Shown here: positions 1 through 64,000 of the stretch, piece after piece | Numbering within the stretch: position 1 is the first letter of the stretch | Layout of the letters: each line of letters opens with the position of its first letter | Source: Phoronis australis | Lineage: Eukaryota > Animalia > Phoronida | Reading direction: 5' to 3' | Assembly: GCA_002633005.1 (NCBI GenBank) | Contig: NMRA01000953.1 | Location: 1 to 64,000 of the forward strand | Length of the DNA: 64,000 nucleotides | The notes under the pieces: model-generated | What the model was told of the DNA's origin: nothing | Database searches by the model: none | What the model saw: only the letters and a program-made list of their open reading frames with translations | Translations under genes and position numbers: made by a program

Positions 1-281
1 ACACTGGAACGGCGGCAATACTAGGTGGCGTGTTGTCCACTTGAATTGGCGCCGAAGACTTCGTGGTCGCGAGACCTGCTTTGTTAAAAGCTCGAACTGT
101 TGCGAATATAGGCGTCGCAAGAGGAAGGTCCATGTCAACCCTGACTTGAACATTGGAATTATGACAGTCACGGAATTGTTGGATATCACACTGTCCAACA
201 CTGGTACCAATGCACCACTCATAGCGACCGATTCCTGACTGGGGATCTTGGAATCCCATCCAACTTGCACTGAAATATTTC
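1..281 (-). CDS. Exon of giant repeat protein (FnIII-like repeat), continues beyond window
   Basis: Acceptor ttttag|G. Translates KYFSASWMGFQDPQSGIGRYEWCIGTSVGQCDI...FATVRAFNKAGLATTKSSAPIQVDNTPP. Not reported in the ORF track. Confidence 0.9.
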
Positions 282-3200
282 CTAAAATGACAAAACGGGA
301 CAAAAACAATGTTATAATAGTAACTATAAAATCAGAAGCCATGTTATGATACATTCATTACATATAATTTATTGCTTGTAAGGGAGACACGGGTTGTGCG
401 AAATTAAAGTTTGTTGCAATAAACATCTGCTGTATATCTATTTCCGTGAGTTCAGAGAAACTCAACGTTTGTTTCATTCGCATTCATAGTTCGCAATTGT
501 GTAGCAGAGGAATTTGCAATTCCTTTACTTTCTTATGGTGTACCTTGAAGATTGGTAATGACGAGCTCCGAACTGTAGATGACCGACTGTGACTATGCCC
601 GACAGTGGAGGGGTTGGATCGATGATTATCCCGTCTGACGATGCACGTCGACACAGGCCAACTGAGTTACATGCTTCGACAGTAGCAACATACCGTCGGC
701 CAGGTTTTAAAGGCGACGGCATAAACAGAGCTGAAATGATTAGCAAGGTGCGTGGTGAAAACGTACCGCGAAACACATCAACCTGTTGAAACCAGGTCAT
801 GAGGTGTTTTTTTTATCTGACTGTTGAAACTGAGAAACTTTCTGTCTCTAATACAGTAACGCAAACTTACCCGAGCAGACGCATCTGCTCCAAACCTCCC
901 CTGTCAATCCTCATTTAAGCATACCGTGATCAGTAATTGTATTTTATGTTAAATCGTTAGGTGAGACAGTTGCCCTTGATTTAGGGGGTTAGCTGAACTC
1001 TAATTCAACCCACGACACCGCAAAACCATATCACTATCCCGATGACTTACTAGTCCGAAGTATCATTACTATAAAGGCGCACTACTTCTGAAGCCAGGTC
1101 CACTACGCCAACATCTCACTGCTATGAATGTCTGCTAAAGTACTAAGCACTTAACGGTAGAACAGGAGTTTAATAGTGCTAAAACACTGATTGCATTTGG
1201 TACAAATGAGGTTATTTCCAGTCACACAGGGACAAACACCAGGTACGTGGATATTTTATTTTTGGCAGTTGCGACCAACATGCGGCTGCGAATTTGAGAA
1301 GACGTGATTGGACTCTCCTGTAAGGACATCGTACTAAAATTAGACTCAATGAGACTCTGCGAGTTGTTTCGAAGCTGTGGGTGCAGTTCATGTGCAGCGG
1401 ATAGACTTTCCAGTCGCGCTTTGAGATTATCCGATCTTGGATTTCGTGAATGTCAGTATTGACCTTCGGGGCAGTAAACCTTTGGAGTAGTGAACCTTCC
1501 AGGTGGTAAGCCGTCAGGTACACAGTTCCTATAATTTTGAGCAAAATGTTTTAGTTAGCTTATCAACAATTTAGTTACATACATGTATAGGCCCTACTCA
1601 CAAGTGACCAGTCCCACGTTTGACAGCATTGGTTCATCTTTTTCTTCTGCAACACCTACATGGTATTCGGTTATGGGGGAGTGTGGGTCGTGGAACCCGT
1701 CCCAACTAACGCAGATTGTTGACGTGCTTGTCTGAAAGTCGTAATCTGCTAGGCTGGTCAGATTTTTGCAGTCTCGCACCAGGCCAGAAGATGGCGGAGA
1801 CGAGTCGTACACAAACTTTGCATAAGACGACGTCATCAAACCGGCCCCATTTATAGCCTATTGGGTAGTAATAATAATACCAAATGATATTATGATTAAT
1901 CAAGCAGTTGCTGTGTAGTATTTAAAACCCCATCCTTTGGTCCACTGGTAGCTTTCTAGGCAATAGAGAGGTGGCATTACGACAAGCATGTTTCCTTTCT
2001 TAATTAGCCGTGTCCGTAGTGGCCGGTCCAAGCACCCTGTTTCATCTGTATCGGTATGTATGCTTACAGGTGATTTTAGCTAAAAGAAGTTTAATGAAAA
2101 TTCATTTACATGCAAGAAGGTAGGTTTATGTTTGGATACTTGTCGAACGTTAACCCATTGTTATAGCTTGAAACGTTTCTTGTGACTTCCGAAAACGGAC
2201 AGCGTCAGAACATTCAAGTGTTTGTGAGAGACACGTTACGTTAAACCATTATTAACGCAAAACATTATTTGCGAAATATACAACATCTTTTCCGTCCATA
2301 GTCAAGAACATGCCCGCATGTAACGTTCCTTTAGTAAATAAGTGCATTTACTTGTACAAAATGTCATTTTACGAGAAAAAACCGCTTGTTATGAAAGNNN
2401 NNNNNNNNNNNNNNNNNNNNNNNNNNNNNNNNNNNNNNNNNNNNNNNNNNNNNNNNNNNNNNNNNNNNNNNNNNNNNNNNNNNNNNNNNNNNNNNNNNNN
2501 NNNNNNNNNNNNNNNNNNNNNNNNNNNNNNNNNNNNNNNNNNNNNNNNNNNNNNNNNNNNNNNNNNNNNNNNNNNNNNNNNNNNNNNNNNNNNNNNNNNN
2601 NNNNNNNNNNNNNNNNNNNNNNNNNNNNNNNNNNNNNNNNNNNNNNNNNNNNNNNNNNNNNNNNNNNNNNNNNNNNNNNNNNNNNNNNNNNNNNNNNNNN
2701 NNNNNNNNNNNNNNNNNNNNNNNNNNNNNNNNNNNNNNNNNNNNNNNNNNNNNNNNNNNNNNNNNNNNNNNNNNNNNNNNNNNNNNNNNNNNNNNNNNNN
2801 NNNNNNNNNNNNNNNNNNNNNNNNNNNNNNNNNNNNNNNNNNNNNNNNNNNNNNNNTTGACGCACCTAAGGAATACCAGTACGAACGCACGCCGGTGGTC
2901 AAACTTGGCAAAGACTCTTCCAGATCCACAAAACTATTCCAATCTACCGTGACGTAAGCATTAGTTGTCAAAAACCCATTAACTGCGTTTGTGACAATTA
3001 CTTCACCAGGTATAGGACTGTTTGTGTCAACTATAAATCCATTGCTGCATAGGTGTTCTTCTGTTGTATCCTCTACACCGTCAAAAACCGGTTTCCTTGG
3101 GAACTGTGCATGGACGCATATGAAGTATTTGACGCCATGTAATAATTTGATGTTTGGTATCAACACGTTGTTTTTCGAGTTCTTCAGAAACGCAATGCAC

Positions 3201-6200
3201 GAAGGGTTATGGGAACAGTTTATAAAAGGGTCTGGAGTGGTTGTCACAGACCACGTATATTCAGAGAAAAGTTTTCCAGTAAGAAGAGCACTGGCGCTCT
3301 CCGTTATATTTGTGAAGTCTAGTTCCGATCTGTGGAGGTCTTTCAACGTTTTCGTTTGGACACTTGACGCGTGCGCTACTCCAGCAAATCTTTTAATGTC
3401 TTTATAAGAGAGATCGTGTACTGCTTTATCGAGGGCTGCAGTTGTCGCTGATTCAAATTCAATCTTTTTTACCGCCACGGCATAAACATTCGATAGTGAA
3501 TGTCCTCTCAGAAGAACGTACATGCGTTGTAGCCTGTGATGGTTCCAGTGAAAATTGGCAGTGTCCTAAAACACAAAACAATGAATCAAGAGTGCCGAAT
3601 GAGTCTTTTAACAATTTGAATTACGCGTAATAACGACACATTTTTAATGACTCACCTGAGTGCTATTATAAACAGCAATCCAATGGTTTCCCACGTCTTT
3701 CATTTTGTAACTGGGCGAAAGAGTCCACTCATATCTAATCACTTCTTCATTTTTTGTCCCGTGATCTACTCGAAAACTTTGCCACCGGATTGAAACCTCC
3801 GCTGTGTAATTACCGGAAGTTCCTGATAAGTAGACATTTGTAAAAATATCACCAGCCGTAGGAATGCTTGGGGTAACAATTACACCGTTTGAAATTGACG
3901 GTGACATGCACACCTGATGGAAACACGGGCGAACGTGTAATCTGTATCTGTTTCCGGGAGCGAGGGTCAGGTTATGGAAAGTGGATCTGTGTTCCCTTTG
4001 TACTTTCCAAGGCAGTAAGTCGCCCACACTAACACACGAAGGCGAGCACGCTTCTATCGACACTTTGCTTTCGTAGTGTGTGACATGTTTTTTAATATCT
4101 CTGGGAAAATTCCAGTACCCTGAAATCATTGTTGTATCGGACTGGTAATCAAGGTCTATCTGACATACCATAAGTTTGACAGAAATCACCTCCAGTGTAG
4201 TTTTTGCGTGATTGACGACATCAAAAACGTATTCTTGATTTTTCCACTCGAAAGTAAAAAGCACGCGGTGCGTAGAGTTGTCGGAATCAAAATCCATCGT
4301 CTTAGCTGATTCAGCGTTTTGAGTCACCGTCACATTTGAAAGATCTCCATGACTTGAGAGCTTAATGGTGAAGTGCGAACCAAAGAAAGGAACGATTCCA
4401 GAAAATTGAAAGGAAAATTTTGATTTCGGGTTAATAGAAAACCCTTTTAAACTCTCAAGGACTCTTGATTCGTCGCAACCGATACCGTCGAAAACAGCCA
4501 CAGACATCTGGGATATGGAACCACTAAATACCATCGCACCGTCGGAGGAAACAGTCACAGGAAGCGACTGAGCTTGGTCAAGGCTTGCCATCACAGTTGC
4601 ATAAGTTTTTGTGAAGTCTGGCATCTTTGGCAGGAAGAAACATGCAAAGTTATCTCCAAAAATGGTGGCGTTCTGAATGGGTGTAAAATCCATGATGTCT
4701 GTGCAGTTGTCTGAAGTTCCCAAACCAACAAAGTAATGAATACGGCCATTGTGTGTGTGGAATCCTGCCCACGCCACGCAGAATCTGTTCCCCTCTACAT
4801 AATCAACATCATTTAGCGTGCCAATTACAGGATCAGGACCAATGTCATAAACAACCCCGGCAGTCGGGCGTAAAGCTGACGATATTTGAAATGGAGGCGC
4901 TTTAAAGACACTGTAAAGCCCTGCTTTGTTAAACACTTTCAAGGCTACAGTGTAGGTGTTTCCAAATCCATCATCAGCATCCTGAAGAGGTCGCTTTTCA
5001 ATTTCAAGTCCAACTCTCCCTTGGCAACAGATGGTTTTTGGTGTAAATGCTTTGAAATGAGCGACGGCTTGGTTGTTTTCGTCAGTTCCTGCAACAAGTC
5101 GTTGTTGTCTGTGAAGACTCCACCAAATGGGAATTAGGTAAAATTAATACAGTATATGTACACGGTTAGGAACTTGCACTTATTAGTGAAGCTGTGCCTT
5201 CATTGCGAATCAGGCACATCCGATTATGTGTGAAAAACTTGAATAAACCAGAGGAGGAATTAAAAAACAAAAACAATACAAGAGCAAAACTTGCGTTAAC
5301 CGTTTGTTAATGGCAGACATTGGTGTATTCACATGGAAAGTGAAAAGTACTAAAGAACGATAGGAGTTACTTACTAGAAGACTACAAGTTGGGTACGCAT
5401 AATGTTTCGAGCCTGCTGCTCATGCCCTTGTTCACATGACTGATCTTCCCGCCGTTGTTGTACCGGAAGTAACACATTGTCTTAACGACGGGAAGGTCAG
5501 TCACGTGAACAAGGGCCTAAACTTCAGGCTTGAAACGTTATGCGTACCTAGCTTATAGTCTTCTAGTAAGTAACTTCAATAGTTTTAACCATCTTCACAG
5601 AAGGCAACGATGATTTATGAACACTTTTAACTTAAAATTACTACGGCAGAAAAAGAAAACAAACACTGACCCAGTCCAAAGCATACGCGCAAGCAAATAA
5701 TAAATACCTTCCTCTTTAAGTGAAACTTAAGGCGCATGCGCCTACATGCGAAACATCTGAGCGAACATTCTTTGGAAAACGCACATTTCAGTCGCTTATA
5801 TGTGATATTGATATCATCAAACGAAAACTGATGTTCAAGGAAGATTGCATACCAAAAGATTCAAGGGACTCTTTTATACGTTTTCTGTAAATTATACCTT
5901 GATCTTCCATTACCGTTGATTGTAAACAATTGTCGACTAATTTTTGCTATGATCTGTGGAGTGAAAGTACCGGTAACGTCGGATAGATTTAAATCCCACT
6001 TAATATAAATGTATCTCTGATTCGATATTGTCAAGTGGCATTTAATGAGATATTTGGAGCTATGACTGTTAGTTAACCAGCCTTAATCACCAATTTTAAG
6101 TTTGATGGCAACCATGGGCAAAGTACCTACAAGTACAATGACCCTACTTTGACACTGAGTGGGGAGAGGGTGCCAATTTGAAATGAGTACCCTTGCCATG

Positions 6201-9200
6201 GTAACCAGGTAGTTTGCCAGTCGAAATGAAGAATGTCAGCATTGATGGCAAATTCATGTTAGAAGTAGGGAACCAGCTTGCCAAGAATATTTGAATTGGT
6301 CCTTTTGAAATTTAAAGCGTACTGCTTATCTGAACCAAATATCGGTAACCAAGTATTTTCGCAATCATGATCACAAGTTTTAGGCAAAATGGCAGTCGTG
6401 TTTGAAGACAGGCAACCAAGCTCAAACCATTTTAGTGACTTTCCCCAAAAGGTAGACGAGTGTCAACGTTGCACGTGCAAGCTTGACACTTGCCTAAATA
6501 GAATTAGATCAGCTGAAAACGTTATGGATTTTGATGATACTTATATGTGAGCTTGGCAGCCCACATCATTTTGAGTGATTGCGATACGTGTTGCTTGCTT
6601 CTAGCATGACTCATAGCAAAGCTTTATCTAAAAGACTCCAAGTTTGACCTTATGACCATATGAACGATTTCATTCAAACTGTTGTTTATTATACGTACCA
6701 ATTGCTATCTGATACTCTCCAATGCCGTCTGAATACTCCTCATCGTAAAATGAACCATCAGCCCAGGATACAACAATGGGGTCACCATGTTTGAAGCCCA
6801 TGTCAACTTGCAAAGTACCAACCATCCGAGGGGGTGTCTCATCCACCAGAATAGGTCCAAATGAGAGCTGGCTGTGAAGTCCAGACTCGCTAATGACAAT
6901 CATTTGAACGGATATTTCGTTACCTTCGTCCAGCCCAGAAAATATTTCAGTAAAAAAATTTGCCCCACGCGTAGATTTCATTCCGGAGAGGTCGTTGCTG
7001 ACGCCAATTCTGTAGTCGTGAATTGGTGACGAATTGGATGTTTTCCAGTGAAGTCGAATGTGGTCCGTAGTTATGAACTTTGGCAACGACTCGTTGTAAA
7101 GGGAATTGAGCTTACATATATCTTCACTTGTCTCACTGTCCATTGCTGATCCATTGGTTGGTGATGGGATAACAGGAATGAGATTGATGTCGACCTCAAC
7201 TTTGTCTGAACATTTCATCCGACATGCAGTGACTGGTGACAATCGCATTCTGGTGAAATTACGAAAAACAAACCAAATTTCACGTTCACTGATGTTAATG
7301 CAAATAATCCCTTCATGGACACGTAAACCATTCAAATAGATGTCTCTGAACTTAGGTAGTATGCTGTCCACCTGTACACCATCAGAGCACGCAGGTTCTG
7401 ATGGCTCGTTGGCACTGTTATATGCTACAACACTTAGGTAGTATTTGCCATCTTTGTTGGCAACACCAGTACCATGTGAAACTGTTGAGTTTTTACCAAC
7501 TAAGCCTAATTCTTGTTTCGAGAGGCAGAGTTCAGCAAAAGCATATTTGTAGTATGAAACTCCACTTTCGTGGTCATAAAAGCCATGCCAGATGCCAGAC
7601 AGTGTCATGTCACTCTGGTAATCAACGTCTTGTTGGGAGTCTAAGTTCCCGTCACGAGCGACACCCGTGGTTGGCGGTGACGCATCTATTAGAATTTTGA
7701 CCGAGTACGGCGCAGTTGCTAAAAGAGCTTTGTTCCTTGCAATAAGCGTTATGAAATACTCGCGGTTGTGATTTCCCTTATGTTTTCTTTCCTCAACTAG
7801 GTGGTTAAGGTCAATAGAGTAGTTAAAATACTCGCATTCTGCACCGACGACAGTAGGGCAATACGTATTTTCACGATTATCTGATGCCTAGAAGAATAGA
7901 ACAGCTTAAATTAGTATACGCAAAATTCTACAAATAATAAAGTAGATGTGCTAATGAGAAAATGAAAAGTAACGAAAGAATCGAAAACTTCGAAGCATTA
8001 GATTTGTGTAATGGTGATGGGGTTGTGGCCAAACCTAAAACACCAAAGATTCTGTCCTACGTCCATTAACCTACACCAATTCGAAGGGAGCTATTGTTAC
8101 ATTTCTTGGACCAATTGAACTCAGAATCGCATCGATGTCGTATCGTTACCGCTGACGGCTGTTAAAACAAAATTCGACATTATTGGTTAAAGCGCACTAA
8201 TGTGAGCACAATCACCAAATGCAACCCTGCTAGACAATGAACAATTTGTTCAAAGTACTGGAGAGATAGGGGACAGCATGCGGTATCGCGATTATGCAAC
8301 CGGTTTTCCACACCACAAACTGTCAGGTTTTACCAAAGGGAAGTAATAATCAAAAATAAAGACTTGCACAGACTTTCGAAATACACGTTGAGGCAATTTT
8401 TGTTTCTAAAGTGATCGTTAAATTACAAAAGTTTGTTCAGACCTTCGAACAACAAAACTAGCAATCTAGGTATCGAGCCTACTCAAAAAAGGTCTACCTA
8501 GGATATTATTTTAATTTCAAATGCAAGACCGACAAAGGGATACGATCAGCTCCAGGTGTTGAAAAAGAACAGCTTGTTAGTATATTACGTGAATATAAAT
8601 GCTTGAAAACTTACTGACTTCACCGGAAGAGAACCTTCGCTTATATCGGAAGCATCTCGAGACGTACCCATCTTCCATTTTACATCGTGCAAACCGCTGT
8701 GAGCATCCATCGCTTTGAAGACGAATCTCATGGTCGACAAATCAGTTTCGAAGTGAACAAAGAGCTCTCGAAGACCGTTATTTGTAACTCCGACGCTCGA
8801 AATCATTGGTGGAGTGGAATCGATTTTGAGAACCACGGTGTCGTTTTTAGTGTTGCCCATTATGTCTTTGGCTTGAATCATAATTTCGTAACTATCGCCG
8901 TCCTGCATTGCATTGCCTGTATCGTGCGTGATCACTGTCTGCAAAGGACTGGGGAGACTTACAAGGTTGTTGATAGAGTCTGGTATCAACGCAATGGAGT
9001 ACTTGAACTCTACAATTCCATCAACATTAGGCGTCCCTGTCACTGGCAGCACACCTGTACCTTGATCGTATATTCCAACCATGGAAGAATTGGAAGCTAT
9101 TTGTTTCAGCATGTTGCTGTGTACGTGGAAAGTATTGTGGAATCGTCTCGTCCAATTGACGGTCAAGGGACCGAGTATTGTCTGCCAAGTAAAGTTCGTA

Positions 9201-12200
9201 TTTGGATCTGCAGTACTTACAACAATCTCGTGCGCTTCGGAAATTTCAACTGTCGAGTTTGGATCAAAAAGAACAAAGCGTCTTGCGTGTTTGACGTTGC
9301 GGACCATGTCTACTACGTCCACGTATACAGCGTAAAGTCCTTGAGAAGGCAGGGTAAGCTGCAAAGACCCCTGTGACCTATTTGTCTCGTGCGTAGTTCC
9401 TTCTATGCCACCGATTTTGAGGTAACGGTTCTCTTCAACTACTTTGTATACAGCAAACTCTAGATAATCTATGCCGGATGCCAACTCATTATGTCCAGAG
9501 CTCGGTATTGGATCTAACCAGCCACCATACGTCACCGTTATATTTGGATTCGTAGTGATGCGTGGGACTACGTCAATAGGGTAACTCGATCCTAGATCAC
9601 AGATGTTCATTTCTGAACAATGAATCGGGGCTGCGTTGTCATACGTCATGCAGATAGTTTTGTTGTTCCGTGTGGATTTAAAATATTTTGTAGTATCGAC
9701 CAAACTGTTTACAGTAACATCATGAGTAGTAAGGTACCCACCCCCTACAGCCTGATAGTCAATGCAGTATCTGCAATAATAAAAAATACAACTCAAGTTT
9801 TGACGAAAAGGCATAACATTGTTGCTTTATGACAGAAGCCAGAGTTGCATTCCGTATGGTACACAGCTTGGGAGATTTGCAGCATCATCGAGTAATATAA
9901 CGTGAGTGAAATTCTAAGCTCAGATACATTTATGCTTTCTGGCACTTTCTAAGCCAGGAGCTTAATCTTTGAACTAAAAAACCGACTCCAAATTTGTTTT
10001 GACAATGTCCGTTCTACTCTCATATGAATGCAAGAAGGGTGTCTATTACACTCTGCTAGAGTAAAGAACAATTTACTTGGATAAATGTCTAATGTAGTTT
10101 GCATAGTTTGCACCTGATTTCATCAGATAAAAGCTAAAGATTCTGTGTCTGACCTAGATTTTTACCCTAAATATAGGGATCATGAATAGACAACTTAGAC
10201 TAAAAAACCAATCTGCTTCAACCATAATAGACTCAAGCACAGAGGAATAAGCATCAAAACTATATATTTTAACGTATGCATCTTTTGAAAGTACAAAATT
10301 CCCTAGAAATTGATGGGAGACTTCATCCCAACCGCGCGTTAATTAGGTCACGTGACCATACTTTTAGCAAAATTAATAGCAAAACATCAGAATCAATAAC
10401 ACAATCAAATTTCGTATGACAAAAACGCTCAAAATAAAATCTGAAGAACGGTTTTATGGTTTTCGTGGTGACCGTTTCGTTTTCTTTACATGCAGCCTTA
10501 AAGTTGTTTTCATGAAATTCATGCTTGTCCTAAGACGCTTTCGGAAAACTGTATAAAGCATAGCACCTGACAGTTTCCTGTGACTGGCCATTTTTGAGGT
10601 ATAATTTTCCAGTCACTTTGGGGTCTTGCATAACCTTAAAGCACGACAACAAAGGTAAACATCGTGATCAATTTCAAGTTTAGATACAGCACAGCAGGCA
10701 GGGGGTTTTTGCTCCAATGGTTTTACACCAAAATGCTAACAATAAACACTTGAAAAATGAAGTGTAAGTTTTTAGCAAGTACTCGTAAGTTAGTTACCTT
10801 GCCATCATGCACTGGCCCCTAATAACCTAGATCCACAAGGAAAGAATGCTTAATAATAAGAGAGATATCATTAAAGTGCTTAAAGCCGTATTTCACCTTG
10901 TTTTGACAAGTACTAACTATCCTTCCTTTATAAAACGATTTATATACCACATTCGTGAATTCACTTGCCCACTAGCGACAAAATAACAAAGTGACATTAT
11001 TTCAACCCGGCGCCGTGTCTATGTCCAACAGTACGTCATTTTCTTGAGCAAACATGTGCCATGCACGTGACTTTTGACGTCTACCAGGAACGTGAAAAGA
11101 GACCCAGAATGTTCCAATACTGAGATGATTTGTCACACCACCACAAACGCAACTCCTCACCATTCCTTATTTTTACCGTGAACCACGAGGAATCGAGCAA
11201 AAATGTCAGACGTTTTTTCACAATAAACACAAGAGAAAATGACTAATATTGTGAGTGGTTGCTCCGATTTTGCATACATATAGTAGGTATTGAACAATAC
11301 GTGCTCGTAACTCGAGATCAGGTTATTAGCATATCGTCTGATAATGTTTGCGTATACTCTGATCGACTGATGAATCACCGGTGGGCTTGTTTACTGGTCA
11401 TTTTGATATGAAATTGGTAGTTTTAAGCACTTTGAATTTCACGAATTCCGTTCCAAAAGCCGCAATTTCCAGTCCCAAAAGTGGTACGAGTGACTTTAGC
11501 TGCAGAACGTACCCCGAGCCATCTCTATATAACATCAGTCACTTACATGTACATGTACAAGGACTATATATCTCTACTTAAAACTACCTGTGAAGGGGGT
11601 TGTGTGGCGGAGGATTAAAGAGGTTTTAAGTACCCTCAGGGATACCGTCCGAAAAGCGGTAACGCCAACGTGATTAATCCCGCGAAACAATAGCGAAATC
11701 TTGCATTTCATTACTAAAGTGCCTGTATCTTTTGGGTCAAAGATAACACGCAAATTGACATGGTATTTGCCGCGTTATACATGTGCGTTATATACAGGTG
11801 ATGTGGTTTTCATTTTTCTAGGGATAGGTCGACACACAAGTCTTGGAACAGACAGGCAGACTTTTGCGCAAGCTTGCTCTGTTGTGCATAATGAAACATA
11901 AGATATTCCCTTCAAAAATCAACCAACCCTTGATATGATTATTTTCATGTAGAACAACCTTAACACGCAAGGCAATCTAAACTCTGATAATTTATTGTTT
12001 CCAATTTGATCTCATTTCATTTCTTACTCGTTAAGTCTTGGCTTCAAAAAAGGTAAGTATTCGGCGCGTGAAATGACCAAACTTGGTTTTAAAACTCACT
12101 ATTGAGCAAGAACAAGTTACCTTCTACAGCCATGAGATCACCTTCAGTTCAAGTGAGGAACTGAAAACGGACTTTTTCAAAGCTGCATCAAAGTCAGTAT

Positions 12201-15200
12201 CGCACATCCTCTATAAATAGTACATTACAAAAACAGAAGAGGTATGGCTACAAGTGCAGGACAAGGAGCTAGAAAGCTTGAAAACTTGTATTAGTTACCA
12301 TGTAAAAATAGACAAGATAGTTCCGTTATTTAAGAACATATCTGGGTCATTAAAAGCATGCACGTTGTGACAGAATTATGCCCAGCGTTTTATTAAATAC
12401 TTGTATCCATTTCGAAGATTATCTCCATCAAATGCCACATTTTCTTTACAAGTAACAGTTGATGCTTGTACGTGATCTTTGGAGAATTGATGAGTGCAGT
12501 TGCTTGTTGATTTTAGACTGCTGTTGGCCAGTCTACCTAAAAAAGAATAAACATGCATTCACTTGGATGCTTGCATTTTACACACATCAATACAGGTCAC
12601 CCGATCATTTAGTTTCATTTCCTTTCAGTCTTTGACAGTCCTGTCAAATTGCAGTGCTTTGGTTTCTTCTTGAAGACTTGCTCACAGAACCTTTGTTTAA
12701 ATGTTATTGTTCCGAAGGCTTAATATGAAAAAGTTTCACTGTTCTGGTAATTCGAAGATTTCCTCAAATGATCACAACATCGAAAGTTTGCAAGGGCTTC
12801 TACAGAAATACAGGAAGTCTTAGAAATAGTTAGCAATTTGTTGCCTTGAAAGGCAGTTTTCTGCGTTCCACACACCTACCCAATCTCTTCATTATATCTT
12901 AGAATTCACCTTCGTCCACAAATAATAACAATGACAATTACCATCGTGTATCGTGCTGTGAAGCCAACAGCATGCGAATTCAGTGCACCTTCATTTGGCA
13001 TAAATAAATTGGTTCCGAACATTGCCACTCTTTCTTAACTGAATGGATGCACTTTATAAATTATAGGAGTGACATAACATGACGTAACATACTACATGTA
13101 TTTTGGGAATACAGGGTGACCAAAAAACGTATTCCACGTTTTTGCTTCTTATGTGCATGTAATTCAGAATAAAATCATGATCTGGCTAGCTATGGAACGT
13201 CATACAAATGTATCTAGGAAATGGCTTAACGGATCCACATGAAATGCTCACATTCTATTGTTTTATGCAGTGTTCTCCAACACTGTTCTATCGTTCTCCT
13301 GCTGCTTAAGTTTTGAATCGATCTTAAGCGCCGAATTTCAGCGCCATGAAATGCAGCGTAAGATTTTTAATGGCTTATTTCTTTTTGCCGACTCTTCAAT
13401 CAAATGTTTTTCTTCCACACGGTTACTTGTGCATCACGACAAATTGGGTGATTTGATTTCACTTGGTTGTAAGAACAGTATTTTAATATAAGTATGCCTA
13501 CCAGCATACTAAATTTCGGAGCAAAATTTCCTTTGGCGAAACTGCCATCATATCTCAAAAGTTGTCGCAAAATTTTAGAAGATGGCGCATCCTAGTGTCA
13601 CGAGCATACTGTCGACGACAGACTTTTCTTTAAATACAAAAGCTGGAGATGTTCAATTAAACCCCTGTAACGGATAAGGTGAGTGTCGATTCTGCCAGGT
13701 ATCGTGTTTCCCCATGTCTCTCCTGCCCAGTAGTTACATGTAGCTCTGCGTGACAACCAGAATTACACGGCGATTTCGAGGTCTATGTACACTTCATTCA
13801 CAGCGACCCCTCGCGGTATTTTGACGATGGGCTTCATAAAGCTACATATACAGTACATGTACATGTACATATTGCTAGGTGGCTATTATGACGGCATCTG
13901 GCGATTTGCTGCAGTAGCGTCGAGAGTAAAAAGAGGACTCGGGGCAACACGATACCTAGCCCTCTGACCCGGTAGGCTACTCTACAAGAACCACCCACCC
14001 ACACATCCCTTATTTTACAGGCAAACTACTGTATGTAAATCGTTAACACTGTGTTAATTGCTGGAGTAAAATTGATTTGATGTTATCCAGCTTGTATTTT
14101 AGTGTGATTACGTCATTGTCGCTACATCTGCAACTCTTGATCTCGGCTATTTGTCTCCTGAAATTCCTGGAATTAAAAAACTTACAGTGACTTATAGGTA
14201 CCGACTTGGCTCCAGTCTCGATATGACATGCAATTTTTTCTTCTTTAAAATTTTCTAAGCCATTCCATCTCGCGTGAGTAACGAAATGATGTGAAAACCT
14301 TTTGTCTAGCAGAAAGTGTGCAAGTCAAAGTTTACTTCATTATTACTGGAAAGTAACTGGATAGCAACTTAAGGACATGTACAATGTAGGACCTTAGTTT
14401 TTATTTTTAAGAATTTTTCAGCATTGAACATGCGTGTGGCTGAATCTTTTATCTTCATTTCTAGTTAATTTAAAAATCGATATATTGCCAAGTTATGGTA
14501 GCAAAAACTTTTTCCCAGACCCACCTGAAGCTCAGGGAATATTGTTTGCTACTTAATTGCATGAAAGTTCAAAGGTTACAGAACTTTCACATAAGTAGAA
14601 TCATTCGACAGGAATTGAGCAGTTGAGAATGTACCCCCATTCCTAATTTTCCTCCAAGTTATGATAAATGCGCACATGCGTTCACAGTTGCTTTGCTTGA
14701 AGTCCGTTGAGATCAAAGGTCGCATTCTCTATATAACGGAAATTTGAAAAGCGTACATCTTGCCATACCAAATAAGGAGACGTGCTTTACCTTGCGGGAG
14801 AAAAATCGACAAAGTGGCGATCATTTGACAGATCGTTTTTTTTTTGAAGAAAATGCTTTAATGTCAACAGAAGTAAAATCTTTAGAAAGAAACCCCAACA
14901 ATACCTGGTGAGCAGGTTGAGCTCTGTTTCAGTGACAGATAAGCACTTTCTATACTGCAATTTAGTTTTTTCATTGCGTTTCAGTCCTCTTTAAAGCTCA
15001 GTGTTTTTCAAGATCACGAATAAGCATGAAACATGTGTCTTTGAGCCCAAGTATCAATGACACCATCAATTAAAAAAGAAACATTAAAATAAAAATTGCC
15101 CTGGAGTAATTTCTTCTACATCAAATTGTAAATCTTACCAGCTTCTGTGTACGTATGCACTTGTAGGGTGGCATCTATAATACCAAAGTGATAGTCTTTA

Positions 15201-18200
15201 ATGTAGCTTGGCTTCACATTATTAGTAAGGTGTACTTTAAATTCGAACGTGAAAGTATAGCCGATGTACACTGGTTGGAAGTTGCTGAAAAAGTCTTGTT
15301 GGTTGCCGCACTGGTTGCTCATCCCAGTGGGTGTCTTGGAGTCGACGTATTCACCTTGTTGGCTCACAGCTCTTGTGAAGCATGAGTGAAGAGTAGGCTT
15401 CAACGTTAAAACTGGAAGACAGGAACAAAAGTAAAGTAGCCTTGTGCAGTCACGCACTTTTTACTGCTTTCACTTTTCCACACAGCAGAAAGCACAAACC
15501 ACCGCCATTGTTTTATACAATCGATACACACAGTATTTTAAATTTCTTTCTATGAAAACATGGGTTTATTGGAAATAAATAAAGCATATAAGTTTGCATT
15601 TGTAGTGATTTCCTTGTGTTCACTGTGTGTTTATTCGCAAAATGAATTTTAATATGATACAATTAAATCCCATACATTCGCAATTTCTCGTGGAGTTGTC
15701 GCGGTAAAAGCCCTGGGCACACTGACAAGACGACAACAAGTTTTGGTCGCCGCACTTTCCCGGCCAGCACTGTGCATCCTTCAGCCAAGAACAAGTTGCT
15801 GGAAGTAAATACCACAGGTTCAAATCTCTTGCAGGCGTGTGAAATAAACAGACAACCTGAAAACTGCTGTTGTATCCGTGACACAATGTTCTTCAGAAAG
15901 CGTACATCCTTGTTTGAGGCTTTTGCAGTAATGAAGACAACTACGCTCGTTTCTTTTTTTCAAAAACATGTTCTGTATAGCGTTCATTTGCATAAAAAAC
16001 CTAAATCATTCATTTGTTTTCTTACAAAAAATGACGAAAAAACTTACCCAAACATTGACCATTTGATAAATAGTAGGCAGATCCTGCCGGGGACTGTAAA
16101 TCGCATTTGGTGCAGGCAGGACGATTTTCGAGGCACAGGTATGATGTACAATGAAGAGGCACGATGCATCCTATAACAAGCCAGTTGTTAGCTATCAATC
16201 GTAGTTTTATACGTGTCAGAATATTATCTGTACAGGAATTCAGAAAAAATACAAACAATGTGCGCGATATGCGAACCCATTTGACGACTACGACGTATAC
16301 TGGCAAATGAAACAAGTCGACTTATCTCATTGCTGAAATCACGAATTCGTATTTCAAGTTGTCTGTCGTCGAGCCCCATGTTACTACCTTTAACAGAAAC
16401 TTCACACAATGTCAGTATTCCTGTCCCTTGGAGTTGTATAAACAAATAGCGACCGTAAACATGGGGATTGCAATGAACAGTATTAGTTGCGCCCTCGGAA
16501 AACCTTTCTCTATAACGGTTACACGTCTGATGCTCCGACGAAATGGAAGAATCGTTCCTTACATCAATGGTGAAGTCGTGTAAGCGGTCACCTACAAAAA
16601 TAAGAACAATGTGTGAAGCAGCTAAAAGTCTCCGGTAACGCATGAGAAAACGATAGCAGGACGAAACTAGCCAGAGACAGTTGATTTCTTTGCAGTGCTG
16701 TAGTGGTAAAATTAGAGGCTAATAGGCGCCCAATAACTACCGTATCCTCTTGGGGGCCAACACCACATAGACAGGAAGGCATGGGTCAGCGTGCACTTCA
16801 AACATTCTCTGAAGGGGGAGGGGAGCAAACACAATTTTAAAGGAAAATAGGAGCCTGTGGGTTGAGTCCTCGGGGCCCTTCGGTACCCTTTTATCCACCT
16901 GGCACCATACATATAGTTGCTACTTTATCTTAAGATACTAATCTAAATTTTCATTACTCGGCGAACATATGTTACTCCGTACGCTTCAAAGACTAACTAC
17001 ACAAACACGATATTACACAAGCACCGATGATTCAATCAGCTCCAAACACTATGTACCCGGCACAATGTACAATGGTCTCATATAAAATGCACGAACTTGC
17101 AATACATGTAGGGTTTTCTTGCAAGCATCTGTTTTTAGTTAATCTTAGTTAGTAAAACACCAAGTACTAGTGGCCCTTCTAAAAATAGAGTGCTTTATAT
17201 AATAGTTACAGAATCTTCCACAATTTTTTTGTCAGCAGTCTAGTTTTTTCCTAGATACCTGATCTGGACTGAGAACTACCCGGTATCAGTAGTTCCGTGT
17301 TGTCGAATCATACGTTTCGGCATAAGGTTGTGGATCGAACATCGAAAGCGGGTGGACTATTGACCTTGCAAATAACAGCGAGCTGGCTGTACAGTTTCTA
17401 CTAGCAAACAAGAGCGTTCGTCTATTACTATCTGATTCATTTCGCTGAATCCTCGTTCACATTCGGCTGTACTGCAAGGAAGAGTCTTAAGGGGTATAGT
17501 TGTCACACAGCACTTGTTAGGTTGTCCACTCTAACCGTCTCCTCAGTCAATTCCTCTGATTGACGTTGTGGCAACCATCTCAAAGAGATTGCAAAATCAA
17601 TACGACTGTCAAGTAAACCCCACTACATGTTAAACACTTTTTGAATAAATTGTCCAGGACTTACACTGTATGGTCGCACGTTGCTGAATATTCGGCAACG
17701 ATGATGACGTCAGTGTAGCAATGCATCGATACCGTGAGCTATTGTATCAGGACCCCAGTATACCGTCACGTACTGTGCGTAGGCGCTACGTTAAGGTGTA
17801 AAAACACGGTTGCCTGCCATACGCCAAACTACACTGTATAACGTAACTTACGGTGTGTAGGCGCTATGTTTATATACCAAAAGGTAGTTGTCTGTGCCTA
17901 CGTGCGCCTACGCCCATCTACACCACTTTGAAGAAGAGAACGAATATATTGAGACAACATACCACAGCAATCTCCTCTATTGGTTATGGTTACGTTGAAG
18001 ATCATGTAGGCAGTTTGTAGATCAACACGCCACCACGGTTTGTATTCCTCTGAGGTGTGAGTACACGAGCTGTCATAATACGTGGTGTACCGAAAGCCGT
18101 CAACAGCATTCGCTCCATCATCTCCACTTGATTGGTCAGTTGGCTTTTGGTATGTTATTCCGTTTGCTATATGGAAATAAATCGTAGGGACATTACAATC

Positions 18201-21200
18201 TCAGTACTTTTTATTAATCAGAGACATGCTTTGAACATTGTGGTGGTTTGTACAAACGCTCTTCTGACAGGCCAGGCTTTTGTGTGTTCATGAATCTTTT
18301 GGTGTTGTCGAAAGCACCACCAACCTACACTGTATCTCAGGTATGATCACCACTTCAGTACATTAATATTGAAAAAGGTACTGACATCAGATTCATACTA
18401 GTAAGCTAAAAACAAAGCACTTTTACGAGTTGTGTTTATTAATGGCTGGCACTACTTATCTACATGTACCTGAACGTAGGGTCTTTGTGTAACTCAGTAA
18501 TGGATCTTTACGACTATTGGCGCAGTTGCCATGGACCCTCATCAGGTAATGAAAGCCGTTAACATGTTGACTTATTGGGTGCTCAAATATACTATAGTAT
18601 ATTTAGATTTATAAAACGCGAACTGTGACCTTGATCTGAAGAGGATTAAGCATTAAATTCTCAAAGCATTGCCTTAGGACGATTTTATTATGAAATTTTA
18701 AGTATTGTATCTTCAATTTGTGTCCTTTTTATCAAGAAATAACCGCAAAAATCAAAAAATGTGAGACGCCATCTAAAAAAGTCCGGTCTTCACCACTGTG
18801 CTGTTCTACATGCACCAGCAGCGAGCCGCAGTGGTCTCGAAAACTGACTTTGACTAAGTATCATGAAGAGTTGCATGTGTGGAGGATCAGACAGTATTTC
18901 AGATTTTGAGTTTCCAAAAGAACCTAATAGATGCACCGATTCGTGAATCGGACGAGTGTATGGCAGTGTACAATGGATCAAGCGACCAGTTTAGGGGCCA
19001 CGCTGTGGCCAGCCCAGTTTGAAAAGTCGTGCTTTGATCTGTACCAGAAGCCACATTTTGTTGAGTTTCTCCATCGTGTAAGTGCATTTGGTGAAAAAAG
19101 TTGTATTACACTGTATGTGACACCATTGCTCAATGGGAACGTAGTTGTCAGACAGATATTGAGTATGAGCTTCAGCATCAAATTGTGACTAAGATAATGA
19201 ATGTGGTTGAAGTTTCCTTCAGTCTATTCTTGTTTATGATTTTGTGGGGACGCATGCTGTCCACAAAAAGCCAGGCAAATAGGTAGTCACGATCGCAGCC
19301 GGCACAACGGTGCTAAGTTTTCATAATTTTGTAACAGAACAGATAGAAACGAGAACCATTTCCCAGAAATGAAATCTAGTCAGCATCACTATAATTAGAT
19401 ATGGATGTTACTTATAAACGCACTCGGTATTCGAAGAAATGTTTTCAGTGAACTATACTCGCGACAGAGGTTTGACAGTCAGGGAAAAAACGTCAGTTAT
19501 GCTTACAGTTCAAGACGCATCTTATTCGTGATTAGAAAATAAAATCGTGATTTAGTAAAATTAGTGAAATCAGTACTGCCCCCCGACTGAGTAGGGACCG
19601 ACTCGGCTTCACTAGCCGAAGATGCCGGTGCGTGAGGGTCAACATCGTACGGCGTCAAACACACACAGTGTGGCGATATGGCGAGGTTTAACTCATTACC
19701 TGTTTCACCTATGACATGACTGTTGTCTTCACACACATCTTCATACATGTTTTCATAATACTCGTCAAGCTTGGCCTCAGTCTCCCTATCTTTAAAAGTC
19801 ACTACTATCCACCACTGCATGGACATACTGCCAACTGATCAACGTCTTGAATAGGTGACATCGAGTGTCGGGAATCAAAAAATCATTATTTTTTCTTTAA
19901 AACTCAAAATTCCTCAATTATTCCCCACAAGTGCTTGTTAGAGTCTACATGTATGTTACAGATTTATTTTACACCATTTAAAACCGTGAAAAGTGCAAAA
20001 CTCCATTGTAGGGATGCTTTTTAAAACGCAACTTAAAAAAGTCTTAGGGACCCCACTATACATGTAGGTTACAGGTAATTTACACGAAAACATCTCAGAC
20101 ACTTTCTTCTTTAAAAGAAAGCATTGGGTGTAGCCAGAGTAAAGACCTAAGTCAAGTCTTAAACAGTAAAATGTGCGGCGTGATTTTGACCAGCATAGTG
20201 CCAATGGTGACAAGAGAAATATCAAAGACGAACCAACTCGCGGTGTTCGAGATAAAAACGGAGTTTATCACTTTATCGTGGAACACATCAGTGTACAGAA
20301 ACATTTGGGTAGTTTATTTTCCAGCATTTGTATTTTTCCAGGATAGTGTCACTTTGATATTATCGTCTACCCTGTGCATCAAACTGCCTGAGAGAAAGGA
20401 TTCTAAACAACACGCAGGAATCCGTGAGTGCGGCCACAAGTGATGATGCTTTAGTTTGAACGGGAATAAGAAGGAAAATGTTCTTAATCGTCTTGTAACC
20501 TTAATTTCATGCGAGGCATGTATTCATTTAGCCTGTTCGTGTGGTTTCAGCAACCGTCAACCCAGAAGATTTTCTGTATTCATGAGGAAGTACACTAGAC
20601 ATTTCTAAACACCAGTATATTAAAATGCTTTTGCTCTTTTAATCAACAAGAAGTTTGGTTATATGCTTTGTTTTACATTGCTGGCCCTCCTAGCATTGGG
20701 AAACTGTCTGGAGCCAAGCACTGATCTCTTGGCATTGCTAAATTATACATTAAAACCTCGGCCCTTTTTTCGGTACATGTATCGTTCATTAACTCTGCTG
20801 GCCACGAGCACTGGTCCAAGTTCGTTTATGTGAAGCAGGGCAATTACTGCTTAAGTGACAACTTGGCAGAAAAACACTGTTCTTAAAAAATCCCAATAAT
20901 ATTCATATCGATTGCGGAATTTACATGTAGGTGATTGAAGCAATTAACGTAATAACTGGCCTCACTTACGGTACAGGCAAGTTGATGTTTCCAGCTGATT
21001 TAACTGTTGTTTTCGTTGGTCACCAGAAAAGGCTTCACAAGCTCCCATATCGACAATAGTTAAACATAATATTCAAATATTTTGCAGGCAGGTTCATACC
21101 TGGCGTAATGAATAGATTATCGTATTGGCACAGGCAGGCAAACTCTGCAACTTTACTCTGAGTACCTGTATTTAATGGGCCATTTATGTAATATGTAAAC

Positions 21201-24200
21201 TGGTAATAATATAACTGACGTGTATGGTAGTACATGTATGTGTGTATAGAATAATCAGTATCCAGTTACCCGTTCTATTGTTGTTTAAAGTGAATTTAGC
21301 CAGACGGGTCGAAGGAATGCTCCCCAGGAACGGTAAAGCCTCCCATGGAAGCCAGTTTCCCTATTGAAACTGGGGAACAGTAAACGTTTACCAAAATTTT
21401 TGGGTAAGTAAAACGTGCTAGGTCTCAGGTTGAGTCCGAGTCTGCGGCACACACAGCGTACGTGAAATTCATAAACTCCCTGGTACTGTAAGAAGCCTTG
21501 GGGTAACATAAAAAAGAAAGTCGTCTTGTTAACACGACAAGAACAATAGTCTACAGATCATCCTCAGTGGTCGTACATGTAGGGTTACAGTAGGCCTTAG
21601 ACCTTTCTACGCTTAGGGTTCTCCATTGTGTCGTATGATCAATTTCTCATTATTTTTTTATATTTTTGTGGGATCTGATGAAACATTAAATCACTGTGTA
21701 CCGTGGCGTTGCTACAGTAACTATAGCTTCACCCTATTTTCGCTTCGTTGGTGAATACGTGAACACTTTCTGAGATCGGTTGTAATAGTATGCCAAAGCT
21801 TTAAGTGATATTGAAATGTTTGGCTTCACAAATCCTCGGGAAAACTAGGTATGATAAAAATAGCTTATTTCAATAGTTTCTGTCAGTAAATGTACGTCTT
21901 TTGCATCTCAGCAGATTAAAGCATAAACATTCGACGTTCTATAGTGCTTGCGGGTGGATTTTTCCCAATAAAACATTTTTTGTGTACTCTGCACAGTGAA
22001 GCAATTCACGTGAAACACAGATTTGTAATGAGCTGATTATACAGCTTATTACATGGTGGAGTTGTTATGCCCCGTAATCTAGAGGCCAAAAGGAATTTGG
22101 AGAATTGTGTAATAATTCTACATAACCCCTAAGAGATCAAGATATCGACTGAGAACATGTAATATTCTATTTCTACCACATACCGAACGATAAACATTAC
22201 AATAAATCGATCTACTTTTCTCGAATCGCCGACCTTTGCTACTACTTTCTATATCAAACACTCGGAGTTGGAAATCGTGACCTTCTAAGAAACGCCGAGG
22301 TCATTCTTGTTAAAATATTGTTTTTACTCTAGATCAACTGAAAATTAAAGCAAAATAGAAATAAAGTGACTCTATAAAATAAGTTTTAGGCAACTAAAGT
22401 TCCACCCTGACAATTTCGTCTGCTAAAGTAAGTTACCACTGGTTACTGGGTATAATGTACAAGTCAAAGGATCCCGACGACATGTTACCCGCATTTAAAC
22501 TAAAGACCAATAATTTACAACTGAGAGAAAATGACAGCTTAACTTTACTGACTTAAAGATGTAGTTTTTATTGAAAGTGAGCCTCATATTTTTCACAGCG
22601 TATAAATGTCGGTACAATGTGGTTTGTTGAGCATGGGATTATTGCGCGTCATTATATAAGTATTCACTTTTGATGAAACTCTAGGAAGCGAGCTCGAGTT
22701 CGGCATCGGGTTCTCGCCGTATGCATATCACGAATCGAGACATAACGTTATACGAAATACTTTTCACACATACCCAAAGATCTCTTTTAATGTGTGTATT
22801 CGCCAAATCTGTCCGTCATGAGTGAGGCGGCGAGAAAATTCTGTGTTAAATTTCCTTTCACTTAATGAGAAAAATTCATACTAAATAATCTGTTTTAGTT
22901 GTTAACAATTTATTCATTTAAAATTTGTTAACAGCTTCACAGTGTAAGAGTGGAATTTTTTTCCGTGCTGGCGTAAGAATTTTGTTTACCATAGCAATAT
23001 ACCTTCCGTAGTACTCAATAGATGCCGGGCAGTCATAGTGTAAAGAGCATTAAAGTACTTTTTATGTGTTTGCATTGTACATGTACATGTACATTTTCAC
23101 CAGTTGTCAATTTTTATCAAAGTATATCAGCGTCTATTGATATAGTGTTTTGAGTTTTTCTTTCGTTTTTTGTTGCTCAGTATTTCGTTTTGCATTTGTT
23201 TAAAACACCAGCATAGAGTAGTGGGAGGTTGTGAAGATATGAATACCTCCAGTAGCACATGTACCGTGAGTGTTAATCAATCTTCCTAGATTTTAACGGG
23301 GAATGACAGCACGGTACTAATCAGCGTTACCAGCCCAAGAGATGATAAGGGTTATCAGTACCATTGCTGTTACGGAAAGGTAGTTCTTTCGTTTCATACC
23401 GATTGATAACTCCTTTATTACACGCCTGTGTCAACACGTATATGTGATTTGTTTAGCTATATTTCATGTTTTCATGTTGGCTCGTGCGAAATTTAGTTTT
23501 GTTGTGCTGAACTGGATATGAATGCATGTCACCTTCAAACTTTCTATAAATTGGTCACTTGGGATCCGTTTCCCAACCGGGTTAGTCGTCGACACGGCGC
23601 AAGTTCATGTAAAGGGAACCCTGTATGGTCTTAATCGTACAGCTTGCAGGGTTAATATCACTGATAATGAAATCTCTTGACATTACATTAGGCTACAACT
23701 ACCCAATCATTGCATTTAGCGGCCCGGTCACAATACACGTATTTATGTTTTGCTTAGGTCCATTACTATATGTATAAGTCGACGTTAGATGATAGAAATC
23801 GTGACATCGTTCCCTCCCGGCGACCCACTGCAGCGTGTGTCATATTATTCACTGAAAAGTCCATTGTAGGCCATGGAGAGTATAAAATTCGCGTCTCTAC
23901 TTGATCGTTTTAAAAACCCGTTGAACAAGTACTTGGTCTTAATGATATACCTGCAGATTGTTTGCCTAACCTAGGAAAGGAGCTTGCGCATGAGTTAAGA
24001 GGGTTCGACAATTGTAAACTATTTTTGATTTTTAAAACATATGTTTTTGTCACTGCCAACCACAAATTTAGGAGGTCACTGCATTAGTTTATTCTTTAGA
24101 ATGACCTAAATTAATCCGTCTTCTGGCAAAAATGTGAAATTTATATGGGTTAATGAAAAGTCACCTCTAATTGATATATCGACACAAGTCTTTTTCAAAG

Positions 24201-27200
24201 CAGATTAATTTTACTGCAGATTGTCATTTTTATGTTTTGAACACTTTAAGTTGGTACAAATAAACGCGTTTTTTGATGGAGAGTACCTAACGTTTTCACG
24301 TTTTAGCTTCTACAAAAACTTGCACCGATGATGTGCATCACATTTCTACAAAATCAGAAGAAAAAATAGGCGGTAGTCAACTTTTTGAGCTCTAATCGTC
24401 ACACACACGTCACGCATAATCTCAAAAACATAAAATAGTTTAATAATTTTTGACTTCTTTCTAAACAACGGGTATTTCAAAAGCTTTAATTTTTGCGGAT
24501 CTCGACTTTATATATCGACCGCCAGATTCATGAAATATGCCCTATCACTAAACTAAAAAGCTTTTTACCTCTTGAGCACAAAAACTTGATACTGAAATCC
24601 AAGCATGTTCTTCCAAGTTGATCGTTGTTTAAGCACAGCAGTCCTTCTGTTGGGGTACACTTATGTTTAAGTCTCATTCCTCCAGGTACAGGCGTATCTT
24701 GCGTAAATTCTTGACCGTCGGCACGGCATCTTGCTTTCGTTGGGGTTAAGCCTCTGCAAACATCTCCCTGTAAATTTTTATATTTTAGTTTCTGGCAACA
24801 AAGTGGATAACATCAGAAAATTCTTACTATTGTAATAAAAATATAGTACATTTCTCAACTTACTGGTGTGATGAGGATAAAACTTATGGGAATCCCTTCG
24901 AGGGTCGGGAATATTATCACTAGAAACAAAGAATTTTGAAAATTCAACATTTGTGGTGGTCGTTTTGACACCAACAACAGTCAAAGGCTCACCTTCGCGC
25001 AAATATAAAGAGAAATATTGGTATCAAAATGTTAAAGTAGTTTTGCCATCTAAGTCTACAACAGTGTGATCTGGGACATAGGTTGATCTAATAGTCACTA
25101 AATGTATTTATAATCACCGTGACACTAAACTAAATTTTGCTTCTCGATAAGTATGATTTCAACTGAAATATACAGATAAGTTCTCACTTATTGAACCAAA
25201 CTCAAAGATTAGTCCATTTCCATGTCAAGATGACACCAATATCACGGAAGATTAATATATTTACGAACTAAATTCTGGGATTTACTTCGTGTTTAACTGC
25301 TTTATTCCTCAAAACATCGCGATACACCAGAAACTGCAATACATGTACGTGTGTCTAAAATACTTGGACATTTGCCTCCATCCGTGCCCATCAGGGACTG
25401 CTCAGTGAAGCCTAACATGATTAGTCTTCAGTGACTGTAATAACTTACTAAATGATAAAGTTGTTCGGCATCTGCGTTGCCAGTTGGGTCATCTCTGTCA
25501 AACCAACCTGTCCAGAACTCTGAATAAAGCAAAATCAAGCTGTACGATATGTGTTATTAAAATTTATCTACGAATAACCTGTTGATCGATACCAGTAACA
25601 GGGCTCTCGTGTTTTTAGTTCAGGTGTTTTGTGCAGTGGGCCCAGCCATGAGGTCTGCGGACGTATGCACCGTGAATGACACCAGACCACTCGTTTTTGT
25701 TAAGATCTTTTGTGTTATCGGCGAGGAAAGTGCTTGCCTGTTTTAATTTTGTTTTCAAGTGATATACATTTACATGTATTGGAGAATACACAGAACACAT
25801 AAGGAAAATATTACAAACCCAGAAATTGCAAAGCATTATATCTGGACAATACACAGATGAAAGTACATTTAGTAAATATAGAACTACTGTACATGTATAA
25901 GCATGAAAGTAGTAAACGATGTAAGCATTCAAATATTCATAAAATTTTGCTATTACTAAATTATTACAAATGGAATCATGTACAGATATGAAAATGAAAA
26001 GCAACGAGATTTGTAAGCAATGGTTAAAAGTAAATCAAATCATTGTCGAAGTTTAGTATAACATTTGATAAATAAATGATAAAAATGTAACTTTAGTAGA
26101 GATAGCTTTACAAGAATTGAAAGCATTTACAAATAGTTGGTTTTTCATTGAGTGCACGAGAGAGTTTCTCGGGTATTCGATGAGGGGACATTTTAAAAAA
26201 ACATGAGGATAGAATTGATGGTCAATACATTTACAGTTTGAAGAGACATTACTGAAGTTGCAAAACTTGTCGGAGTCGAGGAAAATACGGCATCTCGATC
26301 GGCACATTGCTCTAACGTTTTCGTTGGGAAGCAAGGATTGAGTTGTCAAAATTATGAAAAACAGTTTTAACTGTTCACGCGATAAGCTGACACGAGTAAT
26401 CCGTGTTTTGAGCTGCTAAACAGACTGCATGTAAAACCAATTAGGTCACTGGATAATTTCAACACCTCCGTCTGCCGCCAGATGTCAGGTAACGCAACCG
26501 AACGTGCCGCTATCGAGTAGAACTACTCGATCTAAATTGACACAAAATGGGTTATTTTTGGGTGGCATTCTCCTTTAACTCATTCAAGGAATAAAGATAT
26601 AATTAAAACACTTGCATGAAAAAGAAACGTGAAAATTTGTCGTCGAATAAAATGCGATGCATCCAGATATGAAAGGTAAGCAAACCCATTTTTGGTGGTA
26701 GCGCCTTCCACTGTTCAAAGAAAAGATATCTCATAACCATGCTCAAGTGATTTGGTCGATAGAAAGCCAGACGTAATTTATGTACGTCGAATCCGTCCGA
26801 ATATAGAAATGTGCTATTGTCATGTAAATCGGTCAAGGAACTTCGGAGATAAGGAGATTCTGAAGTGAAATAGATAAGATAGCACTAGAGGCACAACTAC
26901 AAATACATTAAATTCGTCGGTAAGTCTTTGTCCTACAAATATACCATGGCGAGAAAAAGTCAAACGGCCACTACGAGGTAAAAGCTGTCCGAAAATCACT
27001 GTCAATTATGCTCCTCCCACAACAAACACGTATGCTATTTTTTATAATGGTCGTGATTCGTCGGATAAGGAGATGGAGAACAAAAGCAAATTTTTAAACT
27101 CTATCTGTTCACACAAAAATGCCTCTAGGAGGCACCTACCAGACTGAATGGAACAGTCCTCTTTCAAATAGAAACACACGTATCAATTTCAAAAACTATC

Positions 27201-30200
27201 CTTAGTGTAGTTAGGCCGATTGAGACACTGACTGAGTAAGCCAAAAACAAGTAAAAACGGCTAATAGGTGCGGCAGAATATGTCGAATGACTCGAAAACG
27301 AGATAAAGGCGTTGCCTTTTTACCAAACACCTGTTTCCAAATTTCATGAACATCCGTAAATTCGTAGATATATGTAATGATGGAAAACGTCTAAAATTGC
27401 CACTAGGCAAAACAGAGATAGCATGAACTTCGAGATACATCAAGAATTTTCCTGTAGTGGGCGCTGTTGTCCTACGGGGGTTCTGCGCGCCGTCTGTGAA
27501 CAACTTCTGTCGGGTCATCAGGTCGTATGCAAATGTGAATTCTCATGTAGTAATTGCGCAAAAATAAATTGCAAAAATACCCAATGTAAGTAATCAAACC
27601 TTACATTTTTCAGTTTCCAAGTGCAGGTGTCTTTCTAGAATTCATGGTATTGGTACATAGTCAAAATGCGTGTAATCTATGCTGTGTAGTGTTCTTTTAA
27701 GTAAGCCTATGACGGATTGCCAAGGAACAAACGCAATCCAAACGCATCAAACATTGAGCAGCCTGTGACGTAGCAAACGAAATAAGAGAGCACATGTTAA
27801 GATATGAAATTGTAGCATGAGAAAAATACAAAGTATCTCGTGGGGCGAATTGTTGTCAGGTCGGGCAATGAAAAATACCCTACCTGTATCATTTGAAGTT
27901 GCTTCAATATGAAATCAGTTTGAAATTCGAACTTGCTACCTCCGGCACTTCAATAGCTGGAGTTTTTGTTTTTGTATTTGTTTTTGTGTTTGTGTGTGCG
28001 AGCTTGAGCGCGAGTGCGTGTGAGTTCTTGTTTGTGTATGGGCGTGCGTGTTTGTACAGTATATGTGTGTATGTGTGTGCAAGGGCGCATGACATAAATC
28101 CGCGGACGCAACAAGAACGCCACTAGGAGGCGCTACAGTAGCCTGTGTCGCCCAAAAGTCACCGTCAGTGGTCCTCTTCCTTGTAGGAACATATCATCAT
28201 TGTTCAAAACCATTCTTAGTGCTGTTTGTCCGATGACAGATGTACGCAAACATTAAAAATGGCCACTAAGTTACGCACAGTACATCAAATCTTTGAGAAA
28301 ACGTGAAGGTGGAGTGGTTTCTTTAATAGAAAGGCCCTACATAGGTTACCAGTTTCGTGATGGTGCGTCAAGGCACTTTGAAGATACATAGACAGATATA
28401 AAAACTAGGGGCCGCACCGGTTTTTGGAGTCGTCCAAATCTTCGCTCATGTCGTCCCATTTACAGTGGAAAATTATCTGCAAAATTTCACGAACTTCCGG
28501 TACACAAGGAGTTTTGGAAAAAAAGCAGCGGACTCCAAGTGGACGAACAGATGAGCAGGCAGACGAAAAGACAGACGAACGGGAGTGACAGCATAATGCA
28601 TCTACATGTAGATAAGTGCATGCAATATAGAAGTATTGTACGAGCCACTTCCATGTTTCCATTTTTGAGCATCAAGTCACACTCTCATTACGTTGTAAAT
28701 TAATATGCGCAACTTTTAAATGGATCAACTGATTAAAGGATCAAGTCAATATTTTTTTTAATTTTTCAAAGCTAAATATTTGTTGTCCGCCGTACAAGCT
28801 TACCAATTGAGTAGACGGCAATCCTCTTGCTGGCCCCACACTTTTCATGACTGCCAGGCCTGCTGCATTTCATATTACACTCAGACTCCGAACGTCGCAT
28901 GTCCGGAAGCACATGGTTGCCACAAAAACATTCGTGCGCGTATTCAACACCGGCATAACTATAACCCTTTCTTGCGCAAGTGGCGATGCATTTACGAGGT
29001 GCGTTGTAATCATCATTCTGGTATGCCGTGTGTGGAAGCAATCGGTTCCCATCTCTTAGATCTTCGTAACAAGTCCATTGGCTGCTGGGGTTAAATGTAA
29101 TATAAATGTACTTGTAATATGACATACCATAATGAATATTCACTACTTCTTATTCCAAGAAATATAAATAAGGATATTATGATAACACAAACATAAAAAC
29201 ACTATTTAGTGGAGAGTGTAGCAACACAAACTTGTTGGCAATTAAAAGTCTGGAATCGCTCAACCAAACAAAATCAAGTGTTGTGCTAAAGGGTGCATGT
29301 TAGTTTGACTGTCCTATTGTATTGTTGCTGGTTTTAGGCCTGCATTGCAACTATTTTAAAGTGACATAGTTAGAAACGATGAAGCATTTATTGATTTATT
29401 AAAATTGAATCAAAATTACACGGATAAAACATCTCAGACAAGACCGCATCATTATTTTGCTTTTATTCTCGGAAATTGCCGGTTTGTCGCGTAAAGTCAC
29501 GATGTCAATAACGCCGTCCATCTTTAATTCATCGGTAATTTCCTTACCGTCCTTGACCTCGAACCGTCAAGGTGGGAAGTATGCTTGGGCTTTTTGGGAA
29601 CATTTTTTTGTGATCTGACTGCTAATTTCTTGCGAACTCGCTGGAGCAGGACACCGTGAATGGTATTGTAAGAAAGAACAATTTGTCATTGTTTGTTGAA
29701 CCACTAATTTGTGTAAAATTATTGAGTTATGTGTTTAATATGGAAGGTTGAATCACAGCGCCCGTGGAATTTCTAGTCCTGAGTGGCAAACCTTGTAGTA
29801 TTACATGTAGTGTATTGGTGACGATCAGAAGCTGAGGACGCCTGTGCTCCCTACGTCGCAGATTAGACATTATGGTTCTTAGTGGGTGGTCTTTTCCCAC
29901 AGTTGCCGTGTAATTTGTTAAAGGCGTAGGTCACGTTTTCCCGTTTAGAAGACTTTGAAAGTATATTTCATACTTTTTAGGGTTCTTAGTAGTTTCATAG
30001 GATTATTTTGTTTAAGAAGGCTTGATGGGAAAGTCATTTTTAGTATCTGGTAAAACATGGGCCAAATCCTGCTTTGGTATCCTTTTAAAATCAAACGTAA
30101 GCATATTAAGAATTTTTTAAAATACGATCAAAAAGCAATCCAACAGCTTGTATAACAAAGCCTTTTTCTCTTCTTAGCGCGCCTTTGTGTGGTGACGAAG

Positions 30201-33200
30201 TTTTAACCACGGCATTGTGTATAATGCAACGAAAGCTCGATATTCTTTTGGAAAATTTCAACTCCTATCGCACACCAGCGAGCGAACAATTCGTTGACAT
30301 TCTTCTTCCAGACAGGTAAATGCTTTCCGTCTCTAGTTGCCTCTTTTTGTAGCATTACTCACGCAAGCTTTAACCAACACCACACACCACCCATGTCACA
30401 TCATTTAGGGACTAGGCAGCCAATAAAGTCACCACCACGATTCCACTTAACTTCTATCCTAACTTCTTATCAAGAGCTGAACATATGTGCCAATTGTCAT
30501 CTTGGTCCTTTTGGCGGGTTCGCAGATAGAAAGGCTCACGCTAGAAAATGGACTGGAAATTCAAAACACACTTCAAGGTGTCACAAAATGGACAAATCCG
30601 TCCGTAAATGAGACGTCGCAGAGCAGAAACCTATTTTCCGATTTCATAAAAAATCCATCGCAAAACTCTAAATTAACTGAGATAAACGTAAATACACTAA
30701 TTTTGTAACCACGAGACACAGCGGTATTCGGATCAGTCCGAAATTCGTCGCCATCTTGCGCCAGCTTCATAGAAACACCTCTGCCAAATACCATTAAGTA
30801 TTAAGATCCTGCAAGAGGATTAAAGAGACATAGGAATAGACAGTCGGTGCCCGACTAGGAAGCTTTGACCAGTTGATGGTAATGTGCATCCTCATAGAAA
30901 TAGCCAAGTGGGCGCATAAAAATAGGTTTCAGTTTCCATTTCAGATGGAGATGGACAAGCTAAATGTGTTACAAACATTCTACATAAAAGTACGTCACCA
31001 AGAAGAATACATAGAATTAGTAATATCATCGTAAAGAGAAAGCCGGGTAAAACACTGCACGAATTACATGTCTTTTATAAGTAACGGAGATCTCTGCAAA
31101 GCTATGGACGTATTTGCATAGAATTTAAAATCCGAACCTCATACCATAGCTCAGACACCATTGGTAAACAAAAGCAGACGTGAAAAAACGAAGAACGTCT
31201 TCACTCAAATACCGTAAGAATGTGACGATTTCTGCATACAAGAAATGCTCCAGAGTAGGCCATATACTAATACACATGTACATGTACACTGTATCTAGAG
31301 TATAAGAAGATAACAAAATAAGATATTGTGGAATAACATTCGGTTGATTGATAGCAAAACATACTTTATCAAAACAAATATAAAGCGAAGCCTGGTTATC
31401 AATGCTCAGTGGCGGATCTACGGGGGGGGGGGGGGNAAAAAAAACAAAAACATCTCCAGCAAAAAAAAACGGCACCGCCAGCGTCTGTAAACCCCAACTA
31501 AACCAACTTGGAAAAAAATGAGGGGGTGAGCTCACTCTGAAAATATGTTTTTTTGCATTGTGAATTGCTGTTATGAAAATTAACGCATTTCGATTCTTCG
31601 TGGCTCATCGGCAAAACCCCGGAGATCAAATGTGCGCGCGCTTCCGTCGACACTTCTGAAGTAGACTAGCCAAGCATTTTAGATGGATCCATCGCCGAAA
31701 AGAGCAGCTCTATAGCTGATTTCTTTAGGAAACTATTTTCTTTACTCTAAGATATGTTTTGATTTGATTAGGGGAAATACTGTGGTGCCGCAACCCTGAT
31801 ATTCAGGCGAATTGACGTGCAACGTTTTTAATCATCTCTCATGCCGTGTCATCCTATTACACCCCACACGTTTGTAACTGGTGTATAGTAAAGTTGTCTT
31901 GTGCAGTATCATACAGAGTACATGTACATGTAATACTTTTGAAAAAAAACTCGTTTTCCGAAGAACTGCTATTGTGGCGGGCGCCGTGGTCTGGTCGCGA
32001 GTCTGTTTGAAGATGCACTCTAACAAGTTATGTCTATACAAGGANNNNNNNNNNNNNNNNNNNNNNNNNNNNNNNNNNNNNNNNNNNNNNNNNNNNNNNN
32101 NNNNNNNNNNNNNNNNNNNNNNNNNNNNNNNNNNNNNNNNNNNNNNNNNNNNNNNGACGAATATGATGATGGTGGTGGCGATGATGAACAACATCTCAAC
32201 ATTCATATGATGAACTTAGATGTCATAAATCAATAAGAAATGGGCTACAGTCTAGTTCATAGAAGGTAAACCAACATCAATGCAGCCAGAGCGCTCAACA
32301 AAGGAACAACGTTATCAGAAAATCTCAAATAACTCAAAAATTAGACGTCCTAGCGGAAAATGGAAAACATCTTCTGAAAGCCCGTTCAAAATTCTATCTA
32401 AACTGATGTTATCGTTTTATTCCGTAAATTTTTCGAAAAAAATGAAATTTTGAGTTTTTTTTAAGAAATTCAAAGTCAAATAACTCGAAAACGGTAAGTC
32501 TCAGAAAGAAATTGTTACGGGCCATTTGAAAGAATATACCTCAAAGAATCCAAATGCAAAAAATCACGTCTTTTTCTCTTCCGATTTAAAATCGCATTCC
32601 AGCACGACTGAAAATGGGTCAACATGCGCCAGATCCGCCATCTTGAAAGCAACTTCCGGTTTTTTGGTTTTGTATAATAGCATGTCATAAGAAACTAATA
32701 CCTGTAAAAATTCGAAGGAATTGGTCTGATAATGCGCCCTCTAGAGGAGAAAACGTTTTTAGGCCTAAGTCGAGGTGCGCATGCGCGATCGCCGATATTT
32801 CCGCCATATTAAACCGCAAGTAAACAATTTCGGGCAAACTTGTAGCAAACTTCCGGTCCATTTACTGTGCCGATTCTTAGCTTTTTACGTAAAAAATTGT
32901 AGCCTCCAGAAGCATTTCAACCTTTTAATGGAAACAAAATGGCCGCCACAGCCGCCATCTTGGATCCGATTTTGACGAAAAACAACAGGTTTCCAGTACT
33001 TTTGGAAGTACGTGTTATGTGTAAATTTCGTGATGATCGGACGAAAATTGCGACCTGTATCGTGCGAACAACCAACAAAAAAATGAAAGCGCTCTGAGGA
33101 GCGAAACTTGGAGAAATTAACCAAAAAAAACACGTTCGAGAGGACGAGAAAAGACGACGACAGAGATGATGACGAAGATGACAGCTATGACGACGATGGT

Positions 33201-36200
33201 GGCGATAATGGACAACCCTAGTTATGATATCATTCATATAACGAACGTAGAGGTCAGAAATCACTAAGAAATAGGCTACAGTCTTGAGCGACACTTGGCG
33301 AAATTAACTGAAGAAAAGACGACGTCGGAGATGATGACGCAGATGACGAATATGATGATGGTGGTGGCCATGATGAAGAACATCATAACATTCATATGAC
33401 GAATTTAGATGTCATAAATCATTGAGAAATAGGCTGCAGTCTAGTTCAATAGAAGCTAAACCAACCTGAATGCAGCAAGAGCGCTCAACAAAGGTGCAGC
33501 GTTATCACAAAATCTCAAATAACTCGAAAAGTAGACGTCGTAGAGAAAAATGGAAAGCATCTCCTGAAAGCCCGTTCAAAGCTCTATCTAAACCGATGGT
33601 ATCGTTTAATTCCGTAAATTTTTCGAAAAAAGTGAAATTTTGCGTTTTTTCAGAATTTCAAAGTCAAATAACTCGAAAACGGTAAGTCTGAGAAAAAAAT
33701 TGTTACAGGCCATTTGAAAGATAATACTTCAAAGAATTGACATGCAAAAAATCACGTCTTTTTCTCTTCCCGTTTAAAATTACATCCCAGACGACTGAAA
33801 ATGGGTCAACATGCGCCATATCCGCCATCTTGAATGCAACTTCCGGTTTTTTGAAAGATAATACATCAAAGAAATGACATGCAAAAAATCACGTCTTTTT
33901 CTCTTCCCGTTTAAAATTGCATCCCAGACGACTGAAAATGGGTCAACATGCGCCATATCCGCCATCTTGAATGCAACTTCCGGTTTTTTGGCTTTCTATA
34001 ATAGCATGTTACAAGAAACTATTACCTGTAAAAATTCAAAGGAATTTGTCTGATAATGCGCCCTCTAGAGGAGAAAACGTTTTTAAGCCAAAATCGAGGT
34101 GCACATGCGCGAACACCGATATTTCCGCCATCTTTAGCCGGAAGTAAACAATTTCCGGTATTCTTGTAGCAAGGTTCCGGTCCATTTACTGTGCCGATTC
34201 TTAGCATTTTACGTAAAAAATTGTAGCCTCCAAAAGCATTTGAACCTTTAAATGGAAACAAAATGGCCGCCACAGCCGCCATCTTGGATCCGATTTTGAC
34301 GAAAAACAACAGGCTTCCAGTACTTCCGAAAGTACATGTACGTGTTATGTGTAAATTTCGTGATGATCAGACGAAAATTGCGACCTGTATGGTGCGAACA
34401 AACAAAAAAAACAAACTTAATGTCAGAGCAATATACTTGGCGAAATTTATTTCGCCAAGTAGAAATGAAAGCGCTCCGAAGAGCGAACCTTCGCGAAATT
34501 AACCAAAAAGATGACGATAAAGATGATGACGAAGGCGACGAATATGACGGCGGTGGTGGCGAAGATGAACAAAAGAAGTAATAATAACATACACATGACG
34601 AACGTATAAGTCCGAAATCAGTAAGAAAAAGGATACAGTCTTGTGCGACACTTGGCGAAATTTACGGAAAAGATAACGACGGAGATGATGACGAAGATGA
34701 TGATGATGACGACGAATATGATGATGGTGGTGGCGATGATGAAAAACATCACAACATTCATATGATGAACTTAGATGTCATAAATCAATAAGAAATAGGC
34801 TACAGTCTAGTTCAATAGAAGATAAACCAACATCGATGCAGCAAGATCGCTCAACAAAGGAACAGTGTAATCAGAAAATCTCAAATAACTCGAAAAGTAG
34901 ACGTCCTAGCGAAAAATGAAAAACATCTTCTGAAAGCCCGTTCAAAATTCTATCTAAATTGATGGTATCGCTTAATCCCGTAAATTTTTCAAAAAAAATG
35001 AAATTTTGCGTTCAAAGTCAAATAACTCGAAAACGGTAAGTCTGACAAAAAATTGTTACAGGCCATTTGAAAGATTTTACTTCAAAGAATCTACATTAAA
35101 AAAATCACGTCTTTTTCTTTTCCCGGTTAAAAACGCACTCCAGACGACTGAAAATGGATCAACATGCGCCATATCCGCCATCTTGAAAGCAACTTTCGGT
35201 TTTTTGGCTTTGTATAATAGCATTTTACAAGAAACTAATACCTGTAAAAATTCGAAGGAATTGGTCTGATAATACGCCCTCTAGAGGAGAAAACATTTTT
35301 AGGCCAAAATTGAGGTGCACATGCGCGATTGCCGATATTTCCACTTTCTTTACCCGGAAGTAAACAATTTCCGGTAAACTTGTAGAAAACTTCCGGTCCA
35401 TTTACTGTGCCGATTCTTAGCTTTTTACGTAAAAAATTGTAGCCTCCAGAAGCATTTGAACCTTTAAATGGAAACAAAATGGCCGCCACAGCCGCCATCT
35501 TGGATCCGATTTTAACGAAAAACAATAGGCTTCCAGTACTTCCGAAAGTACGCGTTATGTGTAAATTTCGTGATGATCGGACAAAAATTGCGACCTGTAT
35601 CGTGCGAACAAAGGAAAAAAAAACAAAAAAAACAAACTTAGTGTCAGAGCAATATACTTGGCGAAATTTATTTTGCCAAGTAATAAATTTGTGACTTAGC
35701 AGGACCAGCCGTGGAGTCAAATCATATGAAGTGTCCACCGAAGATAAGGTTGTGCCTGTTTTCACCCACGCAGAAAGTTTCTGAACCCTGAACCACTGGA
35801 ATGGCAGTAGTCAGTCCAGTGGCGTGGCGAGAACCTCCTTACCCCACAGTTAACAGGTGCCTTGCGCCCCTTGGACAACACCTGTTTGGCACCCCTTTCC
35901 GAAGGCGACCGGGGTACCTGAGCCACCCCCCTTTGCTACGTCAAAGAGCCAATCATTCGTCATGTATGAAGTCCATCCGGTGCTTGCGTTGATCTTTATT
36001 GACCTCAAGTAGTATATGCCATGAACCGAGTTGTCATTCGTGAATTGTTACCTATTAGTCCTTATGTTTGCCGCACGGCCAGAAGTATTCGATTTTGGGG
36101 TTTGCGGGGATGCAAACACCAAATTTCTGGCAATCGCTGGATATTAAAGTTTGTAGCAACCTTCGAAACAATTGAGAACTGTTTAACTGGACCAAGTGCA

Positions 36201-37049
36201 TTTCGTGTAATGCTTTATAAAGAAAAACTAGGTAGAGGTAAGAATTTCACTTTAAATTATGAACAAGTTAGGAATGGATGAACAAAAGATCAGTTTTTGG
36301 AAAGGTGCAACATGGCTGCTACTGAGTGTCAAAATTTACCGAAAAGTGCTTCATTAAAAAAACCCTCCAAATAGCCATTTTTGCCGCTCAAATTCTAGAC
36401 ACACATATTTGAAAATATTGGGCCATTAAATTATCAAATCGCAGTCCTTTCAAACCGTATCACTAAATGATCAGCAATCAAATTCGTCTTCTTCTGCGCC
36501 AATTTTTCATTGCATAATGGAGGTACAGGTCATAAAGAATAATTGATGGAAATTCTTAAAAAGTGATTTTTTACATTTCACGAAACCAAACTCATGCGCT
36601 AAGTTTAAAAATATGTATAGCCTCTACCTGTTGGCTTTTATATGGAGTCACTCTTAACTTTTAAGCATGTAGGGTGTCGCCCGGCTGATATTACTAATAT
36701 GCTCAGCGTTATTAAAGGACAGTTACTGAGCTTGAAAAATATTGGGACGAAACTTAATGTACTAAGCATACCAAGATTATATTTTTGACCTACGCAACAT
36801 CTTCTAAAAAAACAAAGCTTTCAAAGAGAGAACATTGGTTTTGTGATATATACTCGAAAGAACTTAATGAGAAAAACCTATCAATTTTGACAAGAGCTCT
36901 GATGTAACACTTGAGCACTCAGACTAGAAACGTTACTGTTTAGTAGATTCATTCATTATCGTACTTGAAAATATCAGAAATATGTCTTACCTTGAATTCA
37001 CTTCAGTTATGAAAAAAAATAATAAGATCAACTGAAGCAAACGAACCAT
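1..37049 (-). CDS. Giant secreted WSC + F-type lectin + Cys-rich/EGF-like + FnIII/Ig-like repeat protein (multi-exon, 3'-partial)
   Basis: Exons 36991-37049, 28804-29081, 17963-18166, 16388-16591, 16048-16170, 15676-15798, 15139-15411, 12401-12536, 8615-9770, 6699-7887, 3656-5088, 2866-3565, [exon expected in N gap], 1602-1857, 544-730, <1-281. All have GT-AG boundaries. Phases are compatible at every junction except across the gap. About 6.6 kb of coding sequence. Confidence 0.85.
544..730 (-). CDS. Exon, FnIII-like repeat
   Basis: tttcag|CT...AG|gtac. Translates LKPGRRYVATVEACNSVGLCRRASSDGIIIDPTPPLSGIV. Confidence 0.88.
1602..1857 (-). CDS. Exon, FnIII-like repeat
   Basis: caatag|GCT...T|gtgag. 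Translates AINGAGLMTSSYAKFVYDSSPPSSGLVRD...VSWDGFHDPHSPITEYHVGV. Confidence 0.88.
2398..2856. other. Assembly gap (N run)
   Basis: Run of n characters. Confidence 1.
2866..3565 (-). CDS. Exon, FnIII-like repeats
   Basis: ttttag|GAC...G|gtgcg. Contains CSNGFIVDTNSPIPGEV...VDWNSFVD...YWYSLG. Confidence 0.88.
3656..5088 (-). CDS. Large exon, FnIII-like repeats
   Basis: ttgcag|GA...CAG|gtgag. Contains the 432-aa ORF with KVFNKAGL, DVDY and CVAWAGF motifs. Confidence 0.9.
5365..5575. mobile_element. Foldback/MITE-like palindromic element (~210 bp)
   Basis: The left arm agttacttactagaagactacaagttgggtacgcataatgtttcgagcctg...gcccttgttcacatgactga matches the reverse complement of the right arm (...tcagtcacgtgaacaagggc...caggcttgaaacgttatgcgtacctagcttatagtcttctagtaagtaact) over ~90 bp with few mismatches. 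Confidence 0.8.
6699..7887 (-). CDS. Large exon, FnIII-like repeats
   Basis: ttctag|GCA...G|gtacg. Contains ILIDASPPTTGVARDG...DVDYQSDMTLSGIWHGFYDHESGVSYY and ILVDETPP. Confidence 0.9.
8615..9770 (-). CDS. Large exon, Ig/FnIII-like region
   Basis: ttgcag|A...TCA|gtaagt. Contains WLDP...ASGIDY, KIDSTPP and DAHSGLHDVKWKMG. Confidence 0.9.
12401..12536 (-). CDS. Exon of giant repeat protein
   Basis: ttttag|GT...AA|gtatt. Phase 1->2 bridges the neighbouring exons exactly. Confidence 0.75.
15139..15411 (-). CDS. Exon of giant repeat protein
   Basis: ttccag|TT...G|gtaag. Translates LTLKPTLHSC...KPSYIKDYHFGIIDA. Confidence 0.82.
15676..15798 (-). CDS. Exon, EGF-like Cys-rich module
   Basis: Translates TCSWLKDAQCWPGKCGDQNLLSSCQCAQGFYRDNSTRNCE (six Cys, CxCxxGF). 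Phase 1-1. Confidence 0.85.
16048..16170 (-). CDS. Exon, Cys-rich module
   Basis: ttatag|GA...G|gtaag. Translates CIVPLHCTSYLCLENRPACTKCDLQSPAGSAYYLSNGQCL. Phase 1-1. Confidence 0.78.
16388..16591 (-). CDS. Exon, C-terminal half of F-type lectin (fucolectin/FTP) domain
   Basis: Translates DRLHDFTIDV...CNPHVYGRYLFIQLQGTGILTLCEVSVK. GRY and LxLCEV are F-type lectin hallmarks. Confidence 0.9.
17963..18166 (-). CDS. Exon, N-terminal half of F-type lectin domain
   Basis: atatag|CA...G|gtatg. Translates NGITYQKPTDQSSGDDGANAVDGF...SCTHTSEEYKPWWRVDL...TITNRGDCC. Not reported in the ORF track. Confidence 0.92.
27961..28080 (+). repeat. Degenerate (GTTTTT)/(GT)n microsatellite
   Basis: agtttttgtttttgtatttgtttttgtgtttgtgtgtgcg...gtgtgtatgtgtgtgc. 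Confidence 0.7.
28400..28620 (-). mobile_element. Short non-autonomous element, pearl/HINE-like
   Basis: The minus strand has a degenerate (GTCT/GTCC/GTTC)n microsatellite after cattatgct and ends cggtgcggcccctagtttt. This layout resembles Helentron-associated elements of invertebrates. Confidence 0.45.
28804..29081 (-). CDS. Exon, WSC carbohydrate-binding domain
   Basis: Translates CYED...RLL...[26 protein letters not shown]...SECNMKC...CGASKRIAVY, the classic WSC Cys pattern. The acceptor is cagcag (alternative start 29084); the donor is G|gtaag. Confidence 0.92.
32045..32155. other. Assembly gap (N run)
   Basis: Run of n characters. Confidence 1.
32156..35686 (-). repeat. Tandem array of ~1.2-1.4 kb units, part of a HINE/pearl-like (Helentron-associated) element in intron 1
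   Basis: The unit start gacgaatatgatgatggtggtggc recurs at 32156, 33345 and 34711. Units share the blocks aaatggccgccacagccgccatcttggatccg and (GAT/GAC)n tracts. The right end has the hairpin cttggcgaaat..tttgccaagtaataa next to an A-rich microsatellite. Confidence 0.85.
35817..35946. mobile_element. Small degenerate MITE (CAGTGGCGT.../...GCTACG ends)
   Basis: Starts cagtggcgtggcga and ends tttgctacgtcaaag, an imperfect TIR, with internal gcgcccc/gcacccc motifs. Confidence 0.4.
36991..37049 (-). CDS. First coding exon (signal peptide) of the giant lectin/FnIII gene
   Basis: ATG...MVRLLQLILLFFFITEVNS + AG|gtaag. Hydrophobic core with a small residue at -1. Phase 2 matches the WSC exon acceptor. 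Confidence 0.75.
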
Positions 37050-37200
37050 TCTTCCGTTGAAAGCTGCCGTATCATGTGTGCATGTAATTTGCAGCTGTAT
37101 CATTTGAAACGGCTTTGGCGAAGTTCCAGCTTCTGATAACGGTCGGCTAGGTGATTAATAACAAATGTTTAACAACTTGTTATGTTGAGCAGACAGGTTA

Positions 37201-37210
37201 CAATTTATAA
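37201..37210 (-). promoter_or_regulatory. Candidate TATA box (TTATAAATTG)
   Basis: About 150 bp upstream of the ATG at 37049. The identical 10-mer lies at a similar distance upstream of the paralogous ATG at 44102. Confidence 0.45.
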
Positions 37211-40180
37211 TGTGTCTTTCGTTTCTTCACAGCGCTATTAGCTGATGACAACGCATAGACTGGGCCAAGGTATTATGCTTAATGTAAGCCTCGCTCCAAT
37301 GAGCAACGCGGGGAGCAGGGGACACAGCTTCTCCAGACACTCGAACAGTACCCCAATGTTTATAAAAATATTCAGGTCTTCCAGAGATAATTAACAAAAT
37401 CAATGTTTTTAAAAATGGTTGTATGGAACTTGACTTAAATAAAAATTAAAGTTTTATTCGAAATAGTTTAAAATTTCTTTTTAATGTTTAATCTTTTTTG
37501 TGAGTTTTATAACGTCATAAACATGACAATTGTGCTAGCCTTCTTTTCGGATCATCACCTTGACTGTACATTGCTTATTGTGTATGAAAAAGGATATTTG
37601 TTTTCATATTTGCTGTATATTTAATATATACATGTATCATTGTAATATTAACATTAGTTGACCAGTTTATGTATTTGTGTATGATGTTATATCAATTTTT
37701 TTGTGCTGCACTGTTATGCATAGATACAAAGGCTCTTGGCTTTTTCTGGGTCTCTATATTTACTGCATTGACTATTTCACAATAAACATTAATAGAGAAT
37801 CCTACACGAATCTCAAGTTGATGACATGGGCAAACACTTTTGGAAATTTTGTTAAAATCCCGAGGCTTGCAGTAATTCAGATACGTTTTGTTAATAAATC
37901 TATTTTAAGCTTAACAATTCATATTACATTCAGCTTTCGTAGCAAATACTGAAGTTATAATCTAATAAATAGTATTTTAAGTTGTAATATTAAAACACAA
38001 ACATGCTTAGAAATAAGAGTTAGCAAGGCTTCTCCGCGCGTGAGCACAGGAATGACCTTGAGACAGCACTGTTAGACAGTCTCGCTGCGTTTCTTGAGTT
38101 GGGGCTCGTCTCCGCTTGAATGAACGTGGGCATGGAATTTGTTTCCGAAGATGGGTCAGTTTAAGAAGTTGTTTGGATGTCCTTCCGACTGGGAGTACGT
38201 GCGGTTGTGACACCTGATTTGTCAACAATAACCTTGTCACCTTCTAGGAATTCCAGAACTGTTTGGTTGGCGCGCTTTTTAGTGTTTTGCAGACGATGAA
38301 ATGTAAGGCATATGGGTTTTTCTATGTGATTCGCCCATGTAATAGCAAATAATAGGTAATCAATGTTATTAACCAGACTTGTCGTTCCACATTCCAGTTC
38401 ACGTGAGAAAAATGTATGTGAGTCATCCAGCCCATATGAATGTTAATTGGGCAGTACCGGATTTGGCATCCACTTAATTATTTAATAAGAATTGTTTTTG
38501 TCTATATACCATATTCATGCCTTAACCATGTTCTTTATTTTAACATTTACTCGAATGTTAAGTGTTTCTGGAATGCTTAATTAATTTAATTACTAAAACC
38601 TTTTGATTTTGTCCGTGGAGTTTCATGTGCATCGAGTCAAACTAAGCCAAAGGTAAGGTCGACAGTAAATGGGCAGCGGTTACATGTATACACACCACGC
38701 AGCGGGGAGATTGATACTCAAGTTACCAACTAAGAAATAGTGTCGGTGGTTAAAGTACCCCATGAGCATGAGATTGAAACAATGAAATGTGAAATTACTG
38801 AAGAAGTAATGCAATTCGGAAAAGGATCATCTTTTTTACAACACCGCTATGTGTGAAAACATGTCCTGAATGAGGCAACTTGAGTTCATGAACATGAATT
38901 TAAATGGTTTATTATTCAAAACAAGCGTGAATTCTGAGTTTAGAGGGAGCTTACAATTTCCTTAGGTCGAGCTCGTAACACTTTGTCTGACCTTCACATT
39001 TAGTTCCTCCCGAGCCCAAAAACAGTTCTAAATTGAGTAGGAAGAAGATACGACTAATTTTATAACGGTAAATGGCGAAACAGAATGCACGGGATCATAT
39101 TTGTTTTAACGTTTTTTTTTTGGTTTGCTCATTGTACTAGACAGTGCTTTCAGACAAATTACACATCAACTAATGCATGGATAGTGCTGTGATAGAATTA
39201 AACAGAAGAACTCGAAGAAGCTTCTCAAAAAGAAAGTGTTTAAATATAAGAATGGTGATAATGCCACTTACCAATGTAGTTAGAGTTGTCCAGTTTGTCC
39301 CGAATTGTTTTTAGAATACTGACTCTGAACGTGAAATTTACCTGCTTAACAACCGTTAGTCGCCTTCAGGAAGCTCAATACAAAAGTCTTTTTTGCCTTT
39401 TTATCTTTCGTTTCCATAACTTGCCGTTTTTTGTCGTTAAGAAGACCTTGTTCAAATGGCAGTCACTCGTCGTTAAGTCGCAAATTGTCGCAACTGTTCA
39501 ATTTTGTGGAAATTTGTGGAACATCACAGGGACAGATTGAACCTTTTGCAAGGAGAGCGTAACGGATATTTGTGGATGATGATCAAAACACAGCACCACA
39601 TTGCAGTCAAACGCATATTTATTTAAGAAGTTGCCATCCGCACTACTAAATGAGCATATGAATTTTCAGTGTTACACTGTTATTAAATTTATCTAAATAA
39701 AACGACAAACACAAAAATTGCGAATGCCAAACAAGGAGCTCATTGTAAAAATTCCAGGGTCTGACGAATACAAAATTTTTCAAGCAAAAACTCATGAAAT
39801 CAATATATGAGCTTTTCTATAATAAAGAGCACGTTCTTGTGTCAGCAAAGGCATGAGATGTTGTTTGCTCTGAGGAAGCAAAAATAATTCGAAAATATAT
39901 TTAAGAATCACACACCTTTTTAAGTTTGAACTGCACGCCACCTAATGGCCAAATTACGTAATCTTATGAGCATGAGATGGAAAAATTTCTGCCCCTGACC
40001 GGGACTTGGGCACAGTGATGCATTTAAACTAAGAAGTTTATGTACATTGTGTTAAATGATTTTGGTCAAAGTTTGGTAGTCTATAGCGTACCAGCTTCGA
40101 CACGTGGAGCTAAAATTTGAAACATAGACTGGTGACATAGTTCTTCATCATATACAAATGAACTTCGCGTCAATGGTTTG

Positions 40181-43100
40181 CTAAATGACAACAGAAAAGT
40201 CCATTTTGTAGTAAACCCCTGACGGTTTCACGGCTGTAACCAATCCAAATATTACTCGACTAAGATTCCCAGCAATGTCTTCAGACTTCAAAGAGATTGA
40301 AGTCTCTTTAGGTTGACTTGGTTGCAACAAGTCACAAGCGCCTTGTGAGAGACCTAGACAGACCTCATACAAAAATGCGACTTCTTGGTCAAAGCAGTCT
40401 TTCCAGTTGATTACCACAGTGTCATCGATTTCTCGTATATCAGGTCCTACAAGAGGCCAGACTTGAGGTTTAAATGCATTTCGATTTAAACTGTATCCGC
40501 TTCTTTAAGTTGCTCCGCTCGTATCATACAATGCCATTCCAAAGTCGCAACCAACGTGTTACGATTCCAAGTTCAGTCTTCAAAAGTGATGCATCTTCTT
40601 CAAATTTGGGTTGCAAATAATAAGGGCTTTTGTTCAAGTCTCGGGGATGAAGAAACATTATGAAAAACAGTTATGCAGATCTAATGGAAAGTAGTCTTGA
40701 ATTTATGAAAGAGGTAAAGCAACTTTCAGTGGCCATGTCTCTAATCATCAAGCAATACAGACGTTTCGTTGTCTGTTTGACTTGTTTCTAATCAGATAAA
40801 ACCGTAGGAAAAGTTTAATGAAAGTTGGGCAAATATCTACACGTATATATCTTTGAACTTCTAACGGTCCAGAAGTGCCTAAGTGACCCATTGTTTGGAA
40901 CACGGTGATGGCTGTTGCCCGTGAAATCAAAATTCTTTCCATGACAAATATTAATGATGAAACTTTCCTGTTCTATTCCTCCTGTAGACCCATATCTTTG
41001 AGCAGCTTCCAGGTTTTCAAAGCTGCTACAAAGCTGCCTTTGTCTCAACATTAACTTTTGATTGAGACCACTTATACCTGGGAAGCTGGTCTAAACTTGT
41101 TCCCAATAACATAGAAATCACGTGGTTTCTAGGGATTGGGAAGTGGTCAGATACCTTTTCTCATATAAGTTAATTACAAATCGTTACAGAATATATGGGT
41201 AAGTGGTATAATCAAAAGTCGTGTTTTTGATGGAATGCTTGTTTGTATCATTTTTAATACATTAGAGTATTTTAGTGCCTCACGTACCTAATTTAACAAA
41301 AACGAAAACTTTTAATGTAAAACTAATAAAAACCAAGCTCGACGGTGCATTCTTTGATGTTACTCTCGCTGTCCTGTGCTCTCCATGATGTTAGTATGGA
41401 AACGGTGTTATTCACATTTGATGGAAAAACCTCGATACTGATGTTTGATATTGCAGGTGATGAGTGGTCAAGTACAGTTTCCTTTGATTGAAAATATGAC
41501 CTGACACCAGCATTATTTTATGAAATGACTGTTGCGTAGAGAGGTGAACCGTGGGGTAGGAAGCATCGTAAGTCACGTGCTGTTGTATGCCGATGTTATG
41601 AAGAGCGAAAGCCACCAGATGTCGTGCCAATGCCGACAAGATGCCTGTGGATCCCACTTTCGCGATCTTTAATATCTAAAGTGAGCTCAACAGTAAGGGG
41701 ACTTAACTGGCGAAGGTACACACTGCTACTATCTTTACTCTCTTTTGTACATTTCCGTAACGATATAGAAATTGACGTTGTATCTCCTTCTATTGACAAA
41801 ACCAATTCGTACACGGCAGTGTTTTCGACACAAAACCTGAAGCTTGCTACGGACCTTTCGGTAAAGTATAGTTCTTTTCGCGAATCTAAGAATAACATGA
41901 ATGCTTGAACTTTGGTTTTGTTTGATGAGAAAATGAGCTCATACGTCTCACGAGCGTCCAGTATCAGCCTACATATATAGATCTTCTTTTTATCCACATC
42001 ATTTATCGACGTAATGTGTGAACTGTCCCCAGACCAAGCCTCACAGTTGAAACCTTCTGGAGGCGTTATGTCAATAAGGAGGGAATCTGATTGGACGTCT
42101 TCAGACACATGACCAGTTGCATCTTCTGCTTTTACATGGACGTTGTACGCCATGCTGTGCTTTAAATTCAAGTGACACAGCTCAACCGTGTCTTGATGAC
42201 CGATACAGTGTATTGTCTTATGTGCGAATGTAGATCATCAAATCCATTCCAAGATGCGTCAATGCAAGACGTGTTTGAGCTCGAATATTTACTTGAGAAA
42301 TGATTTACATTAAAGACAATGCCACTCGTGGGAGGTTTATTGTTGATAACCACTCCAACTGACGTAAAGATCGTGTATAACCCGACTTTGGTGATTGCCT
42401 TAACAGTCGTAAAATACTTCTCGCCCCTGTTTGAGTTTCAGATCAGTGGCAGTGAACGATGTTCGAGTTGTCTTCATTTTGGGCATGACGGAGTCGTCTG
42501 TTGAAAGAAATCAGAACGTGATATTGCTTTGTTATTGCCCCACTTTTGAAGGAATCAGTGAGATAATGTTTGTACTTTAACCACAAATTCTTGCGCCACA
42601 TTTATGCTAAAAATTAATTGAAAACTCGTATTTTTGTTTTTTAGGGTTACTTTCGTTGAGATTCAATGATTCCTTATTATTTTCTTGATTGCAGGCTTTA
42701 AAGCAGCAGTACAAATTACTTCAAGCCAGCAGTGGATAGAACTGATAATTTAACCACCCGGCATCATCAAATACCCATCACTTCAAAGAAAATTAAAACA
42801 CTTATAAATGATTAATGTCATTATCATCAAGTGAGTAAAACAACAATTTTTTATTTACATCCACGAATTTAAAACACGGTGTGAGTTTTGGCAGGCGTAA
42901 AATATTACCAATGTACTTTATAAACATTTCAACTCAGTGTATGTTTGCCTTATTTCACTTATAATTTAAATGTATTTTTTTTAAAGTGTGCGGGTTTCCT
43001 CGGACAACCGATTACGTGTGATGCTGTCGAGTAAGTACCACTGTCACCCACTACATCCAACATTTAAGCAGGTGTTGCAACACCAAAAATAAACAGTGAA

Positions 43101-44102
43101 CTAAATAGTGATATGATTACACTCAATTAAATTTGAAAATATTTGAAGTTCCATTGCGTGAGCATTATTTGTGTTGAAGCTTCTCTCGATTAACTCATGT
43201 TAAACTCCTTCCTCTGGTTCCATACCAATAAACGCTACATCAGCAGGTTAACAAATTTGATGTTTTTTCACAAATAAAAGTATTAACTTAATGGAAGGGT
43301 CATCGTTGATAAAATGAAGTGGAAAATGTATGGAACATGCAAGTATTTAAGCATATCCTGCCGACTTCTCTCATAAGCCAATTAGCGGTGTTCGTTAGAA
43401 CCCGGCACTGTGTATTGATTCATTTTGACCTTGTAACTACCACAAACAACATTTTGATTTACAAGACATTGTCAACAATGTGTCCCAAAGAGTAGCTGTC
43501 TTCTTGAGCGTGACTGTGCAGACAGTTTACGTGTCAAAGTAGAACTTGCACGCTAATTCCTTATCTCTGTGATTCCTGTGAATTTAGAAACACAACATAT
43601 ATAGCAACACACTAGATGAGAACGTCGTTTTTAATATCCGTTAATTAACCAAAATCGTGTTTGGTATACTTTAACATGTCTGTTAGTATTTTTAAGAACA
43701 GTAATTGTGTAGAGCTTTCTTAACACTTGGGTTTTCAAAGTTTTTAAAATGAGTTCACTTTATTATATTCAGCATGTACAAAACGAACCTGGACATCTTG
43801 TAAATCACAAAGAAAGTTCTTACCCTTCCAGTTCACAGGCAACTGTCAATGCTCTGACACGTTTGTAATATTATGCATCTGCTACTACATGTAACAGTGT
43901 ATTCAGGAAATGAGGAGGGTATAATTTCAGAACTGCAGGATTATAAAAGAACCATAAAATACAAACAACAATGAATGCGTATTAAATACACTCGTTATTT
44001 AAAGAAGAACAAAGAACAGGCCATGTAAATTTGAAAAACTCACCTTGCTTCCAATCTTAATACCAGGAAATACAAAAAGAACAAGTGGATCACGACAGAC
44101 AT
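40181..44102 (-). pseudogene. Disabled, apparently internally deleted paralog of the giant FnIII-repeat gene
   Basis: Signal exon 44044-44102 (MSVVIHLFFLYFLVLRLEA, AG|gtgag). Putative exon 43824-43932 with a stop. FnIII-repeat block ~41334-42498 with frameshifts near 42425, 42170 and 41605 and an in-frame TAA near 41520. Terminal exon 40181-40446 (VINWKDCFD...YEVCLGLSQGACD...VTAVKPSG, TAG). Confidence 0.75.
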
Positions 44103-44247
44103 ATTCCTTTACGAAATGCTGGTGTGTCCATATGATAGTACCTGATTAGACTAGACGCGGTTCAAACCTGTTACTTGGTCTGACGCTATGTTTTCATGAT
44201 AAGGTAATCGCGTCGTGAAGCTTATTGACAACTGCCAGTTTGATACT

Positions 44248-44257
44248 CAATTTATAA
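44248..44257 (-). promoter_or_regulatory. Candidate TATA box (TTATAAATTG) of the pseudogene
   Basis: Same 10-mer as 37201-37210, about 146 bp upstream of the ATG at 44102. Confidence 0.4.
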
Positions 44258-46223
44258 TTTTTAAGTAAACTTTCCGGGTGTTCATTTTAGTTGTGCGTAA
44301 TTTTATGCGAGCCTGTTAAATTTCTTTAGCAAACGCAATATTGGCTCGCTTCTCATGGAAACTTCCAGAAATGTTACTATAAAATTTATGGGCATACAGT
44401 ATTAGTTGTAAAAGAATATTAGGCTATTAAACGCATATTCACATATATAAATACATGTGAACGTATGCGCAATTCTATTTTTGACAAACAGGCATTATTT
44501 AGCTTAGAACAGAAAGGTTTCGCCTAACATCGATCTTATATAAGACAATCTGGCGCGTGTGTCAGTGTGTGTGTGTTTGTACGCTGGTATACATGCTTAC
44601 AAGTTAAAATTATTGCTATAATAATTTGGGCAATATTTCCATGTTGCCCATATACTTTTTAATACTTCGATTTCTGAGCAGTATTGCAGTATTAACATAT
44701 ACCCGAGAAATAAAATTTAAACAATAAAAATGTTCATTGTAAACGATTCCAATCTAATATTTTGTGTTACTGACAACATGCTTGCCATTGTCTTTCTCTT
44801 GGAAACTGTCCCACTATTTGTGTTTTTCCCGCCATCCCGCCGCATAATGTCCCGCTTTTTGCCTAATGGCGAAACTGACATATTATTATCAAATTATTGT
44901 AATTTCCCACGCAACACAGCCATGTTTCACTGTTCGACTAAAAAGAAAAATCGGGAAGTTTCATGGATTTTTGCGGCACCTATAATTTCACATTCGCCTT
45001 ACAAAACACCGTCGAGCGCTTATGGTTGTTGGACAAAAAACGTTGCCGGTTAGTCTGTGTCTTTTTAGCGAACATTGCGTTTTGGCATAGATCCAAATGT
45101 CTCGCTCTTTTATCCGAAGGTCTCGTTTTTCAGTCCAGGTTTTAGTTCATTATTTTCATTCTCGAATTCTCACCGTGGTAACTGTGCAATATGCGTTCAG
45201 AATGACATTTTTAATTTGTTTTGAACACTGCTATTTTCCAGAATCACTTTCTTTAGTGAAATCACCTTCGAGAAAATGTCACAATTTCTCTTGTTTAAGG
45301 TAATATACAATACATTTACCGGGATCACTAAATTTTACTTTCTGAAGAAATGAGTTTATTTCTAAGCTTTTGTGGAAATCCAGCATTGCAACCCACATAA
45401 TGAGCTATCCACAGTACATGTACATATGAAAGCTACACAATGGATGTTTTTGTTCGGTTTTCTTTCAGAAAACTCTTATCTGTGAATTTCGAATAGGTGG
45501 TTGGAGCAATTAGTTGGTCACCCTTGTTGCGTCTTGAATCTTTACTGAACAATGTAAATGTATCAAGTGGTATCAAAGATCCAATTAACAAATAGAGTTG
45601 TATAGTGTTGGATGAGTACCTGACTAAATTCATAACAACAATGAGGAATACATATTCTAAAATATTTGTTAAGAATCTTTGAATAGTTCACACCAGCGTA
45701 GCAAACACAGATACTGAGTTTACAAAGGAGTTGCCGTCGCCCGACCGAAAAAACAGGGTACATGTAATTATTGCGACTAATGTAACTGTGAAGACAACCT
45801 GCCTTGGACGTCATTTTCATTGCCAATCATAAAGAGCTTCGGCTTCACGTTCAACGCGACCATGCACGTGACAGTCAGCAGAGGTCACAATGAACGGGGT
45901 GTGGAAGGAAAATAAAAAGGGCTTGAGTTAAATGACAGGGGAGTAATACTTTTGAGAAGAACGTGGATGTCTAGGCCTACTTGTGATCCCCTTCCTCTTG
46001 GGTAAGCGGGTTCAAGTCACTGTAGTTTGTCCGAGTCTCTGCGGCATAGCGTGGGGCGTGGTGAGAGAGTTGGGCAGTTATTCCCAGTGGCCCAAAGATG
46101 AATGGGGAAACAGGCGGTGACATAGGATACTTAGTGGGTTACAACTCATGTTGTACATATACGCGAGATCAGTTGTCTCCAAGTTGTTACCGTCCGTGTG
46201 ACAAAACTGAACGCGAAAATTAA

Positions 46224-46942
46224 CATTGTGACGTAAACTACCAAAGAGTTTGTGTTTGCGCCAACGTGTTGCCGGAGTTCTCTCATGAGACAGTATAAAC
46301 CGTTCATACTATCAAGGTACTACCATCGGAAACTAAGTCCGTAGCTGGTCGCATAGAAATCGGTAGACACGCATCCTTCGTTTACATGTTATAATAATTA
46401 AGATAATCAAAAGTATTTGTCGGTAACCGGCTGATGAGCGCCCAAGGTACGATATGAATGGAATCTGTATTAGGACATCCTAGAAAGAGTCAACAATGGT
46501 AGCGTCCCATAGGTGATATCCATGCGACGCGCTTAGTCCTACGCTCGCAGCATGGATGTAACAATTTAAAGAATGCCTTGCANCATTGTGACGTAAACTA
46601 CCAAAGAGTTTGTGTTTGCGCCAACGTGTTGCCGGAGTTCTCTCATGACACAGTATAAACCGTTCATACTATCAACGTACTACCATCGGAAACTAAGTCC
46701 GTAGCTGGTCGCATAGAAATCGGTAGACACGCATCCTTCGTTTACATGTTATAATAATTAAGATAATCAAAAGTATTTGTCGGTAACCGGCTGATGAGCG
46801 CCCAAGGTACGATATGAATGGAATCTGTATTAGGACATCCTAGAAAGAGTCAACAATGGTAGCGTCCCATAGGTGATATCCATGCGACGCGCTTAGTCCT
46901 ACGCTCGCAGCATGGATGTAACAATTTAAAGAATGCCTTGCA
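46224..46942. repeat. Direct duplication of 359 bp separated by a single N (probable assembly artefact)
   Basis: 46224-46582 equals 46584-46942 except for two substitutions that I could see (catgaga/catgaca; caaggtac/caacgtac). The n is at 46583. Confidence 0.9.
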
Positions 46943-47433
46943 GACTCCATATGACGTCATCTGGCGTAGCAATTCACCTCTGAGTGAGTGTAAACATAGT
47001 CGAGTTTATCACAGAATGGATGCATGAAACTACTCTGAATTATTTGGAGTTGTGCCACGAAGCATCATGACTTGCGCATGATTTGCAGAAATTTGACGTT
47101 TTGTTGATCACAAGCGGATTTGTAATCCAGGCGATCCTGGGTTAAGTAGGCAATCTTCAGTTTCAGGCATTCGGCTGAGTTAGGATTGAGTTTCACTTCG
47201 ACTGGAGCATGAAATGGGCTCGTGCATGCTGTCGGCTTACACGCATAATTTATAATGAAAATTATGTTTTATACAATTATTGTTCAGCTTCTGTGACTTC
47301 AACTAACACACCTCAATTCTAAGTACTTGTTGTCTGCATGTAATGGCAAAGTTAATGATTAGAGGCCACCAACTCACACTTTATAGATCGCATATTGATC
47401 CTAATATGGTGCATAAAGCCAACACATACAAAA

Positions 47434-47706
47434 TCAGTTTTTAGTAAGCCATGTCATTTCCCAGTTGTGCACGTCAGCCATTCGTTTGTTTCTGACTTCC
47501 GAGAGCTCGACACTTCGACGAAGCCTATGCTTAGCTATTCTAACGACACTGAATGGCGCAATGGAAACTCTACTCCATCTTGGACACTCCCCGGTTGCCC
47601 AGAATTCAGTCGTTCTGGACAGGTTATCTTGTATTTTTTCCTTGTTGACGTTCTCACTGACATGTATTGTGACGAATGAAATGTTTTGGTTGAAAACCAG
47701 CAGAAT
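47434..47706 (-). CDS. Terminal exon of Hedge/MBL/M15 gene
   Basis: cttcag|ATT. Translates ILLVFNQNISFVTIHV...CPRWSRVSIAPF...RLRRS...WEMTWLTKN*. Confidence 0.8.
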   Translation of the reverse strand: MLLVFNQNISFVTIHVSENVNKEKIQDNLSRTTEFWATGECPRWSRVSIAPFSVVRIAKHRLRRSVELSEVRNKRMADVHNWEMTWLTKN

Positions 47707-50700
47707 CTGAAGTGAAACAATATAACACAGCGCTATTAATTTTATTCCAAAAACATAGTGATATTCATCAAAGATTCTTGAGGAAAATTGCGATGTCACG
47801 CTTCAAAAGGTAACCAAAATTCCACGGATTGATACAATAATGAATAATTTTTGTGTGGATAACTATCGAAGTCAGATTCGTGCGATTGAATAACAAATGT
47901 GTAAAACGAAACACACAGAATTACCTTAAGAACATTTCTTAGGGCAGAAAAGTCTCGATCTTTTTCGATGTAGACATTGACTTCACCAACAGCACTCATG
48001 GCTAGAAACTGCTCGAGCAAGTTTAGTGACGGGTTCGGGTTGTCTCGACTGTCATAAATCATCTCTTCAATACTTGCACCAGTCTTCGGCTTGTACCTCG
48101 TCATTAACAGTTCCTCTGAAATAAGCGGTCACAGGTACAGACTGATTCCTTAGGATTTTAAACATATGTAATAGTATGACTGTGCTTACTTTTAATAGTT
48201 GTTAATTTATTGGAAAAAATCCTTGGTAACGAAGTTACGTGTACACAGTTACCTTAACGATGTTCATCACGGTATGCAAACATACATGTACATGGACATG
48301 TGCATGGTGTTGTACGAACAGTGTTGTTTCTAAGAGAGCAAAAATTCTGACAAAATACTTTGTATATACATGCATATACAATGAGTTCCTCAGAATGAAA
48401 TTGACATAATTTTCGAGACTCTGACTAACTTGGCGTTTTTCTCATCAGCCTTTAATTGACAGCTTAGCAATTGTAATAAACCGACACATTTTCGAATTTC
48501 AGTCACACTTTACTTTGAACTATAGCTATTTTTTGTAATGGAACTTCCAAGGCCAAATGTGTTACCGCGATTTTGACAAAGTGCACGTGGCCTCTTTTGT
48601 CAAGATTTTGTTGAGAATTTGTGGGAATTGAAACGTGATCTAATCGAAAAGAAATGAATATTCGATATTGAGCGACGAAACTTAAACAGACGAATTTCGA
48701 TGATCTATGGTTTGGTTTGAAAACTGGTGTTGGCTGCTATGCAACAAGACGACACCGCATGCTTTTCACGTCACTAAGGTATAATTCACTTATCAGACAA
48801 GACTCTAAAGTACACAATTTAAAAGAACACAATCAATTTCTAAACATCCAGAATACCTACTTAGAAACGAGTATATCTGCGTGTTTTCCAAGCATAGCGA
48901 AGTGTCACATGCCAGAGAATGGACGCTTGAGTTCGTGTTCGCTGAATTAAAGAAACTCGTCTTCTCCACGTTTCCAAAAGGAATGCTGGCCTTTGCAACA
49001 AAGTTGGACAGAAACTTCAAGCAAGATGCAACTTTTTTCTCCCATATTTTGCCTAAAATAGAAGGAGCGATTACTCTCTACCATAAAGTTTCCGGTGAGC
49101 TAACCTGTGGCGTTGCTTTACGCTTAACGAGGCCTGTGCCCGAATGTATGAAACAGTCCCAAATAGGGACTAAGTTCCCAAATCTTTTGCGTATTTGTTT
49201 CGCTCTATACTCTTAGGCGTATAGTTTTTATGGCATTATCTTGAGCTCTTTTTTGACTAATGACATCTTCCAATAATATATATATAACTGAAAACACCCA
49301 TAATTCAGTTAAAATAATTAGAAAGTTAGTCCTTAAACTACAGGCGTTGCATAAAAAGATCCATAATAATCATATTTTAATATTCTTAAAAGAATTCAAC
49401 GTGGAGTTCACTTTCGGTTTTTTATCAAAGTCAACAATTGACTTAGTAATATGACTCAAACAGCATAAGAGGGGACAATCAGTATTTTCACAAGCCAACA
49501 AATGCGCTTTAGATTAAGAGAACTTAGTTGAGTCCCTATTTGAGACAGTTTCATGCAACCGGCCACTGGAGCGCGAAAAACAGGCGAACTTGCATTACAT
49601 ACATGTATCCACGGTTTCTTCGTACAGATTTTTGAATTGCTATTGACAACAAAGGATTAATCTTCTATTTTTAAATTTCAAAAAAAAAACAATCTGGCAA
49701 TTTCTCGTCACTTCGTCGGTTTTTCTCCCACAAGACGTAGCCGTATCACATTTCCCTTATACGGGAAATGCGACCTTTTGCCTTTGATGTAAACTAGACA
49801 ATGGCGATTTCAAGAAGTAGCCACACTCCGATAAAGAGGCAATTAAGATATAGTGTATGTCCTAACTGTTTAAAGTTATTTATAAAGGTTTCGTACAGTA
49901 GTATTCAAATATAGCCTAGAATCCTTTTTGGGAAATCGCTTGCTTCAGTGCCTTGCCTCGTACTATGCTGTCGACATCAGATTTGAATTTCAATGACGCA
50001 TGATACTCTTCTGTTAACAGCCATTTTTTCAGTCAACAGTTTGTCAAATATCTGCGTTTATCTTCAATGGGAGAATATTGTGGTGAGCGTACATGTATTT
50101 GAAAAATCTCCTCAGTGGATAAAAGTGAATGACTCTGTATTAGGTGTTGCGAGATGGCGCTTGGGTCAGGAATTGCTTAAAAAATATTTTGACGAGCTTT
50201 TGCGTTGCAGGCTTCTTTAGAAGCGGAGCAATATGATGAAAGCTCGAAGGTCACCGTTTAATAATAAATGTTATGCAGTATATAGAGCCACCATTGCAGT
50301 GAATATCGTCTCCTCTATTCGAGACCAGGCATCGCCGGCCAAAACACCACAGGAGTAACCAAATCACGTAAACTCATCAAAGCCACAAGATGTGAGTGGT
50401 CACTCATGACTACATGTAGTTTGAGGACTCAATTCTAAAGAAACCATGATTAATAAAAACACAAGAAAATCAAAACAAAGATTCACCGAATCCGAGGCCG
50501 GGTCCGCAGTTGGTGACAAAACATTCTTTCAAATATTTTTCTGTCGAGTAGAGCTGGTTGCCTTTGTTTTTCAAATTATCCTTCAACTTAACCACGCCTT
50601 GATTTCGATCCTTGAGAGTTTCTTTACAGAAGTCGATCCTTTTCGAAAATGCTAATCTGAAATTTTTTCAAAGAACAGAAAAAGACTGAGTAGATGAAAT

Positions 50701-53700
50701 TGAGACTGCTGCATAGAACAATGCTTTACAATGTATCTAAGTTTAAACCTCTATCTTATTGTTTTACAGGAATGTAAATATGTGAAAATAGATTTTTGGA
50801 TAAAAGAACGTCCCAATCCGTGATTATCTGACGCCATACAGAACGATTTGAAATCATTGTCGGTACTTCCATTTATTCCAAAGTGAAACAGTTTGATAAA
50901 AACTAACATAATACACAGCAATTAAGAAGAATCTTAAATACAGTCATAAAAACTTTGTGATGTATTTCAGGAAACATCAGTGGGAGTAATACAACGGCGA
51001 TCATTTTTAAAATGTTACTTCTTCTTGCTGAATGGCTGTGAAATGAAGTAAAACTTCTGTCCATATTTTGGTTCCTTGCAAGCTCTGCCATCATTGACAG
51101 GGTCAATGAGAGATCCACCTAAAATAGTCGTGATTCGTAGTTAAAGAGGTAGACGTAATATATGTGTTAATGCTATTAAAGCGGTTAGGATTGTGATGGT
51201 ACATCTTTAAGAGGACAGGCAATGTCATCCATCCCGTCTTACTGTAGAAACAAATCTATTCAAATGAGCTTGTGGTGACAAGTATGGGCTTCGTTTGAAC
51301 AAAGAAACCCATGCACCTCAGTCACGACATGTGTTTATTAACAGTATTTCAACGATACCCCCACGTTAATAATCGTGCATGTAGCTCACGTGAAATGAAA
51401 AAGATGGCGCAACCCTAGTGTTTTGTGGACCTTTTCATTGAGCAGCGAACCCCATCGCCCATCCAAGACGATTCCAATCTACACTAACTTGGTGATAGAC
51501 ACCTTGTATTAAATGTTAAGTAGAACGCAGAAACATGATACCTGCGCTCAACTACTTCTCATAGTTGCTCTTATGATGCATGTGCGGTGAATCGGGACAG
51601 TAAACTTTAAAACATATCCAAGAGAATTGGTAACATGTACCTTTGGTGAAAGTGACACCAACAACTCACGGCATCCCTAATGAAGCAGTGTATATGCCAC
51701 CTCAGTGTACTGTACTTAGCCGAGTTTTACTTAAAGTGTATTAAAAGTAGGCTATAATAGATGGATACGGTGGAATAAATCACATATGTTGCATCTTAGA
51801 AACAAGTGGAACAATACCTTTGTTTACAACACTAGCAAACGACTCCAGGTTCTTAAACCATGGCGTTGCTTCTGCTTCCCACACCTTCATCCGTGCAGCA
51901 TTATCAACCAGTGGCTGAGGACTCAAATCGACGTATAGTTTGTTGCGATGTGCACCCAAACCAAGGGTCATGTGTTCAGTGTTGAATACACGCAGACAAC
52001 TACGAGCCACGACGTGGGCTAAGTCGTATAGTAGTTCAGAATTTGTAACGGACAATTCAACTGCTTGCCCGGTTTGGAAACGATACCGTTCTTCCTTATG
52101 TCGGAAGTCTATGTCTCTATTGTTTATGTATCGCGTCCGGTAGCCTGATCCTTCCAGAATGCGGAAATTTGGAAATTTACTTTTCACGATTTCGAGACAC
52201 TCCAGCAACTTGACGTCCAGTCTAAAATACCTCTTTCCAGGATAAGCGAAGTCTTCGATTAGGAAATGCTCCGACAGATGGAGCTTCCTTTGTGAACCGT
52301 CTAGAAGCTTTATGATGCGACTCTCCTCTTTCAGACGTTTAGGATATGAATATTCATGACGTACATGATCAGGCAAACCTGCTACAAAGAGCTGAGTCAA
52401 AGGGAATGAGACCAGTTCTCCGACCGCGTCTTGTTGTGGCTTTACACAAACCTCTATATCATTGTTGCCGATAACTTTAACGTAGTCGAACCCAGCGCAC
52501 TGTGCCAGCGAGGACAGTCGCGAAAGGTCACTCGATCTCCCGTTCAGTAAGCGAAGCTTCGCAGCTCTGAAAAAATTGCAGTTTGAAACAAGTTGTCGCA
52601 AGCAAATCAAGTCCTGGTGCCTAATTTTTAATTCTTTAACTCTAACTTAATTTTGGTTCAATTGTATAGGTCCAACATATGAGTTTTGTTAGTCTGTGCC
52701 CGAGCCAGTACACGACAAATGTGTAATCCTAGGTTGCACTTGACGACCCAAGCAGCTGTAATTTCTAGTCTGCGCTCAAAATCTCAAATCTGTTCTCCAA
52801 TGTGTAGCTTGAATCCAGGGCTCATCGTGTAATACCTCCGAGTAGATAGAAACATCTTCATAAATCACAACTGATTGCTCGTAACAAAAGGAAGTGTCCA
52901 TTTCTAGTTTTACAGACTCTTGCTCATCATTTTCAGAGAGTATAAGAGATAAAATTAACAACGTTTCAGTAGGCTGTAAACCCGCTTTGCAATCAGCCCA
53001 GCACCAGCAACACCGATAACCACATTATAATCCAGAAACAACGGTGTCATCCAACACTTGCCCTACCTTCCTTCTGTATATAACGTGCTTTCGGATTTAT
53101 CCACATAAGAGTTCGATGTCGGTTCTTTCCAAGCATTCTGGACTTGAAGTGTTCGGGTGTCTGCAAAGAAGCTGGTTAAGTTTCTGTATCACGCTATGTC
53201 CACAAGAACACAGCGCTTAGAAGAATGTCCGTATTAATTCTGTTGTGTATTTAATTTTTGGTGTGTACTAATTTCGATGTTGTTTACTCCGCTTACACGT
53301 ACGCAAATATGTATGTGTTCAAACTTAGCAGTGGGCTTATGGCCTTTGAGGACTTCAACAAAGTGAAAGTAAATTATGTCAAAAATGACATAATTTCTGT
53401 GTAACTTAAGATCGAAGACAAAAATTTGACTTTCTATACATAAACCAGTCTTCTCGGAATTTTCGTCATCAGTCTTAAATTAACCAGAATTTCGGTCGTA
53501 GCTTAGATAATCTTTGGTCTTCTAAGACTTAAACGCCTTAATCTTTGGTCAGTTTTCATGAAAGTAGTCCCAGATTTTATTTAATTGATAATTTTGTTGA
53601 AACACAACTATGCACTAGCAGCAAACGTATCAAAACACATCAGCTGCAGTTTTGCTACAAAATCTCCGCGGCCATTACATGGATAGTCAGTTTACCGCGC

Positions 53701-56700
53701 CCTGCAGTGCGCGGCAACACGCTGTCCAACATTTAGGTTGAGCTCTGATACGCCGTAAAACGTAACAATTTCGTAAAATGTAATGACACTTTACGTCATT
53801 GTTGCATTTCACGTTACCAGGCCTCTCCTAACATGTACAAAGTTGTTAAATTTTATGAAATTGTTACAATTTACGTCGATTGTACATGCGAGAAATATAC
53901 AATTTTTACATTTTACGAAAACGACGTCATACTCCATGGTATTTGTCTTACGGAGGAAAAGGGTTCACACCATTAACGGCTTCTTTATCGGATCGAATTT
54001 TTAGATGTGTCCTGTGCTTTCCATTGAATTTTTATCATGAATATTTTTAGTGTGGTCACAAGTGTACCCCGTACAGTTTCAACTCCAGGCGAAAGGAGTT
54101 TCCAGGATCAAGTAACAACTCTGTTACTGTTGGAGAGTTCTTGCAATCTTATGTTGACAAGTCATGAACCAATGGTGTAACCAAGAAACAATGCCTCTTG
54201 GCGCTTTCTGGGTCTGTATATTTATTGTACTGATTATTCCAAAATAAACACTCAATAAAAATGGTGCATCCGACATTACAGTAAACATTCTTCCCTTGGT
54301 AAGCACAGCAGAAGCAATGACATCGTATTTGTACATGTATATGTTACTAACGCACACGAAGAAAATTGTGGGATATTACATGTATATCGCGATAAGTAAT
54401 ATGCAAGCCAATTTAGACGAAAGGAAAAGTACGTATAGCGTGAACTACTTTTAACGAATCTTTAGTGTTAAGCGGTAACATCTGTATAAATGTCTTTTTG
54501 TTATTGTATACATGTATGATTTGCCTATTTTTTGTACGTTCTCATTGGGAATGGTGACTTACAGTATATGTCCAACTTGTGGCTGGGTAGCAATTGCTAC
54601 AGGTCAATTAATTAAATGAATATTGATTAACTGATTGATTGATATATGTCGTTGCGAATTTGTTAAAAAACTTGAACTTATAAAGTGTGTGTTTATTTCA
54701 TGTAAACTAGGAGCAGTTGTAAACAAATCAAAATATGAAACAAATTTACATGAAATTACTAATTAACAGCCTTCTGCTACTTGTACTTCTGAACTGGCAT
54801 TAGGTTGAGCAGACGATAGGAAGCAAACGTTGTTTTAAAGAAGATTAATGAAAAAAATACCTGTTAAATTTTTATAGAATCAATAAAATAATATCGTAAT
54901 ACAAAACATGTTATACCCATTATCGATTTTTGTTTGCTTTCATTGACTAAATACAACACGGTAAGGACAAAGAAGTATTTGACGTAGTAATACATATATA
55001 TCTACCATGGCAACGACTGATTTATGACTAGTTGGCCAAATAAGGGCGCTGCATTGTTTAGGTTGCGTGTTTGCGTACTTTAAACACAGTTTTCACCTTA
55101 AAGTTCATCAAGTTTGTTGAAATTAAATTTCATTTGATATTTATTTGAATGATACGTTTATGATTTGTGCTATATATTTGGTCCAGTTGTCACATGTGTT
55201 TTTCAATTATCGGAGACTCAAACACCAATGCTGTGAGTGTGAGCATTGGGTGGGGGAGTAGAGTTTAAAAAACTACCGTTACTCTTATAGGTTTAGTCCA
55301 CCAAATACATTACACCTTACGGCATTGTCAAGGATATTTTTCTAGAGATGATAAGGGTACATGTATTTGCTCTATACAAAAATACGGAAAAGTAGTTTTG
55401 TTGTATTTCACGGTGTGATAACACAGATATTTCAAATCCGTACCATCACCAATGTATGATAATGGCTAAGTTGCATTTCTTCGGGAAAAGTCTACAATAA
55501 AATGTTTCATGGCAGTTTCAATTCGGGAGCCAATTTGATAGAAAACCGTTTAGTCCTATTAGTAATACAACCAACGATACCGTGCTTTGAAGTTGCCGCA
55601 AGTCCAAGACAATTTTTAATCTCAACCTCCTCTTTTCCAAAAAGTGGGCCTATTCTGCATCCACAGCTACCAAAGTGTTTCTCACAATATCGTTAATGAG
55701 AACCCCTTTAAAATCCTTTTGAAACAGCACTCGCTGTCCTTTATGGGATGCCCGGTGAAAATATTGAACCATAAATGAGATGATTTTAAAATCTTTGAGG
55801 ACCATGATGCACTAGCACTTGCTAAGAATGTAGTTTAAATTTTGCACTAAGTCCTCGTTCGAAAATGTTAATACTAATAATAACAGTAATAATGATAATG
55901 ATTAGTCAAATTTATGCCGCGTCAACATGGAGGATTTTTCTGTAGAAAAGGCATACAAAAAGGGCCGACCAAAAGAGTGTTTTTTCATAGCATATAATAC
56001 TTTCCAAAATAGTGCCATTTTCGACAAAATGCTATCTCAAATGGTGCCTTTTCTGAATTTCTGGAATTTTTACATAAAATTACTGACTCGATAAATGGGC
56101 AATTTTTTGTCCGAGCCCATTCTCTAAATGAGTAGGTATCCAAATATTCGCCCAAAAATGCTCGAGTACTCCTGACCGTAGTTTTGGTCATTTTCCTTGT
56201 GATATGACGTTGGTTTCGTAAACTGTGTCAATGATACATTTCTCGAACGCGGATTCGACGTAAAATGCAACATGTAAGCAAAATGTAACAACTTGCTCCA
56301 TTTTAGAAGAGTCTTAGCAACGTTCAGTGTAACAATGACGTAAAATGTAACAGTTGTTACATTTACGAAATTATTACATTTTATGGCGTATGAGAGCTCA
56401 AATGATCAGTCACAACATACGTATGGATTATAGCGATAAGATTTAGTAACGGAAAAATTCCGCGATGACGAATCTTTATTTCACTATAGAAGTGTCAGTA
56501 CGTTCGATATTTAGGTCTCCTAAATGTAAAAAGATAAACCTCTCCATTCTTGACCAGTCAGGAATGCAAGCCGCCTCAAACGAAAAGCCAGCCGGAAGGA
56601 CATCATTCTGTCAGCACATCTCTCCATGTTGTCATCATCTTCGTCTGCATTTCTGCAGTCCGGACACGGTGCACCTTCAACGCCACACCATTTGCTTGTT

Positions 56701-59700
56701 GCTTCTCCATTAGCAAACGAAACGTCATTCATGTAGTAATAGAAAAGCCTAGCAACATAGAAGTTAAATTACTTTGTATGCGTCAATTTCTTTGTGATGG
56801 TATCGCATGCATACACAGTCACAGGCATTTCGAAGGTTACTGGTTACGCGAGCTGGAAGGGTAGGTGAAAAGTGTTTGTGCAGCTATGACTTATTCTTAA
56901 TCGTCTTCTTCAGTTGAGCAGTTGACCAGCTTCCAGTTTGGTTACTGCTTTGATGTTTCACGGAAAAAATAACACCAAGTGTCACTGTTTTAACCTTTGA
57001 AATTTTATCTTTTGAGGTAGTGATATAAAATTTATGTTATACATTTGCTTTGAAAACCATTTTTAAGGCGGATGTGTATTGAATTCGAGTTTTAAAAAAT
57101 GTCAGAGCCCAAGATTCAGAGTGCTTATCTCTACACTGTCTATACTGTGGATCCTTTTGTTCAGCCTATTATTTTTAGTCTTATTTGGTTATGAATTGAC
57201 CATAGACTATTTATTCATGATATTTTGTTCCATTGCCACGGTGCAAAATTGTGAAGAAGTACAAGCAACAATACGACAGACACAATGAAAGGATGGGTGC
57301 ATTCAGCAACATACGGGACGGCACTAGATTACAGGTCTTCTTCCACTGCTCGTGAGCTTACTACTGTATTCAAGTTTCTGAATTTTAGGCAGGTTTGGTG
57401 ATGACTATACAAACCCCAGTCTCTACTTATAAGTAGAGACGGTGGCAATGCCATGAGGCGTTCCTACGGGGGAAGCTTTTCGCTGAATTATGCCTCTGAC
57501 TCATTAAACGATTGAAGTCACGTTGCTATTTTTTCATTTTGTGCATAGAGGGAGACATTAGGAGGTCGTCCTTCCAACTTGAACCAATACTGCCGCAATT
57601 AAACTTTTTGGAGCAGTCATTCGTCCAGTTGCCCAAAACGGCAGCTAGCCATTTTTACACTCCTCGCGACAAGATAAATAACGTCATACGGCTACATCTC
57701 AGCAAAAATACTTAGGAGGAAACCTCCATGCATTAGTTGTTTAGCGTGTATTGTACAGTTCTCAACTAAGGAAATGAAATTGCAACACACAATGCAATGA
57801 GAATTTGAAAATTGAACCTTTCTGATCAAATTTGAGAAAATGTTGTCCTAAACGCCATGTAATAATTTGAATAACATACATGTATTTAGCATGTGATTTG
57901 TTGAAATATTTGACTGTCAAAGGTTACTGCAGTTGTGACTTTTTTCCGTTCACAATTTGTGAGAATACATGAACTACTTGTAATTCGATAACACAGAAAT
58001 TACGAGAGTTAATATATTTTTACTAGCATAACAACAATTGCTTCCTTTCTCGGAATAACAGCTAACATACAATTGCGCAAAATCACCCTCAAGTCATCCT
58101 TATACTAATTGCATACAAGCTGCATCGAATAGTACCTGTGAAACCTTTCATCGTCTCTTGTGATTGGAGCAGCTATTGGAAGACAAACGTCATCCATCGA
58201 CCATTCTGCATCGGTAGACTTCCCTTCACTTAATTCAGGAAATCTATCACCACACCAGCTTAGACTTGGAAAATCACCTGCCGAAAATAAAAACCGCTTA
58301 GAATCCATTTTGCTTTTAAACTTTCCCAAGATAACATCAAAGTTTATCAAAATTAACGTGCCTACCGCCACACAACTGTGTTTGACGGCATTGCCACAAC
58401 GAACTGACTTTCTTCAAATTCCAGATTAGTGCAGTGCTAAATTTGTGTTTTTAAAGGATGCTGTTCTGAATCAGTAAAGAAGTGGTACAAAATTGAACTT
58501 ACGACCAGTGAAAACAGGCTTCACGTCCACTTTTTTCGTTGAATAATCAACATCTATTGTCACAAGGTTCACGGCATTCTCGTTTTGCTTGTGTGTGTAT
58601 AATGCCCCGCTGCTACCAGTCATAACAAATTTTCCAGAGGAATTTCCACAGAGGGCAGTTGGTTGAGTCCTGAATCGAGCATCAGAAGAACTTGCCTTAA
58701 GTAAGTTTTCTGAATCTAAGACCTCTTGTAAGACCGAGCAGGCTGGATTGCGATAAATTAAAGTAGGATCGCCGGACGTGATTACGACTTTTGGCTTAAC
58801 GGCACTCAAGAAACTGCCAGTGTTAGCTTCACTACGGTTACTACCGTGACGCCCAAGCTTGTAAACATCAGCAGTGACGTCAGTATTAAGCTTAAGCAAG
58901 TCAACTGATTGTTTTTCAGAAACATCGCCGACAAACAGCATTTTGAAATGAGCATTTATCAATTTCAAGACCAGGCCACTTTCAGAAGATTTAGATCCAA
59001 TTTGAGAAGACAAAATCTGCAACGATACTCCTGGGCACACAGCTTTCTCGGGACATTGTTGTGCTCCAAGACATCGTTGAATTTTTATATGAGTAAATCG
59101 TTGTAACGTTGAAGACATCTCTCTATTTCCAGAGGACGAATAGTACAAGTTGATGGACGGTAATTGTCCCAATACATCCGTCAACAGGTTCTTGCGACCA
59201 TCATCTGTTCCCGTCAAGAACACGTGTTTTATTCTATGAACATTCTCTTTTCCCATAAACGTAGAAACATGGGAGCTTTGCCAGAAACCTTTATCTGAAG
59301 ACGATCGGGAGCCCATATCGACAAGTGTGATGTCACCGTTAGGGCACTGTATTATGGTAGCATCACCTTCGCCTACAGGGAGATCAAACACTCGCAGCTT
59401 CTTTGGTTGCGCTTTCGGCATAACTGAAATCATACCACAAAAATAAAAATATAGTGATAAGTCTGGACACGAGGACTCCTATTTCCATATTCAAACATGT
59501 ATATGTGTAAGGTAAATGCAAAAATACAATAATATTAATAAATCAAATTGGCATTGTACCAACGCTTTTTAAAAATTAATACAACTTTTCAATGACCCAT
59601 TGTTAACATTCAAAAACGCAAATCAAGGCAATGCAAATCAAATTAATAAAATTGTGTCACATCTTCTCATACTATGATTTAATATTACGTGTACATGTAC

Positions 59701-62700
59701 CCTGAAATGTACGAATACTGTCAAAACATGAACTGTGACCCATTTGATCACTGCTTACTTAATTGGGCCACTTCGTCTGGTGGAACGATATACGATCCCC
59801 CAATTCCTTCTGTCAGGACTTATATCAGTTTGATAGCATATTTTAATAATATTAAAATACTCACTACTCAAGTATCTCGTGTTTTTGGACTGAAGACTGG
59901 GTTGAACACCTACAGTTACGCCGTGTTTACTTCGTTTGACATTGCAGAAATTTGCACATGTTGCAAGATCTGATAGTTTATTCATAACGAGAGCGTGGTC
60001 TTCCGCTGAAGACGAAGACGATGTCACATCAAGGGTCACCAGACGACCTTCTGCCACCATATCAGACGGATCAAGCGGATTTTTGACGATTAGCTTACCT
60101 ACAAAATCAAATTAAGTAATTGTGGACAATCCAAGCTATTTGGTCTAGAAAATGCGGCGTGGTGTACAACATGTTAGTGATATTTTTGCTTATTCATGTA
60201 TTTGGAAGCGTGCAACAAACGACCCAGTTATTAAGAGATACTTACGATTTTCCCATCCTGTTTCTTTCCTTATAAGTTTACTAAACTTCAGAACCATAGA
60301 CGCCATGTTGGGGTGCATTGGGGGTGTGCTTGATGTGAAGACGATATTTCCTTCAGATAATGACATTAGTCTAAACAAGAAAAATACAAGTTTAAATAAT
60401 TCATTTGCAATAAGAAAAACATGTTGGTGTTTGCTGAATTTAAAAATCCCCGTGATATTTTGATCCACGTCGGTTGTAATCCTAATTTCGGAGATAGTAT
60501 TTCATCAATGATAAGGTAAAACTTATTCCAACAATCAAAACTATTGGTTGGATTGACACAACATCGAGCACAACAAAACAATTTTTCAAGATGGCAATTA
60601 CACAGCTATACATGTACTACTTACATCGTGCATGCTGAGCGACAACAGCTGTCAAAATTTTAAGAAAGAATCACGCCGAAGTGTTTTACCTGTTTTTCCC
60701 CGATTTAGTAGAGGAAGGGTTGCAAGGTTTGACTGCTTCCACAGCGCAAGTTAGCCTTTCAGCGCTAGCGAGGTACAAGGGTTTCTTCAAAAGCGAAGTT
60801 TTCGCTGTCTGCAATTCCGTCAGAATATCCCATTCCCTAAGAATATACTGAGCTGTTAATTAACGACCACACCCACCTTATTCATAATGTTTTGTTGGAC
60901 AAAAAAAACATAGTCGAAAGTATTGTCAAAACTGAAAGCTAACTTACCATAATGTTCCAATGACAGACATATTTAGTTTAGTTGGTTTCATTTCCCACAC
61001 CATGTCCAAAGTCAGATTAGCGTTGAATGTTCCAACCATCGCATATCCCATTGCTGACTGAACATCAAATTTCATCTGCACAGTGGGCTCAACTCTGAAG
61101 TAGAAAGAAGTACATGTAACATTCACGAATTCCATGATGGGTCCAATTATTCGTCAATAGAAATAACTGGTTTTTTCGTAAAATGATATTACGTGTTCTT
61201 AAAATTGTATATTGCCTCGACTAATTTGTAAACTTACCTGACTGTTAATGGTGCATTGAGCGTCATCTCAAATATTGACTCAGCCACTGTCCACTTGAAG
61301 GCTGTTTCGAACTCAACCTTAAAAGTATTTCCGATAGTATCAAAAACAGAAACGTACAGTTCACCTGACTTGATATCTCTTATGCTTGCTTATTCGACAC
61401 TCAAACAATAAGCTTTCTTTAAAGATCAAGATTTCCCACATTACGGAGGTTACAATAAAGACACATACACCATGTTTCAACAAGTTTGTGGAATTAAATA
61501 TCAATGAAATACTATGATGTAAAGGTATTCAATTACCTGCGGGAAAATACTGACAGTCCCCGACACGTCTGCTGCTTTTTCGACTACTGATTTGCTAATT
61601 GTGACAGGTGCATCGTCGCGCAAAACATCAATCTTCAACATCCGATCTGACACTTTTGTACTTGCTAGTTTCCACACGATGGTGGGAAAACAAAGTTTCA
61701 GTCAAATGGTGAAACATTCCAGTGGCGTTAAGGAATATAACATTGACTCAATGAACCAAGCAACTAACACTGCCAACAACTTTTATTTCCTTTTTGCACT
61801 CTAACCACATCGAAGCTCAACATGTAAATTCGCAAACTACGTACATACTACACCATTGCAAAGGAGAAGTAAATATCAGTACATGCATGTACATGTATTG
61901 GATGTCATGGCCGGCATTTAGTCGATCATTTGTTTTACCATTATCTCAATAAATTGAGAACTGTATCTTATGTTATGGAATAACACTACTGTATGTTAAA
62001 CGTGTACTTACTAACAGTAAATCTAGACGTTGTGTTAAATGCTGTGTCCAGAGACATTGCAGCACTTGCTTCAAATGAAGCATTTAGCCACAGCTCAGCC
62101 GTTGAAGACACCACCAGGCTCACGTCTTTACTGACTGGGATTTGAAACGTCTGGGGATTTTCTGCTCTCCATAGTTGCTGGAGGACCTCAGTGCTGAATT
62201 CTTCTTTGGTGGTGAGGGACATCGTATAACTCAAGCTTGCTTCCACATCAAACTGTAATGACACGGACACTTCATTATTGCTTCTGTTAGTATCATTTAA
62301 AAATATCATTCAAAATATTCGACTTCAAGCCTTTGATGAACTCAAAGGACAGAACTTTGTCTGAATCTGTCAAACTATGGATTATTTTGTAATTAAGTAA
62401 AACATGTCACCAATATGGGAAGGCGTCGACATTTATGCATAACTGAATCGGATACTTGACTGGTTCAAGTCACGTTGAAAACTGCTGAACACACACGTAT
62501 AATTATGAAAACGTTAGTATGGAGACTGTTATGGTTGATTGGGTTAAAAGTTTGTTCAGGGTCGGCAGCTGATTACTTACCTGTAGCATGTACTTTTCAA
62601 ACACAACCCGCTGATCCTTGTCTCGACTAATTTTTAGCTCACTGAAATATCGAATACATCAATGATACATGTAGATGAACATTGATAACCAAAGCGTATA

Positions 62701-63967
62701 ACGAATTCGAGTTTAAAATTTTCTACTTCATCATTTCCCTTATTTTGTTTTCTTTTTCCAGTCGATAAATAAATTATCTCAAGGCAAGGAAAAACAGAAT
62801 TAGATATTGGCTTGAGCTGATGGCTCTTCCATACAATTGGGTGTTAATAATTATGGTATGGGTATCAAGTGTCAGTCTTTTCACATGACGTCATTGGCCA
62901 CACCACGTGATGTACATGTTAAGTCTGACAAAATCTCTATCGCGATGTAAGATCGAACTTGGGACATTATGATAAGACGCTCTTGTCCACTAAGCTACTG
63001 GAACCACCTGCCGATTACAGAAGTCGTCCTTGTAAGAAAATTTCCAAACACTTCTTACCGTACCATATGAACGCGATGAATGACAACAGGACAATCGTAT
63101 GCATTTACATGCATCAGCAAGTTTGAGTAAGATGCCTCCTATAACGTGGATTGTATTTCTGTGGTCGACGATTGGTCCCAGTACACTGTTAGCTCAATGG
63201 CCCAGAGCTTCTGCACAATTAGCAGGAAGTCACGAGTTCGAGGCTCAGTCAGAACAGACATTTTTTCAAAATTTATTATAGGTAACGCAATAAGACCAAT
63301 AAACATGTATTTCGTGTAAGGAAATCAATAATTCTTACTGATTGGCTCTTACAATTTAGAAAACGATGTTGGACTTTGAAATGTCTTTAAGTAATAACGA
63401 TACTTTATACCGACTGTTGTAGTACATGTATGTCAATGTGACAAGCGGCCTCAACTAGTTGACAGCAGAAAAGAGGTAGCTTATGTAACACTATGAATAG
63501 GTGAAGTATTACTTACAAAGTCACTGCAGTTGCAAAATTTGCAAAACACGACGCGCAGTTTATTTCTGCTCCAGTACTGGTTCCCTTCTTTACGTCATCA
63601 TCTTGTTCTTTTTTTGCCATTCGGAGCCACTCATTCTTTTTGACATCGAATACAGCTTCTTTGCGCTTCGTTAGTCCAACAGTGAAAGCACTTCCCGCAT
63701 TACCGCTCTTGCGGTCATAGTTGATATCTTTAATGAATTTATTTGAACAGGACTTGTTCAAATATATAGGGAAAATTTCTGAGAACACGTCCGCCTTAGA
63801 AAGCTTCTGGCTTTCCGTAGACCAGCTAGACGTTGCACTTCTCTTGCTTCGATGGTATTCACTTGTCCCGGTGTGATAGAATATGTCGACATTTTCAAAC
63901 ACGTCGACGAAACTGAAATTTGTACCTTTCACTATTTTATTACTGTATATTGCAACGACACCGTCGA
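47434..63967 (-). CDS. Multidomain protein: beta-rich N-region, Hedge-like 1, ComEC-type MBL fold, Hedge 2, peptidase M15A-like, C-terminal region (5'-partial)
   Basis: Exons 63517-~63967, 62581-62641, 62012-62252, 61537-61664, 61238-61317, 60948-61094, 60690-60836, 60246-60370, 59865-60098, 59759-59809, 58503-59423, 58136-58277, 56540-56748, 53067-53160, 51818-52566, 51019-51118, 50487-50656, 48861-49052, 47925-48115, 47434-47706 (TGA). All are GT-AG with compatible phases and an open frame (~1,570 aa). Confidence 0.85.
47925..48115 (-). CDS. Exon of Hedge/MBL/M15 gene
   Basis: tttcag|AG...AAG|gtaat. Translates ELLMTRYKPK...NPNPSLNLLEQFLAMSAVGEVNVYIEKDRDFSALRNVLK. Confidence 0.82.
48861..49052 (-). 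CDS. Exon of Hedge/MBL/M15 gene
   Basis: ttttag|GC...A|gtagg. Translates KIWEKKVASCLKFL...SVHSLACDTSLCLENTQIYSFL. Confidence 0.8.
49137..49565. mobile_element. MITE, PIF/Harbinger-like (~430 bp)
   Basis: TIR of ~60 bp: tgcccgaatgtatgaaacagtcccaaatagggactaagttc versus the reverse complement tggccggttgcatgaaactgtctcaaatagggactcaactaagttc. Flanked by CTG on both sides (3-bp target-site duplication). Confidence 0.7.
50487..50656 (-). CDS. Exon of Hedge/MBL/M15 gene
   Basis: tttcag|A...G|gtgaa. Translates LAFSKRIDFCKETLKDR...YLKECFVTNCGPGLGF. Confidence 0.78.
51019..51118 (-). CDS. Exon of Hedge/MBL/M15 gene
   Basis: ttttag|GT...AA|gtaac. Translates GSLIDPVNDGRACKEPKYGQKFYFISQPFSKK. Confidence 0.7.
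51818..52566 (-). CDS. Exon: end of Hedge domain 2 plus peptidase M15A-like (LAS fold) domain
   Basis: RAAKL...LSRLSSLAQCAGFDYV...IEVCVK resembles Hh RAVDI...LARLAVEAGFDWV...IHCSVK. It is followed by LSEHFLIEDF...LDVKLLECLE...SGYRT...N...GQAVEL...LGLG...LYVDL, resembling Peptidase_M15_3. Confidence 0.88.
53067..53160 (-). CDS. Exon, Hedge domain 2 core
   Basis: ttgcag|AC...AG|gtagg. TRTLQVQNAWKEPTSNSYVDKSESTLYTEGR resembles Hh [24 protein letters not shown]. Not reported in the ORF track. Confidence 0.88.
53740..56399. mobile_element. Non-autonomous DNA transposon (~2.66 kb) with long diverged TIRs, intronic
   Basis: The left end gagctctgatacgccgtaaaacgtaacaatttcgtaaaatgtaa... matches the reverse complement of the right end, gagctctcatacgccataaaatgtaataatttcgtaaatgtaac..., with similarity extending ~190 bp. 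No transposase ORF is evident. Confidence 0.7.
56540..56748 (-). CDS. Exon, Hedge domain 2 with Cys-rich insert
   Basis: tgctag|G...G|gtttat. LFYYYMNDVSFANGE-[ATSKWCGVEGAPCPDCRNADEDDDNMERC]-ADRMMSFRLAFRLRRLAFLTGQEW resembles Hh [42 protein letters not shown]. Confidence 0.88.
58136..58277 (-). CDS. Exon, start of Hedge domain 2
   Basis: cggcag|GT...AG|gtact. APITRDDERFHR resembles Hh GKITRNSERFKE. Confidence 0.85.
58503..59423 (-). CDS. Single exon encoding a ComEC/Rec2-type metallo-beta-lactamase fold domain (degenerate active site)
   Basis: LRVFDLPVGEGDATIIQCPNGDITLVDMGS resembles the family pattern VxFLDVGQGDAxLI...LIDxG. Also SGLVLKL...KMLFVGD, DVYKLGRHGS and FLSAVKPKVVITSG. 921 bp, phase 1-1. 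Confidence 0.88.
59759..59809 (-). CDS. Micro-exon (51 bp) linker
   Basis: ctgacag|AA...A|gtaag. Translates GIGGSYIVPPDEVAQL. Phase 1-1, so it can be skipped in frame; the preceding intron is only 55 bp. Confidence 0.55.
   Translation of the reverse strand, partial: KELGDRISFHQTKWPN
59865..60098 (-). CDS. Exon, second half of degenerate Hedge-like domain 1
   Basis: ttgtag|GT...A|gtgag. KLIVKNPLDPSDMVAEGRLVTLDV...MNKLSDLATCANFCNV...VTVGVQ resembles Hh KLRV...HYEGRAVDIT...LARLAVEAGFDWV...IHCSVK. Confidence 0.78.
60246..60370 (-). CDS. Exon, first half of degenerate Hedge-like domain 1
   Basis: gtttag|A...C|gtaag. Translates LMSLSEGNIVFTSSTPPMHPNMASMVLKFSKLIRKETGWEN. Confidence 0.75.
60690..62641 (-). 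CDS. Six exons of the beta-strand-rich N-terminal region (62581-62641, 62012-62252, 61537-61664, 61238-61317, 60948-61094, 60690-60836)
   Basis: Canonical splice sites and consistent phases. The peptides alternate hydrophobic and polar residues (FDVEASLSYTMSLTT, ELWLNASFEAS, VEFETAFKWTV, FNANLTLDMVWEM). Confidence 0.78.
62950..63008 (-). mobile_element. tRNA-derived SINE-like head (decayed)
   Basis: Minus strand ggtggttccagTAGCTTAGTGGacaagagcg...caaGTTCGATC gives an A-box/B-box layout. No complete cloverleaf. Confidence 0.4.
63188..63255 (+). mobile_element. tRNA-derived SINE-like head (decayed)
   Basis: gtTAGCTCAATGGcccagagc...gtcacgaGTTCGAGGCtcagtc gives A/B boxes with imperfect stems. 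Confidence 0.4.
63517..63967 (-). CDS. Most 5' visible exon of Hedge/MBL/M15 gene (acceptor uncertain, 63967 or 63942)
   Basis: 139-aa ORF with RSKR and INCASC. The donor TT|gtaagt is phase-matched to exon 62641. Confidence 0.78.
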
Positions 63968-64000
63968 CTAGTTAACTTAAGAAGGTGGTCGACAATCAAA

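Follow-up and report, generated by a model that had tools for sequence, protein, structure and literature searches.

Discussion of how the Hedgehog ligand arose has two standard players, Hedgling and bacterial Hh. A group of Hint-less Hedge proteins without catalytic residues was named 'Hedglet' by Jägers & Roelink 2021 (PMC8052667), who, in the accessible parts of their paper, report it from lophotrochozoans, amphioxus and echinoderms, call it catalytically dead and enigmatic, and suggest that it derived from Hh, since every carrier has Hh. The same parts describe only the Hedge motif of ~105 residues, with no mention of M15A-like or CD38-like domains, subfamilies, sponge or choanoflagellate members, or a metallo-β-lactamase (MBL) domain. 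In the literature searched, subscription papers being mostly outside the search, the word 'hedglet' occurs only in this paper and its preprint, and no M15/CD38 architecture or MBL fusion is described; the Hedge-M15A-like pairing, the CD38 fold, the cassette shared by sponge and choanoflagellate and the single-exon MBL presented here were not found in print. The available excerpts of Bürglin 2008 (PMC2362128) contain an Oscarella 'hh-like' EST with neither Hog nor VWA after Hedge, and those of Fairclough 2013 (PMC4054682) state that all S. rosetta Hedge proteins combine Hedge with VWA. Like Hedglet, Hedgling and the choanoflagellate Hedge-VWA proteins (PMC4054682) are Hint-less, large and extracellular, with a dead Hedge, and occur in sponges and choanoflagellates.

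The window, i.e. the whole stretch of 64,000 nucleotides of Phoronis australis DNA analysed here, is eukaryotic (GC ~39%) and carries on its minus strand a Hedglet gene at 47434..63912, the 5' end of which lies beyond the window. The gene reads as one open frame that closes at TGA 47434 after 1,527 codons; 19 exons lie within the window, and every intron has GT-AG borders. From high to low coordinates, exons 1-5 lie at 63912-63517, 62641-62581, 62252-62012, 61664-61537 and 61317-61238; exons 6-9 at 61094-60948, 60836-60690, 60370-60246 and 60098-59865 (the donor of the last being uncertain); exons 10-14 at 59423-58503, 58277-58136, 56748-56555, 53160-53067 and 52566-51818; and exons 15-19 at 51118-51019, 50656-50487, 49052-48861, 48115-47925 and 47706-47434. 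The continuous minus-strand frame proposed in the initial annotation is borne out by splicing and by reads, with two corrections: 20 exons had been counted where 19 are found in the window, and the start had been placed at 63967, whereas the first in-window exon starts at 63912, the RNA reads diverging from the window at 63914 and continuing into a further exon upstream, beyond the window. From the homologs, ~120-130 N-terminal residues are estimated to be missing from the window. The neighbour gene encodes a large lectin/mucin-type protein.

RNA evidence came from four runs with the same species label (X1, X2, X3 and X4), three of them raw RNA runs. Reads from two of these three cover the exons (320 for X1, 194 for X2), with first mates over the exons on the plus strand, as a minus-strand transcript would give in a stranded library; X3 yielded 39 matches, all of them partial repeat matches, and X4 three short contigs. 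Ten of the 18 splice junctions were read directly (exons 1/2, 5/6, 8/9, 10/11, 11/12, 13/14, 14/15, 15/16, 17/18 and 18/19) and one more indirectly, through a loose end at the exon 7/8 junction in 6 reads. Reads thus join the MBL to Hedge 2 (junction 10/11, 58503/58277, 5-6 reads) and Hedge 2 to M15, whereas the joint between Hedge 1 and MBL (9/10) is absent among those listed, as are 2/3, 3/4, 4/5, 6/7, 12/13 and 16/17. Six of these seven unseen junctions fall within regions collinear with single homologous proteins, the exception being 9/10, which is placed by phase, by collinearity on both sides and by low intronic depth; no joint bypassing the MBL exon occurs among the listed read joints. 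The donor of exon 9 is uncertain because five of the six alternatives tried from the listed donors (read-through ones apart) keep the frame open. Two genes, one with the N-terminal region and Hedge 1 and another with MBL-Hedge-M15-CD38-like, could be argued from the absence of the exon 9/10 junction among the joints listed in either read mapping and from the stop met at about 59757 when exon 9 is read through. Such a split is nevertheless highly improbable: individual molluscan proteins are collinear with exons 1-9 and with exons 11-19, the phases match, and read depth in the 9/10 intron bin is low (0.68 and 0.65, compared with 6.0 and 1.4 for the bin that follows), which speaks against exon 9 being terminal. 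Support is good both for the Hedglet gene, a real, transcribed and spliced animal gene, and for the order of its domains.

The order of the domains is confirmed as a β-rich N-terminal region, a degenerate Hedge 1, a ComEC-type MBL, Hedge 2 and an M15A-like domain, after which comes a C-terminal domain predicted to be CD38-like. The family profile that gave the E values of the two Hedge domains excluded the window protein. Folds were predicted on homologs: those of Hedge, M15A and CD38 on an AlphaFold model of the octopus protein P0008 (pLDDT 81, 36% identical to the window protein over 697 residues), from which family profiles carried them to the window, and that of the N-terminus on Nucella. 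The β-rich N-terminal region (exons 1-7, 60690..63912, family profile E 4e-21) is common to the molluscan two-Hedge subfamily and has a furin-like RSKR site close to its start; the Nucella model shows long β-strands (pLDDT 77), with no clear fold match in the PDB (best Z 5.7). Homology of this region to the choanoflagellate N-terminus was rejected, 6 of 150 shuffles scoring higher and the hhalign probability being 0.2%.

Both Hedge copies announced in the initial annotation are recovered, the first being the more degenerate, as had been stated. Hedge 1 (59865..60370, minus strand, family profile E 3e-8) is a truncated copy that spans profile positions 64-159 of 160 without the Cys-rich insert, and has V/T/T at the zinc positions. 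Hedge 2 (exons 11-14, 52434..58176, E 1e-46) is full length with the Cys-rich insert, and has Y/K/E. In Pfam, only one of 14 single segments of the window had any match, and the best, HH_signal with E 0.12, is not significant; homolog Hedge domains exceed the HH_signal cut-off, and a profile of alignment A1 run against PDB sequences retrieved Hh proteins only (25 of 25), with no CD38 or M15. The structural comparison with Shh-N gave, for the Hedge domain of P0008, Z 19.0 and an rmsd of 1.8 over 148 aligned residues. The predicted fold is shared with Hedgehog (Shh/Ihh/Dhh), from which Hedglet differs by the lack of Hint/Hog, the internal position of Hedge without the N-terminal Ptch-binding peptide, and the loss of the zinc triad. 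The absence of a Hog or VWA partner downstream also stands: no Hint or VWA was found between Hedge 2 and the stop, only the M15A-like and CD38-like domains. Neither VWA nor cadherin repeats gave a Pfam match in the 14 window segments or the 38 relatives scanned. In contrast with Hedgling, Hedglet has no VWA, cadherin repeats or transmembrane segment, and an M15A-like domain follows its Hedge instead.

The M15A/DD-peptidase-like LAS domain occupies exon 14 (51867..52391, minus strand, family profile E 5e-36). Its homolog in P0008 superposes on the Zn DD-peptidase 1lbu with Z 10.1 and an rmsd of 2.4 over 116 aligned residues, in agreement with the initial annotation. The exon 14 search also retrieved two proteins with Peptidase_M15_3 domains (E 2e-5 and 5e-4), and the M15-like domains of the family match an endolysin PHROG (E 3.5e-5). 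The LAS fold would thus be shared with peptidase M15A on the homolog model, whereas the H-x6-D and HxH ligands of the enzyme are replaced by F, E and Y in the window protein.

The ComEC-type MBL is encoded by exon 10 (58503..59423, minus strand), one intron-free exon in phase 1 at both ends. The assignment made from sequence reading proved sound, the exon matching ComEC structures with E 5e-11 (30bt_A, with alignment) over about 230 residues and TIGR00361 with E 8e-12, far below that model's cut-off; in Atlas it scores 0.94 to Lactamase_B/ComEC clusters. Compared with ComEC, 5 of 8 candidate metal ligands are changed, so that the metal-binding motif is not intact, no competence membrane domain is present, and the domain is a single exon in an animal gene. 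The exon stands where homologs have the linker joining two Hedge domains, which, together with the lack of introns and the phase 1 at both ends, suggests that exon shuffling brought a ComEC-type domain into a Hedglet gene. No MBL was found among 38 long relatives or among 73 collected proteins. Word-index searches with the exon, covering longer as well as near lengths, found none at E<=0.001 among 2,481 and 515 candidates, which is weak evidence, and metagenome scans with the exon and with the Lingula protein turned up no locus. In a short Lingula model, the initial 47 residues resemble the tail of the MBL exon at the right position. Their score of 43 was attained by 13 of 5,000 shuffles when the tail was tested and by 43 of 5,000 with the whole exon, while 15 control stretches scored 17-23. 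This resemblance hints, but does not prove, that the insertion may be shared with Lingula. The MBL is a lineage-restricted insertion rather than a feature of the family.

The Cys-rich C-terminal domain (exons 15-19, 47434..51118, minus strand, family profile E 5e-83), overlooked in the earlier sequence reading, is followed by a furin-like basic site and then a short tail that contains Trp. Its homolog model matches CD38 in Foldseek (E 5e-6), with Z values of 11.1 for CD38, 10.9 for the ADP-ribosyl cyclase 3zwm and 10.3 for CD157, over 184-205 aligned residues at an rmsd of 3.7-4.2 and an identity of 9-15%. There is no sequence-level match to CD38, and the best Atlas score, 0.75, is uninformative. 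The domain is therefore predicted, from the model, to have the CD38/ADP-ribosyl-cyclase (Tox-ARC) fold. At the position presumed to be that of the CD38 catalytic Glu, Arg or Lys is found in 25 of 35 sequences and Glu in 7, the window protein having Arg. An Asp/Glu invariant in all 35 stands after the central strand, five residues before that position, and could be catalytic; Glu or Asp also occurs in 23 of 35 at the position presumed to be the regulatory acid of CD38. Together with the modelled fold, these acids would fit an active ecto-NADase or ADP-ribosyl cyclase targeted to bacteria or matrix by the dead LAS and MBL domains. We consider this improbable, given the Arg/Lys at the presumed catalytic position and the low identity to CD38. 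The domain, which differs from CD38 by the apparent absence of the catalytic Glu and by its fusion behind LAS domains, is thus unlikely to be active as judged from these residues.

A search of 1.84 billion representatives with exon 14 gave 59 proteins at E<=0.001, and the word-index search one Nucella protein. Taxa were looked up for 30 of the 59, as a sample and not a census, and 23 had one: molluscs, the brachiopod Lingula, the annelid Owenia, hemichordates, echinoderms, amphioxus, a sponge (Oscarella pearsei, P0037) and a choanoflagellate (Craspedida sp. UC1, P0031), with no cnidarian, arthropod, nematode or vertebrate among these 23. In family-profile scans of the 38 relatives longer than 450 residues, near-identical cluster members included, Hedge was directly followed by an M15A-like domain in every one, and the conserved C-terminal domain came next in 37, the Lingula model stopping short. 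Two Hedge domains are present in 12, the order M15-Hedge-M15-C-terminal in 24, and 2 are partial. The window protein aligns over 750 residues (E 2e-68) with P0069, which is XP_002607850.1, an accession given in the portion of the PMC8052667 supplement available. A quick IQ-TREE analysis of 27 core regions, with Lingula and near-duplicates left out, places the window protein as the sister of nine molluscan proteins with two Hedge domains (SH-aLRT 100 and 96), with the sponge and choanoflagellate rows as long branches between the two subfamilies. By these comparisons the window gene is assigned to the two-Hedge subfamily of Hedglets. The initial annotation was right in seeing a third kind of Hedge protein, one that lacks both Hint and VWA and carries three LAS-fold units, but not in taking the architecture for an unrecognised kind, the published portion cited above having named the family already; the gene is a variant within a named yet uncharacterised family.

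The sponge and choanoflagellate records are each a single automated prediction, for which contamination is possible, though both have diverged from the window protein (23-29% identity) and carry extra domains of their own. P0031 has an extra Peptidase_M15_4 domain (E 3e-10) with an intact-looking H-x6-D...H motif, and since the S. rosetta Hedge proteins always come with VWA in the excerpts cited above, the Craspedida protein represents a different arrangement. By eye, the printed continuation of the Oscarella EST in PMC2362128, including YFRLSPGVLYC, matches the family linker and the M15-like consensus; its sequence differs from P0037, so that this sponge likely has at least two Hedglets. Two impressions by eye, a lysozyme-like insert in the oyster P0016 and amidase or peptidoglycan-binding-like stretches in P0037, found no support in Pfam, PHROG or PDB and were rejected.

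The zinc positions were read in the Shh register with the H-x6-D/HxH definition from the accessible part of PMC6027127. None of 46 aligned Hedge domains has the full triad (first His in 24, Asp in 1, last His in 1), and the Asp of the M15-like domain is kept in 4 of 61. On this reading, and on the ComEC alignment for the MBL, the window protein has lost zinc ligands in each of its three LAS domains and in the MBL, and the LAS units are likely not peptidases since none keeps the triad. Cysteines and core residues are conserved from choanoflagellate to amphioxus without the catalytic ligands, which argues for folds under selection without catalysis. The window protein has 31 Cys, 10 sequons and no 19-residue stretch above hydropathy 1.5, hence no transmembrane segment, and most of 13 inspected homologs start with a hydrophobic leader; the signal peptide of the window protein itself would be encoded in the 5' part beyond the window. 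It is therefore likely to be secreted and likely to undergo furin-type processing at its basic sites.

We propose, with a probability of roughly 45%, that the protein is secreted, that none of its five enzyme-derived domains is catalytically active, and that it binds extracellular glycans multivalently, the most plausible ligand being material of the bacterial cell wall. Folds that persist although their active sites have been emptied would serve binding rather than catalysis, and the LAS clefts would accommodate peptidoglycan peptides or proteoglycans without cleavage. We favour a bacterial ligand on two grounds: bacteria have counterparts of the LAS, ComEC-type and cyclase folds alike, and the choanoflagellate member carries in addition an M15 peptidase whose zinc motif looks intact. 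M15 enzymes cleave peptidoglycan (PMC6027127, accessible part), and ADP-ribosyl cyclases reached animals from bacterial toxin systems (PMC3482391, accessible part). The microbial ligand is inferred, and a host ligand would be just as possible by analogy with Shh, which itself binds host matrix. A secreted structural or adhesive matrix protein, binding host proteoglycans through its Hedge domains with no role against microbes, would suit a Cys-rich protein of secreted type with dead enzymes, next to a lectin/mucin-type gene, and the association of Shh with matrix (PMC8052667, same parts). We regard it as rather unlikely, as the zinc centre required for that association, according to the same source, is lost in the window protein and the domains accompanying Hedge stem from bacterial cell-wall or conflict enzymes. 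Quite improbable too is a Hedgehog-pathway ligand, decoy or co-receptor binder freed by furin cleavage. The basic cleavage-type sites are present and the Hedge 2 homolog superposes on ShhN at an rmsd of 1.8, but both Hedge domains are internal and have no N-terminal peptide contacting Ptch1 (PMC8052667, same parts), the zinc ligands are lost, the calcium acids look mostly lost by eye, and the cassette occurs in sponge and choanoflagellate, lineages reported without Hh.

Relatives in a sponge and a choanoflagellate suggest that the Hedglet family may be older than Hedgehog, and this cassette, as predicted from the two records, counts against the published view of Hedglets as derived from Hh. 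The relevance to the origin of Hedge claimed in the initial annotation thereby becomes stronger than was stated. A joint reading, which we offer tentatively as possible but somewhat doubtful, is that Hedglet would be a third Hedge lineage that predates animals, equal in age to Hedgling and older than Hedgehog: an ancient secreted M15A-like/Hedge/M15A-like/CD38-like cassette, found from choanoflagellates to amphioxus, that would sense bacterial cell walls and still recruit bacterial-type domains such as the MBL. The sponge 'hedgehog-like' EST, for years a reference in accounts of how Hh arose, would then be a Hedglet, and the fold of the Hh ligand would have reached the ancestors of animals as a microbe-binding module and have become a morphogen later. 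The weight of the finding lies mostly in the family-level results reached from the window gene. Hedglet, earlier set aside as an Hh-derived oddity of molluscs and basal deuterostomes, thereby becomes a candidate third ancient lineage for models to place, in which Hedge is paired with a second LAS domain of the bacterial M15A type and with a previously unnoticed, predicted CD38-like domain, and its biochemistry, namely peptidoglycan binding and NAD turnover, is testable in oysters, sea stars or amphioxus.

In the introns of the Hedglet gene near 49100-50250, 53700-54300 and 56200-56700, RNA reads of the same species map to both strands and leave the window sequence as loose ends, and joints of opposite strand link about 53780 to 56230-56360. 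Taken together, these data indicate that the three regions contain dispersed, partly inverted repeats. Reads of both strands also reach exon 12. Between this gene and its downstream neighbor, a tandem duplicate of ~360 bases, whose near-identical copies are separated by a single N, is located at about 46230-46940 and is likely an assembly artefact; loose ends of RNA reads are found at 46584, within this region.

The downstream neighbor, also encoded on the minus strand, is a multi-exon gene of very large size that occupies positions 1 to about 44000 and displays, as judged by eye, many repeated fibronectin/Ig-like modules. The Pfam scan gave matches in 4 of 12 segments, with F5/8-type lectin domains (16227-16718 and 17901-18200) and a Mucin2_WxxW domain (24531-24812).

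Among the relatives, the second Hedge domain of the oyster protein P0016 (Saccostrea echinata) is interrupted by a 300-residue insert (residues about 597-891), lysozyme-like in appearance by eye and without match in Pfam, PHROG or PDB, which may be a gene-model fusion. By eye, the sponge 'hedgehog-like' EST Os_hhlike, in supplementary file S10 of PMC2362128, continues into the Hedglet M15-like domain. In the choanoflagellate P0031 (Craspedida), the Hedglet cassette is joined to C2 and an apparently intact Peptidase_M15_4 domain. Its fusion partners in the sponge P0037 (Oscarella) are trypsin and PLAT domains; the Hedge of this sponge protein retains two of the three zinc ligands and is the only one of the 46 Hedge domains to possess the zinc-ligand Asp.

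Follow-up and report, generated by a model that had tools for sequence, protein, structure and literature searches.

Two Hedge domains, an M15A fold and a ComEC-type metallo-beta-lactamase fold, none with a full metal site, in one transcribed gene of Phoronis australis

In a stretch of 64,000 nucleotides of the Phoronis australis contig NMRA01000953.1 (hereafter the window), the interval 51818..60370 reads as a series of enzyme-derived folds lacking metal ligands. This raises the question of whether the locus is a decaying remnant, encodes an enzyme working through another kind of site, or encodes a protein whose folds are maintained for a non-catalytic use. The interval was found to be the middle of a spliced, transcribed animal gene on the minus strand, the chain of which combines two Hedge domains, an M15A-fold domain and a ComEC-type metallo-beta-lactamase (MBL), none of them with a full metal site.

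47434..63967, minus strand: part of the whole gene inside the window, 20 modelled exons, 1543 aa (splice model, RNA joints and ortholog alignment)
60690..63967, minus strand: N-terminal region, seven exons, fold without assignment, RxxR furin-type site (family profile, E 6e-25)
59865..60370, minus strand: Hedge domain 1, exons 60370-60246 and 60098-59865 (profile match, E 3.5e-8)
59759..59809, minus strand: predicted 51-nt linker exon, phase 1-1 (splice signals only)
58503..59423, minus strand: ComEC/Pce-type MBL fold, one symmetric phase 1-1 exon of 921 nt
59194..59196, minus strand: codon of the last His of HxDxDH in the MBL, Arg in the window and His in RNA run X1
52480..58277, minus strand: Hedge domain 2 with a Cys-rich insert, exons 58277-58136, 56748-56540, 53160-53067 and the start of 52566-51818
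51876..52334, minus strand: M15A (DD-peptidase) fold domain, zinc positions F/E/Y
47434..51118, minus strand: C-terminal five exons, with a Cys-linked helical region, a conserved alpha/beta-like domain, a furin-type site and a conserved tail of ~30 aa

The exons were modelled with GT-AG boundaries and in a single frame from 63967 to 47434. The 5' end of the gene lies beyond the window, past 64000, and about 110-150 N-terminal residues, including a signal peptide, would be expected upstream. Stranded RNA from two runs covered the exons and provided joints for at least 11 of the 19 introns, including the joint of the Hedge 1 exons (60093/60241); two joints and one loose end were listed in the N-terminal region. 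Transcripts cover the MBL exon, and six reads splice it to the next exon downstream; no upstream join was seen in the two runs, and no exon-skipping joint was found among the RNA joints listed for this region. Neither run had reads on the 51-nt linker exon, with or without which the reading frame is intact, and the listed differences between reads and window included no exon indels. Read depth, taken from a fifth of each run, was low (mostly <10). Another run, X3, gave 0 reads at 58050-60450, which is informative only if the organism is present in X3. The RNA joints, together with a frame that stays open, rule out a pseudogene or an assembly artefact. Near 57640, a putative exon with a frameshift was discarded, since the RNA joins 58135 to 56747. 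The 3.4-kb intron contains an inverted pair of ~200-bp elements (53738-53931 and 56203-56401).

Elsewhere on the minus strand of the window, positions 1-29149 hold a very large gene of many exons that encodes WSC, Mucin2_WxxW and two F5/8C-like domains, as well as many repeats labelled by eye as Ig/FN3-like. A broken fragment of the same kind of repeat gene, with frame changes near 42437 and 42230, lies at 40184-42500. A piece homologous to this fragment (48%, 44 aa, E 8e-8) is fused to the Hedge-family gene in the Batillaria model P0008, so that the repeat gene and the Hedge-family gene may adjoin in a gastropod too. A 359-bp tandem duplication with 99.4% identity, possibly an assembly artefact, was found at 46224-46942.

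Three homolog searches recovered 14 proteins, including those of Nucella, Babylonia, Batillaria, Littorina, Haliotis, Mytilus and Tegillarca, and the MBL search added a Lingula protein, giving 15 relatives. Those with a named organism came from molluscs and Lingula, a taxonomic range that is a lower bound because the homolog searches were word-limited, and identity to the 3' half of the window model was about 30-36%. Thirteen of the 15 relatives were aligned; the two omitted were an incomplete, fused Batillaria model and a Mytilus fragment, also fused. The family proteins are large and rich in Cys (23-38 residues). By simple hydropathy, 12 of 13 orthologs have a hydrophobic N-terminus and none of the 13 a clear membrane helix; a regular-expression search placed furin-type sites close to both ends in most orthologs, with a C-terminal site in 11 of the 13 complete ends. 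We infer that the protein is likely secreted and likely trimmed by furin at both ends. The conserved tail (47434-47530), which carries a W-E-x-x-W motif downstream of the furin-type site, might be set free as a peptide. Conservation is highest in the C-terminal domain (0.50), followed by M15 (0.45) and the Hedge domains (0.37-0.39). Pfam scans gave no match for the N-terminal region, nor for six exons scanned singly.

The family orthologs match PF01085, and the family profile matches Drosophila Hh and Shh, Drosophila Hh being the top PDB match. The Hedge zinc ligands were taken as H141/D148/H183 (PMC6027127), and the corresponding window positions read V/T/T in Hedge 1, the more diverged of the two domains, and Y/K/E in Hedge 2. 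The M15A domain, for which weak PF05951 matches were obtained in 2 of 16 proteins scanned, has the Hedgehog/DD-peptidase fold without the H-X6-D and H-X-H ligands. The H/D/H triad was found in none of 13 orthologs in Hedge 1, none of 12 in Hedge 2 and none of 12 in M15, the nearest case being the Mytilus Hedge 1 with two His. Absence of the triad from both Hedge domains and from M15 of every aligned ortholog argues that its loss is, as far as alignments tell, an old and conserved trait of the family. Drosophila Hh and Hedgling likewise lack the triad (PMC6027127), and Shh is named among possible pseudopeptidases (PMC11266112); with Hedglets, dead Hedge domains are thus already in print.

The M15 pseudo-site has an invariant Arg and an invariant Gly-Gln-Ala across orthologs. 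Its first ligand position is mostly aromatic (F in 7, Y in 3, H in 2) and its third is Tyr in 11 of 11; such aromatics, though conserved, may do no more than plug the vacant site. The second position takes eight different residues. A Glu is retained at one ligand position in the window Hedge 2 and in M15, and a His near the M15 site is kept in 10 of 11 orthologs. Alternative metal sites were judged from the alignments alone.

Sequence and structure comparison grouped the window MBL with the ComEC domain and Pce. It keeps three of the nine site residues conserved in the ComEC/Pce-type family; among those tested in PMC12455585, D600, D700 and S728 are kept and H598, D602, H603 and H725 are missing, leaving the binuclear metal site and the general base incomplete. 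In an alignment of 75 of 150 matches, mostly single-domain proteins, the six ligands were kept in 66 of the 75 relatives. The first-pass annotation, which had described four enzyme folds without a full metal site, is thus borne out by the ligand tables. Its statement that the MBL site is lost stands for the residues named above, except that RNA from another individual encodes one of the 'lost' His residues: at 59195, a C>T change (Arg to His) was read in 4 of 4 reads of run X1 and 0 of 2 of run X2.

The MBL is found in only one of the 15 relatives, Lingula, at the same position in the protein, and the two MBLs are sisters in a quick tree (SH-aLRT 96), inside a clade separate from the bacterial-type rows. 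The unrooted backbone tree also set the window and Lingula proteins apart from the other 12. In the Lingula MBL, HxDxDH is intact, as are the Asn and the bridging Asp, but QY stands in place of HH. This pattern, together with the His of X1 against the Arg of the window, suggests that the insert is shared with Lingula and old, and that its inactivation looks later and independent. The MBL would likely be a later exon-shuffled insert that was probably still active when it was gained, the site then being lost in the two lineages independently. The idea of four dead domains forming one design is not supported, the MBL being absent from 14 of 15 relatives and different residues being lost in Lingula. 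It could serve as an accessory binder, or be carried along as a tolerated passenger. Also observed were 42 ComEC-like MBLs forming one clade (SH-aLRT 100; including P0016-P0049). Most of them stand alone, and many combine a hydrophobic N-terminus with an intact site; one member, from the sponge Oopsacas minuta, is itself degenerate. This clade is possibly an undescribed family of secreted animal MBLs.

Selection was estimated from 67 listed coding differences between reads and window, obtained as 28 and 39 from two listings biased toward well-covered sites. The first 28 were kept from 40 of 207 rows, after 12 were dropped (10 non-coding, one duplicate and one contig-only). The 67 differences comprise 28 synonymous and 39 non-synonymous changes, giving an overall pN/pS of 0.40-0.54 (p 0.0003-0.01), and 0.33-0.45 outside the MBL (p 0.001-0.014). 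Among the differences listed, Hedge 2 reached 0.18-0.25; the M15 value (1.2-1.7), from just five changes, and that of Hedge 1 are uninformative. A ratio near 1 had been proposed as the sign of decay: the overall ratio lies below it, whereas that of the MBL (0.52-0.69, p 0.07-0.22) is indistinguishable from 1. The MBL is limited to a lineage and under weaker or uncertain constraint. An expressed, spliced and open frame, this overall ratio and orthologs that lack the same ligands at about 33% identity support the earlier proposal that the protein is non-catalytic and not decayed.

The C-terminal alpha/beta-like domain resembles, by eye, the CD38/ADP-ribosyl cyclase fold, with the Trp and the catalytic Glu replaced. 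PDB and Pfam searches gave no match supporting an ADP-ribosyl cyclase identity, and Atlas feature searches, with best scores of 0.77 and 0.75, did not confirm it. PF02267 or the domain profile matched nothing in 3 and 401 prokaryote genomes, where no control gave a match either. An ADP-ribosyl cyclase-like fold is a possible lead; the key residues of that family were taken from PMC12605009 and PMC3482391.

We consider it highly probable that the gene encodes a non-catalytic secreted protein under selection, which most likely acts as a Hedglet-type binder or scaffold. Under PGRP-style logic, dead enzymes serve as sensors. The dead clefts would likely bind, without cutting, extracellular glycan-peptide polymers, whether bacterial peptidoglycan or glycans of the host matrix or mucus; peptidoglycan is the substrate of M15 enzymes, and heparan sulfate a ligand of Shh (PMC6027127, PMC8052667). 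This class of ligand is proposed tentatively and with some doubt, and the full reading, that of a Hedglet-type, secreted, furin-trimmed protein binding through dead clefts, is about as likely to be right as wrong. It is improbable that the family is an ancient invertebrate one whose secreted members sense microbes through a chain of disarmed bacterial-type hydrolases with a swappable slot. If so, the Hedgehog fold would still read peptidoglycan in animals; the slot would hold the ComEC-type MBL here and in Lingula and a VWA domain nearby in Tegillarca, and the chain would possibly include a fifth, dead ADP-ribosyl cyclase-like domain.

Large size, numerous Cys, furin-type sites and the lack of a membrane anchor would also suit a structural scaffold of matrix, mucus or shell type, in which the dead folds are rigid protein-protein modules without a substrate-like ligand. 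The VWA insert of Tegillarca indicates that the backbone accepts different modules, and Hedgling, the other non-Hh Hedge protein, is adhesion-like (PMC2362128). However, the M15 pseudo-site retains a specific set of invariant residues, and the low read depth, in RNA of unstated tissues, is unlike that of a bulk structural protein; we regard a scaffold as unlikely, though a serious competitor. Continued enzymatic activity, through a rebuilt or metal-free site in at least one domain or with the C-terminal domain as the catalytic part, would be in line with the Glu of Hedge 2 and M15, the Arg and His conserved near the M15 site, the motifs retained in the Lingula MBL and the strong conservation of the C-terminal domain. 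The retained acidic positions vary, however, the second M15 ligand among them, and single Ala substitutions at most metal positions of ComEC leave almost no activity (PMC12455585), four of the residues tested there being missing here. Such activity is very unlikely.

A modulator or decoy of Hedgehog signalling, binding Ihog/Cdo, Hhip or glypicans, had also been put forward. Drosophila Hh lacks the triad yet signals (PMC6027127), and it gives the top PDB match of the family profile; all Hedglet-bearing animals also have Hh (PMC8052667). Of the Ca ligands, the two that were scored are both present in Hedge 1 in 10 of 13 orthologs, but in Hedge 2 in only 1 of 12, and the window reads N/D in Hedge 1 and N/K in Hedge 2; the idea is weakened because neither window domain keeps both. 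Moreover, Patched is contacted by a free N-terminal arm (PMC8052667), which is lacking here since the Hedge domains are internal, and M15 and the C-terminal domain are conserved above the Hedge domains. A decoy is thus less likely than glycan or peptidoglycan binding, and quite improbable in itself.

Among known systems, rusticalin-like proteins provide a precedent for bacterial peptidase-MD domains in animals (PMC6339383, PMC7379824). An immune role has been proposed for them, and rusticalin itself is predicted to be inactive, whereas the site is conserved in rusticalin-like proteins; unlike the window protein, they are small, nearest to L-Ala-D-Glu peptidases, and carry defensin-like repeats (PMC6339383). 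Compared with the ComEC beta-lactamase-like domain and Pce, the window MBL has its four site residues replaced and no competence channel, and its closest relatives are mostly stand-alone proteins whose N-termini are hydrophobic, one of them from a sponge. Hedgehog ligands share the PF01085 fold, and Drosophila Hh has also lost ligands (H-X6-T, H-X-Y), but the window protein has tandem internal Hedge domains, partly lost Ca ligands and no Hint domain. No Hint was found in the Pfam scans of orthologs, to the C-termini of which the window model aligns.

Hedgling of sponges, cnidarians and choanoflagellates is, as here, a large extracellular protein with a Hedge domain, no Hog and an incomplete zinc motif (PMC6027127, PMC2362128), but its single Hedge domain is N-terminal and followed by VWA, cadherin and EGF repeats (PMC2362128). 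None of these was detected in the window family, apart from the VWA domain inserted inside the Hedge 2 region of Tegillarca P0013 (residues 729-890), a possible gene-model artefact that recalls the Hedge-VWA pairing of Hedgling. Lophohog also differs from the window protein (PMC2362128, PMC9695228 on Hedgling and Lophohog).

The closest likeness is to Hedglets, named in lophotrochozoans (including molluscs), amphioxus and echinoderms, predicted to be non-catalytic and of a distribution called enigmatic (PMC8052667). Like the window protein, they have a Hedge domain with the zinc residues lost and no Hog/Hint domain. We assigned as likely Hedglets seven amphioxus, starfish, limpet, oyster and scallop rows of an unlabelled supplement to that paper. 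By eye, a Cys before the AGFD-like strand is common to 7 of 7 rows and the window family, a Lys at the Asp ligand to 6 of 7 and the window Hedge 2, and EGRAAKL to 4 of 7 and the window Hedge 2. The available text treats a stretch of ~105 residues and makes no mention of a second Hedge, an M15A domain or an MBL; the published domains, at residues ~270-420 and without the Cys-rich insert, may thus be paralogs. The shared motifs suggest that the window protein is Hedglet-type, whether as an ortholog or as a paralog. No published description of the full architecture was found in the literature covered, which excludes subscription journals, and 'hedglet' occurred in the two versions of one paper. 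Hedglets, named without a function, are thereby given a full expressed architecture: in a single chain, three Hedgehog/M15-fold domains show a conserved loss of ligands, and a fourth enzyme domain is found at differing stages of inactivation between two lineages and within one species. As the domains can be expressed singly, Hedge-fold binding outside Hedgehog signalling becomes testable.
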